Of a stretch of DNA of 64,000 nucleotides, positions 1 through 64,000 are shown one piece after another. The stretch is from assembly GCA_963792965.1 (NCBI GenBank), contig CAWBYW010000007.1, positions 224,001-288,000 of the forward strand, given 5' to 3'. The notes under the pieces are model-generated. The model did not search any database. It worked only from the letters and a program-made list of their open reading frames with translations, and was not told the DNA's origin. The position numbers were made by a program, and so were the translations under genes. Numbering within the stretch: position 1 is the first letter of the stretch; every line of letters starts with the position of its first letter. The DNA comes from an uncultured delta proteobacterium. GTDB taxonomy: Bacteria; Desulfobacterota; Zymogenia; Zymogenales; Zymogenaceae.

Positions 1-66
1 AAACTGAAAGAGGAGAAAGAGGACAAACCAGCCCAGGATCACCAAGAGGTAACGGTTCTTCTTCAT
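1..66 (-). CDS. 5' end of a membrane or secreted protein (truncated by window edge)
   Basis: ATG at 64-66 overlaps the nfi stop (ATGA); reads MKKNRYLLVILGWFVLFLLFQF, a basic N-terminus plus hydrophobic helix. Confidence 0.55.
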   Translation of the reverse strand, partial: MKKNRYLLVILGWFVLFLLFQF

Positions 67-748
67 TGCTGAGATTTCTTTTCCTTTCTGAGCCTGTTGA
101 CGAGGATATGGGCTGCCCTTACCGGCTCCGGTATACGATATCGGCCCGTCGCCGACATGACCAGGCCGACGGCCCCCTCGCAAGAGATCAGGTTTCCCGG
201 GGAAACGAAAACCGGGCGCGCGTTATCTTTTGTCCTGACCGCATATCCTACCGTCTCGTTTTTATCGATCAGGGGGGCACTGCTCCCCGTTCGCTTTTCA
301 CCTCGCCGTGCTCTCCCACCAGTCTCGTCTTGGCGCACCCCGCAGAGGGAATGCCGAGAATAAGCCCCAAATGGGACGCAAGCCCAAAGCGCCTCGGATG
401 GGCGATCCCTTGTCCGTCGAAAATCACGGCCTGGGGGACCGTGGAGAGCTTTTCGAATGCGGCCAGCATGATCGGCCCTTCACGGAACGAAAGGAGGCCG
501 GGGATATAGGGGAAGCCGACCCGGGATACATGATGCACGCTCTCGATCACCTCAAAAGTCACGATATCCATCACGACGACGGCCGCATAGAAGAGCTCGC
601 CCCACTTCTCATACGAGACGTCGGCCCCGGCGACGAGCCTTATCCCGTCACCCGAGCCGAAGAGCACGAGCCGCTCCTTGAGCCGCTCCTGGAGGGCCGC
701 CGCCCGCCCGTAGTCGAGATCCCAGGGGTGAATGGCATCGACGATCAC
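63..748 (-). CDS. nfi: Endonuclease V (frameshift near 270-290)
   Basis: VAGADVSY, FPYIPGLLSFRE and DGQGIAHPRRFGLASHLG motifs in 269..748; C-terminal VFVSPG...YRIPEPVRAAH in 63..338. Confidence 0.9.
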
Positions 749-1524
749 AGTCTTAGATATACCTCGTCATCAACGGCCGCCCCGATTTCTTTTTGGGCGC
801 TTCCGCGATTTACGGCGATCTCTAAAAAATCCGAGCTCCCCAGAAGCGCCATTGCGTCTCCCGGTTTTCCTCTTCCGTAATGATCCGATAGTCCTTGTAT
901 TCTCGTCTGTAGCACCGCGATCTCCCTCACAATCTCACGGCCCGTGAGGCGGACGTTCGTTATGAGGTTTCCGAACCGATCGATATGGAGCACGATTCCC
1001 CTGATCTCATTTCCCGTCCGCTCGGCCGCAGGAAAGGGAATGGTGATGGGGTCGCTAACGGGCGGCCCGAGGTCCTCCACCGAAACTCCTCTTGAGAGGT
1101 GCGCGGCCGCCGGTGCGAAGATGTCCCTGCCGTGGAACGTCCCCGAGATCGCCGGCAGGATATAGTCCGGCTCCTTGATTTCGGCGATAACGGCCCTCTT
1201 GGTATTTCCTATCGCCCACGTGAGGATCCCGTTGTCCGGACCGACGAACGTGAAATCATCAGTCCTGGCGGCGATCGCCCGGCGTCCCCCCCCTACCCCG
1301 GGATCAACAACCGCCACATGTACGGTTCCCTTGGGAAAATAGCGGGCGGAGATAAGGAGGGCAAATGCCCCCTCCCGGACGTTTTGCGCGGAGATCCCGT
1401 GGGTCAGGTCTATGACGACGGCCTCGGGGTTGATCGATGCGATGACCCCCTTCACGATACCCGCGAAGGGATCCCGCGTACCGAAGTCTGTCGTTAGTGT
1501 TATAAGCGACTGCCCGACACCCAC
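745..1524 (-). CDS. SAM hydrolase / SAM-dependent halogenase family (DUF62)
   Basis: ITLTTDFG, VVDPGVG, GPDNG, TFHGRDIFAP, DRFGNLITN motifs. Confidence 0.9.
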   Translation of the reverse strand: MGVGQSLITLTTDFGTRDPFAGIVKGVIASINPEAVVIDLTHGISAQNVREGAFALLISARYFPKGTVHVAVVDPGVGGGRRAIAARTDDFTFVGPDNGILTWAIGNTKRAVIAEIKEPDYILPAISGTFHGRDIFAPAAAHLSRGVSVEDLGPPVSDPITIPFPAAERTGNEIRGIVLHIDRFGNLITNVRLTGREIVREIAVLQTRIQGLSDHYGRGKPGDAMALLGSSDFLEIAVNRGSAQKEIGAAVDDEVYLRL

Positions 1525-1599
1525 GCTTTGGCCTTCTTCTCCTGCTTGTCTTAAAGTAACATACCAGTCATGGACAAGTCAAGAGACGACCGTAAATAG

Positions 1600-3935
<2,336 letters not shown>

Positions 3936-3936
3936 T

Positions 3937-4933
3937 ATGAAAGAGGCTCTTTTCTACGAGGCCCTTCCCGAGGAGAAAGTCCGATGTTTCCTGTGTCCGC
4001 ATAACTGCGTGATCGCACAGGGAAAGCGGGGTATTTGCAGCGTCAGGCAGAACCATAACGGCAAGCTCATCGCCCTCACCTACGAGCACCCCGCCTCCTC
4101 CCAGATGGACCCGATCGAAAAAAAACCCCTCTATCACTTTCACCCCGGCTCGGAAATCCTCTCATTCGGCAGCGTCGGCTGCAACTTTTCGTGCGGTTTC
4201 TGTCAGAACTGGTCCCTCGTCTCGAGTCCCGTTCCCCGCTCGACGCTTCCTGCGGCCGAAGTGCCGATACTTGCCGAAAAACATGGCTCCATCGGCGTGG
4301 CGTGGACCTACAACGAGCCCTTCATCTGGTACGAATATATCATGGACGCGGGACGGCTCGTCAGGGAGGCGGGCCTGACGAACGTGCTGGTCACCAACGG
4401 GTACGTAAATCCTGAGCCGCTCCGGGCGATGCTCCCGATCATCGATGCCATGAACATAGATCTGAAATCGATCAACGATTCGTTTTACCGCAAAAACTGC
4501 AAGGGACGCGTCGATCCGGTCTGCGAGACGATCCGCCTTTCCCACAGCGAATGCCTCGTGGAGGTCACTAACCTCCTGATCCCGGGAGAAAACGATTCAA
4601 GGGAGGATATCGAGCGACTCGTCGAATTCATTGCCGGAGTCGATAAAGAGATCCCGCTTCACTTCTCCCGGTACTTCCCCCATCGCTCGTTCGAGAGCCC
4701 CCCTACCCCTCCGGAGACCCTGCTCATGGCCTACGAGATCGCCAAGCAAGAGCCTTAGCTACGTCTATCTCGGTAACGTCATGCTCGAAGCCGGGAACGA
4801 CACCCACTGCCCCCACTGTGGCGCCCTCGTGGTCCGGCGGCGAGGCTACGATACTCACGTAGAGGGTCTTCTGAACAACGCCTGCGCCTCCTGTCACCGC
4901 ATACTTAATTTTATTTATAAGGGTACGTCATGA
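3937..4933 (+). CDS. amrS: AmmeMemoRadiSam system radical SAM enzyme (frameshift near 4747)
   Basis: CFLCPHNC, DPIEKKPLYHFHPG, CNFSCGFCQNW, TYNEP; C-terminal YVYLGN...CPHCG...CASC lies in the second frame (4631..4933). Confidence 0.88.
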
Positions 4934-5538
4934 AGAAAATTGTGCTGATCCTTGCGTTTCTGAGCCTTTTTGGATGCGGTCCCTCCGTCAGTGAGACGAA
5001 GCCCGCGAAATTCATCCCAAGATTTTCTGAAGACGCTACCCCAAAAGGATTTGAGTTTGAAGGCAATACCGTTACGTACAAGGTCATGGATTCCACGGTT
5101 AAGATTAAATACATGGAACCGTCGGATATCGACCTTTTCTTTCTGAAGCACAATCTTCCCAATCCGTTCATCGGCTCCGCGAGTCTGCAGGAGAACCTGA
5201 CATTGTTTCTGCTGACCTTTGTTAACAACGAGAAGAGGATGATGAGGTTCGACCCCCGGAGGGCTTCCATCTATATCGGCAACAGATATTATCGAGGTTC
5301 ATATGACTACACGGAGGTCATGATTGCCTTTGAAAAATTCAATCCCGGGGCAGACAGCTCTCTTTTCAAAAAGACGATGTACGATCTCGAACTCGATATT
5401 CAACCCGGGAGCACCGTCGAGGGGCTCTTGATTTTCCCGTTTATCCCCAAGCACTCAAAGAAGATTGTTGTCATGGTTGACGGCATTCTTATCGCAGATC
5501 AGACGTTCGGCATACCCTTTGAATTCGATGAAAAATAA
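4930..5538 (+). CDS. Hypothetical lipoprotein
   Basis: MKKIVLILAFLSLFGC signal peptide with lipobox; coupled to the amrS stop (ATGA). Confidence 0.75.
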   Translation: MKKIVLILAFLSLFGCGPSVSETKPAKFIPRFSEDATPKGFEFEGNTVTYKVMDSTVKIKYMEPSDIDLFFLKHNLPNPFIGSASLQENLTLFLLTFVNNEKRMMRFDPRRASIYIGNRYYRGSYDYTEVMIAFEKFNPGADSSLFKKTMYDLELDIQPGSTVEGLLIFPFIPKHSKKIVVMVDGILIADQTFGIPFEFDEK

Positions 5539-5619
5539 TATGTTGACAAGGTATTTGCGCAGTGGTAGCGTTGTTAGGGTGGGTCAATTCATCTGCGTTT
5601 TTAAAGCGGGAGAACTTGA

Positions 5620-6123
5620 ATGATATCAGAGAGACTGGTAAGGCTCATCGAAAACGATGCGGACATCCTTACGAAGAACTGGCTTCACGACGTCCGGCAA
5701 AATCCCACCACCCCCACCTACCAGGGCTTCCCCGAAGAAAAGCTCTACCAGCGCGCGAACTTTATCTACAGCCAGCTCGGCCACTGGATATCGAGAAAGA
5801 CCGGGAAGGGAGAGGTTCGAGCGTACTACACAAAACTCGGCGCCGAGCGGTTAAACGAGGGGTTTGCCCTTTATGAAGTCGTTAGCGCAATCATTCTCCT
5901 TAAGCGCCATCTGTGGCTCCACGTGCTGTCCGATGGGCAGCTTTCCACGGCCTTTGAGCTGTACCAATCGCTGGAGCTCAACAACCGAGTCGTGCTCTTT
6001 TTCGACCGGGCCGTCTACTATACGATCATCGGGTACGAAGACGCCCTGAGAAAGAGGGCGAAGAAGGAAAAGGGATTCTTCGGCAAGCTCCTCGGGCGCG
6101 AGAAAAAGGAGAAAAAGGGGTAA
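5620..6123 (+). CDS. Stand-alone RsbRD_N / HisK_N-like (non-haem globin fold) protein
   Basis: LTKNW...YYTKLGAERLNEGFALYEVVSAIILLKRHLW...FFDRAVYYTIIGYE pattern; own TTGACA-17-TAGCGT promoter at ~5544-5572. Confidence 0.65.
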   Translation: MISERLVRLIENDADILTKNWLHDVRQNPTTPTYQGFPEEKLYQRANFIYSQLGHWISRKTGKGEVRAYYTKLGAERLNEGFALYEVVSAIILLKRHLWLHVLSDGQLSTAFELYQSLELNNRVVLFFDRAVYYTIIGYEDALRKRAKKEKGFFGKLLGREKKEKKG

Positions 6124-6223
6124 TCGGCGCCCCATCCGCATGGGGTGACCGCGGCGCTATCCCCCGGGATCTGTCGTTCGCTCCTCACATCGCCTATCAG
6201 GATCGCCTCCGGTCGTCGAGCCC

Positions 6224-7081
6224 TTACTTTTTATACTTGATGATCTCGGTGTAGGCCACTTTCGTCGGGATACCGAGAAGAACTGAGATGGCCTCGGCCG
6301 CTTCCCTTGTTTTCTTCTCCGGATGCCCGGCTCTATATCGTGCCACCTCTCGTCTTACTGTCTCCAGATCTATCCCCGTCTCATCCTCCCTCTCCCTTCC
6401 GGCCAGGACGATGACCACCTCTCCGCGGAGATTCGGCCGTCGGTCGATTTCGGTAAGGACCTCCGACACCTTCCCCCTGATGACCTCCTCGTGCACCTTG
6501 GTCATCTCCCGACAGAGGGCACAACGGCGGTCTCCCGCGCAATCCAGGATATCGACGAGCGTTTCTCTTACCCTCTGCGGTGATTCGAAAATGACGACGG
6601 TCTTCGTCTCCCGGCCGATGTCCAACAACACTATCCGTCTCTTTTTCCCTTTTCGGGGTAAGAATCCGAGGAATACAAACTGGGACGTGTCAAGTCCCGA
6701 AATGGAGAGAGCGCACAGGATGGAGGAAGCGCCGGGAATCTGGACCACGTCGATCCCTTCCCGAATACAAAGAGATATCAGGTGGGCTCCCGGATCGGAG
6801 ATGCCCGGAGTTCCCGCATCGGTTACGAGCGCGACCCTTCTGCCTTCTCCGAGCGCGTCCATGATACTCCGGGCCGCCTTCTCACGATTCTGCTCACGGT
6901 AGCTGACAAGGCTTCCCGTTATCTGATACGCCGAGAGGAGCCTTCTGGTGATCCGGGTGTCTTCTGCGGCGATAAGATCCACGGATTTCAGCGTCTCCAG
7001 GGCACGCAGCGTTATGTCCTTGAGGTTTCCGATGGGGGTCGAGACCACAAAGAGCGCACTCTTTTTTTTGTTATTTTCCAT
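6224..7081 (-). CDS. rsmI: 16S rRNA (cytidine1402-2'-O)-methyltransferase
   Basis: STPIGNLKDITLRA, AAEDTR, DAGTPGISDPG, REMTKVHEE; likely start MENNKKK at 7081. Confidence 0.95.
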   Translation of the reverse strand: MENNKKKSALFVVSTPIGNLKDITLRALETLKSVDLIAAEDTRITRRLLSAYQITGSLVSYREQNREKAARSIMDALGEGRRVALVTDAGTPGISDPGAHLISLCIREGIDVVQIPGASSILCALSISGLDTSQFVFLGFLPRKGKKRRIVLLDIGRETKTVVIFESPQRVRETLVDILDCAGDRRCALCREMTKVHEEVIRGKVSEVLTEIDRRPNLRGEVVIVLAGREREDETGIDLETVRREVARYRAGHPEKKTREAAEAISVLLGIPTKVAYTEIIKYKK

Positions 7082-7142
7082 AAAAAATGTCTTGATTAAG
7101 CCGGTTTTCTTGATATAATACAAAAGTTTTTGGAGGTCAACT

Positions 7143-7331
7143 ATGAGTCGAGTCTGCGATATCTGTGGAAAGAGGCCCGTCGTCGGCCATAACGTCAGCC
7201 ACGCCCACAACATCACCAAGCGGAGATGGTATCCTAACCTTCATGAGATGCGTACGCGCGTCGGAAGCAAGATGGTCCGCGTGAAAGTCTGTACACGCTG
7301 TATCCGCTCGGGACTGGTAACGAAGGTATAA
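7143..7331 (+). CDS. rpmB: 50S ribosomal protein L28
   Basis: [10 protein letters not shown]...[18 protein letters not shown]...CTRC; GGAGG RBS; TTGATT-16-TATAAT promoter at 7092-7119. Confidence 0.97.
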
Positions 7332-7558
7332 TCCACCGTCATCCTGGCTTAAAGAATTAACTTCCGCGCCCGGCAAGGTGCTTCGGCACGAAGGCGGCCG
7401 CAAGAAGATACCTTTCAATCGTCGATATATCAGGGCACGACACGTCGTGTCTCTTTTTTATTCCCCATACACGGCATCCGGTTACCGGCGACGCCCCGGC
7501 GTCATGACCTTCTCGATACCGGTGGGTCTCCGGCCGTCCGTTGTGTCGGGCCGGGACG

Positions 7559-9712
7559 TCACACGATCCGCTGAACGCTGATAACATCCTTCACCTTTTC
7601 CACCGACCTGATGACCTTTCTGAGATGCTCCAGATCGCTGATCTGGAGGGCAAATTCGCACCTGGCTTTGTTGTCGTCCATTGTACGGGCAACCACCTCG
7701 GCGATATTGGCCTCCGCGTCTGATATAGCTTCCGCAATCGAGGCCAGTACGCCCTTCTTGTCCTCGCAGACCACCATTATCCGCGCCTTATAGACGTTCT
7801 TCTCGCTGACGTCCCACTGGACGTCAACGATCCGTTCCGCCGGCAGATCCAAGACATTCGGGCAATCCATCGTATGTATGGTGACCCCCCTGCCCCTGGT
7901 GATGAACCCGACGATCTTGTCTCCCGGGACGGGATTGCAGCAGTTGGCAAACTTCGTCATGATATCATTGACGCCCTTGATCAGGACGCCCCCGGCCTTG
8001 CTTCCCTTCTTTTCCGCCTTCCGCTTCTTTGCCGACTCCTCGGCAGCCGCCGGCTCGGACGCCTTGATCTCTTCCTTGGGAACGAAAAATTCAACAATTT
8101 GCTGGGCCGATATCCGCGCGTTGGCGACCTTCGAGACGAGATCGTCGAGATCCTTCGTCTTAAGGCTCTCGATGGCCGACTTCATCGTCTGAGAATGCAT
8201 GTGTTTCTGGAAGCTGAGGCCGAACTTTCGGAACTCCTTGTCGAGGATCTCCTTGCCGAAGCTGATGCTTCGCTCCTTTTGTTCGTTGATCAGCCAGTGC
8301 TTGATCTTCTGCTTCGCCTTCGAGGTCACCACCAGACGGAGCCAGTCCTTGCTCGGTTTCTGTTTGTTGTTTGTGACGATCTCGACGATGTCGCCGTTTA
8401 GGAGCTGGTAGCGTATCGGGACGAGCTTGCCGTTGACCTTAGCGCCGACACACTTGTTGCCGACGTCAGTGTGGATCGCGTAGGCAAAATCAATAGGGGT
8501 TGCCCCCTTCGGGAACGCCTTGACCTCTCCCTTGGGCGTGAAGACGTAGACTTCTTCCGGGAAAAGATCGACCTTCACGGTTTTTAAAAACTCGGCCGGA
8601 TCTTTGAGGTCCTGCTGCCATTCGATGAGGCGCTGCATCCAGTCGTAGCTCTTCAGGTCCTGTTTCTTAATCCCCTCTTTCCCCTCCTTATATCGCCAGT
8701 GGGCCGCGATACCTTTTTCCGCGATTTTGTGCATCTCTTCGGTCCTGATCTGCACCTCGATCCGCTCGCCGTACGGACCGATCACCGTCGTGTGGAGGCT
8801 CTGGTACATATTCGGCTTGGGCATCGCAATATAGTCTTTGAAGCGGCCGGGAACGGGCTTCCAGAGTGAATGGATGATGCCCAGCGTCCCATAGCAGTCT
8901 TTGAGGGAATCGACGATGATGCGAAAAGCGATCTTATCGTAGACCTCGTCGAACCCGACCTCCTGGTCACGCATCTTGGAGTAGATGCCGTACATATGCT
9001 TGATCCGACTCTGGAGGCGGGCTTCAATGTTGTTTTTCTTAAGCTCCTTCTCGATAATGGAAAGGACCTCCTTTGAGTACTTATCGATCTCCTTCTTTTT
9101 CGATTCGAGTCTATCGGACATCTCTTTATAGACGTCAGGCCGTAAGGTCTCAAACGCCAGGTCTTCAAGCTCGGTCTTGATCCAGCCGATACCGAGGCGA
9201 TTTGCCAGCGGTGCGTAGATATCCATCGTTTCCTGGGCGACCGCTTCCCGGCGGTCGGGCGGCAGATACTGGATCGTCCTCATGTTATGGAGCCGGTCGG
9301 AAAGCTTGATGAGGAGGACCCGGATATCCTTCGCCATGGCGAGGATCATCTTGCGAAAGTTTTCGGCCTGGCGCTCCTCGGTGTTGGAAAAGCTCATCCG
9401 CGAGATCTTCGTGAGGCCGTCAACAAGATGCTTGATCTCGGGCCCGAAGACCTTCTCGATTTCGTCGATGGTGGTCAGCGTATCCTCAACGGTATCGTGT
9501 AGGAGTCCCGTGGCGATCGTGGGGACGTCCATCGTCAGCTCGGTGAGGATGTAGGCGACTTCGAGGGGGTGCGTCAGATACGGCTCACCCGACAGGCGGG
9601 TCTGCCCCTGATGGACCTTCGCGGAAAAGACGTAGGCCCGCTGGATTACCTCGAGATCCGCGTCCGGAAGGTAGGATTGAACCTTATCGGTGATATCGTT
9701 GAGACGTATCAT
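7559..9712 (-). CDS. spoT: Bifunctional (p)ppGpp synthetase/hydrolase (RelA/SpoT)
   Basis: HD hydrolase motif (LLHDTVED), RFKDYIAMPKPNMYQSLHT, TGS and ACT domains. Confidence 0.96.
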   Translation of the reverse strand: MIRLNDITDKVQSYLPDADLEVIQRAYVFSAKVHQGQTRLSGEPYLTHPLEVAYILTELTMDVPTIATGLLHDTVEDTLTTIDEIEKVFGPEIKHLVDGLTKISRMSFSNTEERQAENFRKMILAMAKDIRVLLIKLSDRLHNMRTIQYLPPDRREAVAQETMDIYAPLANRLGIGWIKTELEDLAFETLRPDVYKEMSDRLESKKKEIDKYSKEVLSIIEKELKKNNIEARLQSRIKHMYGIYSKMRDQEVGFDEVYDKIAFRIIVDSLKDCYGTLGIIHSLWKPVPGRFKDYIAMPKPNMYQSLHTTVIGPYGERIEVQIRTEEMHKIAEKGIAAHWRYKEGKEGIKKQDLKSYDWMQRLIEWQQDLKDPAEFLKTVKVDLFPEEVYVFTPKGEVKAFPKGATPIDFAYAIHTDVGNKCVGAKVNGKLVPIRYQLLNGDIVEIVTNNKQKPSKDWLRLVVTSKAKQKIKHWLINEQKERSISFGKEILDKEFRKFGLSFQKHMHSQTMKSAIESLKTKDLDDLVSKVANARISAQQIVEFFVPKEEIKASEPAAAEESAKKRKAEKKGSKAGGVLIKGVNDIMTKFANCCNPVPGDKIVGFITRGRGVTIHTMDCPNVLDLPAERIVDVQWDVSEKNVYKARIMVVCEDKKGVLASIAEAISDAEANIAEVVARTMDDNKARCEFALQISDLEHLRKVIRSVEKVKDVISVQRIV

Positions 9713-9902
9713 GCTTCTGTTCGGCCGGTTCTTCCAATGACCGGCACCTTCTCACTGTCTTGTCACGGAGTCCGGAGACAAGTCGTTGTCGCAAGCCTTA
9801 ATTGGCTTGGGCTCTTCGATTACACAGTAGATTCACGTTATCCCTCCCCAGTATCACCATCTATCCGCGAAAAGAATACGTGGTGGGAAAGAATACGATT
9901 GA

Positions 9903-10965
9903 CTATTTACGCGCCATCTTATCGATCTCGTCCATCAAGGCGTCCACCATCTCGGCCTCCTTGAGCTTCCTGATGATCTTTCCTTTCTTGAACAGGAGTC
10001 CGTATTTCTTTCCTCCGCAGATCCCTATGTCGGCCTCCCGGGCCTCGCCCGGGCCGTTAACCTCACATCCCATGACGGCGACGGTTATCGGGAGCTCGTA
10101 ACCGGCAAGACGGGTCTCGACCTGTTGGGCCATCGAGACGATATCCATCTCGGTCCTCCCGCACGTGGGGCAGACGATTACTTCGACGCCCCTTTTGGCG
10201 AGCCCGAGGGACGAGAGAATCGTATAGGCGCACATTACCTCCATGAGGGGATCCCCCGCAAGGCTCACGCGGATCGTGTCGCCGATTCCCTCCGACAAAA
10301 GGACCCCGATCCCAACCGATGACTTGACGGCCCCCCGAAAAACGGTCCCCGCCTCCGTTACCCCCACGTGAAGGGGATAATCCGTGACCCGGGAGATCGA
10401 TCGGTAGGCCGCGATCGTATCCATGACACCGGTCGACTTCAGCGACAGTTTGATGTTAGTGAATCCCCACCCCTCGCAGAGGTGGATTGATCTCAGAGCG
10501 CTCTCCACCAGGGCGTCGGGAAGTGGCGCGCCGTATTTTTTTAACAGGTCCTTTTCGAGCGACCCGGAATTGACGCCGATTCGGATGGCGACTTTTTCTT
10601 TGCGCGCCCGCTCTACGATCTCAAAAAGCCGCTTCTCGCCCCCTATATTGCCGGGGTTAATGCGAATTCCCGCCGCTCCCCCGTCCATGCTCATGAGCGC
10701 CAGACGCCAGTTGAAATGGATATCCGCGATGATCGGAACCGAAGACCGGCGGACGATCGCCCCGAGGGCTACGGCCGCTTCCTTGTCCTTTACCGCCACC
10801 CGGACGATCCGACACCCGGACTCGGCAAGCGCTTCTATCTGTTGTACGGTGTCGGCGACATTTCTTGTATCGGTCTTGGTCATCGACTGGACGACGACGG
10901 GATTATCTCCACCGATGCTGACGGGGCCGACATTGATAACGCGTGTTTTTCTTTCGTGTGATCAT
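9903..10965 (-). CDS. ispG: 4-hydroxy-3-methylbut-2-en-1-yl diphosphate synthase (extra A in a run at ~10946-10950)
   Basis: RINPGNIG, GIGDTIRVSL, CPTCGR, VMGCEVNGPGEA; removing one A restores the N-terminus [29 protein letters not shown]. Confidence 0.95.
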
Positions 10966-10996
10966 GGCAGACGAGGTTGAAGGTTCGGTGGTTCTT

Positions 10997-11138
10997 GTCC
11001 GGCCCTTCGGCCTTGTGAGGGATAGCAGGGAAGACAGGAGTACGTCCCGGACGGAGGCCGGGCAAGGAATAAACGCAGGCCCGTGCTTACCCTCATGTGC
11101 CTTCGGGCACGTGACCTTATCCTCGGTGCGGGCCGGAC
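10997..11138. ncRNA. Candidate structured RNA element upstream of ispG
   Basis: Nested pairings GTCCGGCCC/GGGCCGGAC, TGAGGG/CCCTCA, AGCA-GGG/CCC-G-TGCT, CCCGG/CCGGG, GTGCC-TTCG-GGCAC; no family recognised. Confidence 0.35.
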
Positions 11139-11510
11139 GGCCTCTCGATAGCTGATGGCGCCGACGACTCTTATCCCGTCGAATCCGAGGAAACGGAACG
11201 GGTCGCCGGTTATGGGTCGATATCCTTAGGGATAGATGTTTATGGTGATGGGTGGTTTGTCTGGAAATGGGTCAAGGGACATCTGCGTTATTCTATCTAT
11301 TCCACATGATCTATTTTCTCTTTTGTAACATAATTTACCTACTTTTACAAATAAATTATAGCCTCAATCGTCTACAACCCGGTAGACGAACGGCCACTCC
11401 ATCGAAAGGACACGGTTAACGTGTGCCGGACCTGCTCGTCGCGCTTTTCAAGATGCCGACGGACTCATCCGGCCGGACGGCGAAAGGAGAAAACGACATG
11501 CGTCTGGGGA

Positions 11511-12174
11511 TTATACGTTCCCATCCTCCTTGTGATGCTTGAGGATCTTTCCCTGTACCATGAAGATCGTATCCTCGCACATGTTCGTCGAAAGGTCGGC
11601 GATCCTCTCAAGCTCGCGGGCGATTCGCAGGATATGGAGGGACCGCTCGATGGTGGTGGGATCCGAGGATCATGAAGGTTATCAGCTCACGGAGTATCTG
11701 CTCGCCGAGGTTGTCGACATCCTCGTCACGCTCGAAGACGCTCTCGGCAAGGGCCGAGTTCTCCTCGACGAATGCGTTGATGCCGTCTTTGAGCATTTGA
11801 ATGGCGATCCCCGCCATGCGGGGCGTGTCGATAAGAGGCTTGACCTGCGGCCGCTCGATCAGAAAAAGCGCGCTCTCGGCCGTATTAACGGCGTGGTCGC
11901 CCATTCTCTCCAGATCGTTATTGATCTGCATGACCATGAGAATCGTACGCACGTCTCTGGCCATCGGCTGATACTGGGCGATGAGGGCGACGCACTGTTC
12001 CTCAATTTCGATTTCGTAATTATTTGCTTTTTCTTCCATCGTATCGATGACCTCTTTGAGCAACGCCTGATTCTTCTTGACCAGGCCGTCGATGCTGCTT
12101 TCGATCATCTTCTCGACGAGTGAGGCAAAATTGATGATATCACGTTTGAGGAGGACTATTCTTTCTTCAAGCAT
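11511..12174 (-). CDS. phoU: Phosphate signalling protein PhoU (frameshift near 11667)
   Basis: QPMARDVR, DLERMGDHA, DEDVD; after removing one C the frame continues SDPTTIERSLHILRIARELERIADLSTNMCEDTIF to TAA at 11511. Confidence 0.93.
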
Positions 12175-12183
12175 ATCCTGATC

Positions 12184-12942
12184 CTAACTGAATTTCCCTG
12201 TTAAATACTCTTCGGTCTTCTTATTCTCCGGAACGGTGAACATCTTCTGGGTCGTACCAAATTCAACCAGCTCGCCGAGATACATAAACGCCGTGTAGTC
12301 CGAGACACGGGCAGCCTGGGCATTGTTATGCGTAACGATGAGGATAGTGACGGTATCCTTCAGCTCCACCATCAGCTCTTCGATGCGGGAGGTCGCCTTG
12401 GGGTCCAATGCCGACGTCGGTTCGTCCAGAAGAATAACCTCGGGCCTCATGGCGAGCGCACGGGCGATACAGAGCCGCTGTTGTTGGCCGCCCGAAAGAA
12501 AAGTCCCCTTACGGTGAAGCACGTCTTTTACCTCGTCCCAGAGGGCCGCTTTTTTGAGGGATTCTTCGACGATCCCGTTCATTTCGTCTCTTGAGAGGTG
12601 AAAGCCGTTCAAACGGTAACCGGCCACGATATTATCGTAGATGCTCATGGTAGGAAACGGATTGGGCTTCTGGAAGACCATGCCGATCTTTCTCCTGACG
12701 AGAATCGGGTTCATGGAGGAGATATCGTCTTGGTGGAGGAATATCTTACCGGTGATCGTCGCGTCGGGCACCAGCTCGTGCATCCGGTTAATGCAGCGGA
12801 TCAGCGTCGTTTTCCCGCATCCGGAGGGGCCCATGATCGCCGTTACCTGATTCTTCGGAAATGACACGGTGACGTCCTTGACGGCACGCTCCTTGTGAAA
12901 AAAGGCCGACAGGTTTTCCGTCCGTAAGAAAGTATCGCTCAT
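12184..12942 (-). CDS. pstB: Phosphate ABC transporter ATPase
   Basis: GPSGCGKTT, FQKPNPFPTMSIYDN, LSGGQQQRLCIARA, TEEYLTGKF. Confidence 0.96.
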   Translation of the reverse strand: MSDTFLRTENLSAFFHKERAVKDVTVSFPKNQVTAIMGPSGCGKTTLIRCINRMHELVPDATITGKIFLHQDDISSMNPILVRRKIGMVFQKPNPFPTMSIYDNIVAGYRLNGFHLSRDEMNGIVEESLKKAALWDEVKDVLHRKGTFLSGGQQQRLCIARALAMRPEVILLDEPTSALDPKATSRIEELMVELKDTVTILIVTHNNAQAARVSDYTAFMYLGELVEFGTTQKMFTVPENKKTEEYLTGKFS

Positions 12943-13772
12943 CGTCTTGTCACCAGTTTGGTTATGAAGTTCATCGCCAGAACAAACACGACCAGCACAA
13001 AGGATGCCCCCCAGGCGAGCGCATGCCATTCTTTGTAAGGGCTCGTGGCGTACGTGAATATCAATAGTGGAAGCGAATCGACCGGCTTGAGGATGTTGTA
13101 GTTCATGAAGGGGTTACCGAAGGCCGTGAAGAGAAGTGGGGCCGTCTCACCGCCGACCCGGGCGACACCGAGGAGAATGCCCGTGACGATACCGCTCATT
13201 CCCGCCGGGACAATGACCTTCAAGATCGTCTTGTAGTAGGGCACCCCGAGGGCTAGGGAGGCCTCCCTAAGGTCATTAGGGATGAGCTTGAGGGTTTCCT
13301 CGGTCGATTTGATGATCACCGGCAACATCATGACGGCCAGCCCTATTCCGCCTGCGAGGGCCGAAAAGCTCCCGAGCGGGATGACGATCCATGTGTACAC
13401 GACGATACCGATGATGATCGAAGGTATTCCCATAATGACCTCGACCGACATCCTCACCATCTCCGGGATTCTACCCTCGCGGTGCTCGTTGAGGAATATG
13501 CCCGTGGAAATCCCAATCGGCACCGAGAGGCCGGAGGCGATAAGGATAAGCATTAGGGTTCCGACGATCGCATTGATAATCCCTCCGCCCTCTTCACCCA
13601 TCGGCTTCGGCAGTTGCGTCAGGAAATCCCAGTTGATAACGGCGATTCCGTTTTTCACGATATAATACAGGATCAGCAAGAGCGGCACGATGGACATAAA
13701 CGAGAGGATAACTACGATCGCCAAAAAGAGCCGGTTCTTTACTATGCGATAGGGAGTGCTCGAGCTTTTCAT
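12939..13772 (-). CDS. pstA: Phosphate ABC transporter permease
   Basis: Multi-TM, EASLALG EAA loop, ARVGGETAPL. Confidence 0.95.
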   Translation of the reverse strand: MKSSSTPYRIVKNRLFLAIVVILSFMSIVPLLLILYYIVKNGIAVINWDFLTQLPKPMGEEGGGIINAIVGTLMLILIASGLSVPIGISTGIFLNEHREGRIPEMVRMSVEVIMGIPSIIIGIVVYTWIVIPLGSFSALAGGIGLAVMMLPVIIKSTEETLKLIPNDLREASLALGVPYYKTILKVIVPAGMSGIVTGILLGVARVGGETAPLLFTAFGNPFMNYNILKPVDSLPLLIFTYATSPYKEWHALAWGASFVLVVFVLAMNFITKLVTRR

Positions 13773-13773
13773 A

Positions 13774-14694
13774 TTAGTCTATTCCCACGCTCGTCTTTCT
13801 GATGATATAGCGCCCTACGAGATTGATGATCAGCGTAATGATGAAGAGCAAGAGTCCCACATATATCAGGCTTGCCCGATGCAGTGAGTCGGTCGCCTCG
13901 GCGAACTCGTTGGCTATAACGGACGCCATGGTATTTGCCGGCACGAATATGTTTGCGATCGAGAGAAGGTTTTCCGGCAGTGAGTTGGCGTTTCCGATGA
14001 GCATCGTGACCGCCATCGTCTCTCCGATGGCCCTCCCGAGAGACAGAATGATCCCGGCGATAATCCCCGATCGCGCTGCCGGTAGCACGACCCTCCTGAT
14101 CACCTCAAATCTCGTGGCGCCGAGGCAGTAGGCAGCCTCCTTGAGATCGTTGGGCACAAGCGTAATCACCTCCCGGGCGATTGACGCGGAGTACGGAATG
14201 ATCATGACGGTGAGGACTACGGAGGCCGTCAGTATTCCCACGCCGTAGGGAAGGATGCTACTGTCGATCTTCATGAGGTTCATCTCGAGATCGATCACCA
14301 GCGGCACGAGAAAAAATATTCCCCAGAACCCGTAGATAATTGACGGTATCCCGGCCAGCAGTTCCACGGCGCTCTTGAGCAGGGTTGATATGATCCCCTC
14401 TCGGAAATACTCCCCCAGGAAGAGCGCGATGGAAATCGAAAAGGGGATCGATATGATCAGGGCGATACATGAGGTGACCAGTGTTCCCACGATAAAGGCC
14501 AATGCGCCGAAACTTCCTTTTACGGGGTCCCAGTCCTGACCCGTGATAAATCCGAGGCCGAATTTCCTCATCGATTCAATCGCGTCGATCGGGAGCGTTA
14601 CAAAGAAACTAACCAGAAGGATAAGAATCCCCACGGATGAGGCGATGAGCACCGCCCGGAAGATAAACTCTTTGGTCTTATACGTATCTCTCAT
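13774..14694 (-). CDS. pstC: Phosphate ABC transporter permease
   Basis: WDP, ELLAGIPSIIYGFWG, GRAIGETMAV; alternative start at 14709. Confidence 0.95.
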   Translation of the reverse strand: MRDTYKTKEFIFRAVLIASSVGILILLVSFFVTLPIDAIESMRKFGLGFITGQDWDPVKGSFGALAFIVGTLVTSCIALIISIPFSISIALFLGEYFREGIISTLLKSAVELLAGIPSIIYGFWGIFFLVPLVIDLEMNLMKIDSSILPYGVGILTASVVLTVMIIPYSASIAREVITLVPNDLKEAAYCLGATRFEVIRRVVLPAARSGIIAGIILSLGRAIGETMAVTMLIGNANSLPENLLSIANIFVPANTMASVIANEFAEATDSLHRASLIYVGLLLFIITLIINLVGRYIIRKTSVGID

Positions 14695-14794
14695 GGTGAT
14701 CGACCTCATCCCCTATAGGGAAGCACCCGGATCATGAGAAAATTCTCGTGGGGCATCGGCGGCGCGGATATCTCGCGGAGCTGACGCCGGTCAT

Positions 14795-15838
14795 CTATTT
14801 CTTGATCGGCCTGCCGTCGTAGGTGATCGACCTGATAATTCGTTCGACCTTTTCCACCGCCGGCTTTGAGATCGGGGCGTACTTGAGCGGCTCACAATAT
14901 TTCTGGCCTTCGTGCGTCATCCACCAGATGAGGGCGACGAGCGTTTGTGCCTTTTCCTTGGATCGTCCGGCGTAGTGCTGCTCCTGATAGAGTATGACCC
15001 ATGTCATACCGGCGATCGGGTACCCGGTGGCCGCATCGGTATCGGTAAGCGTTATCCGCGTATCATCCGGAATCGGCACCTCCGCCGCGACTTTCGTGGA
15101 ATCAAGGTTCGGCCTGATATATTTCCCCTTCTTATTCTGCAGCTCGGCAACGGGCATGTCGTTCTCGAGGGCATAGATCAGCTCGACATATCCGATGCTC
15201 CCGGGCAGGTGTGCAATTTGGCCGGCGACCCCGGGGTTACCCTTGGCGCCGAGACCGGCGGGCCACTTCACCTCCTTACCCGACCCGACCTTTTTGTTCC
15301 ACTCGGGGCTGATCTTGGCCAGATAATCGGTGAAGATGTTGGTGGTGCCGCTCCCATCGGAACGATGCACCACGGTGATGGGGAGCGGCGCCAGCTTCAC
15401 CCCTCCGTTCAGGGCAACGATCGCCTTGTCGTCCCACTTCTTGATCTTCCCAAGGAAGATGTCGGCCAAGAGGGCACGCGAGAGCTTGATCTCCGGGTTG
15501 CCGGGGATATTATAGCTGACCGCCACGGCGCCGAGAGTGATGGGGATATGGAGGATGTTGGCCGGCGCGGCCTTGAGGTCTTCGTTGCTCATGAACGCGT
15601 CGGTCGCCCCAAAATCGACAGTCTTTTTCTTCAGCTGCTCGATACCGGCCCCCGAACCGATCCCTTGATAGTTGACTTTTACCTTGAACTCCTTGTAGTA
15701 GGCGTCAAACATTTTCGAATAAAGGGGCTGAGGGAACGTTGCGCCGGCCCCAAGGAGCTCCGTGTCGGCGGCCGAGGCGATCCGGGCCGTAGCGACTAAA
15801 AGCATCGCAAGAAGGAGCGATCTTAAGAGACGTCTCAT
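14795..15838 (-). CDS. pstS: Phosphate ABC transporter substrate-binding protein
   Basis: Signal peptide, GAGATFP, GSGAG, DFGATD, HRSDGSGTT; AGGAGG RBS. Confidence 0.96.
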   Translation of the reverse strand: MRRLLRSLLLAMLLVATARIASAADTELLGAGATFPQPLYSKMFDAYYKEFKVKVNYQGIGSGAGIEQLKKKTVDFGATDAFMSNEDLKAAPANILHIPITLGAVAVSYNIPGNPEIKLSRALLADIFLGKIKKWDDKAIVALNGGVKLAPLPITVVHRSDGSGTTNIFTDYLAKISPEWNKKVGSGKEVKWPAGLGAKGNPGVAGQIAHLPGSIGYVELIYALENDMPVAELQNKKGKYIRPNLDSTKVAAEVPIPDDTRITLTDTDAATGYPIAGMTWVILYQEQHYAGRSKEKAQTLVALIWWMTHEGQKYCEPLKYAPISKPAVEKVERIIRSITYDGRPIKK

Positions 15839-15922
15839 TGAGCACCTCCTTAAAATCGGTTTTATCGTCACGAGCACTATAAATTAAATAGATTATCTCT
15901 CTCCTGTATAGCGGAGATAATC

Positions 15923-15944
15923 ATTCTGTAAATATTGTGTAAAT
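15923..15944 (-). promoter_or_regulatory. Pho-box-like 11-bp tandem direct repeat upstream of pstS
   Basis: ATTTACACAAT ATTTACAGAAT on the minus strand, 11-bp period typical of PhoB sites. Confidence 0.7.
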
Positions 15945-16010
15945 TTCCCTCCTTTTCGGCGCTCACCGAATATCCATGTAACGCTGACCGGAAAATACCT
16001 CCACCCCCGG

Positions 16011-17738
16011 CTACGTGAGGCTCTTCTGCGGGATCCGTATGGTGAACTTAGATCCGACACCAACACGGCTTTCAACCTCGATATCTCCTCCGTGAAATAG
16101 GACGATCTGCTTCACGATCGAGAGGCCAAGGCCCGTCCCACCGAGCCTCCGGGCGCGGGATTTATCGACGCGATAGAATCGATTGAATATCTTCCCGATA
16201 TCGTCCCTCGGTATGCCGATTCCGGTATCGGCGATTTCGGCGGTGAATAGGTCGTCGCGCGCCATCAACGAGATTGTTATTCCGCCCTTTTCCGTATATT
16301 TTATCGCATTGTCGATAACGTTTATGAACATCTGTTCCAGCCAAAAGGGATCGGCGCTGATGACCGGCGCCTTATGACCGGCGTCGATAGTTATCGTCAG
16401 CCCCTTTTGTTTGATCTTATCGTCAAACATCTCGCTGATGTCCTGAACCATCTCCCCCACGTCTACGCTCCCGATTTCAAGCGGGACATCCTTCTCCTCA
16501 AATTCTGAGAGGAGCAAGAGATCTTTTATGATATCGATCATCCGATCGGTGTTTCTTCTGATAATCTCGATGTAATCTTTCCTCTTCCGCTCATCGGCCG
16601 TCTGGAGGGTCTCGATGAATCCCTTAATGGATGTAAGTGGCGTGCGCAGCTCGTGGGAAACGTTGGTCACGAACTCCTTCTTGGCCAGTTCGAGCTGCTT
16701 GATATCGGTTATGTCATGGAAGACGGCAACGATCTCATCGGTCGATTCGATTGAGGATACGCCGCACGCGTAAATTCGATTGGCTATGTGGACCTCATCA
16801 TGCCTGTTTTGCCGATCGCGCTTTACCCCTTCGATCAGTTCCCCCACGCTCAGGTCCCTCATCACCTCCCAATAATACTTTCCCGAGATGGGCGTATCAT
16901 GAGCGATCTTCGTAAGGCTCTCATTGAAAAGGACGATCCTTCCGCTTTCGTCGAGGACCAACAGCGCTTCGTCAATCGAAGAGATGATCTGCAAGAGCTC
17001 ATCCTTGCGCTGGGATACCTGGTTAAACAGAAGCTGTATCCTTTCCGTCATGTAGTTAAACCGATCGCCCAGGTCTTTGAGCTCATCATTGCGATCTATG
17101 AAGACGCGAACGCCGAAATCCCCCTGCGCCACCCTTTTTGCCGCGTGGCCGAGCTCCGAGATCGGACGCGAGAGGCTCGCGGAAAATACCGCGGACATCA
17201 AGATCGAAAGGAAAAGCACAGACAGAAAGATTATAACAAATACATGCGTGGGCATCGATCCAATGCCCTGATCGACCGGAAGGGTTACCATAATGACGCC
17301 GACGATTTCGTTTCCGCGCCTGATCGGGGCCGTCGCCGTGAGCATCTTCCGACCGATGACCGTCTCCTCATCGACGCGCGTCTCGGCGATGCCGTTAAGC
17401 GCGTCGATAAATTCGCGGCCCCCGGAAACGTTCCTAAGAGAGATGGGGGCTCTTCCGGTATCCGCGCGTACGCCTCCCGTTCGGTCCAGAACGACGATTC
17501 GCTCACTATACCCGAGGTGGGCTCCTCCGATGGCTTCACGGAGAGCCGCCTCACCCGCTTCCATATAGGGCGAGACAACCAACGCCATCGAGACGGAGAG
17601 ATCGCTCATAATCGACCCCATCGCGTCGGCATGATAGAATTGGATCGTTTGATAGAACGAGACAAATATGACAATCGTGAGAACGATCGTAATGAGGGAA
17701 TGGATGACCAGAATTTTCAGGAAGAGTCTGCTTTTCAT
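16011..17738 (-). CDS. phoR: Phosphate regulon sensor histidine kinase
   Basis: 2 TM, HAMP, PAS, VSHELRTPLTSI H-box, FYRVDKSRAR..GGTGLGLSIV. Confidence 0.92.
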   Translation of the reverse strand: MKSRLFLKILVIHSLITIVLTIVIFVSFYQTIQFYHADAMGSIMSDLSVSMALVVSPYMEAGEAALREAIGGAHLGYSERIVVLDRTGGVRADTGRAPISLRNVSGGREFIDALNGIAETRVDEETVIGRKMLTATAPIRRGNEIVGVIMVTLPVDQGIGSMPTHVFVIIFLSVLFLSILMSAVFSASLSRPISELGHAAKRVAQGDFGVRVFIDRNDELKDLGDRFNYMTERIQLLFNQVSQRKDELLQIISSIDEALLVLDESGRIVLFNESLTKIAHDTPISGKYYWEVMRDLSVGELIEGVKRDRQNRHDEVHIANRIYACGVSSIESTDEIVAVFHDITDIKQLELAKKEFVTNVSHELRTPLTSIKGFIETLQTADERKRKDYIEIIRRNTDRMIDIIKDLLLLSEFEEKDVPLEIGSVDVGEMVQDISEMFDDKIKQKGLTITIDAGHKAPVISADPFWLEQMFINVIDNAIKYTEKGGITISLMARDDLFTAEIADTGIGIPRDDIGKIFNRFYRVDKSRARRLGGTGLGLSIVKQIVLFHGGDIEVESRVGVGSKFTIRIPQKSLT

Positions 17739-18418
17739 ACATCCAGCTTGTAGCCGATCCCCCTCACATTCTTTATCAGCGACGCGGCCTTTCCCATCTT
17801 CTTCCTGAGGTTTTTGACATGCATGTCGACCGTGCGATCGATAACGGTCTTCTCGTCCCCCCAGAGATAGTCGAGGATCCGGTCGCGCGTAAATACCATC
17901 CCCGGTTTTCCGGCCAGCAGCCTGAGGATCTTGAATTCCGTGGCGGTCAGATCGACTTTCCGGCCGGAGATCACCACCTCATATTTATCCACGTCAAGGC
18001 TCACGATATCCCCGATGGTGATCCTCTTCGACTCAGCGCCCGGCGCCTTCCGTGCGATGATTTTTTTTACCCGGACAACCAGCTCTTTGGGTGAAAAGGG
18101 TTTGGTAATGTAGTCGTCGGCGCCGAGCTCAAGGCCGAGGACCCTGTCGGACTCTTCTCCTTTTGCCGACAGGACGATGATGGGAATCTCGGAGTACTCA
18201 TCTTCTTTCTTCAACCGCTTGATGATCTCGATACCGTCCTCGTCCGGGAGCATCAGGTCAAGGACGATGAGGTCCGGCCGCTGCTTTTTGAGGAATTGGG
18301 ACAGACTCGTCCCGTCCAAGAAGCCATGCACGACAAAGCCGGCGCTTTTCAGATGAAGCGATACGAGCTCAACAATATCCGGCTCGTCGTCGACGACTGC
18401 GATATGAGGGACGTTCAT
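17735..18418 (-). CDS. phoB: OmpR/PhoB-family response regulator
   Basis: REC domain (DDE, DLMLP, KPFS) plus winged helix (RTVDMHVKNLRKK); next to phoR-pst. Confidence 0.9.
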   Translation of the reverse strand: MNVPHIAVVDDEPDIVELVSLHLKSAGFVVHGFLDGTSLSQFLKKQRPDLIVLDLMLPDEDGIEIIKRLKKEDEYSEIPIIVLSAKGEESDRVLGLELGADDYITKPFSPKELVVRVKKIIARKAPGAESKRITIGDIVSLDVDKYEVVISGRKVDLTATEFKILRLLAGKPGMVFTRDRILDYLWGDEKTVIDRTVDMHVKNLRKKMGKAASLIKNVRGIGYKLDV

Positions 18419-18674
18419 AGGGGTGTCACCGAAGGTTTGTGAGACGTGTATATCATCTTAACATACAATTGCAAATCGTCAATACGTTTTCTGGGGAAAA
18501 GATGCCCGTCCGACGTCCGTCACTCGCACGGGACCACGGCCCCTGATCGATCGATTAAGAAATGGTCCGAGATTCCACACAATCTCGAACCTATCAATAT
18601 TGCATCCTTATTTCATCCATGCTATTATATCGGCGGAATATGTACGATGTGTAATTTTTGAGAGATTTCTTGAT

Positions 18675-19610
18675 ATGGACCAAAAAGACAAGGCTGATAG
18701 CCGGCTGGTTATGAAGGGAGTCCTCTCGGTCCTTTCCCTTCCCGGTCTCATTCAAACGATTGACACGAAGAAGAAGATCCAGATCCGATTAAAGCCTGAG
18801 AGTAGGAGCATCGGAATGCTCTTTTTCTCCGAGGGGAAGATCGTGCACGCCTCCGTGGGCGATACGATCATGGGGAAAAAGGCGTTCTTCAGGATGATGG
18901 GATGGAAGGATATCCCTTTTGAGATGTTCGAGCTCATGAAAGACGCCGACGTCAATGAAACCAACATCTCGATGGAAACGATGGAACTGATCATCGAAGG
19001 AACCCGCCAGGTCGACGAAATAAACCGGCTCGAGGAGAGACTCCCTCTCTATTATAAGATCAAGGCCAACCCCTCAGGAGACGCACAAGTCAGTGATGGA
19101 GAATGGGGTATTCTCAAACTCATACAACCAGGAGACTTCGTGAGGAAGATACTCGACAAGAGTCCTGAGGACGACCTTTACATCTATCGAGCGCTGGTCT
19201 CTCTCATGGAGTCAAAGCTGATCTCGTTTTTGAGAATCAAGGTTCTCGTCATCGACGATAATCAGTTCTTTGCGGGGATCGTTAACGATGTCATAGAACG
19301 GCTCTTTAAGAGCCTCTTTACTACCCTTGTGGTGAACAGCGGCGAAAAAGGGATCGGCATCATCGAGGGCCTCAGTAAGCCGGATCTTGTGATCTCAGAC
19401 CTGATCATGGAGGGGAAAAACGGTTTTGACGTCATCGACGCCTCAAACAAGTATAATATACCGATTATGATTCTGACGTCGGAAAGAAGGAATAAGGACA
19501 AGATTGTCGAGAGCGGGGCCGTCTATATGCATAAGTCGGTGCTCGGAACCGATGAGTTCACCGACATCTTCCGGAAGTCTTTGTTTGAGATTTTGACTTC
19601 CAGCGATTAG
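18675..19610 (+). CDS. DUF4388 (PatA-N-like) domain plus receiver domain protein
   Basis: GVLSVLSLPGLIQ...LFFSEGKIVHA...AFFRMMGW...LIIEGTRQVDE; C-terminal KVLVIDD...SDLIM...ILTS. Confidence 0.75.
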   Translation: MDQKDKADSRLVMKGVLSVLSLPGLIQTIDTKKKIQIRLKPESRSIGMLFFSEGKIVHASVGDTIMGKKAFFRMMGWKDIPFEMFELMKDADVNETNISMETMELIIEGTRQVDEINRLEERLPLYYKIKANPSGDAQVSDGEWGILKLIQPGDFVRKILDKSPEDDLYIYRALVSLMESKLISFLRIKVLVIDDNQFFAGIVNDVIERLFKSLFTTLVVNSGEKGIGIIEGLSKPDLVISDLIMEGKNGFDVIDASNKYNIPIMILTSERRNKDKIVESGAVYMHKSVLGTDEFTDIFRKSLFEILTSSD

Positions 19611-19682
19611 TCCCGACGGACGCCTCCATCCCCTTCGTGGGACCGGCGAAACGTAAGCTGTTATTACTCTCGGGATTGTTCT

Positions 19683-19704
19683 GCGCCGAAATCGGCGCTT
19701 TTTT
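19683..19704 (+). terminator. Rho-independent terminator
   Basis: GCGCCGA-AA-TCGGCGC followed by TTTTTT. Confidence 0.7.
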
Positions 19705-19801
19705 GTTTCTGTTGTGGAAACTGCCGAGCTCGCCGGACGTCCAACTGCCGAGGTTACGCCGGTGCCGCCGATCAGCTGCCCGCACGGCCGTCCGGGACTC
19801 A

Positions 19802-20086
19802 TCAATAATTTTCGTCTACCCTTTTCTTGAGCTCCCTGCCAACTTTAAAGAACGGAAGTCTCTTTTCCTTCACCTGAATCTTGTCGCCCGTTTTCGGGTT
19901 CCTGCCTGTATACGGCTTATACTGTTTTACGATGAAGCTGCCGAACCCGCGTATTTCTATCTTGTCGCTTTTCTTTAGCGTTTCGGTCATCTCATCGAAT
20001 ATCAGATTTATCACTATCTCGGATTTCTTTTGGGTAAGGTTGATTCGTTTCGCGAGGACCTCGATCAGATCAGATTTATTCATCAT
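19802..20086 (-). CDS. ihfB: Integration host factor beta / HU family protein
   Basis: NKSDLI, IEIRGFGSF, GRNPKTG, PFFKVGRELK. Confidence 0.85.
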   Translation of the reverse strand: MMNKSDLIEVLAKRINLTQKKSEIVINLIFDEMTETLKKSDKIEIRGFGSFIVKQYKPYTGRNPKTGDKIQVKEKRLPFFKVGRELKKRVDENY

Positions 20087-20112
20087 ACGGCCCCCTGGAG
20101 GAATTACGGTAA

Positions 20113-20188
20113 TGGTGCCCCCGACAGGATTCGAACCTGTGGCACACGGATTAGGAATCCGTTGCTCTATCCCCTGAGCTACGGGGGC
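20113..20188 (-). tRNA. tRNA-Arg(CCT)
   Basis: Cloverleaf GCCCCCG..., anticodon arm ACGGA-TTCCTAA-TCCGT, TTCGAAT, encoded CCA. Confidence 0.97.
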
Positions 20189-20242
20189 GGACTTCTCTAT
20201 CTATTTTAACAAACATAAAAACCATGAGCCAAAACGTTTAGA

Positions 20243-20271
20243 ACATTAGCATTTTTTCTTATTTGTGTCAA
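20243..20271 (-). promoter_or_regulatory. Sigma70 promoter of tRNA-Arg/ihfB
   Basis: TTGACA, 17 bp, TAATGT with extended -10 TG. Confidence 0.65.
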
Positions 20272-20511
20272 GAAGATAGTTGGTTTTTCCCCTGTCGCGC
20301 GGCCTCTTTTTGACATCAGGATTTTTTCTATATCAACGCACCTATAACGGCAATATAGCTTTATGTATACCATCGTATCTATCCTCAGTCCCTTGTTGGG
20401 TGTCGTCCCTCGTGAGTCCACTCAATAATGCATATCTAAATTAAGTTGATTATTATAATTTATATGGTAAACTTTGATCTCATCTTCCTTCACAAGGGCT
20501 TGGAGGCATAC

Positions 20512-21039
20512 ATGAAATACGCACACCCGCTGGGTCTTACCGCAACCAGGAGGACGTTCCTCAAGGTCCTGACTTGTGCCGGTGTCGCTGCCGTATGGGC
20601 CGGCCTTCCCGGATGCGCGCCCGACGGCAAGGCTCCCTCGGACTTGACGTTTCTTGACGCGAGCACCTATGGCGTCATTCGGGCGCTGGCCGAGCGTGTT
20701 ATACCCGCCGGCGGCGCCTTTCCCGAAGGGGCGGACGATGTGGACGTGGTTCGTTACTTCGACTCCATCGTTTCGGCCCAGCCCCCAGAGATTCAAAAAG
20801 ACATGAAGAGCGGGATACTCCTTCTTGAATACCGCGCCCTCTTCTTTCGCCTTTCATTCAAGCGCTTCACCGAGATGACGCCGGACACGCAGGACGCCTA
20901 CCTGAGAAGCTGGGAGACCAGCTCGATTCCCCTCTTCCGGGGGGTGTTTTGGGGATTCAAGAAGATCTGCTGCCTCGGCTTCTTTTCCAACGAAAAGATC
21001 TGGCCGCGTATCGCTTACGACGGCCGCTGGATCTCTTAA
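20512..21039 (+). CDS. Gluconate-2-dehydrogenase subunit 3-like Tat (lipo)protein
   Basis: TRRTFLK twin-arginine motif, LPGC lipobox, ERVIP...GA.DVDV, IWPRIAYDG. Confidence 0.8.
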   Translation: MKYAHPLGLTATRRTFLKVLTCAGVAAVWAGLPGCAPDGKAPSDLTFLDASTYGVIRALAERVIPAGGAFPEGADDVDVVRYFDSIVSAQPPEIQKDMKSGILLLEYRALFFRLSFKRFTEMTPDTQDAYLRSWETSSIPLFRGVFWGFKKICCLGFFSNEKIWPRIAYDGRWIS

Positions 21040-21053
21040 CCAGAGAGGGTGCC

Positions 21054-22583
21054 ATGATAATCTATCCCGACACGATAACAAAAGATCTGAGCGACTCCGC
21101 CGACGTCTGCATCATCGGCTCAGGCTCGGCGGGCGCCGTCGTCGCGATGGAGATGGCCGAGGCGGGGCTTTCGGTCATCCTATTGGAGGAGGGCGACCAC
21201 TTCGCCGCGGCGGATCTCAACCAGGATGAACGGGATATGCTTGCCCGGCTCTACCGACAGCGATACACAAAGGACCTCTCCATCGCCCTGACCCAGGCGA
21301 TCTGCCTCGGCGGGGGACCGGTCATCAACATGGCCGACTGTGTCCGCACCCCCGATCCCGTATTCGTCATGTGGCAAAAAGAATTCGGGATCGACGACAT
21401 ATCGCCCGAGACGATGCGTCCCTACTTCGAGAAAGCCGAGCGGATCCTCAAGGCCGCTAAGATCACCGAGGGGGCGCTTAATCCGAACAACCGGATCGTG
21501 AAGCGCGGATCGGAAAAGCTCGGATATAGGGGCGATACCTTCGTCAACAACCGGGTGGACTGCCTCGGGTGCGGCTTCTGCCTCCTCGGCTGCACCTACG
21601 ACCGTAAGCAGGCTACCACACTCAACTATATCCCGAGGGCCCTTTCGGCCGGCGCCAAGATCTATGTCTCGACGCGCGCCGATCGGATCCAGGTGAAGGA
21701 AGGGAAAGCCCACCGGGTCATCGGGGCCGTGCTCGATCCGAAAACGAAAAAGGCGCGCGCCGCAATCGACGTGAAGGCAAAGCTCATCATGCTCGCCGCA
21801 AATACCATCAACAGCGCCCAGATATTGCTTGGCTCGAAAATCGGCAACAGCAGCGGCCTGGTCGGGAAAAACCTCATGCTGCAGCCCCATACGATGGTAT
21901 CGGCGTTTTTTGACGAGGAGCTCAGGAGTTACCGGGGCATCCCCCAGTCATACGTCTGCAATCGCTTCGAGGAGATCAGTGAGGAAAAGGGACTTTCGGG
22001 CTTTCGCGTCGAGGGGGGATTCACCATGCCTGGGCAGGTCTCCACGATTATTCCGGGCTTCGGCCCCGGCATCAAGGAGCTCATGACCCGCTACAACTAT
22101 ATGGCCAACGTAATGGTGCTCGTCTACGACGAGCCGACGGGAGAGGTCTCGATCAATCGGCATGGAAGGCCTATCGTCACCTACTCCATGACCGATGACG
22201 TGAAGGCCCGGATGATAACAGGCATGAAGGAAGCGGCGCGGATCTTTTTTGCCGCGGGGGCAAAGCAGGTCATGTTCACCTATGAGACGCCCACGATCAT
22301 CGACGACGTGTCGAAGGTCTCCATCGTGGACACTCGCGGCATAAGGCCCGATACGCTTACCCTTATGTCGTTCCATATGCAGGGGACCTGCCGGATGGGG
22401 CCGGACCCGACGACGAGCGTCGTGGACAGCTACCTTGAGTCCCACGACGTGAAGAACCTCTTTGTCGTGGACGCTTCAGTAACGCCGTCAACGGCAAGCT
22501 CCCACAACATGCTCCCGATCATGGCGATGGCCCATCGAACGGCGGACTACATCCTGGCCAATCGCGACCGCTACTTCGGATAA
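21054..22583 (+). CDS. GMC-family FAD oxidoreductase
   Basis: IIGSGSAG, CLGCGFCLLGC cysteine motif, HMQGTCRMG, NLFVVDAS. Confidence 0.9.
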   Translation: MIIYPDTITKDLSDSADVCIIGSGSAGAVVAMEMAEAGLSVILLEEGDHFAAADLNQDERDMLARLYRQRYTKDLSIALTQAICLGGGPVINMADCVRTPDPVFVMWQKEFGIDDISPETMRPYFEKAERILKAAKITEGALNPNNRIVKRGSEKLGYRGDTFVNNRVDCLGCGFCLLGCTYDRKQATTLNYIPRALSAGAKIYVSTRADRIQVKEGKAHRVIGAVLDPKTKKARAAIDVKAKLIMLAANTINSAQILLGSKIGNSSGLVGKNLMLQPHTMVSAFFDEELRSYRGIPQSYVCNRFEEISEEKGLSGFRVEGGFTMPGQVSTIIPGFGPGIKELMTRYNYMANVMVLVYDEPTGEVSINRHGRPIVTYSMTDDVKARMITGMKEAARIFFAAGAKQVMFTYETPTIIDDVSKVSIVDTRGIRPDTLTLMSFHMQGTCRMGPDPTTSVVDSYLESHDVKNLFVVDASVTPSTASSHNMLPIMAMAHRTADYILANRDRYFG

Positions 22584-22607
22584 CGACTCAATCTTTTCTC
22601 GACAAGA

Positions 22608-22648
22608 AGCGGCGCCCATGATGGTCGCATGAGGCGCCGCTCTTTTTT
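22608..22648 (+). terminator. Rho-independent terminator
   Basis: AGCGGCGCC.../GGCGCCGCT stem followed by TTTTTT. Confidence 0.65.
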
Positions 22649-22650
22649 CC

Positions 22651-23211
22651 TCAAGTCCGGGAAATTTGTGCGATCATCTCGTCGGTCGTCACCACCCGAG
22701 AGAAGCCTGACGCCTGGACCGCGCATGTGGCCGCGTGTATCGTCGATGCGGAAAGGTCGCCGAGCGCGATGGCCGCCGTCGCGTCTTTCACGAAGTATAC
22801 CGTATAGCCGCGGGCGTTGGCGTCACGGGCCGTCGTATCGCAGCACATAAAGGACATCAGGCCGCAGACGATAACAGAATCGATGCCGCGCCGCTCAAGT
22901 TCAGTTTCCAGATTCGTGAGATAAAACGAGCTCGGCCTCGTCTTTGTAATGACCATCTCTCCATCCTCGGGAAGCAGACCCTCGACAAAATCAACGGCGT
23001 CCGTCCCTGCCTGGAAGGTAGCGTTAAGCGGTCTGGCGCTGATATGCCTGACGTGAATGACCGGAACTCCGTGTCCACGAGCGGCGGCCACCAGGCCCGT
23101 GATTTTTCTTTTCACCTCAGGGCCGTCGGGAACCTCGAGGAAGCCCCCCTTCTTGAAATACTCCTTTTGCATGTCTATGACGATGACGGCGCACTTCTCT
23201 TCGGATCCCAT
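22651..23211 (-). CDS. Isochorismatase-family cysteine hydrolase
   Basis: VIDMQ, ITKTRPSSF, CGLMSFMCCDTTARDA. Confidence 0.88.
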   Translation of the reverse strand: MGSEEKCAVIVIDMQKEYFKKGGFLEVPDGPEVKRKITGLVAAARGHGVPVIHVRHISARPLNATFQAGTDAVDFVEGLLPEDGEMVITKTRPSSFYLTNLETELERRGIDSVIVCGLMSFMCCDTTARDANARGYTVYFVKDATAAIALGDLSASTIHAATCAVQASGFSRVVTTDEMIAQISRT

Positions 23212-23236
23212 TGTTCACCTCAATGATTAGTACCTT

Positions 23237-24958
23237 TCACTCAAGATAGAGCGGCACAAAATCAAATCTCGTCACGTCTACGAGCCCCCGGTCGGTGATC
23301 CTGAGCTTCGGAATGACGGGCAGCGGTAAAAACGACAGGCTCATGAACGGGTTCTTGAGCACGCAACCGGCGGATCCTGCCGCCCTCACGGTCTGTGCAG
23401 ACCTCGCGTCCACTTCCTCGAGGGGACGATCGCTCATGAGCCCGGCCACGGGCAGCGCGAGCTCGGAGACCACCCTTCCGCCGACCGTGACAACCTGTCC
23501 ACCTCCGAGCTCGACGATCCTCAATGCGGCCGCAAACATGTCCTCATCGTTTGCTCCCACGACGATGATGTTGTGAGAATCATGGCCCACCGACGATCCG
23601 ATCGCCCCGGACGTGAGCCCGAATCCCGACACAAAGCCGACGGCGACATTTCCCGTCGCGTGGTGTCGCTCGATCACCGCCACCTTAAGGATATCTCGAT
23701 CCGTGTCCGAGACGGCGTGACCTTCTCTTTCTGTTAGGATCGTCTCTGTCTGATCGGTAACGATCTGGCCCGGAATCAGCCGTATCACCCGCGCGGGAGA
23801 GTGCCGGTACGGTACGGACAAGGACTCTCTTGTCAGCCGCGCAGTTTTCATCGGCACGCGGGGCATCCGATGCGAGCCGTCTCTTTCAAACGTCGGCACT
23901 CCGTTCCGGGCAACAACCATTCCCTTCTTTAAGACGAGAGACACGTTGAAACTCTTGAGATCGTCCATAACGGCGACGTCGGCCTGTTTCCCGGGAGACA
24001 GCGCCCCGATATGGGTAAGTCCCGCTCGCAGCGCCGGGACCACCGTCGCCATCCTTATCGCCGTTACAGGATCGAGCCCCGAGTCCACGGCCTTGCGGAG
24101 GAAATAGTCGATGTATCCCCTCCGCGCAAGATCACCGGCGGTAATATCATCGCCGACAAAAGTGAAAAGCCAGAAGTTCTTCTCATTCACCAGTACGATA
24201 AGCTCATCGAGATTCCTGGCGTCGGTCCCCTCCCGAATCATTATGAACATCCCCTTCTCGAGCTTTTCACGCGCCTCGGCGCGTTTCGTGCACTCGTGGT
24301 CCGAGCCGATCCCCGCCGAGATATAGGCGGAAAGGTCGTATCCCGTCACGAGCGGCGCGTGTCCGTCGACCATCTTCCCGGCTCGCTTCGTCATGAGTAT
24401 CTTTTCCAACAGGTCAGCGGCGCCCGCGATGACGCCGGGGAAATTCATTACCTCGCCGAGTCCCAGTACCCACCCCTCATTGATCAGCTCCGAGAGATCC
24501 TGAGACGAGAGGCGGGCTCCCGACGTCTCCATCGTGGTAGCCGGCACGCAGGAGGGCAGGACGAAATAGACCTCAAGGGGAGACGAGAGCGCGTCGTCGT
24601 GCATGGCGACGATTCCAGCCGTTCCGGTGACATTTGCGATCTCATGGGGGTCCGCGATGATCGTGGTGGTGCCCCGCGGAATGACTCCCCGAGCGAACTC
24701 GGAGGGGATAAGGCACGAGCTCTCGATGTGAATGTGACTGTCGATAAAACCCGGGCAGAGGTACTTGCCCGCGACGTCAATAATTTCGGCTCCCCGGTAC
24801 TCCCCGACCCCAGCTATGTGACCTGCGAAAATTCCGAGGTCGCCGGAGGCGATCTCCCCGGTCAGGACGTTGACGATCTTTCCTCCCGTAAGGACGACAT
24901 CGCACGGCCTCCTGCGTCCCGCCGCTTCGATGATCCCCCTGAGCTCTTCGTTATCCAT
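23237..24958 (-). CDS. ade: Adenine deaminase
   Basis: DSHIHIESS, DPHEIANV, DGHAP, SDHEC, HDSHN. Confidence 0.95.
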   Translation of the reverse strand: MDNEELRGIIEAAGRRRPCDVVLTGGKIVNVLTGEIASGDLGIFAGHIAGVGEYRGAEIIDVAGKYLCPGFIDSHIHIESSCLIPSEFARGVIPRGTTTIIADPHEIANVTGTAGIVAMHDDALSSPLEVYFVLPSCVPATTMETSGARLSSQDLSELINEGWVLGLGEVMNFPGVIAGAADLLEKILMTKRAGKMVDGHAPLVTGYDLSAYISAGIGSDHECTKRAEAREKLEKGMFIMIREGTDARNLDELIVLVNEKNFWLFTFVGDDITAGDLARRGYIDYFLRKAVDSGLDPVTAIRMATVVPALRAGLTHIGALSPGKQADVAVMDDLKSFNVSLVLKKGMVVARNGVPTFERDGSHRMPRVPMKTARLTRESLSVPYRHSPARVIRLIPGQIVTDQTETILTEREGHAVSDTDRDILKVAVIERHHATGNVAVGFVSGFGLTSGAIGSSVGHDSHNIIVVGANDEDMFAAALRIVELGGGQVVTVGGRVVSELALPVAGLMSDRPLEEVDARSAQTVRAAGSAGCVLKNPFMSLSFLPLPVIPKLRITDRGLVDVTRFDFVPLYLE

Positions 24959-24964
24959 ACGCCT

Positions 24965-25627
24965 TTACGGAAGAAAAAAGAGAGGGTTCCTGACCTTGCC
25001 GTCCTTATGGACCTCAAAATGGAGGTGCGGCCCGGTCGATTTCCCGGTGCTCCCCATGAGGCCGATCTTTTCCCCGCGCGTCACGGTATCGCCCTGCTCC
25101 ACCGCTATCGCGGAGAGGTGGCCGTAGTAGGTCTCGTAATCATCGGGGTGCCTGAGAATGATGAGGTTACCGTAGCCCCCCTTTCGTCCCGCGAATTCGA
25201 CCGTGCCGTCTTTTGCGGCCACCACCGGCGTCCCGGTCTTCCCTGAGATGTCCAGGCCCTCGTGCATCTCGCCCCACCGCGCCCCAAAGAGCGAATAGAC
25301 CACCCCCTCTGTCGGCCACCCGAACATCCCCTTGTTGACGACGATATTCCCGGAGCCTTCGTCGCCGCCCTTATAGACTTCGACGTCGAGCTTCTTGCCG
25401 GCACCCGGGATGAACAGTTCCTGTCCCGTATAAATGAGGTTTTTATCGTAGATATCGTTGTATTCGGCGATCACCTGCATATCGACGCCGTACGTCTTGG
25501 AGATCCGCCAGAGGGTCTGACCCTTCTTCACCGTATGATAGACCCCGCCGGTCGACGTGGTCGTGACACACGAGAAAAGTAGTGTCATCAGCACCAGGAG
25601 CACTATTGATATGATCGTTTTCTTCAT
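24965..25627 (-). CDS. LysM plus M23 peptidase lipoprotein (NlpD-like)
   Basis: LFSC lipobox, LysM (YHTVKKGQTLWRIS), HEGLD and HLHFEV M23 motifs. Confidence 0.88.
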   Translation of the reverse strand: MKKTIISIVLLVLMTLLFSCVTTTSTGGVYHTVKKGQTLWRISKTYGVDMQVIAEYNDIYDKNLIYTGQELFIPGAGKKLDVEVYKGGDEGSGNIVVNKGMFGWPTEGVVYSLFGARWGEMHEGLDISGKTGTPVVAAKDGTVEFAGRKGGYGNLIILRHPDDYETYYGHLSAIAVEQGDTVTRGEKIGLMGSTGKSTGPHLHFEVHKDGKVRNPLFFLP

Positions 25628-26076
25628 GTTATCGAGCCTGCCGCCATCTCAACGGCCTCCTTCGGCGTTTCGGCGACGATTACCCCCTTGATCGTTTTCC
25701 ACGCGCCGAGGACTATAACCGGCTTATGCATCTTGAGGGCGAGCGCTATCTCGGAAAGAGTCCCGTTGCCCCCGGGCAGCGCGATTACGGCGTCCGCGGA
25801 TTTCACCACTAAAACGTTTCTGGCATGCCCCATGCCGGTGACCACCGCACAATCGATGAACCGATTTGCATCTGAGCGCCTCTCTCCCGGGAGAATACCG
25901 ACCGTTGTTCCGCCCTGCTCCTTGGCCCCTCGGGCCGCCCACTCCATCGCGCCGAAAAGACCCCCACAGACGAGCACCGCGCCGAGCCGCCCGATCTCCC
26001 TTCCGATCTCTCGGGCCGTTTCCCGCGTCACCGTGTCCGATTTTCCCGAGCCGATCACTCCAATCTGGACGGGCAT
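25624..26076 (-). CDS. TIGR00725 family (LOG/SMF-like Rossmann fold) protein
   Basis: CGGLFGAME, TGMGHARN, GGNGTLSEIA. Confidence 0.85.
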   Translation of the reverse strand: MPVQIGVIGSGKSDTVTRETAREIGREIGRLGAVLVCGGLFGAMEWAARGAKEQGGTTVGILPGERRSDANRFIDCAVVTGMGHARNVLVVKSADAVIALPGGNGTLSEIALALKMHKPVIVLGAWKTIKGVIVAETPKEAVEMAAGSIT

Positions 26077-26103
26077 TCCCTCACCTCCGGGGATCCTTTA
26101 TCA

Positions 26104-26733
26104 TCAGGTGGCCCTGCTCCTTTTGTGTCTGAGATGTCGGTATACGAAATAGACGAAGGCGACCAGCAGCAGCAGTGCGACCGTAATTGAAACCGGTTCT
26201 GAATAGTGCTTTATCTCGCCCCAGTTTTCTCCCAAAAGGTAGCCGCCATATGTCAAAATGCAGTTCCAGCTCGTTGCGCCGGCGATCGTATAGAAGGAAA
26301 ACCTCTTCAGATTCATGTTACCGATTCCGGCGGGAATAGAAATAAGGTGTCGCACCACCGGAATGAATCTGCTGATGAATATCGTGTATTCACCTCTCTT
26401 GCTGAACCATTCTTCCGTTCTGTAGAGATCGTCGGTGTCCAACAGGACGTATTTGCCGTACTTTACGATCAGCTGATTTCCGCCGTATTTGCCCATGGAG
26501 TAGGAGATCAGGGAGCCGACGATGCTCCCCAACGAGCTGGCTATGACGACAAAGACGAACGTGAAATTACCCTGCGCCACCAGGAAACCCGCAAACGGCA
26601 ACACCAGCTCCGACGGCATCGGGATCACCATGCTCTCCATGACCATCAGGAAGAAGACCCCGGGGTAGCCGATGGTCGAAATAACGCCTATTGCGAATAG
26701 ACCCAGATATTCCATTACTTCATTTAACCCCAT
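26104..26733 (-). CDS. DedA family membrane protein
   Basis: ESMVIPMPSELV, SRFIPVVRHLISIPAG. Confidence 0.92.
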   Translation of the reverse strand: MGLNEVMEYLGLFAIGVISTIGYPGVFFLMVMESMVIPMPSELVLPFAGFLVAQGNFTFVFVVIASSLGSIVGSLISYSMGKYGGNQLIVKYGKYVLLDTDDLYRTEEWFSKRGEYTIFISRFIPVVRHLISIPAGIGNMNLKRFSFYTIAGATSWNCILTYGGYLLGENWGEIKHYSEPVSITVALLLLVAFVYFVYRHLRHKRSRAT

Positions 26734-26842
26734 TCTGTCATCCCTTCGTGCGCGGCCGCCAACGAAGCCGCGACGCCACACGATGTGTCGGTCCGGTGGA
26801 TAATCCGGTTATAGGTCACTTTCCCGAACCGTAAAAAACGAC

Positions 26843-27496
26843 CTAATCCAGCCACCCGTAGTCTCCTATCAACTTAACAAACCTGCACGAGCCGAGGTTC
26901 TTCTGGGTTACGTTGTGGTCTTTCTTGATGACCTGTATCAGATCCTGCGACGACCTCCCCCCCACCGGGATCACCATTCTTCCCCCGTCCCCCATCTGAT
27001 CGACGAGCGGCTGCGGAATATCGGGCGAGGCCGCGGCTACGATAATCGCATCAAACGGACGCTCCTCGATCCATCCGTGGGTGCCGTCATCCACCTTTAT
27101 GTGAACGTTCCTATAGCCGAGTGCCTTGAGCAGCCCGTCTGCGCGCGCGGCAAGCTCCGTGATTCTCTCGATAGAATAGATGTCCCGTGCGATCTCGGCC
27201 AGTATTGCCGCCTGGTATCCCGACCCCGTGCCGATTTCCAGGACCCGGTCATCGTGCGTCAGCCGCAGGCTCTCGGTCATCAGGGCGACGATATAGGGTT
27301 GTGAAATAGTCTGGCCGTCTCCGATGGGGAGCGGATAGTCGTTATAGGCCTGGCCCTGGAGGGCCTCTTCGACGAAGAGGTGCCGAGGCACCGTGAGAAA
27401 CGCCCGAATCGTCGACTCATCACGGATCCCGCGGCCGATGATCTGAATATCGACCATCCTCCTGCGTGCTATCTCAAAGCGGTCTTGATCTTCCAC
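26843..27496 (-). CDS. pcm: Protein-L-isoaspartate O-methyltransferase
   Basis: VPRHLF, GQTISQP, VLEIGTGSGY; next to surE. Confidence 0.95.
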   Translation of the reverse strand: MEDQDRFEIARRRMVDIQIIGRGIRDESTIRAFLTVPRHLFVEEALQGQAYNDYPLPIGDGQTISQPYIVALMTESLRLTHDDRVLEIGTGSGYQAAILAEIARDIYSIERITELAARADGLLKALGYRNVHIKVDDGTHGWIEERPFDAIIVAAASPDIPQPLVDQMGDGGRMVIPVGGRSSQDLIQVIKKDHNVTQKNLGSCRFVKLIGDYGWLD

Positions 27497-28224
27497 TGCC
27501 TGATCTCTTTGATGAAGGCGTAATCGGTCAAATCGAGATGGAGGGGGGTGATGGATATGTACCCGTGGGTAACGGCGAAAAAATCCGACTCGATGTCGTC
27601 CTCAAAGGCGATCTCCCTCGTATCGATCATGAACTTTTTCTTCCGGGACGAATCAACCCTCTGGACGGTCGAGTCGCTGTATATGCGCCTTCCCTGTCTT
27701 GTTATTCGATACGGGTTGTCACCATCCGCGATGTGGTCGGGCACGTTTACATTGAGGACGGTTTCCCCTGTGATTCCGCCCCCTTGTATATGTGCGATGA
27801 GATTTGCCACGAACTCCGCCGCCACGCCAAAATCGCGGCTCGTCTTCATTTCCAGCGACACGGCGATCGATGGGATATCAAGGAGCATCCCCTCAATCGC
27901 CGCGGATACCGTTCCGGAATAGAAGATGTCATCACCGAGGTTTGCCCCGTGATTGATACCGGACACGACGAGGTCGGGCCTGGTGGAAAAGATCCCGTTG
28001 ACCGCAAGGTTTACACAGTCCGCCGGAGTACCGTCGACGGCAAAGGAATCGACCCCGACCTTTTCCACCGACAGCGGCCGTCTGAGCGTCAGGCTGTGGC
28101 TCGAAGCGCTCTGTTCATGGCTCGGCGCTGCGATAAAAACCGCGTGATCTCTTTTCAGCCGTTTGGCCAGGGCCTTAAGGCCCGCCGAGGTGATACCATC
28201 GTCATTGGAAACCAGTATATTCAA
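27469..28224 (-). CDS. surE: 5'/3'-nucleotidase SurE
   Basis: ILVSNDDG, GTPADC, SGINHGANLG, YSGTV; TTG start at 28224. Confidence 0.95.
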   Translation of the reverse strand: MNILVSNDDGITSAGLKALAKRLKRDHAVFIAAPSHEQSASSHSLTLRRPLSVEKVGVDSFAVDGTPADCVNLAVNGIFSTRPDLVVSGINHGANLGDDIFYSGTVSAAIEGMLLDIPSIAVSLEMKTSRDFGVAAEFVANLIAHIQGGGITGETVLNVNVPDHIADGDNPYRITRQGRRIYSDSTVQRVDSSRKKKFMIDTREIAFEDDIESDFFAVTHGYISITPLHLDLTDYAFIKEIRQWKIKTALR

Positions 28225-28364
28225 TCGATAATCCGATAAGTCAATCTTAACGTGTAACGTTATCACATTGTGAGAGACGGGTCAACAGATTTCGGGAACA
28301 GCGCCCAGAAGACAAAAGCGGGGCCGGAAGATCCCAAGAAAAGACTATTTCTCCAATAAAATAC

Positions 28365-28398
28365 TTCACATTGGCATTATTCTCCATTATAATGCCAA
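28365..28398 (+). promoter_or_regulatory. Promoter with overlapping palindromic operator for the MFS gene
   Basis: TTCACA-17-TATAAT; perfect inverted repeat TTGGCATTAT-N8-ATAATGCCAA (28371-28398). Confidence 0.7.
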
Positions 28399-28426
28399 CA
28401 AAATTCATAATAAAATAGGAGTTTAT

Positions 28427-29756
28427 ATGTCGGATGGATACACGGACGAAGGGTATCTCGTATCGAGGAAATACGCCTATTCTGTCTTTACTCTGCTATT
28501 CGTCATCTATATGGTCGACTATATTGACCGCTACGTTGTCTCCGGCCTCGTTCCCTACCTCAAAGCAACCGTCGAAAAGGGAGGACTCGGCTTTTCGGAC
28601 ACCCAGTGTGCGCTCCTGATGGCCGCGGTGTACTGGTCAATCGTTGTCCTCACGTTTCCGCTCTCCATCCTGTTGGATCGTTGGCGCAGGATGCGCAGCA
28701 TCGGAATCATGGTCACCCTTTGGAGCCTGGCGACCGGGGCTTGTGCCTTTGCGAAAAGCTTCCCCCAGCTCTTCACCGCTCGGGTTGGCGTCGGCGTCGG
28801 CGAGGCGGGATACGTGCCGGGGGGCTACGCCCTCATTGCGGCGTACTTCCCTGAAAAGAAGCGAGACCTCATGAACGGCTTCTGGAACGCATCGATCCCC
28901 CTCGGGGTCGTGATCGGGACGGTTCTCGGCGGATTCATTGCCGTGCACTTCGGGTGGCGGCACGCCTTCGGCCTCATGGCCATTCCAGGCCTCATCCTGG
29001 CCTTCCTCTTCTTTTTGACAAAGGACTATAAGACCGTCGAGCTGACCAAGACGGTCGCCCGTGCGGCAAAGCCGCCCGAAAAGATAAAGATGAAAGTACC
29101 TGATATCGTCAGGGAATTCCTGAACACGCCCGTCCCTCCTCTTTACCTTCTTCGGATACGTGGGAAATGTCTTCGTGACCAACGCCCTCCTCTTTTGGCT
29201 GCCCAGCTATTTCAATCGCATGGAGAACCTCCCGATGGACAAGGCAACGCTGAAGTCGTCGGTTATCTTCCTGCTTGCCATCCTCGGCGCCCCGATCGGC
29301 GGCCTGCTCACGAACCTCCTTCAGAAACGGATAAAAAACGCCCGCTTGAGCTTTCCGGCCGTAAGCTCCCTCATCTCGTGCGCCCTGCTTTTTAGCGCCT
29401 TCTACCTCGCGGGCGGAAAGGCTCAATACTACCTCCTGATAGCGCTGGGATTTATGACTCCGATGTTCGTGGCGGGGACCGCCGCCGTTACCCAGGACGT
29501 CGTCCACCCCGGCCTCAGGTCCATCTCGGCGAGCCTCAATATTGTCGTACAGAATCTCTTGGGCGCCTCCCTCGGTCCGCTCTTCGTGGGAGCGATCTCG
29601 GACCACTACCCGGATCCGCTCGTCGGTCTTCTGACCGGGTTCAAGTTCTTGCCCATTTTCTCGCTCTTCGGGGCGGCCTGCTTCTTGCTCGGGTCCTTTT
29701 TCTATGTGAGGGACCTGGCCAAGGTGGAGCGGGTGGCCATCGAGCCGGAACGATAA
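28427..29756 (+). CDS. MFS transporter, spinster-like (frameshift near 29130)
   Basis: DYIDR, LDRWRR, RVGVGVGEA; second half in 29160..29756; removing one C joins the frames. Confidence 0.88.
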
Positions 29757-29778
29757 TCAGTGCGTGACAGGAAAAGAG

Positions 29779-29811
29779 AAAGGCCGCGGTTTTGTAGCCG
29801 CGGCCTTTTTT
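29779..29811. terminator. Bidirectional terminator between MFS and iorB
   Basis: AAAGGCCGCGG.../CCGCGGCCTTTTTT with A and T tracts on both sides. Confidence 0.75.
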
Positions 29812-29835
29812 GTCTCTTTTCCGATTCCGGTTGTG

Positions 29836-30465
29836 CTATGACGCCTTGAGCGCCCGTATCCCCTCCTCGAAGGCCTCGATGTTCTTCTTAACATGCTTGG
29901 CAGAGACGTTTTCCCTGATTGCCTCCTCGAATTCCTCCACAGAGACGGGGACAACCCCCCATCCGGCAAAAGCGCCCATCATGATGATGTTTGCGAGAAT
30001 CGGCGTCTTTACCCGTAACGCGATTTCGGTGGCGTCGATGAAAATCGCCTCTTTGGAATTTTCGGCGATGATCTTCTTGAGATTTGCGAGATCGGGATAC
30101 TCGAAGGCTCCGGTGATGACGTCGACCGGATAGATGGGACGGGTATTGGAGAGGACACGGATGTCCGGGTTCCCGTATTCCCCCATGACCCGCAGCGCCT
30201 CGGCGGGTTCAAGCGCAATAATGTAGTGGGCCTTCCCCTTCGGGATGATCGGGGAGATTCCCCCGCGCCCGGTGACCCTGAGATGGCTCATCACGGATCC
30301 CCCCCGCTGGGACGCGCCGTAGGTCTCTCCGATGATGACCTCAAATCCCTTCTTCACCAACAGTCTCCCCAACAGCAGAGAGGCCAGTATATTGCCCTGG
30401 CCGCCGACGCCCGCGATGATGATGTTGAGCGGGTCGTGCTTCAGGGTATCGCCGTTATGCTTCAT
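29836..30465 (-). CDS. iorB: Indolepyruvate:ferredoxin oxidoreductase beta subunit
   Basis: AGVGGQG, GASQRGGSVMSHLR, ANIIMMGA. Confidence 0.88.
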   Translation of the reverse strand: MKHNGDTLKHDPLNIIIAGVGGQGNILASLLLGRLLVKKGFEVIIGETYGASQRGGSVMSHLRVTGRGGISPIIPKGKAHYIIALEPAEALRVMGEYGNPDIRVLSNTRPIYPVDVITGAFEYPDLANLKKIIAENSKEAIFIDATEIALRVKTPILANIIMMGAFAGWGVVPVSVEEFEEAIRENVSAKHVKKNIEAFEEGIRALKAS

Positions 30466-32377
30466 GGGAGACCTCCTTGATAATGGCGCCCTCGGGGCAG
30501 ATATCGGCGCAGACGCCGCATCCGGTGCAGATCACCTCGTCGATGCGGGCGACTTTCTTGGTGCGGTCCCAGATGATGCCCGGACACTTGAAAACCCGTG
30601 TGCAGAGGCGATTGCATCCGCACTTTTCGCCGAGGCATGCCGTCTCGTTGACGTGCACCTGGTATCTCTGCTCGTCCTTCTTGAGCCGATAGAGGCAGCA
30701 CTCCTGCCTCATGATGATCACCTTGATCCCCTCTTCGTCCTGCATGGTCTCCCAAACCCCCTGGATGCTCTCGCGGACGTCGAACGGGTCCATCACCTTC
30801 ACCTTGGCGCCCAGCGACTCACAGACTTTCTCGATGCTGAGGGGCCGTGTGGGAGATCCCATGGCGCCGATATCCGAGCCGGAGTGAGGCTGCGCCCCGG
30901 TCATGGCGGTCGTACTGTTATCCAGGATCACCATGGTGAAGTTCGCGTTCTGATGGGCGGCGTTGATGAGCGCAGGTACTACCGAATGGTAAAAGGTCGA
31001 ATCTCCGCTGACCGCCAGCACCGGCTGGTCAAGCCCGAACTGTTTCAGCTGCCCGAGGCCCGTGGCGAGACCGGACCCCGATCCCATGGCGTGGGTCGTT
31101 TTGAGGACCGAATATCCCTGGGGGCCCAGACCGATCGTATAACAGCCGATGTCTCCGACGATGAAGCCGTCGCGCCCGTCGAGCTTGAGGGCGTTCTTGA
31201 GGTCCCAGTAACTGGCCCGGTGTGGGCAGCCCGCGCAGAAGGTGAGCGCGCGGTAGGGAGAGTTGGGAAGGGCCAGCGACATGATCTTGGCCTGGTATTC
31301 CGGCTGGACCGGTACATACTGCGTCCCCATGATCGAGGCGATCGAGGCCGCAAGGATATCGGGCGAAAGCTCGTTTTCCTTCGGGAGATGGCCGCTGGCT
31401 TTTCCGAAGAACTCGACGATGCCGAGGTCCTTGACGTGGTTGGCGTACGCCTCTTTTACCGACGACTCCAAAAACGGGAGAACCTCTTCGGCAACGAGCA
31501 CCTTAGCCGTCCCCTTGAGGTTTCGGGCGATAAATTCCTCCGGGAGGGGAAAGGTCGTCCCGAGTTTGAGGACGCCCACTTTCTTGCCGAGATCCAGAAG
31601 GTTTACCGCCTCCTTGGCGTAAAGATAGGCCGCCCCGGACGCGATGACGATGAGCTCGGCTCCTTTGGGGCCCTCATAACGATTGAACTCGGCCTCCTCG
31701 AACTTGTCTTTGATGGCCGCCATCTTGTCGTGAAGAACCTTGTGCGTCCAGGGAACGGGGAAGGACAAGACGGTCCTGGCGGTATCGAAGTGAGCCTTCT
31801 TGTTGGCTTTCTGTATCTCCGAATAGACGACGTTCCCGCGGCCGTGGGAGATACGCGTGACACTCCTTATCATCACCATGAGGCCCGTCTCTTCGGACAG
31901 CTCAAAGGCGAACTTGGTCATGTCTTTTGCTTCCTGGAACCCCCCCGGCTCCAGCAGCGGAACCTCCAGCAGTCGCGAGAAGTACCGGGTGTCCTCCTCG
32001 TTGGACGAGGAGATGCCGCCCGGGTCATCGGCGACGACCAACACCATCCCACCCGGCCCGACCCCGGTGAGCACCACGTTGCTGATGAAATCGGACGCCA
32101 CGTTCAGCCCGTTCTGCTTCATGGCGCAGATGGAGCGGAGCCCGGCATACGACGCGCCGGCCGCGGCCTCTATGGCGACCTTCTCGTTTGTCGACCATTC
32201 GACGTATATGCCGAGCTCTTCGGCATGACTTCCCAAAACGGTGATGATCTCAGACGAGGGGTTTCCCGGATACGCCGAGGCAAAAGCCACCCCGGCCTCA
32301 ATCGCACCTCGCGCGATTGCTTCGTTGCCCATGAGGAGATTGGCCTCTCCCGGGCTGTCTTTCGAAAGATAGGACAT
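30455..32377 (-). CDS. iorA: Indolepyruvate:ferredoxin oxidoreductase alpha subunit
   Basis: LMGNEAIARG, EWSTNEKVA, FCAGCPHR, GDIGCY, GDST TPP motif, C-terminal 2x[4Fe-4S]. Confidence 0.9.
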   Translation of the reverse strand: MSYLSKDSPGEANLLMGNEAIARGAIEAGVAFASAYPGNPSSEIITVLGSHAEELGIYVEWSTNEKVAIEAAAGASYAGLRSICAMKQNGLNVASDFISNVVLTGVGPGGMVLVVADDPGGISSSNEEDTRYFSRLLEVPLLEPGGFQEAKDMTKFAFELSEETGLMVMIRSVTRISHGRGNVVYSEIQKANKKAHFDTARTVLSFPVPWTHKVLHDKMAAIKDKFEEAEFNRYEGPKGAELIVIASGAAYLYAKEAVNLLDLGKKVGVLKLGTTFPLPEEFIARNLKGTAKVLVAEEVLPFLESSVKEAYANHVKDLGIVEFFGKASGHLPKENELSPDILAASIASIMGTQYVPVQPEYQAKIMSLALPNSPYRALTFCAGCPHRASYWDLKNALKLDGRDGFIVGDIGCYTIGLGPQGYSVLKTTHAMGSGSGLATGLGQLKQFGLDQPVLAVSGDSTFYHSVVPALINAAHQNANFTMVILDNSTTAMTGAQPHSGSDIGAMGSPTRPLSIEKVCESLGAKVKVMDPFDVRESIQGVWETMQDEEGIKVIIMRQECCLYRLKKDEQRYQVHVNETACLGEKCGCNRLCTRVFKCPGIIWDRTKKVARIDEVICTGCGVCADICPEGAIIKEVSHEA

Positions 32378-32386
32378 ATGTTCCCT

Positions 32387-33481
32387 CTAACCCATGATTT
32401 TTTCTAATCTATCGCCGGGACCGGTGATGTAGCCCCATTTCGCCTCGGGATCTTTTTCCTTGAGGTTTTTCAGGGCCCGCTTCTTCTTGGTGAGCGACGA
32501 CTCTTTCAGATGGGTCAGCCGGTCGTCCGACAGCGGCTCTACCCTTATGGCGCCCTTATCACTGGCCTTTTTGACGACCTCTGCCCCCTTATTTGTCCGG
32601 ACGATCAGGACGTTTTCGGCGGGGTTCTCTTCCAGCACGCCTACCGAGATATCGGCAAACTCGGAGGTCATATCGATGCAGTTTCGGCACGACTCCTTCA
32701 CGAACGGCCGTATATCGGAGAGCGGGAAGGTAAGCTTCCCCTTCTTGGTCTCCACCACGAAGGTCTCCGCCGGCGGGGGTGGAATGTCGAAGCCGGTGAT
32801 CTCGGCAATCGTTACGTGATCCTTGAGGTACCCGAAGAGTTTCCTATAATCCAGGGCCCAGGTGCAAAAGAGCCCGATGACGAGAGCGACGGCATCTCCC
32901 GGATTGCGCTCGATTGCCTCCGTCGATCGCATCTTGGCCACCGCCGTTGCCTGGCACGGCGTCCCGACGACCGCCACCTTTGTGTACCCGTCTTTCGCCG
33001 CCCTGTTGAGGGCCGCGAGCGTCGGCGCCGCGCTGTATTTCGAGCCGGCGGTCTTCCTCACGTCCTCTCCTCTGGTCACGACCTCCGCCACGGGGAGAAC
33101 ACCCTCCGAGCCGGTGAGGACCGCGGCATCGATGGCCCCCTCGCTGAAGAGAAACTCGAGGAGCGACGTGACCGTCCCCCCTGCCTGGTAATGCCCGTCC
33201 TTCGCAGCTCTTGCGCGGTAGATTCCCCGTGAGCTGCCGATCGGGCCTGGGTCGTAGGCCGTCCCGATCACTTTTTGCGAGATTAGGTCGAGGTCAAGCT
33301 CGGTCTTCGGACAGAAGAGAAAGCACCTCCCCTCTTCTTTGTCGCACGGGTCAAGGCTGATGGTCTTTCCCAGAAAGGAGGTAAAATAGGGACAGAGCCC
33401 CACGCATGCCCCGCATCCGCTGCAAAGCTCGCCGGAAATTACCTCCGTCACGAGCCGTTGGGGTCCTCGGGAATTTGTCAT
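32387..33481 (-). CDS. FrhB/FdhB-family (F420 hydrogenase beta-like) Fe-S flavoprotein
   Basis: CSGCGACVGLCP, GGTVTSLL, GSKY, VVGTPCQ, IGLFC, CRNCIDMTSEFADISVG. Confidence 0.85.
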   Translation of the reverse strand: MTNSRGPQRLVTEVISGELCSGCGACVGLCPYFTSFLGKTISLDPCDKEEGRCFLFCPKTELDLDLISQKVIGTAYDPGPIGSSRGIYRARAAKDGHYQAGGTVTSLLEFLFSEGAIDAAVLTGSEGVLPVAEVVTRGEDVRKTAGSKYSAAPTLAALNRAAKDGYTKVAVVGTPCQATAVAKMRSTEAIERNPGDAVALVIGLFCTWALDYRKLFGYLKDHVTIAEITGFDIPPPPAETFVVETKKGKLTFPLSDIRPFVKESCRNCIDMTSEFADISVGVLEENPAENVLIVRTNKGAEVVKKASDKGAIRVEPLSDDRLTHLKESSLTKKKRALKNLKEKDPEAKWGYITGPGDRLEKIMG

Positions 33482-33668
33482 ATAAACGCCTCCACTTCTT
33501 CCATGAGGTGAAATCCGAGAGAGATCGGCAATTCGCGGTTATCGTTGTTATCGTGTCGACGGGCGGGCATCGCCCGATAGTCACCGCGAATCGATGAATA
33601 AGTTACCGGCATCCAACATGCCGCATAAATTGAAAGCGTACCATAATACCCCAGTAACTTAATATTGA

Positions 33669-33697
33669 ATTATACCCTAAATCAGCTCCAAAGTCAA
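33669..33697 (-). promoter_or_regulatory. Sigma70 promoter of the frhB-like-iorAB operon
   Basis: TTGACT, 17 bp, TATAAT. Confidence 0.7.
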
Positions 33698-33742
33698 ACA
33701 TATGGTTCCGAGAAAACTCCTTCGATGGTACAGGTACCATTC

Positions 33743-34897
33743 TTAAAATGGCGGCGATACGGTGTTGATGGATAGCACGTCCTGCAGGTTGATCTCCGCC
33801 TTCGTCTGCTGCCCGTTGACAACGCGCGTGAAGAGCGTTATGAAGTCCTCCGTCGCTTCTTTCATCTCCGTCCCTTCCAGGAGCCTGCCGGCATTCACAT
33901 CCATGTCGTCGGCCATGTTGCGGAAGAGCTCGCTGTTTGAGGCAACTTTGATGAGCGGCATCACCGGAAACCCAACCGGCGTGCCGCGGCCCGTCGTGAA
34001 TATCATGACCTGGGCGCCGCCGGCGGCCATGCCCGTTATGGAGTAGACGTCAGACCCCGGGGTATCCATGATGACAAAGCCCTTCTTCGTCGGGGCAACG
34101 GCGTAATCGGATATCTCCCGCAGCGGCGTGGTGCCCGCCTTGATGATACATCCGAGAGATTTTTCCATGATGTTGGAGAGCCCCCCCTCGATATTTCCGG
34201 GAGAGATCACCATATGCGCCAGCGGCCCGAGGACATCCTCGGCCTGCTTTCGCTGTTTCTTGATGAGATCGACGATCTGCTTTCCGATCTCGGGACTTTG
34301 AGCCCTCCGCGAAAGGACCTCTTCTGTCCCGATCATCTCGGTGGTCTCCGCCAGCATCGTCGTCCCCCCCTGAGAAACCAGCCAGTCGGAGAGGCTTCCC
34401 ACAAGCGGATTTGCCGTGACACCCGAAAGCGCATCGGACCCCCCGCAATTCGTGGCCAATATAAGCTCTTCCCAGCCACACTCCTGACGCGTGAGGCCCT
34501 CGGTATCCTGAAGGAATTTTCGGGCGATCTCGATACCGGCCTCGGTCGTTTTGCGGGACCCTCCCTTCTGTTGTATCACCAGCGACTCGACCGGCTTTCC
34601 GCTCTGCGCAATGTCGGAGGCAAGCCCACCGGCCGGGAGGAACTCACACCCGAGCCCGACCACAAGGATTGCCGCCACGTTCGGGTTCTTCCCCAATCCC
34701 GTCAGCGTCCGGTAAGAGATGGCAATATCGGCCGGTCCCCTACCGCATCCCTCGGTATGCGTGATAATCTTTATCTCGGGCAGCGCGCGCCCTATGGCGT
34801 TGACGACCCCGTTGGCGCATGAGACGGAGCTCATCACGACGACATGGTTGCGTATTCCCACCTTACCGTCCGGCCTCCTATATCCCATGAAACCCAT
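33743..34897 (-). CDS. UxaA-family dehydratase/lyase, large subunit
   Basis: GYRRPDGKVGIRN, HTEGC, GLGCE, CGGSD, PGNIEGG, FTTGRG. Confidence 0.9.
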   Translation of the reverse strand: MGFMGYRRPDGKVGIRNHVVVMSSVSCANGVVNAIGRALPEIKIITHTEGCGRGPADIAISYRTLTGLGKNPNVAAILVVGLGCEFLPAGGLASDIAQSGKPVESLVIQQKGGSRKTTEAGIEIARKFLQDTEGLTRQECGWEELILATNCGGSDALSGVTANPLVGSLSDWLVSQGGTTMLAETTEMIGTEEVLSRRAQSPEIGKQIVDLIKKQRKQAEDVLGPLAHMVISPGNIEGGLSNIMEKSLGCIIKAGTTPLREISDYAVAPTKKGFVIMDTPGSDVYSITGMAAGGAQVMIFTTGRGTPVGFPVMPLIKVASNSELFRNMADDMDVNAGRLLEGTEMKEATEDFITLFTRVVNGQQTKAEINLQDVLSINTVSPPF

Positions 34898-34898
34898 G

Positions 34899-35165
34899 TC
34901 ACTCCTCCTGGGCCTTCAGGTTATGTGTGTGCACCCACTGACCGACGTGAATGTCTTCCTTCGCGAACCCTATCTTCTCTCCGTACTTGACCACCGGGGA
35001 GCTCTTTGGTATCTCCACGAGGGCCACCTTATGGTTCTTGGGAATATCGTCCCGCGCCTCGATAACGATTTCCTTCCCACGAGGCACCTTTTCCCCTTTT
35101 TTGAGCTCTCTTATGGCCACCCCAACGTTGTCCTCGGGATGAATCACGACGATACTATCCTGCAT
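34899..35165 (-). CDS. UxaA-family small subunit (SAF domain)
   Basis: HPEDNVGVA, HKVAL, KYGEKIG, GQWVHTHN; AAGGAG RBS. Confidence 0.88.
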   Translation of the reverse strand: MQDSIVVIHPEDNVGVAIRELKKGEKVPRGKEIVIEARDDIPKNHKVALVEIPKSSPVVKYGEKIGFAKEDIHVGQWVHTHNLKAQEE

Positions 35166-35415
35166 GGTAGTCTCCTTTCTCAAGTGAGCGTAGTCTTGCG
35201 GATAAAGCGGGTCTTCTTTCGAGAGGCCTCTATGTTTCAGATTAAACAGAAAGCTCCTTCTCGTCAACAGATTTATCACGGTGGACTGCATTTTTGATGC
35301 TGTACCGTCTCAACGTTTCCGCCTGAAGGCGCGAGTCTCCGGCCCCCGTACGCCGGACCGAGGCGATATCCCACCCTCTGCTCGAACCCGGCTCCGGTCG
35401 TTGGCGGGACCGTCT

Positions 35416-35976
35416 TTATCGGGGAGCGCGGAGATGGCCCCGATCGCTCTTCTTTCGGGGCGGCAGGGGGATGAGCATCGATACCTCTTTCCTGTATTGG
35501 ATGAATTCATCTCGAAAGTCGCGGACGAGCCACTTCTCTTCCACATAGACGATATAGAGAAACGCTCCCGGCAGACATAACACGACGTAGAGAAAGAGCC
35601 CCGTCGGCGAGCCCTGAAAGATCGGTATCGCAAGATAGGCCGAGATCACGCCGAAGATCATGGGGTTCCTCGTATAGCGGTAGGGACCTGTGGTGACGAG
35701 CCGCTCCGTCTTTGGACTGATGGTGACAAACTCGCCGTAGTGAAGCGGGCCGCCCCTTCCCCTCAGGGCCAGGAAGATATTGGCCCAGGCGATAAAGAGA
35801 AGACCGATGGAAAGGAGGAAGACGCCGAGGGGAGTCCGAACCGCCGCGCCTCCGATTTCGGGGAGCCCGAGGTACCGGTCGATCGCCACGTTGACATGGA
35901 TGATAAGATAGGGGACGAACACGCCGTGGAAACCGACACCGACGACAAGCCCTAAGATGTGCCTGATAGTTTTCAC
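35416..35976 (-). CDS. Isoprenylcysteine carboxyl methyltransferase / PEMT-like membrane methyltransferase
   Basis: Multi-TM, LVTTGPYRYTRNPM, EEKWLVRDF...Y motifs; GTG start with GGGAGA RBS. Confidence 0.82.
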   Translation of the reverse strand: MKTIRHILGLVVGVGFHGVFVPYLIIHVNVAIDRYLGLPEIGGAAVRTPLGVFLLSIGLLFIAWANIFLALRGRGGPLHYGEFVTISPKTERLVTTGPYRYTRNPMIFGVISAYLAIPIFQGSPTGLFLYVVLCLPGAFLYIVYVEEKWLVRDFRDEFIQYRKEVSMLIPLPPRKKSDRGHLRAPR

Positions 35977-36097
35977 GCGTGCGGTCTCCCGACGGACTCG
36001 ACCAATCTGCAGCGCGAATCTCGCGAAGACGAAGAGGTTTCCGGAGGATCCAGGACAACAACTCCGGCGCCCACCGGCTTCATCGAGCCGGAGCCTC

Positions 36098-37528
36098 TTA
36101 ATCCTGTTTCTTCGCCGCCCCGAGCATCTCCCAGAGAGGTCCCCTGATTCCCTGCATCCTGAACGGCGCGCCGAGCCCGCGATCGTATCGGTCGGGCCGC
36201 ATCGTCCCTGTAAAATCCTGTCCTGCCATGACCATCTGGCCCGGAACAAGCCAGTAGGGGCGGCTCATGGCGCGCTCATGGACAAAAGAGACGACCTCGT
36301 CTGCCACCGACGGGGCGATGTAGAATATCGGGGAAAGGCCGATATTTCGCGCCTCGTCCATTCCCTCTTCCACCGCCAGCCTCTGGAGGCCCGTTCCCGG
36401 AAAGATCCTGATGCCCACCATGGCGTGGTGCGCCGTAGGGGAGAGTTCGTCGACCAGGTCGGCCGTCTCCCGCATTGTTTCGGGGGTCTCTCCCGGGGCG
36501 CCGAAGATGATATTGAGACAGGTCATGATCCCGACCGAGTGGGCGATCCTGACCGCGCTCACGACATCGTCCCGTGTGAAGTTCTTGCCGAGCCGCACAA
36601 GCACTGGGTCGGTCAGGCTGTCGGCACCGAGGTCGACACCGGCCAGCCCGGCCTCGGCGAGATCCTTCAAAAGTCTTTCGGTGATAAAGGCGGGCGAAAA
36701 ATAGGCCGAGAGACGCACTTTAAGGTGCCTCTTGATTATTTCTCGAGCGATCTGTTGCGCGTGCTCGGGCGGGTTGTTGAAGACGCTGTCGACGATAAAG
36801 AAGCTGTCCACTCCCCACTGCTTGAGCGAGAGCTCTATCTCGTCGACTACCGCCCTCGGCTCCCTTACCCTCACCAACCTCCCTTCGACCACGGGATAGG
36901 TGCAATAGATGCACCCGAAGGGACAGCCCCGTTTCGTCTGCACGCTCCCCATCCCGCCCCATTTCAGATATGCGGCGTTGTCGCAGAGGTCACGGGCGGG
37001 GAGCCCGATCGCGTCGATATCGGCGATCGCCTTAGGACGATTTCGAATCACCGTATTACCGTCCTTCATCGCGATCAGGCCCGGGACACCGCCGACGTCT
37101 CTCTTCTCAGAAAGCGCACTGATGAGCGCTACGATTGCCTCCTCACCGTCCCCGACGATGCCCATGGTCTCCGCGAGGGCCGAAAGCATCTGTTCCGGCA
37201 TCATGGTGAAGCCGGATCCGCCGAGCACCACGGGTCCGGTAAACGCCGCCCTGATGGCCCGCATCATATCGATAGTGTCGTCCATATAAGAAACGGAGAG
37301 CGGGTAGGCCACATTGTCGATATTGCGGATCGACACACCTACCACGTCGGGACGAAACGAGCCGATCTTCCGAGCTATTGCGTCGTGTACGCTGTCCGCA
37401 AAGCAGACATCCAGCATATCCACAACGTGCCCGGCTCCCCTCGCAGCCGCGGCCACGTAGGCCGCCCCGAGCGGATAGACCGGGTCCGGCGTCACCTCCC
37501 TGTTCGCAGAAACGATGAGTACCCTCAT
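36098..37528 (-). CDS. Cobalamin-binding radical SAM protein, lipid-biosynthesis (TIGR04072-like) type
   Basis: ANREVTPDPVYPLG, SIRNIDN, GGSGF, QTKRGCPFGCIYCTYP. Confidence 0.82.
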   Translation of the reverse strand: MRVLIVSANREVTPDPVYPLGAAYVAAAARGAGHVVDMLDVCFADSVHDAIARKIGSFRPDVVGVSIRNIDNVAYPLSVSYMDDTIDMMRAIRAAFTGPVVLGGSGFTMMPEQMLSALAETMGIVGDGEEAIVALISALSEKRDVGGVPGLIAMKDGNTVIRNRPKAIADIDAIGLPARDLCDNAAYLKWGGMGSVQTKRGCPFGCIYCTYPVVEGRLVRVREPRAVVDEIELSLKQWGVDSFFIVDSVFNNPPEHAQQIAREIIKRHLKVRLSAYFSPAFITERLLKDLAEAGLAGVDLGADSLTDPVLVRLGKNFTRDDVVSAVRIAHSVGIMTCLNIIFGAPGETPETMRETADLVDELSPTAHHAMVGIRIFPGTGLQRLAVEEGMDEARNIGLSPIFYIAPSVADEVVSFVHERAMSRPYWLVPGQMVMAGQDFTGTMRPDRYDRGLGAPFRMQGIRGPLWEMLGAAKKQD

Positions 37529-37570
37529 ATATCTCCCTTAATTTTCACTGCACGGAGCCGCACGATCCCG

Positions 37571-39115
37571 TCATCCGTCTTTTCCCACGACGAGACAGGT
37601 ACCTTTGTTCGTCTTCTCTATACGATACCCCTTCTTCCGCATGTAAACGTCAAACGTGACGTAGTTTGTCTGGTGCTTCAGTTGCGTGTCCGTCAGCGTC
37701 CGGTAAATGAGCTTCATGAGTGAGCGGTAGTTCCGTCTTATAAAGGGGTTCTTCGAAAAGAACATCTTATAGACAACCCTGGGCCTCAGGTGATATCTCC
37801 CCTGTATCTTTTCGGCCGTTTGCAACATCTTTTCGTGGGGTACCGCGTCCGTCTCGATGACGGGGGTGAACATGTCCCAGTGGTCCCAGTCATAATCTTT
37901 GATCAAACCGTTGTTCAGGTAGTATTCATAGTAGGGCGTCCCCGGGACCGGGGTGAACATCTGCAGGGCGAAGATGTCGGCGTAATCCTTCACGAGATAG
38001 TAGGTCTCGAGGAGGGTCTTTTCGGTGTCGTCCTTGTGACCCCACATGATATTGGTGAGAAGTACCAGCTCGTGCTCCTTTGCCGCCCTCATGGCTCGTT
38101 TGACCATCTCTACACTCTGGTTCTTGTCAAAATCATCCAGGACGTGCTGGTTGGCGGTTTCCACACCGAAGGAAATCTGGTAGAGGCCCAGTTTTTTGAG
38201 CTTCGGGATCAGTGCGACGTCGCGGATGAGCTGCTCGGCACGGGTCTGAAACCAGAAGGTGATCCCCGTAAGGTTTCGCGCGGACAGCTCGTCGATGAAT
38301 TCGAGGACCCGATCGCGGCTCCAGTTGAAGGAGTTGTCCACGAAGTAGAAATTGGTCCGATGGAACTCCTTGTTGAGAAGCTCCATCTCGTCCACCATAT
38401 TCTTTGCACCTCTCGCCCGCCAGACATGGTGCCAGAACGAAGTCTCGGAGCAGAATCGGCACTTCCCGAAGCACCCACGCGCGGTGGACAGAAAAACCGA
38501 CTCATAGGGAACCATCCCGAGCGTCGGGAAGTAATAGGGCATCACGTGGCTTTTATGGTCGGTCGACGCAAGGAGCGGCAAGAGGTGATAGGCGGGCATC
38601 GGCAGTGTATTGATGTCGGCGATGAGCCCGCGGTCCGGCGTCTGGATGAACTTTCCCTTATCGAGGTAGGCAAGGCCCTTGATCTTCGTGAAGTCCTTCT
38701 CTCCTTTTTCGAGGGCGCGCGCAAGCTCCGCAAACGGCAGCTCGCCCTCACCGCGCACGATGAAGTCGATGGCGCCGTTTGAGCGCAGGCTTTCCTCGGG
38801 CAGCGCCGTCATGTGCGCCCCTCCCCCCACGACGACGACTTTCGGATCGATTAGTTTTGCGAGAGAGGCTACGTGAAAGGCGTTATTGACGGTATTGGTG
38901 GAGTTGTTTGATATCCCCACGATATCGGGGCGACCGCGCGTCAGGATGTCCTCGAGGTCCTGCCAGCAGTTGTCGAATGTGGTCGCGTCGAGGATCTCTA
39001 CCCGGTGCCCTTCCTGTTCCATATAGGCCGCGAGCGCCACCACTCCGGGCGAAGGCACATGTCCCATGAAATATTTGAATACTTGCTGCGGTGGATCGAC
39101 TATAAAGATCTTCAT
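37571..39115 (-). CDS. Cobalamin-binding radical SAM protein (BchE-like architecture)
   Basis: B12-binding domain (VVGGGAH, RGEGE), ARGCFGKCRFC, FTPVPGTP. Confidence 0.85.
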   Translation of the reverse strand: MKIFIVDPPQQVFKYFMGHVPSPGVVALAAYMEQEGHRVEILDATTFDNCWQDLEDILTRGRPDIVGISNNSTNTVNNAFHVASLAKLIDPKVVVVGGGAHMTALPEESLRSNGAIDFIVRGEGELPFAELARALEKGEKDFTKIKGLAYLDKGKFIQTPDRGLIADINTLPMPAYHLLPLLASTDHKSHVMPYYFPTLGMVPYESVFLSTARGCFGKCRFCSETSFWHHVWRARGAKNMVDEMELLNKEFHRTNFYFVDNSFNWSRDRVLEFIDELSARNLTGITFWFQTRAEQLIRDVALIPKLKKLGLYQISFGVETANQHVLDDFDKNQSVEMVKRAMRAAKEHELVLLTNIMWGHKDDTEKTLLETYYLVKDYADIFALQMFTPVPGTPYYEYYLNNGLIKDYDWDHWDMFTPVIETDAVPHEKMLQTAEKIQGRYHLRPRVVYKMFFSKNPFIRRNYRSLMKLIYRTLTDTQLKHQTNYVTFDVYMRKKGYRIEKTNKGTCLVVGKDG

Positions 39116-39161
39116 GGACGCCTCACGGTCGGTCGGCCGCCTCTTCTGATTCGGCCGTCGT

Positions 39162-40277
39162 TCAAATGGATTTTTGATAGACCCTGAACTTCTTCACCAG
39201 TTTCAGTCTCAGGTTGACGATCGCCCGGTTCATCTTGTGATTATCCTCCCTGACCCAGCTCGCCTCAAGCCGTGCATTTTTGCCAGACAGGACGTGAAAG
39301 ATATGATAATAGAGCAGCGTGTCCAGCGCCTTGTTCTGGTACTCGGGGATAAGCCCCATCCCCAACAGGCGATACTGACGGAGTTTCTTGACGCCGTACT
39401 TGATCTTAAAGACGCCCAGCGGAAAGAGCGAGCCGTTGAGCTCCTTAATGATCACGTTAATGTCAGGAAGCGCTATCGCATACCCGATCGAGGTTGTCCC
39501 CTTTTCCATGATGAAGACACAGTCAGGGTCGATAATATCTTTGAAGTCATTCACGATGCCGTCCACCTCGGGGGCCTCGACGGGAATGTAGTTCCAGTCT
39601 CCCTCGTTGGCGTCGTTGGCCACCCCGAGGATCGCCGTCACGTCACGTCGGATATTTTTCAGGTCGATCCCCCTCACGCGCACGTTGTAGCGCCGCACAA
39701 GGCGATCGTAATGCCTTGTAAAGCGCTCCGGAAAGTTATATTTTTCCAGCACGTCGCCGTAGTAGCCGTTCATGTCCATGTTCTTGGAAAACTCCGCGTC
39801 TTTGGCCAGGTCGTCGTAGTAGGGGAAGTTATAGGGAGAAAGGACCGTATGGGGCTGATCGAAGCCCGCCACAAGAAAGCCGACGCTCTGGGAGGTGAAA
39901 TTGAGGGGGCCGCGCATCTTTTCCATACCGCGGGCTTTCAGCCACTCGGCCGCCTTCTCAAAGAGCGCCCGTGAGACTTCCTTGTCGTTTATCGAGTCAA
40001 ACGAGCCGAAAAAGCCGAGCGGCTCGTTCCAGTAGCTGATGTAGCCGTGGCTGACGAATGCGGCGATCCTCCCCTTGACCACATCGCCCCTTCTGGCCAC
40101 GAAAAGGGCCGCGTCGCACGTCTTGAAAAAGCCGTTCTTCTTGAAATTGAACTCTCTCTTCGTCACAAATCTGAGCGGCGGCACCCACACGGGGTGGTTC
40201 TTATAGAGGTCGTAGGGGACCTGGATGAAATCCTTGAGATCACGCCGGCCGGTGACTTCTCTGACGTCGACACCCAT
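39162..40277 (-). CDS. GNAT-fold acyltransferase, YghO / bacterial ceramide synthase (bCerS)-like
   Basis: FIQVPYDLY..PVWVPPL, GRIAAF, GFFGSFD, WLKARGM..MRGP, GFD, YN.PYY, PDIN...NGSLFPLG, ASWVREDN..MN. Confidence 0.75.
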   Translation of the reverse strand: MGVDVREVTGRRDLKDFIQVPYDLYKNHPVWVPPLRFVTKREFNFKKNGFFKTCDAALFVARRGDVVKGRIAAFVSHGYISYWNEPLGFFGSFDSINDKEVSRALFEKAAEWLKARGMEKMRGPLNFTSQSVGFLVAGFDQPHTVLSPYNFPYYDDLAKDAEFSKNMDMNGYYGDVLEKYNFPERFTRHYDRLVRRYNVRVRGIDLKNIRRDVTAILGVANDANEGDWNYIPVEAPEVDGIVNDFKDIIDPDCVFIMEKGTTSIGYAIALPDINVIIKELNGSLFPLGVFKIKYGVKKLRQYRLLGMGLIPEYQNKALDTLLYYHIFHVLSGKNARLEASWVREDNHKMNRAIVNLRLKLVKKFRVYQKSI

Positions 40278-40417
40278 CGGGACTATTTACCTTTCGATGA
40301 CTGATAGTATGAAGGGTATATATATCACCGAAAGGCGAGATAAATCAAGGAGTTTTCAAAGGATTTCTACGGGACGGCGATTGGAGCGACATGAGGGGTA
40401 ACTCGTACGTTGACCGG

Positions 40418-41230
40418 TTATATCTGACCAAAGAGCCGTCTTACTTTTCGGGTATCCATCTGGAACCGCACTTTCGGATTCTTCTCTCTGAGCATCTCGA
40501 GAAGCTTTCGCGAATCATCGCCGGACAGATCGTAAAAATTCGCAAAGTAGACTTTCTTACTCCCTTCTTTATTCGATAGCACAAGGCAGGCCCGTGCCCG
40601 TGCGTTCGCTCCAAAACCACCGGCTCGCCCTTCCGTCCGGAGGTATTTCGCGATATCAACCGATGTTATCAGATAAGCCGTAAATAGGTCCCCGGCACCC
40701 CCTGGATCCCCTTGAGACAAGACCCGTCCGTTCCCTGAGACGGCACCCTGCGCTGTGAGAAAGGCGTCCAGGGACTCCTCGCGAGATATGCCATACTTTT
40801 TCGTCAGGTTATGTTCAGTAAGGTCGTGTTCGCTTCTTGGAATTTTAAACGGCTGGAGGTGTCTCAGAAATTTTATAATGAAGTCGATTTCTCTCTCCAG
40901 GTAGTAAACAAAGGCAATCTCACCAAAGAAGATCTCCTGATGTGTCCCTGCCCTGATTACGTTATCGCCCGCGTATGAGGTGATGAGGAGACGATCGTTA
41001 AATATCCGGACTTCTACGGAAAAATGAAACACCGTGTGAAAAAAAATAGGCATACCCGGAAGCACGCCCATGACGACGATCGCAAGAAAAGAGACCACCT
41101 GGTTTCTCATGATAATGCCCACGAGAAGAGCGGCGATTTCAAGGACGAAAATAACGTAAAAGAGGGATCTGTCATCCAGCAGGATTGCAGGTCTCAGTAT
41201 CACCGCAGTATTCTCGGAACAATCACGCAT
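40418..41230 (-). CDS. Hypothetical membrane protein
   Basis: 270-aa ORF with two N-terminal TM helices; no family recognised. Confidence 0.6.
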   Translation of the reverse strand: MRDCSENTAVILRPAILLDDRSLFYVIFVLEIAALLVGIIMRNQVVSFLAIVVMGVLPGMPIFFHTVFHFSVEVRIFNDRLLITSYAGDNVIRAGTHQEIFFGEIAFVYYLEREIDFIIKFLRHLQPFKIPRSEHDLTEHNLTKKYGISREESLDAFLTAQGAVSGNGRVLSQGDPGGAGDLFTAYLITSVDIAKYLRTEGRAGGFGANARARACLVLSNKEGSKKVYFANFYDLSGDDSRKLLEMLREKNPKVRFQMDTRKVRRLFGQI

Positions 41231-41653
41231 GGCTACGTTAGTCGAAGAGGGAGACGCATCCCTTCAGGAAGCGGTTTGGGATTGAATACCTCGGAAAGAT
41301 TACCATAAAGACGGGTCTCGTGCAAGACATGACGCGCTCCAAAAGAGCAAGGAAGATCCAGTCTCTCCCGCTCCAACGGCAATCAAGGCAGTACAGTATT
41401 CCCTTGACTTCCTTTTTTGTCTCGAATATTGTTAACACCTTCTAATAATTAGTGTCTCTTTTTCCGGAGGGTGCAAACGTCCAGGCGATTGATCGGACAA
41501 CCATAACAGCCGTCCGAACCATTTGCACGTCTATACGGAGGCAAAATGAAGACCGACGATCATGTGCGGCGCGATGGTATATATTTTCCCCCGGGTAGGA
41601 GACATAGATCTACCGCCCGAGGTAACCTTAATTTTAAATACCAGGAGGCAATT

Positions 41654-43390
41654 ATGAGAAAGGTCTGGATTTTGGCAATAGTCGCTCTGGCCCTGGTTGC
41701 GACCAACATCCCTTCATTTTCCGCGGAGACTACCTTCTCGGGCAGCTATCGAATACGCTCGGTGATCGATTACAACTGGGAAAAGCAAAACATGGCAAAT
41801 CACCCCGAAGGCAGAGATCTCTATACGGGCTACTTCGACCAGAGATTCAGGCTCACCATTACGCATAAGCGGAGCGAGTACCTCAAGGCCGTTGTAACCA
41901 TCGACCTAGCCGAGGATATCTGGGGCCAGCAGAGAGGGATGCGCTTCAACGATAGCGACGGCACCACCGATGGATTTGTCAACTCGGCCTACATCGAGGC
42001 GCTCACCCCCATCGGCCTTTTCCAGCTCGGAACAAACGGCGAAAACCGGTTCGGCTACGGCCTGTGGTCCGACTCGGGGGTCAGGGGCAACGGAACCAAC
42101 AACGCGACCATTACCTACGCCGTCAAGGTCGGCAACTTCATCGCCACCGCGAGCTATGTAAAATATATCGACTGGGTGCAGTCAGTCTTTACGATACCCA
42201 TATTCCCCGGTACTCATCTTTCCGATCTTACGGGCGGCCCCACGTCCACCTACTACAACGATGATATCGACACGTACATAGTGACCGCTCACTATATCAC
42301 CGATAAATGGAAGGTCGGCGGCCTCTTCCAGTGGATCCTCGACCCCAAAATCCTCGGCGCGGTGGTTATGGCGCGAGGCGTCGCCGATATCGGTGGTTTC
42401 CCCGGGTCCTTCAGGGGGGAGGAACAGTGGATGTCCCCGTTGGGAGTGCCGTCGATTGCTTTAAACGGCGGCCTTTACTGGCCGACCCCTGCCGGCCCGA
42501 ACGCGGTCGGTTTCGGGCGCGCCGGCATGTACGGTGCCAACCTCCTCGCATGGGACATCTACGGCGACGTAAAACTCCTCAATGACAGGTTGGAGATCAA
42601 GGGTGAGTTCCTCCGGGTCTGGGGGAAGAGCAATCGTAACGCACTCGGAGACGCGTACAACAACTATCTGGCAACACGGGTAGTTCTCCCACCGCTTTCC
42701 GTCTACCGGATTCCCGAGACGATCGTCGTCGACGGCATGACCGCCTACCTGGACGTCTCATATGACTTTGATGCCTGGAAGGTCGGCGTCGCCGCCCTCT
42801 ACGGTTCGGGAGAGAACCACTGGCGGGCTTTTACGCAGTCGCATTACAACCTAAACACTACCGGTAATTTTGACTTTCACTGGAGTAACATCATCGTACC
42901 GGGCGATTGGATGTACCTTGGCTCCACGGGATCCGGCAATTTCTATAGTTTCCCTCTTGGTCTCGGCGACAACCCCGAGAACATCACCTCGGTGAAGCTT
43001 TACTGGTCGGCAACCCCGACGGAAAAGCTCGAGATTCGCGGCGCGTTCGTATGGGCCAAGTATACAAACCCCGTCGGCCGGTACGCACGGGATGCGGCAG
43101 GCAACCTGGTCCCCAACTGGAACGCCTTCTACGGCCATCCGATGAATTACATACAACAGTCCAGTTTAATACCCGGCAACACCTATATCCCGGCGGGTGT
43201 GAGCGATCAGCTCGGCTGGGAGATCGATCTCGGGGCGACCTACAAGATCATGGAAGGACTGACCTTGGATTCGGACTTCGGCGTCCTGTTTACCGGGGCT
43301 GCCTTCGATTATCGCAATCCCGCCACCTTAGAGCGGGAGAGCTGGGGGCCGATCTATCGCTGGATCAATACGCTTACCTATGAGTTCTAA
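41654..43390 (+). CDS. Outer-membrane beta-barrel protein (deltaproteobacterial porin-like)
   Basis: Signal peptide, FSGSYRIR, FDQRFRL, LGWEIDLGATY, C-terminal LTYEF BAM motif; AGGAGG RBS. Confidence 0.8.
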   Translation: MRKVWILAIVALALVATNIPSFSAETTFSGSYRIRSVIDYNWEKQNMANHPEGRDLYTGYFDQRFRLTITHKRSEYLKAVVTIDLAEDIWGQQRGMRFNDSDGTTDGFVNSAYIEALTPIGLFQLGTNGENRFGYGLWSDSGVRGNGTNNATITYAVKVGNFIATASYVKYIDWVQSVFTIPIFPGTHLSDLTGGPTSTYYNDDIDTYIVTAHYITDKWKVGGLFQWILDPKILGAVVMARGVADIGGFPGSFRGEEQWMSPLGVPSIALNGGLYWPTPAGPNAVGFGRAGMYGANLLAWDIYGDVKLLNDRLEIKGEFLRVWGKSNRNALGDAYNNYLATRVVLPPLSVYRIPETIVVDGMTAYLDVSYDFDAWKVGVAALYGSGENHWRAFTQSHYNLNTTGNFDFHWSNIIVPGDWMYLGSTGSGNFYSFPLGLGDNPENITSVKLYWSATPTEKLEIRGAFVWAKYTNPVGRYARDAAGNLVPNWNAFYGHPMNYIQQSSLIPGNTYIPAGVSDQLGWEIDLGATYKIMEGLTLDSDFGVLFTGAAFDYRNPATLERESWGPIYRWINTLTYEF

Positions 43391-43423
43391 ACAGCGCGTT
43401 TCTCAGACGATACGCCGATGACG

Positions 43424-43447
43424 AGGGGGGCTGAAAGCCCCCCTTTT
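43424..43447 (+). terminator. Rho-independent terminator
   Basis: AGGGGGGCT-GAA-AGCCCCCCT followed by TTT. Confidence 0.75.
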
Positions 43448-43562
43448 CCTTAGGCGATTAGTGAGAACAGAGGAGAACAGGAATGCTAAGAAGATTCAGT
43501 AGCAAACCTGGTAACAGACGAAATAAAAGGGATTACGGAAGACCGTAACCCCTTAATAGTGC

Positions 43563-43638
43563 TGGCTCCCCGGGCAGGACTCGAACCTGCGGCATGATGG
43601 TTAACAGCCATCCGCTCTACCGACTGAGCTACCGAGGA
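43563..43638 (-). tRNA. tRNA-Asn(GTT)
   Basis: TCCTCGG..., anticodon arm GATGG-CTGTTAA-CCATC, encoded CCA. Confidence 0.97.
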
Positions 43639-43712
43639 ATATGTAATTCTATTATACTACCAGACGAAAGAATAATTTCAAGAAAAAAAAGGCCGTCTCT
43701 AAAATATCGGCC

Positions 43713-44306
43713 TTATCCACCCGCCCCCTTTCTCAGTTCGATGAGCACGAGTTTAGCGACCGCTTTGAGCGTTTCGAAAACGCCGGTCCCCTCGGTGGCC
43801 ACCGACTCAAAGTCGGGCACAGTATTGGGGTTGAGTAGCGATTTCATCTCGGTGACCGGCGCGGCGTTCGGCAGGTCCCGCTTGTTATATTGCACGACGT
43901 AGGGAATCACCTCAAGGTTATAGCCCTGCTCGATAAGGTTTGATTTCAGGTTCTCGATGCTCTCGATATTGGCCTCCATCCGCTCGATCTGGGAATCGGC
44001 CACGAAGACGACGCCGTCCACCCCCTTCAATATCAGCTTCCGGCTCGCATCGTAGAAGACCTGGCCCGGCACCGTGTAGAGATGGAACCGGGTCTTGAAC
44101 CCCCTGATCTCGCCGAGTGAAAGGGGTAGGAAGTCGAAAAAGAGCGTCCTCTCGGTCTCGGTCGCCAGGGAAATCATCTTTCCCTTGGCGTCCGGGTTGG
44201 TCTTTTTATATATCCATTGGAGATTTGTCGTCTTGCCGCAGAGACCGGGACCGTAATAGACGATCTTGCAGTTTATCTCTCGTGCTGGATAATTGATGAA
44301 GGACAT
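43713..44306 (-). CDS. mglA: Small Ras-like GTPase MglA
   Basis: [47 protein letters not shown]. Confidence 0.97.
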
Positions 44307-44322
44307 CGAATACCGCTCTCCT

Positions 44323-44811
44323 CTATTCGCTAAAGAGCCTGTCTATATCTTCGTCGGTAATCTCCGCAAAGGGCGAAGCGCCCTCGGCCGTCTTCGCCTC
44401 GACCTTCTTGAGCAGATCATCGAAGATGACGGTCAAGTCTTCTCCGGCTTTTTTCGCCCTCAGCCGAACCAGCCCGAGGGAGGACCGCTCGTCGAAGATG
44501 ATCACCATGATGACGCGCCGGCCCACGATCGAGATATAGATATTATCCCGATACCCCTCGTGGAAGATGATGGTAAATTCTTTCTCCCCGAGGAGTTTCG
44601 CGATGCTCCCCGTGGCGGCGATGTTTCCTGCCGTCAGCGAAGCCAGAGAGGTTGTGTCGAGGTTCTCCGTCTCACCGGTGCTGGCGATGAGCTGCCCGTT
44701 TCTGTCTACTAAGAAAATGACCTTGGAGTTGGTTTCGGAGTAGAGTTTCGTCAAGACATCGTTGATCTTTTTGAACTCTTCTTCGTAGAGGATAAGCTGT
44801 GTGAAGCTCAT
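44323..44811 (-). CDS. mglB: Roadblock/LC7 GAP MglB
   Basis: [41 protein letters not shown]. Confidence 0.95.
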
Positions 44812-44894
44812 CTACTGTCTCCCAAAATAGCCCGCGTACCCAAGAGTTTCATTTATACCAAAGGGTAATGAAAATATCAACACTTTTTTCAATT

Positions 44895-45614
44895 TTATCT
44901 ACAACTGAAACAGAGATCGTAGAAATCCTCGGGCAGGTTTGCGATCTTTCTGATGTAGTCAAGCTGCCTCTTCGGCCCGATATACATCCCACAATTCTTG
45001 CACGTTGCGAGCTCAAACTCGACCTTCCAGTTGTAGATATACCGCTTGCCGTCCCTATCCTCCATCTTGATATAGTTCGTGGGACATACCCAGACGCACG
45101 AGCCGCAGCCGATGCAGGTCTCCGACGCCTCCGCAAACGGCGTCGTCGGCATGCGCTTGGGACCACGGTAAGAGAAGCCGAGCGCGTTGACCCCCACCAC
45201 CTCGCTGCACGCCCGCACACACTGACCACAGACGATGCAGTCGTCGTCGGTCTCAACGAGCCTTCCCCCTTTCACGCCGAGACGATCGGCCAGGGCGAGT
45301 ATCGTCTTGTTTTTCGGTGCCCGCGCCAACAAGAGCTCCATGATCACGTTCCTGGTCTTGACGACCTTTTCCGTATCGGTCCTTACGATCAAGCCCTCCT
45401 CCGCCGGATAGTTGCAGGAGGTCACGACCCGCGTCCTTCCGGCCCTCTCGATCTCAACCAGACACATGCGGCACGCACCGTAGGGCACGAGGGCGTCGTT
45501 GTTGCAGAGCGTCGGGATATAGACGTTTTTCTTACGGGCGGCTATCAGGATGGGCTGCCCCGCTTTAACCTTCTCGGGGGAATCGTTGAGCGTAATGGTA
45601 ATCATATCGTCCAT
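44895..45614 (-). CDS. HydA/NuoG N-terminal-like Fe-S subunit (BfuA-like, no H-cluster)
   Basis: [2Fe-2S] motif PTLC...GACRMC...SC, two [4Fe-4S] motifs, C-terminal CKNC...CFSC. Confidence 0.85.
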   Translation of the reverse strand: MDDMITITLNDSPEKVKAGQPILIAARKKNVYIPTLCNNDALVPYGACRMCLVEIERAGRTRVVTSCNYPAEEGLIVRTDTEKVVKTRNVIMELLLARAPKNKTILALADRLGVKGGRLVETDDDCIVCGQCVRACSEVVGVNALGFSYRGPKRMPTTPFAEASETCIGCGSCVWVCPTNYIKMEDRDGKRYIYNWKVEFELATCKNCGMYIGPKRQLDYIRKIANLPEDFYDLCFSCR

Positions 45615-45622
45615 GGAAACCT

Positions 45623-47497
45623 CTACCGTATTTTCACCGCGTCCACCGGGCAGATCTCGAAGCATGCCCGGCAGCGGATGCAGATCGATTCGTCGATAAC
45701 GTGGGGGACTTTCTTCTCGCCCGTGATACAGTCGACCGGGCAGACCTTCTTACACTTGCCGCAGGCGATGCAGGTCTCTTTGTCGATAAAGAGCGTAATC
45801 AGCTTTGCGCAAACACAGGCGGGGCACTTCTTGTCACGGATGTGGGCCTCGTATTCATCACGGAAGTACCTGATGGTCGACATGACCGGGTTGGGAGCGC
45901 TGCTGCCGAGCCCGCAGAGCGAGCCGAGCATCATCCCTTGGCCGATCTCCTCCAACAGCTCTATGTCGCCTTCCTTTCCGTTTCCTTCTGTGATGCGGGT
46001 GAGTATTGCGAGGTACTGTGGAAGCCCCTCCCGGCACGGGGTGCACTTTCCGCACGACTCATCAACAAGGAAGTTGATGAAGTAGCGCGCCACGTCCACC
46101 ATGCAGTTCCCCTCGTCCATGACGATCATGCCGCCCGATCCCATCATCGACCCGAGCTTAGTCAGCTCGTCGAAGTCCACCGGCGTGTCAAGGTAGGACG
46201 CGGGGATGCATCCGCCGGACGGCCCACCTGTTTGAACGGCCTTGAACTTCTTGTCACCCCGGATGCCGCCGCCGATATCGTAGATGATCTCGCGCAGCGT
46301 CAGCCCCATGGGCACCTCGACCAGGCCGACGTTCTTGACGTTTCCTACCAGGGAGAAGACCTTGGTGCCTTTGCTGTTTTGAGTCCCGATGCTCTTAAAC
46401 CAGTCGGCGCCCCGCGTGATGATCAAGGGGACGTTGGCCCAGGTTTCCACGTTATTGAGGTTGGTGGGCATGTCCCAGAGGCCCTTCTCGGAGGTGTGGA
46501 TATATTTCGCCTGTGGCTCGCCGGCCTTACCCATGATTGACTGCATGAGGGCCGAAGACTCGCCGCAGACGAACGCCCCGCCGCCCCGATTTATCTCGAC
46601 GTCAAAGGAAAAGCCGCTTCCCAGGATGTTATCGCCCAAGAGCCCATATTCCTTGGCGTCTGTGATGGCCTGTGCGAGGTTCTTGACCGCCAGCGGGTAT
46701 TCCATCCTGACGTAGATGTATCCTTTCGGGGCGCCGATGGCAAACGCGCCGATAATCATTCCCTCGATGACGCTGTGAGGGGCTGCCTCCATGATCGAGC
46801 GGTCCATGAAGGCCCCGGGATCTCCCTCGTCGCCGTTGCAGACGACGTATCTGGTCGTGCCCGGCGCTTTCTTCGTCGTTCGCCACTTCCGCCCGGCCAC
46901 GAAACCGCCCCCGCCGCGTCCCCTCAATCCCGCCTTCTCCACCTCATCGATGATCCGGTCGGGTTCCAGCTCGGTCAGCGCCTTGGCGAGGCCCGCGTAG
47001 CCACCATGTGCGATGTAGTCGTCGATATCCGTGGGAACGATCTTCCCGTTGTCCCTGAGCACCAGCCTCATCTGGTGCTTATAGAAGGGGATGTCTTCCT
47101 CATGAGCGATCTTCTGCTTGGTATTCGGGTCCTGATAGAGGAACTTATCGTGGGGCACGCCCTCCACGAGGGTCTTCGTGATCAATTCGCCGACCGCTTT
47201 TGCGGTCACCTTCTGATAGAAGATCCGCTGTGGCGCGAAGATGACCAGCGGCCCGCGCTCACAAAACCCTGCGCAGCCGGTCATCCGCACGTTGACGTTG
47301 GCCTGTATCCCCTGATTTTTCAGCTCTTCCTCGAAGGCTCGGGCGACATCGAGGCTCCCGTTGGAGAGGCACCCCGTCCCGCCGCAGACGAAGATCGTCT
47401 GCTGATTCGGGTCCTGTTTTTCAAGGATCGATTTTCGATGGGCTTCAAGAGCAGCCGCCGATTCCAGTCTCATCGCATCAAACCTTTTTAGTGCCAC
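45623..47497 (-). CDS. HydB/NuoF-like NADH/FMN subunit (BfuB-like)
   Basis: N-terminal thioredoxin-like [2Fe-2S], [39 protein letters not shown]-terminal 2x[4Fe-4S]. Confidence 0.92.
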
Positions 47498-47682
47498 CCG
47501 TCGACATCCGGAGGATGCGTGCGGGGCTGGGCAAAGAGTATGTGATAAAGAGATCTATTGAGAGGACGTTGCCTACCTCACGATAAAGGCGATGTGCCGT
47601 CTCTCTTCAGATCCGACCTGATTAACGTCTTTCGCTCAAAGAGCCGTAACGATGCGCAGCGCCGCCGAGACGGCATATGTGG

Positions 47683-48151
47683 TCAGCTCTTCGTCTTATA
47701 GAGATCCAATATCTTCTTGATCTTATCGAGCGTCATCTTCCCGTGGTTTTCCTCGTCAACCTGCACCAGCGGCGCAAGGGCGCAGGCACCCAGGCAGTTG
47801 ACCGTCTCAAGGGTAAACTGCTTGTCCTTCGTCGTCTGGCCCGCCTTGACCCCGAGGGTGCCGCTCGAATCCTTCGGCGATCCGCTTCCCCCCGGAGATG
47901 TGGCACGCCGTTCCGAGGCATACCCGGACCTCGTGCATACCACGGGGGACGAGCGAAAAGGTCTTATAGAAGGTGGCGACATGATATATCTGCGGCTCGG
48001 GGATGCTCAGCACCTCGGAGAGCCTCCTGACCGCCTCGCGCGGCACATATCGAAACCGCGTCTGGATATCCTGCAGCATCAGTATGACCCTCGAGGGGTT
48101 CTTCCCGTAGTTCTCGATAACGTCGTCAACCTGCGATACATCGTAATCCAT
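47683..48151 (-). CDS. HydC/NuoE-like [2Fe-2S] subunit (frameshift near 47862)
   Basis: VATFY, VCLGTACH in frame 1; CLGACALAP in frame 2. Confidence 0.88.
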
Positions 48152-48154
48152 GGC

Positions 48155-49093
48155 TCACCCGATCTCTAGTTTTGTCAGCGCGACGAGTTTTTCGTATTCT
48201 TCCGTCACCCGCCTCTGGATGAGGTCGATGTCCTTGTCCGTGAGGTGCCGAAATCTCCCCTGTCCCGCAAGGTAGTCCCGGACCGGCCTCAGCTTCGGCA
48301 CGTCCATGGTGAGGCGATACTTTCCCTTCACGACCTCAAAGAGCGGGAATGCCCCGGTTTCAACGGCGAGCCTCCCGTACTTGATGGCCAGATGCGACGG
48401 GATGCGCCAGCCGGTGGGGCAGACCGACAGGACATGGAGGTAGGCAGGTCCCCCCGACTCGATGGCCCGCCCTACCTTTGTCTGGAGATCGAAGGGATAG
48501 CTCGAGCAGGACGTGGCGACGTACGGAATATTATGCGCCACGGCGATGGCCGCCATGTTCTTTTTCCACGTATGCTGTCCGACCGAGTCCTTCCCCGCGG
48601 GCGACGTCGTCGTTGCGGCGCCGTAGGGGGTTGAGCTTGACCGCTGGATGCCGGTGTTCATGTACGCCTCGTTATCGAAGCAGACGTAGATGAAGTCCTC
48701 GTGCATACGCTCCAGCGCCCCAGAAAGCGCCTGGAGCCCGATATCGGTCGTCCCGCCGTCGCCGCCCATACCCACCGAGATAATCCGCTTCTTCGGGATC
48801 TTCCCTTTTCGCTTCAGCGCCTTTAAGCCCGCGGCTACGCCCGAGGCGACCGCGGCCGCGTTCTCGAACGTAACGTGGATCCAGGGCACCTTCCAGGAGG
48901 TCAGCGGCAGCGGAGAGGAAACGATCTCCATGCAACCCGTGGCGTTGGAGATGACGATGTCCCGCCCGAGGGCCTTTAACACGTGCCGGACGGCCAGCGC
49001 CTCCGCGCAACCCTGACAGGCCCGATGGCCGGAGGTGAAGTTTTCTTCCCGGTTGGTCAGATTGGGAACGTAGACGGTATATTGGTCGATCAT
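48155..49093 (-). CDS. porB: Pyruvate/2-oxoacid:ferredoxin oxidoreductase beta subunit
   Basis: GHRACQGC, ATGCME, FENAAAVASG, GGDGGTTDIG, DNEAYMNTGIQRS. Confidence 0.9.
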   Translation of the reverse strand: MIDQYTVYVPNLTNREENFTSGHRACQGCAEALAVRHVLKALGRDIVISNATGCMEIVSSPLPLTSWKVPWIHVTFENAAAVASGVAAGLKALKRKGKIPKKRIISVGMGGDGGTTDIGLQALSGALERMHEDFIYVCFDNEAYMNTGIQRSSSTPYGAATTTSPAGKDSVGQHTWKKNMAAIAVAHNIPYVATSCSSYPFDLQTKVGRAIESGGPAYLHVLSVCPTGWRIPSHLAIKYGRLAVETGAFPLFEVVKGKYRLTMDVPKLRPVRDYLAGQGRFRHLTDKDIDLIQRRVTEEYEKLVALTKLEIG

Positions 49094-50265
49094 TCTCTCA
49101 CCCCCACCATCACGAATTCATTCCACCTCCCCTTCTTTACGCCGTCCATCGCCGCATCATACATCTCGATGAACTTCTCAGGCGGGACGTCCCTGCCCGA
49201 GAGGCCGGCGATGTACGAAAAAACGTTGGGCCGCTTGTCGAGACGGTAGAGAGCCGTCTTGATCTCGGAGGCCAGCGGCCCGCCGACCCCGCCCACCGAG
49301 AGGGCCCGATCCACCACGAGGAGATTCCTGAATTTCTCAAGCGTGCTGATCACATCATCGTACGGGAAGGGCCGAAAGAGCCGGAACTTTACCAGCCCCA
49401 CCTTCTTACCCTCGTCTCTGAGCCGATCGACGACCTCCATGCCGAGCTCCCCGTAGCTCCCGATCGTCACGAAGACGGTGTCGGCGTCATCAGTCCGGTA
49501 TTCCTCCAGCGGCGTGTAGCGCCGACCCGTGATCCGCTCCCATTCTTCCCACACCTGTGTGATCACCGCGTAGGAGCCGCGCAGCGTCGCGTCGTGGGCC
49601 TTCTTGGTCTCGGTAAACATCTCCGGCATGGCAAAGGCGCCCATCGTCACGGGGTGGTCCGGGTGGAGGGTATAGAGGGGAGCGAACGGGGGCAGGAAAT
49701 CTCTCACCGTTTTTTCATCCATCGTCTCGAAGGGCTCGATGACATGGCTGAGGATAAATCCGTCCATATTGATCGCGACGGGCAAGAGCACCCTTCGGTC
49801 TTCCGCGATCTTGAAGGCACAGATCGTCTGGTCGAAGCTCTCCTGTCCGCTCTCTGCAAATATCATAATCCAGCCGCAGTCCCGGTTGGCCATGATGTCG
49901 CTCTGATCATTCCAGATCGAGAGGGGCGCAGACAACGTCCGGTTGACCACCGTCATCACGATAGGAAGCTGCATCGCCGATACGACGTAGAGGAGCTCGC
50001 TCATGAGCTGCAGCCCCTGGGAGCTCGTGGCGGTATACGTGCGGGCGCCGGCCGCCGAGCTTCCGGCGCAGGCGCTCATCGCCGAGTGCTCGCTCTCCAC
50101 GCAGATATATTCCGCGTCTACCTTCCCGTCGGCCACCAGCTCCGACAGGTGCTCCACGATGTGGGTCTGGGGCGTAATGGGGTAGGCCGCGATAACGTCC
50201 ACGTCGACGAGCTTAACCGCCTCAGATACCATGAGTGATACTTCCATTCCGAGACGTTTGCCCAT
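49090..50265 (-). CDS. porA: Pyruvate/2-oxoacid:ferredoxin oxidoreductase alpha subunit
   Basis: AAYPITPQT, VESEHSAMS, TATSSQGL, DGFILSH. Confidence 0.9.
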   Translation of the reverse strand: MGKRLGMEVSLMVSEAVKLVDVDVIAAYPITPQTHIVEHLSELVADGKVDAEYICVESEHSAMSACAGSSAAGARTYTATSSQGLQLMSELLYVVSAMQLPIVMTVVNRTLSAPLSIWNDQSDIMANRDCGWIMIFAESGQESFDQTICAFKIAEDRRVLLPVAINMDGFILSHVIEPFETMDEKTVRDFLPPFAPLYTLHPDHPVTMGAFAMPEMFTETKKAHDATLRGSYAVITQVWEEWERITGRRYTPLEEYRTDDADTVFVTIGSYGELGMEVVDRLRDEGKKVGLVKFRLFRPFPYDDVISTLEKFRNLLVVDRALSVGGVGGPLASEIKTALYRLDKRPNVFSYIAGLSGRDVPPEKFIEMYDAAMDGVKKGRWNEFVMVGVRE

Positions 50266-50559
50266 TTACGCCACCTCCTCGATCATCGTGATGCAATGGG
50301 TGATACACTCATGGGCGCAGATACCGCATCCCTTGCAGTAATTGTAGTCGGCGGTAAAATAGCCGTCTTCCTTCCGGAAGATCGCATTGTCCGGGCAGAA
50401 ATTCCAGCAGATACCGCACTTGATGCACTTCTGCTCGTTCCATACGGGTCGCTGGGACTTCCAATCGCCGGTGTGATACACCACCGCGTTTCCCGGCTCA
50501 TCGATCACGTTTCCGGGGTTGAGGTCCCTGACCGTGTATTCTTCCATAGGCTTCGGCAC
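50266..50559 (-). CDS. porD: Oxidoreductase delta (ferredoxin-like) subunit
   Basis: TGDWKSQRP, CIKCGICWNFCP, CKGCGICAHEC. Confidence 0.9.
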   Translation of the reverse strand: MPKPMEEYTVRDLNPGNVIDEPGNAVVYHTGDWKSQRPVWNEQKCIKCGICWNFCPDNAIFRKEDGYFTADYNYCKGCGICAHECITHCITMIEEVA

Positions 50560-50562
50560 GGG

Positions 50563-51111
50563 TTATACCTCCATCTTCGTTTCGGCCAACGCCCTTTTCA
50601 TGGCATTAATATTCTTTTCGGCGATTCTGCCGAACCGGTTCTTGAGGGGCTCGATCATATCGTCTTCCTTGACCACATCCGACGTTGCCAAAAGCGCCCC
50701 GAGCATCGTCGTATTCGTGATGGGAAGTCCCAACGTCTCCTTGGCAATGGTAGTGGCGTCGACCACCGCCAGGCGCGTGGTATACCCAAACTGTTTCCTG
50801 AGGTCCGCGATGCTCTTGTGCGTATTAATGATGACGATCCCCCCCTCTTTCAGCCCCTTGGTGGGGTTGACGATGGTAAGGAGGCTCGGGTCGAGCACGA
50901 CCGCAACGTCCGGCTTGTATATTTTGGTCCGGAGCCTGATCGGTTTCGTGTCGATACGAGCAAACGCGATAACGGGGGCTCCCCGCCGCTCGGGACCGAA
51001 GTTGGGAAAGGCCTGGGCGTATTTCCCCTCGGAGATAGCAGCCAGCGCCAGCATCTCGGCAGAGGTCACCGCTCCCTGTCCCCCCCTCCCGTGGAATATA
51101 ATCTCTATCAC
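50563..51111 (-). CDS. porC: Oxidoreductase gamma subunit
   Basis: HGRGGQGAVT, FGPERRGAP, NTTMLGA; GTG start with GGAGG RBS. Confidence 0.9.
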   Translation of the reverse strand: MIEIIFHGRGGQGAVTSAEMLALAAISEGKYAQAFPNFGPERRGAPVIAFARIDTKPIRLRTKIYKPDVAVVLDPSLLTIVNPTKGLKEGGIVIINTHKSIADLRKQFGYTTRLAVVDATTIAKETLGLPITNTTMLGALLATSDVVKEDDMIEPLKNRFGRIAEKNINAMKRALAETKMEV

Positions 51112-51245
51112 GTAGCCTCCTGTCGAATAGGCAGGTGAGACGGGCGCGCGCACTTCCCGTATTGTCCTGCGAAAACGGAGAAGTATCTAATACCAAAAAT
51201 GTCAGCTTTGTCAAGGAAAATGGACAAGAGCACCCTCTTTCGTCG

Positions 51246-51842
51246 TCATAATTCGCGGCGATTCGTCAGGGCCGCCGTCAGTGTCTGAGAATCGAAATAT
51301 TCGATGTCTCCCCCCGCCGGGACACCCTCGGCGATTCGCGTGATCCGTACCCCCGTCCCGGAGAGTCGCTCCTGGATGTAGTGTGCGGTCACCTCCCCCT
51401 CTTTTGTAGGATTGGTTGCGATGATGATCTCCTTTACCGCCCCCGAGCCGATCCGATATTTCAGCTCGTCGATCCTCAGATCGTCGGGGCCGACACCCGA
51501 GATCGGAGAGAGGAGCCCGCCGAGGATATGATAGACTCCCCCGAAAGACCCGCTCTTCTCCATCGCCATGAGATCCCGGGGATCCTCCAGGACACAAATG
51601 ATCGAGTGGTCCCGCTTGGGACTGGCGCAGATCGGACACGGATCGGTCGTGGAGAAATTGAAGCAGTGCGAGCAGACCTTGATGGTGTCCTTGACCTGTG
51701 CGATCGCCTGCGCGATTCCCCGCGCGTCCCGCGCCGACATCGCGATGATGGCATAGGCGAACCGCTGGGCCGTCTTTTCACCGACCCCCGGCAGCCTTCT
51801 TAATGCATCGATAAGATCTTTGATCGGGTCTTCGTGGGGCAT
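51246..51842 (-). CDS. recR: Recombination mediator RecR
   Basis: LPGVGEKTAQR, C4 zinc finger, Toprim motif ATNPTKEGE. Confidence 0.96.
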   Translation of the reverse strand: MPHEDPIKDLIDALRRLPGVGEKTAQRFAYAIIAMSARDARGIAQAIAQVKDTIKVCSHCFNFSTTDPCPICASPKRDHSIICVLEDPRDLMAMEKSGSFGGVYHILGGLLSPISGVGPDDLRIDELKYRIGSGAVKEIIIATNPTKEGEVTAHYIQERLSGTGVRITRIAEGVPAGGDIEYFDSQTLTAALTNRREL

Positions 51843-51844
51843 CT

Positions 51845-52171
51845 CTAAAAATTGAGACCCGGGATGGGGAGTCCTCCCGTTACCTTGGACATTTCTTCTT
51901 TGACCATCTCCTGCGCCTTGGTTATCCCTTCATTGACGCCGGCCAGTACCAGGTCCTGCAGCATCTCGATGTCGTTAGGATCGATTACGTCTTTTTCTAT
52001 CTTAATGGAGATGACCTCAAGCCGGCCGCTGACGACGACCGTCACCATCCCGCCGCCGGATGACGCCTCCACGGTCTTGGTCGCCACTTCTTCCTGCACG
52101 CGCATGAGCTGTTGCTGCATTTTCTGGGCCTGTTTCATGATATCGCCCAGGCCGCCACCCATTCGGGCCAT
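51845..52171 (-). CDS. ybaB: YbaB/EbfC nucleoid-associated protein
   Basis: MKQAQKMQ, SGGGMVTV, EMLQDLV; dnaX-ybaB-recR order. Confidence 0.95.
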   Translation of the reverse strand: MARMGGGLGDIMKQAQKMQQQLMRVQEEVATKTVEASSGGGMVTVVVSGRLEVISIKIEKDVIDPNDIEMLQDLVLAGVNEGITKAQEMVKEEMSKVTGGLPIPGLNF

Positions 52172-52186
52172 ATGCCTCCTCCTCTC

Positions 52187-53849
52187 TTATTTCTTGCCGG
52201 GGGTATATCCCTCCACCGTCACATCCGAAAACACCTTCTTGATATTTCTTGTCGTATCCGATTCGAGGAGATCTCCGGAAGGATCTTTCTTTTCCGAGAC
52301 CATCGGTACCTCTTCGCGCTCGGGCCCCTCATAGTGACCCCCTTCGACGCCGACGAGAGAAACCGCAAGCTCCCTCTTGAAATATTCCCGAAATTCGCTC
52401 TTGATCTTATCGAGCTTTCCCTGTCCCCCGATCAGGTGGGTATACTTTTGAGGCATCTTAATGACGACGACGTCCTCTTCGATATCGATCGAAACCGCGT
52501 GTATCAAGTATGAATGCGTTATCGGGTCCTTTCCGACGAGATAGGAAAGGAACGCCTTTATGCTGTCGGCAGAATTCGCATCCTTCTTTTCCTCACCGAC
52601 AGCCTCTTTTCCCTGCTCGGCTTGCACGGTCGGCGCCCGCTGTGTGCCCACCGGGGCCTGTGAGAAGTCAAAAGAGAGGGCCTTCGTATCAGATGGCGGT
52701 ATATCAAACGCCTTCATGTCCAGTCGGGAGAGCCTCTCGATCGCCTCCGCTATCGGCTCGACGTAGCCCATGCGGGTCATCTTGATGAGAAGGAGCTCCA
52801 TGGCGATTCGCGGGTCCGTGCTGGTCCTGATCGAAAACTCCGCCGAAAACAGGACATTGAAGATCAGCGTCAGCTCGTCGAGCGTGAGGGCGTTTCCGAT
52901 CTCGGTGAGCTCCTGTCGTTCCTCGGCCGTGAGGTCCGGCGTCGATATCGTGGGGGCCGCCTTTATGAGGAGCTGGTTTCGCATCAGGTCTACCAGCTCT
53001 CGGTAGTACTGGGCGATGTCATACCCCTGGTTATACACGTCGGACAAAAGATAGATTGCCAAGGACGCGTCCCGCCCCGCCAGCGCCGCCACCATCTTGA
53101 AAAGGAGGGAGCGGTCCGTCAGCCCTAACACCTCACGAACGGCCTCCTCCCCCAGCGTTGCCCCGGAGTAGCCGATTACCTGATCCAGGAGGCTTTGGGC
53201 GTCGCGCATGCTTCCCCCCGCCTCCCGCGCGATCACCGAAAGGGCGCCGCCCGATACCGCAATCCCCTCTTTTTCGGAGATTTCCAGGAGTCTCTTTTCG
53301 ATCTCCACGGCGCTGATCCTCCGAAAATCGAAGCGCTGTGTCCGCGAGAGGATCGTGATCGGGATTTTATGAGATTCGGTCGTCGCGAAATATAAAGATT
53401 ACATGGGACGGCGGCTCCTCGAGTATCTTGAGCAGCGCGTTGAAGGCGTTGATGGACAGCATGTGGACTTCATCGATGATGTAGATATTGTAGCGTCCCG
53501 CCGACGGCAGGTAACGGACGTTTTCCCTGAGCTCCCTGATATCGTCGACGCCCGTGTTCGAGGCCCCGTCGATCTCATAGACGTCGGTAACGCTCCCGTC
53601 GGTGATGCCTTTGCACATGGCGCATTCGTTACAGGGCTGGGGCGTCGGACCTTTTTCGCAGTTGAGCGCCTTGGCCAGGAGCCGCGCGACGGTGGTCTTC
53701 CCGACCCCGCGCGGGCCAGAGAAGAGATAGGCATGCGCGATCCTTCCCAGCGTGATCGCGTTTTTCAGCGTCCGGGTTACGTGCCCCTGGCCGACTACCT
53801 CTTCAAAGGTCTGCGGCCTGTATTTTCTCGCGATTACAAGGTATGACAT
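52187..53849 (-). CDS. dnaX: DNA polymerase III gamma/tau (frameshift near 53388)
   Basis: [29 protein letters not shown]; removing one T gives [24 protein letters not shown] and joins 52187..53308. Confidence 0.94.
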
Positions 53850-53870
53850 CGTAGATTAAAAACGGATATG

Positions 53871-53978
53871 TGTGATAGCTAGGCGCCCCTGCGGCACACA
53901 GAGAGGACCTCTACCGCTGCTTCCTTCCGGACCTGACGGGGTTTGAGGACATCTATTGCACAGGACCCAGCTATCACA
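53871..53978 (-). ncRNA. ffs: Signal recognition particle RNA (4.5S)
   Basis: Domain IV GTCAGGTCCGGAAGGAAGCAGC in a long hairpin closed by TGTGATAGCT/AGCTATCACA; upstream of dnaX. Confidence 0.95.
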
Positions 53979-54001
53979 GATATCCGCTTTGTGGCAGGTA
54001 G

Positions 54002-54092
54002 TGGCGGAGAGAGTGGGATTTGAACCCACGGTGCGTTATTAGCGCACACACGATTTCCAATCGTGCTCCTTAAGCCGCTCGGACATCTCTCC
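54002..54092 (-). tRNA. tRNA-Ser(GGA)
   Basis: GGAGAGA..., CACGA-TTGGAAA-TCGTG, long variable arm, CCA. Confidence 0.97.
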
Positions 54093-54119
54093 ACTATTGA
54101 AACTGTGAGCTCTATATCC

Positions 54120-54213
54120 TGGCGGAGAGGGTGGGATTCGAACCCACGTGGGAGGTATAAGCCCCCAAGCCGATTTCGAGTCGGCCCCGTTACGACCACT
54201 TCGGTACCTCTCC
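54120..54213 (-). tRNA. tRNA-Ser(CGA)
   Basis: GGAGAGG..., GCCGA-CTCGAAA-TCGGC, long variable arm, CCA. Confidence 0.97.
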
Positions 54214-54222
54214 ATTGATACC

Positions 54223-54726
54223 CTATCGTCGCTCGAGAAAGAACCTGGTAAGGAGCAAACGTGCTTCCTCCTCAAGAACCCCCGCCGTCACCTCAACCCG
54301 GTGATTGAGCCGGGAATCTCCGAGGGTCTTGTAGAGAGAATCGACCGCGCCGGTCCTCGGATCGCCCACCCCATAGTAGAGACGCGCTATCCGCGCCTGC
54401 AGGATCGCCCCCGCGCACATCAGACACGGCTCGGCCGTTACATAGAGGTCAGCGCCCGCCAATCGGTAGTTCCCGATCCCGGCCGCCGCTTCTCGGAGGG
54501 CAATGATCTCGGCGTGCGCCGTCGGATCGGAGGTGGCGATCACCCGGTTTGCGCCCCTCCCGATGATCTTACCATCCATAACCACCACCGCGCCGATCGG
54601 GACCTCACCGTCTGAAAACGCCCTTTCGGCCTCCGCGAGGGCTGCCCTCATGAACTGGGCCGGATCCGAACGGTGCGTCTTTCCCGAGCCCGTAAACGGT
54701 GCGCCGCGCCCTTTACCTTTCCCCAT
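54223..54726 (-). CDS. tadA: tRNA adenosine(34) deaminase (start uncertain: 54651, 54726 or 54741)
   Basis: [23 protein letters not shown]. Confidence 0.93.
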
Positions 54727-54874
54727 TTTGTCAATGAACAACGTGGCTAATCTTTTTATTATAGCACAAATCTCATTTTTTTCAACTGAAACTTCAGTAC
54801 CATCTTTGGGACGCCCACGGCCGTCTCACGCCTCACCGAAGTAACATAAATCTGCCCATATATCGAGGTCTAAA

Positions 54875-54952
54875 TGGTGCGCCCGGCAGGATTTGAACCT
54901 GCGGCCTACAGATTCGTAGTCTGGCGCTCTATCCGGGCTGAGCTACGGGCGC
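54875..54952 (-). tRNA. tRNA-Arg(ACG)
   Basis: GCGCCCG..., CCAGA-CTACGAA-TCTGT, CCA; TTGACA-17-TAAAAT promoter upstream. Confidence 0.96.
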
Positions 54953-55194
54953 ACTGCAGGTAATTTTGGAATTTTACCTTTTCGCCCGTATCTTGTCAAG
55001 GCGAGAGTTGTGAAAAATGCACATGGGGATGTCGGCCTCCGCAGACCGGCCCGATTGGCTCAGTCAGTGGAGTCGCGAGGGATTCCACAGGACCTGTCTC
55101 GTCGGGACCTCGCGCTATCATGACACTCAAGACAGATATCTGGAAGCTCGTTGCTCCCCCGCGACCTACCGGACCGTGGTTATATCCGATACGG

Positions 55195-55344
55195 TCAGAC
55201 GTAATAGCGCGGCAACATGGAGGGAAGCGCCTTGATCTGCTGGCGCAGAAATATTTTTTTCGGCTTGCTCATCAACAGGTATCGGAGCCATCCCAAAAGG
55301 CCGAGCCCCACGATAACGGCAACGATAATCAATAGGACCTTCAT
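55195..55344 (-). CDS. 49-aa single-TM microprotein, copy 2 (absent from the ORF track)
   Basis: MKVLLIIVAVIVGLGLLGWLRYLLMSKPKKIFLRQQIKALPSMLPRYYV; AAGGAGG RBS; paralogue at 56930-57079. Confidence 0.85.
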   Translation of the reverse strand: MKVLLIIVAVIVGLGLLGWLRYLLMSKPKKIFLRQQIKALPSMLPRYYV

Positions 55345-55357
55345 ATATCCCTCCTTC

Positions 55358-56857
55358 TTACTTTTCGTATTTTCGAATGAGCTCTTGTGCGATGATCGAT
55401 GAACAGATGACCGTCGGTACCCCGCCCCCCGGGTGCGTTGACGCCCCCACGAGGTAGAGCCCCTCGATACTCTTGGACTTGGCCGACGGGCGGAAGACGC
55501 CCGAGTGTCCCATGTCCTGGGCCAGGAGGTAGATGCCCCCCTCGGGGGCCAGGAGATCCCGCTCGAAATCCCTCGGCGTCCCGAGCATGGCCACCTCCAC
55601 GTGATCTTTCATCCCGGGCAGATAGGTGCGGTCAAAATAGTCGACATACTGTTCGGTCATCCTCTCCTTTTCCTTGTCCCAATCGGTCCCCGCAAGATGG
55701 TACGGCCCGAATAACGTCATCACAACCGTGTGGTGCCCCTTGGGCGCCATCCCGGGGTCCGAGTGGGTCTTCCAGCTGATGAGGCCCACCTGTCGGTCCG
55801 GCATCCGCTTTTCGATATTCATCTGATCATAGAAGAGATCGAATTCCTCGGGGGTCGCGGTCATGACGGAATGATGCGACTTAAGAGGGGGCGCCGTGTC
55901 AAGCCCGAGAAAGAACATAAGGGCAGACGGGGAGCTCTTCAGGCTCCTGACGCCACGGCGTGCCATCGGTCCGAGATGCTCCAGCCCGATCAGGTCGGTA
56001 TAGAGGGTTTTCGCGCTGATGTCGGAGACGATCACGTCGGCCGTTATGGATGTCCCATCGGCAAGCACGACCCCGCAGGCCCTCTTGTTTTTCACGATAA
56101 TCTTCTTTACAAGCATCCCGGTACGGAATTCCATGCCGGCCTTTTTGCTCACCCTCAGGATTGCCTCGGGGATCGCGATGAGGCCGCCTTTGCTATAGTA
56201 GAAGTCGTTGTGCTCGTTCCAGGGGAGTATAGAAAAGACCCCGGGGACAAGGGTGGGCGGCATCCCCATGAATGTCCCCTGGAAGCAGAGGATCTCCCGG
56301 ATAACGGGGTGTTTAAAATATTTATCCATCACCATCTGGTAGCTCGAGCCGAATAGTGCGCGATACTTTAAAAGCTTCGGCTCTTTTATGAACATGCCGA
56401 ACATGTCACCAAACGTGATCATCGGGGAATAAAAATAGGCCGGGATTACGCCGCTGAAGAAGTCCTCCATGTCGGCGGCATACCGAAACCAGCTCTTGGC
56501 GTCCTTGGGTGAAAGCTTCTTGAACTCCTCGGCTACCGCCTGACTGGAGGCCGGGTACGTAACCTCTGTCCCGTCCTTCAGGATATAGGTGTAGACCGGG
56601 TCTATGGGAATCAGGTCTACCTCCTTCGCAAGCGATGTTCCCATCCGCACAAAAAACTGGTCGATCACGTGCTCCATCTCGATGATGGACGTACCCACGT
56701 CAAACCGGTAGCCCTTGTGCTCGAAGGTGGAGCAAAACCCCCCGATCCGTTTGTTTTGCTCCAGTACGAGCGTCTTTCGGCCGTCTTTAGCCATGAGCCC
56801 GCCGAGGGAGAGACCCGCAATACCCCCCCCGATCACGATCACGTCATAGTCAGACAT
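55358..56857 (-). CDS. CrtI/phytoene-desaturase-family FAD oxidoreductase, copy 2
   Basis: YDVIVIGGGIAGL, LEQN..IGG, FDVG, LYLVGASTHPGGGVP. Confidence 0.88.
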   Translation of the reverse strand: MSDYDVIVIGGGIAGLSLGGLMAKDGRKTLVLEQNKRIGGFCSTFEHKGYRFDVGTSIIEMEHVIDQFFVRMGTSLAKEVDLIPIDPVYTYILKDGTEVTYPASSQAVAEEFKKLSPKDAKSWFRYAADMEDFFSGVIPAYFYSPMITFGDMFGMFIKEPKLLKYRALFGSSYQMVMDKYFKHPVIREILCFQGTFMGMPPTLVPGVFSILPWNEHNDFYYSKGGLIAIPEAILRVSKKAGMEFRTGMLVKKIIVKNKRACGVVLADGTSITADVIVSDISAKTLYTDLIGLEHLGPMARRGVRSLKSSPSALMFFLGLDTAPPLKSHHSVMTATPEEFDLFYDQMNIEKRMPDRQVGLISWKTHSDPGMAPKGHHTVVMTLFGPYHLAGTDWDKEKERMTEQYVDYFDRTYLPGMKDHVEVAMLGTPRDFERDLLAPEGGIYLLAQDMGHSGVFRPSAKSKSIEGLYLVGASTHPGGGVPTVICSSIIAQELIRKYEK

Positions 56858-56929
56858 GCTCACCTCTGCATATGGTGTTTGAGTTTCACTTTATCTTTTC
56901 GCGCCTCCCGTATCCGTCCGCTTTCATGC

Positions 56930-57079
56930 TCAGACGAAATAGCGCGGCAGCATAGAGGGCAGCGCCTTCAGCTGCTGCCTGAGGAAAACCTTCTTGGCTT
57001 TGCTCATAAAGAGATACCGGATAAACGCCAAAAGGGCGAGTCCCGCGGCCACCACAAGGACGATCCATACGGTTTTCAT
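56930..57079 (-). CDS. 49-aa single-TM microprotein, copy 1
   Basis: MKTVWIVLVVAAGLALLAFIRYLFMSKAKKVFLRQQLKALPSMLPRYFV; GGAGG RBS. Confidence 0.85.
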   Translation of the reverse strand: MKTVWIVLVVAAGLALLAFIRYLFMSKAKKVFLRQQLKALPSMLPRYFV

Positions 57080-57101
57080 CTTTTCCTCCATCCAGTCTCG
57101 T

Positions 57102-58589
57102 TTATTCGTGTTTCTTGATGAGGTCGGCCGCGATAACCGCCGATGCCATTGCCGCGGGAACCCCGCCGCCGGGATGCGTCGAGCACCCGACAAGATAGAG
57201 CTGTTTGATGCTCTTTGACTTGGCCGCGGGCCTGAAGATAGTCGAGTGGGCCAAGTCCTGTGAAAAGAGATAGATGCCGCCCTGCGGGGCCATAACCTCC
57301 CGCTCAAAATCCTTCGGTGTGCCGAGGAAAGCGACCTTGACGTGATCCTTGATCCCGGGCAGATAGGTCTTGTCAAAATAGTTGATGTACTCCTCCGTCA
57401 GCGGTCCCTTGATCTCATCCCAATCCGGACGGTATGCCCCCCCGATGGTCAGGACGAGGGTGTGATAGCCCTTCGGCGCAAGGGAGGGATCCGAGATTGT
57501 CTTCCAGCTGAAAAGCCCGAACTGCTTCTTAACCACAGTTCCTTTTGAGAGTATATTGAAATAGAGATCGTCGATATCCTCCGGCGGCACGGTCGCAATG
57601 GTGTGATGGGACTTAAGCGGCGGCGCGGCATCGAGTCCAAGGAACATCATGAGGGCCGAGGCCGATATCTCGAGGCTTTTGACCCCCGCCCGCGCCATCG
57701 GGCCAAGGTGCTCAAACCCTATCAAATCCGTATAGAGGGTCTTGGCCGAGATGTCCGATACGACGACGTCGGCCGTGATCGATGTACCGTCGGCGAGGAC
57801 GACGCCGCACGCCTTCTTGTCCCGTATGATGATCTTCTTGACGAGCGTGCCGGTCTTTAGTTCCATGCCGGCGCTGCGCCCCAGTCGCTCGATCGCCTTC
57901 GGCACCGATATCAATCCGCCCTTGCAGTAGTAAAAACCCGTGTGCTCATTATAGGGGAGCATCGTCATGATGCCGGGCGCCAAGGACGGCGGCAGCCCCA
58001 TGAAATTGGCCTGAAAACAGAGGGCCTCGAGTATCCGGGGGTCCTTGAAGTATTTCTCCATTACCGTCTGGTAGCTGGTGGCAAAGAGCGGCAGATATTT
58101 CAGGAGCCTCGGGCTCTTGACGAACATCCCGATCAAGTCCTTGAAGGTGAGCATCGGAGAGAAGAAGAACGTGGGCACCGCCGCGTCTATGAAACCTTTC
58201 ATGTCCTCGGCGTACCGGAACCAGCTCCTGGCGTCGTCGGGAGAGAGCTTCTTGAACTCCTCGGCGACCGCCGCAGAAACGGCCGGATAGCGGATCTCGG
58301 TCCCGTCCTTGAGAAGATATGTGTAGACCGGATCAAGGGCAATCAGATCCACTTCCCGAGCGGTAGTCGTCCCCATGAGCGTGAAAAAGCGGTCGTAGAC
58401 CTCCACCATCTCGATAATCGAGGTCCCGATGTCAAACTGGAAGCCGTCGTGCTCAATGGTCGAGCAGAAACCTCCGATCCGTTTGTTTTGCTCCAGCACG
58501 AGGGTCTTTCGACCGTCCTTGGCCATAAGGGCGCTGATAGAAAGGCCGCCGATCCCGCCTCCGACAACAATGACATCATAATCGGCCAT
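57102..58589 (-). CDS. CrtI/phytoene-desaturase-family FAD oxidoreductase, copy 1
   Basis: YDVIVVGGGIGGL, FDIG, LYLVGCSTHPGGGVP; start MADYDV with AGGAG-like RBS. Confidence 0.88.
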   Translation of the reverse strand: MADYDVIVVGGGIGGLSISALMAKDGRKTLVLEQNKRIGGFCSTIEHDGFQFDIGTSIIEMVEVYDRFFTLMGTTTAREVDLIALDPVYTYLLKDGTEIRYPAVSAAVAEEFKKLSPDDARSWFRYAEDMKGFIDAAVPTFFFSPMLTFKDLIGMFVKSPRLLKYLPLFATSYQTVMEKYFKDPRILEALCFQANFMGLPPSLAPGIMTMLPYNEHTGFYYCKGGLISVPKAIERLGRSAGMELKTGTLVKKIIIRDKKACGVVLADGTSITADVVVSDISAKTLYTDLIGFEHLGPMARAGVKSLEISASALMMFLGLDAAPPLKSHHTIATVPPEDIDDLYFNILSKGTVVKKQFGLFSWKTISDPSLAPKGYHTLVLTIGGAYRPDWDEIKGPLTEEYINYFDKTYLPGIKDHVKVAFLGTPKDFEREVMAPQGGIYLFSQDLAHSTIFRPAAKSKSIKQLYLVGCSTHPGGGVPAAMASAVIAADLIKKHE

Positions 58590-58763
58590 GTCTCTCTTCT
58601 CCTGTCTATGAATAGATAAATTTGAGCGTCTTGCTCTAAAATCCCGCCACCGTTTCCTCGGACTATGACCGGCACACCGTCGAATTGATCGCAATCCGAG
58701 CATCGTCCGCCCGAAAGCCCCTTCCCTGAGCATCCTGTGCTGTCGGCTGCTACAAGTCTTTCT

Positions 58764-59405
58764 TTACAGACGCGCCTTCTCGTTGTCTCCCTGTGGTTTG
58801 ATAAGCGCCATGATCATCACTTTAAAATAGGCGAAAAATGACGCGGTATCGGTCGCCTCCCGCGCTATGGAATAGGACATGGCAAATCCGTTGGCCATCG
58901 CCAGCATGATCGAGGCAAGAACATCCTCGTCTCTATCGAGCGAAAATTCTCCATCCTTTTTCGCCCGTCGAAACACATCGGCCGTCAGCTCCTTGATATA
59001 GACGTGCTGGGAGAATATCTCCTCTTTTCGCTTCGGGTTTTGGAGGCCAAGTATCGTCAGCTCCATGACGACGGTGAACCAATTGGGGTTCTTCTGTATG
59101 AACGTGTGAAATGACTCGATGAGCAGGTCGATTCTTTCTCCGATGGGAAGGGGCGCGTTCAGGACGGAAAGGGCGATATCGAGATATTCCGACATCGCAA
59201 ATCGGTAAATCTCACCGACCAGCTCATCCTTGTCTTTGAAATAGTAGTGGAGAAGCGCCTTGCTGATCCCCGCCTCACCCGCGATATCGGACAGCGAAAC
59301 GTTCACAAAGCCCTCGCGTCCCATGATGTTATAGGCTGATCGTATAATCGCCTGCACCCGCTCGGGTCTTTGACCTTTTTCTTCTTTTATGGCTTTCTGG
59401 GTCAT
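58764..59405 (-). CDS. TetR/AcrR-family transcriptional regulator
   Basis: SLSDIAGEAGISKALLHYYFKDKDEL helix-turn-helix. Confidence 0.92.
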   Translation of the reverse strand: MTQKAIKEEKGQRPERVQAIIRSAYNIMGREGFVNVSLSDIAGEAGISKALLHYYFKDKDELVGEIYRFAMSEYLDIALSVLNAPLPIGERIDLLIESFHTFIQKNPNWFTVVMELTILGLQNPKRKEEIFSQHVYIKELTADVFRRAKKDGEFSLDRDEDVLASIMLAMANGFAMSYSIAREATDTASFFAYFKVMIMALIKPQGDNEKARL

Positions 59406-59433
59406 GATAGTGATCCTCGTCTTGGTCCTGAAG

Positions 59434-59499
59434 TTCCTGACTGGCCGGCCGATCAGGAATTGACGTGCTAATGGTAATAAAGACCTGCCTCCATGTCAA
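59434..59499 (-). promoter_or_regulatory. tetR promoter with downstream 26-bp palindromic operator
   Basis: TTGACA-17-TACCAT (59499-59471); TTCCTGACTGGCC|GGCCGATCAGGAA at 59434-59459. Confidence 0.7.
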
Positions 59500-59931
59500 G
59501 AAAATAGATGACTGTTCGTAAGAATATCCCCATCCCTCCATTTTCCTGCTGCATATCGACGTGCCGGGGAGATAGACGGCCGATCACCCGTTAAGCCGTG
59601 CGACCCTCGTCGAAACATGGGTTTGAGCCGCCTACTCCATGACCTTCCCGGCACCGCCCCTGTAGTCTCCCGTCATCGATCTGCTACGACGCGGCCGTCT
59701 CTGCTCGTCACGCTTCTACCTTGGCCTCCCCGTGACCCTGAACACATCGCGACGTAAGCCGAATTATTATTAGGTATGCCTAATGATGCTGCGGGGAGCG
59801 CAGGTTGTCTCGTCGGAAGGTATGGGTGTTTCGTCACGACGCCTTGTTGATACTCAATTTTTCGTATTGGATGTAAAGGATATTGACAGGAATCGAGCGA
59901 CCTGTTATGTTACAGAGACTTTTCACAGAGG

Positions 59932-60606
59932 ATGACCATGAAGATCACCGAAAACCTCTTCGCCTACCCCTGGACGAGCATGTGGGAAAACAACTGTAAC
60001 AGCTACTACGTCGGTGACGACGCCCAGATCCTGATAGATCCCGGGCTCCTGATATCATTTCCCGAGCTGGTCAAAGGCCTTTCGCGCGACGGAATCGACG
60101 TCGACACCGTCCGCTACGTTCTGATCACTCATTCGCATCCCGATCATTTTGAGGCGGTCGAGCGTTTTTTTAACAGGGATGACGTGAAAATTCTTATGGC
60201 CGCGGAGGAAGTCCGGTTCATGGAAGATATCGGCATGAAGTTCTACCCCGCCTTCGGTCTCGATGTTCCCGAGTACCGCATCGATCAAGAACTCGAGCCC
60301 GGGCCCATAACCCTCGGCAGCGAAACGTTCGAGGTTTTCCTCACACCGGGCCACTCCCCCGGCTCCCTGTGTCTCTATTGGCCGAAGGAAAAGGCGCTTT
60401 TCTCGGGGGATCTGATCTTTAATAAGAACGTCGGCAGGACCGATTTCCCCGGCGGCAACGGCAAGCTCCTCAAGGAAAGCATCGAGCAGATCGCCGAGCT
60501 CGATATCGAATATCTCTTGCCGGGCCATATGGAGATGGTCGCGGGGAAACAGGAAGTAGAAAAGAATTTTGAGATCGTCAAACGGGCGGTCTTTCCCTAT
60601 CTCTAA
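59932..60606 (+). CDS. MBL-fold metallo-hydrolase (glyoxalase II-like)
   Basis: THSHPDH, TPGHSPGS, SGD, GRTD, PGH. Confidence 0.92.
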   Translation: MTMKITENLFAYPWTSMWENNCNSYYVGDDAQILIDPGLLISFPELVKGLSRDGIDVDTVRYVLITHSHPDHFEAVERFFNRDDVKILMAAEEVRFMEDIGMKFYPAFGLDVPEYRIDQELEPGPITLGSETFEVFLTPGHSPGSLCLYWPKEKALFSGDLIFNKNVGRTDFPGGNGKLLKESIEQIAELDIEYLLPGHMEMVAGKQEVEKNFEIVKRAVFPYL

Positions 60607-60659
60607 CTGTCCGGAGGTGCGTCTCCGTATCGTTCCTGTCGAAACGGGCGGTCCGCGGA

Positions 60660-61610
60660 CTATTTTGAGAGCTTACTGACTCCTCCCCAGCATCCGATCC
60701 AGATCGTCCCCTCCCCGTCTATCACAAGAGACGTCACCCGATCATCCACGATGCCGCTTTCCGTGTTGAGAAATTTCCACTCCTTGCCGTCGTAGATGCC
60801 GACCCCTCCACCCCAGAAACCGACCCACAGATTCCCATCCCCGTCCATCCGGATCGACGTGACCTCGTTTGAGAGGAGGCCGCTCTTGACCGTGAAGGTC
60901 TTTTTTACCTTTCCGTCCGACAGCAGGCAGAGCCCCATCGCGGTGCCGACCCACGTATCGCCGTTCTTGTCGAACTGGAGAGCCGTGATGAGATTGGAGG
61001 GAAGGCCGGATGTCTTGTCGATAATCTCCATTTTCCCGCTCTTGATGATCCCGATGCCCATGTTGTAGGTCCCTATCCAGAGGTCACCTCCGGGATCCTT
61101 AACGATTCGGTTAATGACAGGGGTTATCGCGTCCTCGCCGAACCCGAGCTTTGCCCAGCGCTGGCCGTCAAACACCCCCAGCCCCGACTGCGTGCCCGCC
61201 CAAATGTTGCCGTCCGGCCCAACCGCGATATCATAGATGACGTCGCTTGGCAGGCCGTCCTTCGCCCGGTAGGTCTTCCACTTCCCGTCGTATACCGAGA
61301 TACCGTTCTGCGTCCCAAACCAGAGTCTTCCGGAATTATCCTCGGCCATCGAGGTCACGAGGTCGTCGGCCAGCCCGTCTTTGGCCCGATAAATCGTCCA
61401 GCCCTTGTCGTACTTGAGAACGCCGCCCTCGGTGCAGAGCCAGACCGCCCCCTGAAGGTAGTATATATTGGTAACGGCGTTCTGATCCTTGACCTTGCTG
61501 ACGATGTTCTCGATCTTCATGAGGTTCTGCGCCCGAGCCGGTACGCCGCCGATACCATAGGAAAACAAACAGACAGCCGACAACATCACTAAAAATCTTT
61601 TTGCGATCAT
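60660..61610 (-). CDS. Secreted beta-propeller protein (two-component regulator propeller repeats)
   Basis: Signal peptide; repeated GLPS/N-V-I-D-G-LW(F/I/V)GT-GG units. Confidence 0.8.
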   Translation of the reverse strand: MIAKRFLVMLSAVCLFSYGIGGVPARAQNLMKIENIVSKVKDQNAVTNIYYLQGAVWLCTEGGVLKYDKGWTIYRAKDGLADDLVTSMAEDNSGRLWFGTQNGISVYDGKWKTYRAKDGLPSDVIYDIAVGPDGNIWAGTQSGLGVFDGQRWAKLGFGEDAITPVINRIVKDPGGDLWIGTYNMGIGIIKSGKMEIIDKTSGLPSNLITALQFDKNGDTWVGTAMGLCLLSDGKVKKTFTVKSGLLSNEVTSIRMDGDGNLWVGFWGGGVGIYDGKEWKFLNTESGIVDDRVTSLVIDGEGTIWIGCWGGVSKLSK

Positions 61611-61683
61611 ACACCTCTCCGGCCGAATATAAGGCTACTATAGTATCAGACGGTGCCCGGATCAGTCAAGGGATGGTTTTTGT

Positions 61684-62571
61684 TCAGGAGCGCGGGTGGT
61701 ATTTTTTATGGACTTCCTTGAGTCTCGTCCGGTCGACATGGGTATAGATTTCGGTCGTGGTAATGTCGGCGTGCCCGAGCATCATCTGCACGGACCTGAG
61801 GTCCGCGCCACCCGCAAGGAGGTGAGTTGCAAACGAGTGACGGAGGGTGTGGGGGCTGATATCTTTGGTAATCCCGACGCGCGCCGCATACGTCTTGATC
61901 ACCTTCCAGAAATATTGACGTGAAAGCGCCCTCCCCCGTCTATTGAGGAAGATCAGGACGCTTCCCCTCCCCCTATCGAAAGCCGGACGCGCCTCCGTCA
62001 GATACCGGTTCACCCGGAAAATTGCCTCTCTGCCGATGGGAACGACCCGCTCCTTGTTTCCCTTCCCCACGACGATGAGAAACCCGACATCAAGGTTGAT
62101 TCGATCCGCCGTCAATCCCAACAGCTCCGAGACCCTCAGCCCGCTCGCATACAAGACCTCCAGCATCGCGCGGTCCCGGATACCCGAGGGATTCTGATCG
62201 TCCGGGCCGTCGAGGAGTTTCTTCACTTCTTGCGCGGTAAGATACTCCGGCAGTCGCCTCATAAAGCTGGGCGAATCCAAGAGTTCCATCGGGTGTGCCA
62301 CTATCTCCCCCTCCCTAACGAGGTAGGTGAAAAATGACCGGATCGAGCTCAGGTAACGCACCCTGCTCCGGGCCGAGATTCCCTCTGTTGCGAGCCGCTC
62401 CATGAACGAGAGGATATGTCCCTCTTCGATCAGGTCGGCGTCCACAATCTCGATCTCCCCCAGGTAATGACTGAAGCGCGAAAGATCGCTCCCGTAGGCC
62501 GCCACCGTGTTATTCGAAAGGCCCCGCTCGACTCCGACATGGCGCATAAACTGATCGATAAGCTCGTCCAT
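61684..62571 (-). CDS. xerD: Site-specific tyrosine recombinase XerD
   Basis: RDRAMLEVLYASGLRVSEL, GKGNKER, SPHTLRHSFATHLL, LGHADITTTEIY, HPR. Confidence 0.93.
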   Translation of the reverse strand: MDELIDQFMRHVGVERGLSNNTVAAYGSDLSRFSHYLGEIEIVDADLIEEGHILSFMERLATEGISARSRVRYLSSIRSFFTYLVREGEIVAHPMELLDSPSFMRRLPEYLTAQEVKKLLDGPDDQNPSGIRDRAMLEVLYASGLRVSELLGLTADRINLDVGFLIVVGKGNKERVVPIGREAIFRVNRYLTEARPAFDRGRGSVLIFLNRRGRALSRQYFWKVIKTYAARVGITKDISPHTLRHSFATHLLAGGADLRSVQMMLGHADITTTEIYTHVDRTRLKEVHKKYHPRS

Positions 62572-62572
62572 G

Positions 62573-64000
62573 CTATCTTCCCGCGTGCATGCTATCGGTT
62601 TCCCTCACGTACTTTTCCACGCCCTTATAGATTCCCCACGCAAGCCCCTTGAGATAGTCATCGCTCTTGAGTCGATTCTCCTCCCTCTTGTTGGAGATGT
62701 ACGAGCATTCCACCAGGATCGAGGGCATCTGGGCGCCGACAAGGACCCAAAACGGTCCCTGGCAGACCCCGACGTTATTGATGTTGTCGTATTGCTTCTC
62801 TATTGAATTGACCATCCCCTCCTGGACGAACTTGGCAAGGAGGCTGGACTCATTTCTCTTGGCGGAGACCATAAGGTCGGTGAGGATATAGTCAAGCTCC
62901 GTCAGCTTTTCGATGGTCGTATCGTTCTCCCGTGCCGCAACGGCCAGCGCCTTCGTGTCGGAGGTAATTGCGAGATAGTAGGTCGTTATGCCGTACGGGT
63001 TTCGGCTTGCGCTTGCATTGTTGTGAACCGATATGAAGAGGTCGGCACCGGCCTCGTTGGCGACGGCCGTCCTGTTCTTGAGGTCCAGATATCTGTCGGC
63101 GTTGCGCGTCATGATGACTTTCAGGCCCAGCTGGTTCTCAAGGTATTCTTTTAGATACTGGGCGATCCTGAAGTTTGCCGTTTTCTCATAATATCCGGTG
63201 GGACCGACGGCGCCCGGGTCGACTCCTCCGTGCCCGGGATCGATCACCACCACCTTGATTGCATGCGACGTCACCTTTTCCTTTGTATAGTAGTCGCCGG
63301 CATTATTCGTCGTCCCGTCGCTTTTGTCGTCTGAACGCTCTTCCCGGTAGACGTCAACGACAATCCGATTCGGGTCCTTGAGGGAAAATACCTTATACGT
63401 TACCGATCCGCCCGGATCCATGGACACACGAAGCGGGTCTGATTTTACGTCAACGGTAATCTTCCTGATCTGACCTCCCGATACCGCGATTGCCTCTTTT
63501 ACGTCTTTTTTCAGGGCTCCGTGCGTGATATCGACGTAGATGCCCGAGCTCGCCTCCTTCGTGGCGCCGTCTTTCACCCTGCCGAAGGTATACTCGGCCG
63601 CTCCCGAGACATCAAGCACCACACGGGTGTGGTCCTCGGAATTAAACGTCCTCATCCCGAGGAGTACTATCGCGTCCTTCTTTGGCTTCTCTGTCTTCGT
63701 GTCCTTTAGGCCCCCGTCGATATCTCCGGTAAACACGCTGCAGTCGGTCCCCTCGTACTTCTTCAGCTCCTTTATCCGCGCTTCGGCCTGCGCCTTCATA
63801 TCTCCCGTCGGGTAGCTATGCATGAGCGCCTGATAATAGCAGTACGCCCGTGCGGGATCGGAGAGCCTCGTCCGATAGATCTCGGCAATCTTCAACAGCG
63901 AGTCATCTGAAAGTGTGCTCTTCGGGGTATTCCCGAATCAATTGTCCGAAGGCGTCGACGGCGGCTTTAATATCGGCAGTGGCGCCGGATCGCTCATAGA
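62573..64000 (-). CDS. N-acetylmuramoyl-L-alanine amidase with TPR and AMIN domains (5'-truncated by window; frameshift near 63925)
   Basis: TPR motif EYPKSTLSDDSLL across the frameshift, AMIN motifs TRVVLD and PNRIVVD, Amidase_3 motifs IDPGHGG, ISVHNN, LVEC. Confidence 0.88.

Follow-up and report, generated by a model that had tools for sequence, protein, structure and literature searches.

A microprotein family encoded beside a clade of CrtI-family flavoenzymes: probable accessory subunits predicted to bind the FAD lid

Introduction

Enzymes of the CrtI type are regarded as catalysts that work as one chain, and carotenoid engineering makes use of them. An operon of an uncultured delta proteobacterium raises the question of why two such enzymes should each be followed by a gene for a 49-residue protein. 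It lies within a 64,000-nucleotide stretch of contig CAWBYW010000007.1, here called the window. A first-pass annotation made from the sequence had proposed a two-component enzyme under TetR control, with the small protein as a membrane anchor, quinone-access or substrate-channel subunit. If a two-component unit is indeed encoded here, it would divide between two parts a type of enzyme otherwise known to function without a partner.

Results

Layout of the operon

Re-derivation of the coordinates returned the gene order already described, tetR-E1-m1-E2-m2, all on the minus strand:

59471 to 59499, minus strand: sigma-70-like promoter upstream of tetR (TTGACA-17-TACCAT, 10/12 match)
59434 to 59459, strand not assigned: operator-like palindrome immediately downstream of the -10 box, a likely TetR-binding site
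58764 to 59405, minus strand: tetR, TetR-family regulator of 213 aa (PF00440, E 3e-12)
57102 to 58589, minus strand: E1, CrtI-family FAD oxidoreductase of 495 aa (TIGR02734, 309 bits, cut-off 238)
56930 to 57079, minus strand: m1, 49-aa microprotein with an N-terminal transmembrane (TM) helix, a basic amphipathic helix and a PRYFV C-terminus
55358 to 56857, minus strand: E2, CrtI-family FAD oxidoreductase of 499 aa (TIGR02734, 323 bits)
55195 to 55344, minus strand: m2, 49-aa paralogue of m1 ending in PRYYV

E1 begins at an ATG behind a purine-rich ribosome-binding site (RBS), the start at 58733 in the list of open reading frames being too early; for E2 an alternative GTG start at 56863 is possible. 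The two enzymes are 66% identical. TTGACA and a -10 box occur at the same place in 4/4 relatives inspected, and both the position of tetR and the palindrome, the edge of which forms the upper end (59459) of the feature as first annotated, are conserved in G002, G005, G007 and G009. With the palindrome kept in 5/5 genomes examined and present as only one close copy in G000, local TetR control is supported; the TetR protein would repress the operon at this site. A consensus scan found no terminator after m2, and no separate promoter was found for a microprotein within the operon. At most loci the microprotein starts about 10-25 nt from the enzyme stop, in one operon.

The microproteins and their conserved tail

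As had been noted, m1 and m2 are both 49 aa long and 32/49 identical, and each has its own RBS (GGAGG, 5-9 nt before the ATG). Both had also been said to be missed or mis-started by the open reading frame track, which holds for m1 (placed in a 148-aa TTG frame) but not for m2, which was listed correctly. In the tail, the final 29 residues, 24/29 positions match and the codon differences number 12 synonymous against 5 non-synonymous, giving pS 0.74, with synonymous sites near saturation, and pN 0.10; the purifying selection suggested for the tail is thereby borne out, and the TM part is almost neutral (pS 0.38, pN 0.36). When 7 family members were compared in 21 pairs, those 19 with unsaturated pS gave whole-gene dN/dS values of 0.09-0.41. 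Since both proteins are present in a public protein collection (P0005, P0013), they are uncharacterised rather than missed.

Members of the family are about 30-55 aa long, and all 84 microproteins compared keep R46 and Y47. Scans of these 84 returned no family from Pfam (best E 0.0046) or NCBIfam (best E 0.0037), with at most 6/84 members hitting any one family; a PDB search gave no match (best E 0.27) and an Atlas search no usable one. Judging by these sequence comparisons, the microproteins constitute an unnamed family. Among 1.84 billion representatives, the 65 matches were 35-173 aa long and none was of enzyme size, although a weak fused form could escape the 50-position profile used. P0243 and P0272 appear to be chance or chimeric matches. 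A TM helix is present in 34/39 pairs examined and absent from 6 loci, all of one clade, so that membrane tethering is not universal.

Enzymes of CrtI fold outside carotenogenesis

Three other members pass the TIGR02734 crtI_fam cut-off along with E1 and E2 (278-308 bits). The E1 model (pLDDT 93.4) has a CrtI/amine-oxidase fold with an N-terminal dinucleotide-binding motif, and its best fold matches are the gamma-carotenoid desaturase (PDB 4rep, TM 0.84) and CrtI of Pantoea ananatis (PDB 4dgk), with Foldseek E values of 3e-37 and 3e-28 to known CrtI-family structures. E1 and E2 have the family and fold in common with both, along with an N-terminus of the non-covalent-FAD type and a likely membrane-peripheral mode, but the identity by structure is 20-25%. 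The structural report on CrtI (PMC3382138) proposes R148, D149 and R152 as catalytic candidates. D149 and H322/H323 have retained equivalents (D151, H328, H329); the R148 and R152 positions vary in the clade enzymes, so CrtI chemistry cannot simply be transferred to them.

According to the same report, purified CrtI is active as a lone chain; the phytoene on which it acts is made by CrtB. Phytoene synthase (PF00494, crtB) was found in 0/5 genomes (85-99% complete) and in 8/14 controls, and one crtB-like query matched 0/48 clade and sister loci and 2/26 control loci, one of them its own. The absence of crtB, first remarked on for the window, thus extends to 5/5 genomes searched and argues against carotenogenesis. 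E1 also falls below the carotenogenic equivalog cut-offs (score/cut-off: CrtID 230/640, CrtD 171/580, carot_isom 122/587, CrtO 90/1000), and so does E2 for these four models.

Tandem pairs of COG1233-type flavoenzymes are known from anaerobic isoprenoid catabolism, namely limonene dehydrogenase CtmAB and delta-24 steroid desaturase, described as heteromers of two ~60-kDa chains, 26-27% identical, with flavin covalently bound to the His of G-F-L/R-x-N/S-T/L-H-A (PMC4109377, PMC11061730). E1 and E2 are likewise encoded in tandem but lack this His, which is replaced by Gly in 26/26 aligned enzymes; a heteromer of two divergent large chains is also improbable from their sequences, E1 and E2 being 66% identical and single-enzyme operons common. 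The steroid desaturase activity is fully soluble and no small subunit is reported in the available text (PMC11061730); ctmC and ctmD are hypothetical genes with undetected products (PMC4109377). A phytoene-desaturase homologue of Methanosarcina acetivorans, MA0127, takes part in hydroxyarchaeol formation (cited in PMC12777485), acting on the chains of membrane lipids in an anaerobic host instead of serving carotenogenesis. It is archaeal, is likened here by description, and appears in the available text of that source with no mention of a partner peptide.

Linkage to one CrtI clade

A microprotein adjoins the enzyme at 32/38 clade loci picked by the enzyme alone (metagenome, at least 38% identity to E1), at 7/10 sister-clade loci and at 0/26 other CrtI-like loci. 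A strict regular-expression motif recovered fewer (29/38, 1/10 and 0/26), so profiles were chosen for these counts. In 401 genomes, 22/22 strong matches lie at most 1.5 kb from a clade enzyme, as expected if homologues are linked to CrtI-family genes. The same is true of 9/9 matches at loci not used for the profile (7 in G063, G099, G155, G214 and G297, 2 in G401) and of 0/14 weak matches. Further sampling of the same phylum gave no additional strong match, and a genome-contig scan with E1 alone found only 2 loci. In two Actinomycetota records the microprotein and enzyme accessions are consecutive. The clade spans at least four phyla. Its linkage to the microprotein persists where gene order has changed: at L072, at L078 and in the sister clade the microprotein stands upstream of the enzyme. 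The 62 clade enzymes are monophyletic (0.999), as are 69 with the sister group included (0.999). For the six clade loci without a match, downstream sequence is missing in three and upstream sequence in one; at L080 and L098 no microprotein was found within 5 kb on both sides.

Enzyme and microprotein co-diverge (r = 0.80 over 39 adjacent pairs, a value reached by 0/5000 permutations), in part through the shared descent of linked genes, and the loci include kin (L061 and L081 on one contig). Four operons carry two of each, and there 8/8 assignments agree with single-pair loci. An independent small membrane protein merely travelling with the enzyme gene could account for some of this, as linked genes co-diverge without binding and blind-picked neighbours sometimes pass the complex test used below (7/44). 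Against it, the linkage holds on either side of the enzyme and across phyla, strong matches away from the enzyme were not found, and the model brings invariant residues of the two chains into contact, making this explanation very unlikely. The further proposal that the unit was duplicated as a pair stands in this genome but not throughout, since G009 and L056 have E1 orthologues without a microprotein of their own. Enzyme:microprotein counts in whole genomes are unequal (G009 2:1, G041 3:2, G022 3:2), so an enzyme need not have a partner of its own.

A predicted complex on the FAD lid

The m1-E1 complex model scored 0.84 against 0.00 for the best of 3 controls. The mark applied was reached by 116/157 solved and 2/215 mismatched pairs, counts that are only rough because the alignments were our own. 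At least 98% of contacts recur between runs, the partner pLDDT is at least 84, and the predicted interface of 65-68 contacts places m1 28-49 on E1 171-175, 201-203, 282, 286, 296-306, 336, 340 and 445-460, only the tail of m1 being confidently placed. The model puts the invariant R46/Y47 on clade-specific G302/S305. P201, Y286, G302, S305 and R453 are invariant in 119 enzymes, and the 296-306 helix carries a clade-typical GxxS signature where controls have gaps or charged residues. By alignment, mapped by hand, the interface segments correspond to CrtI 276/280, 289-300 and 441-456, which are the three helices described as disordered in the apo form and expected to fold over FAD (PMC3382138). 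The model thus predicts that the microprotein tail clamps the lid over the enzyme's flavin. A quinone-access or substrate-channel role is disfavoured, as the confident contacts sit on the FAD-lid helices instead. The membrane anchor fares better: most pairs examined have the N-terminal TM helix, but it lies outside the confident interface, is nearly neutral between m1 and m2 and is absent at 6 loci. Its loss in one clade indicates that the conserved function is tail binding and not anchoring alone.

The same interface, lying on mobile lid helices, would also suit a regulatory role, in which the microprotein inhibits or conditionally activates the enzyme instead of being a standing subunit, and some clade enzymes indeed have no adjacent microprotein while TM-less forms persist. 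We regard this as unlikely, given that multi-enzyme operons retain cognate pairs and that close spacing within a single operon, where the scan showed no second promoter, suits stoichiometric co-production. A transient assembly factor that helps in FAD loading or lid folding and then leaves could serve several paralogues, in keeping with the unequal counts and the dispensable TM helix of one clade, and FAD loading and membrane docking of CrtI are described as one concerted, failure-prone step (PMC3382138). Tails that stay paralogue-specific, the large predicted interface and a TM helix in most pairs render it quite unlikely. Finally, an ORF that is short, lies next to the enzyme gene, co-diverges with it and ends in an invariant motif may call to mind a ribosomally made peptide that is modified by the enzyme, its tail serving as recognition sequence. 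A protease, exporter or other tailoring gene does not recur among the neighbours, the confident contacts involve the lid and helical domain, variation falls in a TM helix and the D149 and H322/H323 equivalents are retained, all of which makes this extremely improbable.

Discussion

Linkage, co-divergence and the complex model support the cognate two-component unit. From gene order, coding selection, linkage, co-divergence and clade-specific interface residues, all directly observed, and from an interface that is predicted, we consider it fairly probable that the 49-aa proteins are dedicated accessory subunits of a distinct CrtI-family clade, with the tail on the FAD lid and the N-terminus at the membrane. 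The C-terminal 22 residues would bind by spanning the helices that shut over FAD. The enzyme is likely kept at the membrane by the TM helix or basic stretch, and there it would act on a C=C bond in the chain of what is probably a lipid or isoprenoid. Binding would stabilise the FAD-loaded, membrane-docked state, which canonical CrtI attains unaided in a single concerted step (PMC3382138). CrtI differs from the present enzymes in that here crtB was not found and a microprotein is predicted on the lid helices. CydX and CioY of bd-type oxidases are also small single-TM proteins encoded just downstream of a redox enzyme and needed for its stability or activity, but they pack on an integral membrane subunit (PMC12648545), whereas here a soluble tail is predicted on a peripheral flavoenzyme, and they share no sequence family with m1/m2. 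In the literature searched, most of it outside subscription journals, no CrtI-microprotein pairing was described.

As to the chemistry, we lean tentatively towards a redox-neutral FADH2-dependent step, isomerisation or hydration, with quinone-linked desaturation and saturation each somewhat less likely. The module contains no conserved electron-transfer partner. For a quinone route, PF02621 was found in 0/5 genomes, menD was below cut-off in 5/5 and a MenA-like prenyltransferase is present below cut-off. Neighbouring genes vary widely; those seen most often across 60 loci were acyl-CoA synthetase (8), DUF362 (8), ADP-forming CoA ligase (6), FAD-linked oxidase (5), SDR (5) and FadH/OYE (5), which are lipid-flavoured, none being general, and name no substrate.

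These points lead us to speculate, at somewhat less than even confidence, that a sister lineage of CrtI handed FAD-lid closing and membrane docking to a cognate microprotein encoded in trans, with its free C-terminal Arg-Tyr-x-x motif (the RYxx tail) as the obligatory key. In sediment and digester anaerobes from at least four phyla, these heterodimers would carry out an undescribed oxygen-free C=C reaction with scavenged membrane lipids or isoprenoids as substrates; the enzymes, misannotated as phytoene desaturases, would assay inactive unless the peptide were co-expressed. The CrtI structure paper itself names the coupling of FAD loading to membrane docking as a question still to be answered (PMC3382138). 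A 22-residue peptide predicted on exactly those lid helices offers a direct handle on this question, could trap the closed state for structure determination and names a co-expression partner. The module is carried by many uncultured, likely anaerobic bacteria; hundreds of their 'phytoene desaturase' annotations (444 proteins at E <= 1e-30, not all of them clade members) would be marked as non-carotenogenic, with the microprotein supplying a sequence tag for the clade.

The operon and its microproteins

The operon, headed by tetR, pairs each of two tandem CrtI-family FAD oxidoreductases (E1, E2) with a 49-aa microprotein (m1, m2):

59499-59471, sigma-70-like promoter
59434-59459, palindrome downstream of the promoter
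58764-59405, minus strand, tetR
57102-58589, minus strand, E1
56930-57079, minus strand, m1
55358-56857, minus strand, E2
55195-55344, minus strand, m2

The first-pass annotation had counted 49 aa for each microprotein with identities of 32/49 overall and 24/29 in the tail, and these figures are exact; its estimate of about 12 synonymous codon differences in the tail also stands, at 12 synonymous and 5 non-synonymous. The purifying selection that it had read from them is borne out by a pN of 0.10 and pS of 0.74 between the m1 and m2 tails; the corresponding values for the TM part (pN 0.36, pS 0.38) indicate no constraint between the two. A GGAGG site precedes m1 and m2 alike. The palindrome is kept in 4/4 relatives inspected and has a single close copy in the source genome (G000), and we infer that the TetR protein autoregulates the operon locally via this putative operator.

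Within 54002-54952 (minus strand) a tRNA-Arg(ACG) lies immediately 3' of the operon and two tRNA-Ser flank a tadA-like gene, a neighbourhood that recurs in relatives. A dnaX-like gene (52187-53849, minus strand) is broken into frames of 160 and 373 aa by an apparent one-base shift, and its orthologue in another genome, G009, is also split, at a different position. The split is probably an assembly error, though it may be a programmed shift.

Enzyme family and distribution

Both enzymes score above the TIGR02734 cut-off and belong to the broad CrtI family; the predicted structure of E1 (pLDDT 93.4) has a gamma-carotenoid desaturase (4rep) and Pantoea ananatis CrtI (4dgk) as its nearest solved folds. 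E1 and E2 were rejected as carotenogenic CrtI since they fail the equivalog models for CrtI, CrtD, CrtH and CrtO, and membership of the His-flavin CtmAB/delta-24 group was ruled out. Phytoene synthase was not found in any of the five genomes searched.

The enzyme tree comprised 100 sequences, each 400 aa or longer with shorter fragments omitted, and was rooted on a distant paralogue. The 62 enzymes at least 38% identical to E1 form one clade (support 0.999), which together with a 7-member sister group (support 1.0) is monophyletic (0.999) versus canonical CrtI-like controls. By source name, close homologues come from Deltaproteobacteria (Syntrophales, Smithellaceae, Desulfomonilia), Chloroflexota (Anaerolineae, Dehalococcoidia), Spirochaetota and Actinomycetota (Geothermincolia), the named sources being MAG or Candidatus records. 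These groups are anaerobes.

The source genome holds about 10 further, more distant E1/E2 paralogues. It also contains a third enzyme-microprotein pair (L165:6813-8480; contig C7, about 490.8-492.5 kb) with an enzyme 47% identical to E1; this pair is nearer Actinomycetota-/Chloroflexota-type members than E1/E2 and has no adjoining TetR. On the same record a 136-aa ORF (9819-10229, minus strand) with a twin-arginine-like leader and then Y-S-D-x repeats resembles a peptide precursor. Outside the clade, the C-terminus of a 518-aa COG1233 paralogue (L044:549-2105 and orthologues) is itself extended by a short aromatic/basic stretch, which may be an integral membrane helix of the enzyme.

Linkage of microprotein and enzyme

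The linkage to CrtI-family genes proposed from the operon held. Among 74 metagenome loci chosen by enzyme only, from the best 80 of 545 confirmed stretches, the microprotein was found in 32 of the 38 at least 38% identical, a divergent microprotein lay upstream in 7/10 sister-group loci, and neither version occurred in the 26 more distant CrtI-like loci. Three of the six misses among the 38 run out of sequence no more than 30 bp from the match and one is without upstream DNA, leaving L080 and L098 as true misses (2/38 from these best 80 stretches). Six sister-group microproteins were spotted by eye and that of L090 was picked up by a profile built without it; the divergent profile aligns to the main one with a probability of 86% (E 5e-6).

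Conversely, across 401 genomes of the phylum all 22 strong microprotein matches (16 genomes) lie within 1.5 kb of a clade enzyme, 15 of them at loci originally found via the enzyme; a clade enzyme is equally close to the other seven and to two new ones in genome G401 (9/9). No clade enzyme was near the 14 weak matches. The link persists in different phyla and whichever gene comes first; as the loci are kin, these counts are not independent trials.

Profile searches gave overlapping sets of 93 and 84 proteins, and 65 representatives at 50% clustering; the microprotein matches no family in Pfam, NCBIfam, PDB or Atlas. Its sequence opens with a hydrophobic stretch, continues as a basic amphipathic helix and closes with Arg-Tyr-x-x, only R46 and Y47 being invariant across 84 aligned sequences. 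Six loci (L058, L059, L062, L065, L079, L105), with enzymes 77-84% identical to a protein labelled Dehalococcoidia, encode TM-less versions of 27-35 residues where a lysine run replaces the TM helix; the stop-to-stop frame is just 34-42 codons in four. The five present in the enzyme tree make up one clade, so the helix was likely lost once. The TM helix is not the microprotein's conserved function. Near L065, L079 and L105 lies a 3-beta-HSD/epimerase-family gene (3-5 kb downstream of the enzyme), together with a second gene that, judged by a motif, may resemble steroid 5-alpha-reductase, the fragment having matched no family.

Enzyme identity correlates with tail similarity (r 0.80, 39 unambiguous pairs; 0/5000 permutations as high), a correlation that shared descent alone could produce. 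More telling for cognate pairing are operons in four genomes that run enzyme A, enzyme B, microprotein B, microprotein A: elsewhere enzyme A is accompanied by the A-type peptide alone (G053, G155, G214, G297, L094) and enzyme B by the B-type alone (L084), the assignments being consistent in 8/8 cases representing two lineages. Against strict pairing, counts are unequal in G009 (two enzymes, one microprotein) and in G041 and G022 (three and two each).

Predicted complex and proposed mechanism

An E1-m1 interaction, as first proposed, was predicted in three runs (0.84, 0.85, 0.84; best of three controls 0.00), which share at least 98% of contacts with a partner pLDDT of at least 84. The mark applied is reached by 116/157 solved complexes and 2/215 mismatched pairs, a rough guide here as our own alignments were used. 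The prediction supports E1-m1 binding; as no similar solved peptide was found, the model is unlikely to have been copied from a comparable known structure. Confident contacts are confined on the microprotein side to m1 28-49, the residues not named as contacts being uncertain in the model, and the top predicted pairs join m1 R46, P45 and Y47 to E1 G302, S305 and F452. Neither G302 nor S305 varies among 119 clade enzymes, and both are characteristic of the clade in a wider set, where a few members (e.g. L080, L082) have Ala in place of G302. Controls have gaps or charged residues at these positions; in the sister group residue 302 is mostly Ala, and the peptides retain the Arg but not the Tyr.

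Mapped by hand through the alignment, E1 282/286, 296-306 and 445-460 correspond to CrtI 276/280, 289-300 and 441-456. According to passages of the CrtI structure paper (PMC3382138), apo-CrtI lacks order at residues 275-302, 331-343 and 426-455, and helices expected near 276-282, 291-298 and 442-457 should close over FAD; the paper shows FAD binding and membrane association to be one concerted process. The microprotein tail would clamp this FAD lid and connect it with the membrane-facing helical domain, and the enzyme would be held at the bilayer by the TM helix or basic stretch. By analogy, the nearest functional likeness may be CydX, the bd-oxidase small subunit; the words 'desaturase' and 'oxidoreductase' occur nowhere in a CydX review (PMC12648545). 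No report of the enzyme-microprotein pairing was found in the literature outside subscription journals and supplements; the pairing is real and widespread, and it is apparently undescribed.

From the chemistry of the family and the lipid-flavoured neighbouring genes, a hydrophobic chain carrying a C=C bond is the likely substrate. The reaction is the weakest step of the proposal. We tentatively put isomerisation or hydration, at rather less than even chances, slightly ahead because no electron-transfer gene recurs beside the pair, reduced-FAD CrtI isomerises under anoxia (in a passage of PMC3382138) and hydroxyarchaeol formation is credited to the archaeal homologue MA0127 (as cited in PMC12777485). 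Desaturation and saturation follow closely, each a little less likely.

Gene neighbourhoods

Eight loci (L044-L051; genomes G022, G041, G053, G063, G099, G155, G214 and G297) contain operons of 3-5 COG1233-type flavoproteins, some of them 950-970-aa fusions to a 4Fe-4S/pyridine-nucleotide domain, alongside FadH/OYE, SnoaL, SDR and DUF362 genes; the gene set has the look of a complete, unknown catabolic pathway. In two distant lineages (L020:9225-12468, L075:11-4925) the pair lies beside a GntR/FadR regulator and a glycyl radical enzyme, the latter below all cut-offs. FAD-linked oxidase and CCG Fe-S genes adjoin the pair or enzyme in L061, L063, L093, L098 and L101, with two further flavoproteins in L093 and L101. 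In the source genome a MenA-like prenyltransferase was found (L162:11930-12862, contig C30), menD and mqnA/D were not, and menaquinone may be built here on a scavenged ring. Behind each of two distant COG1233 paralogues of this genome (C7 659659-662339, C9 199010-201673) comes a 385-aa protein, a putative FAD/NAD reductase with an apparent 2Fe-2S motif at its C-terminus.
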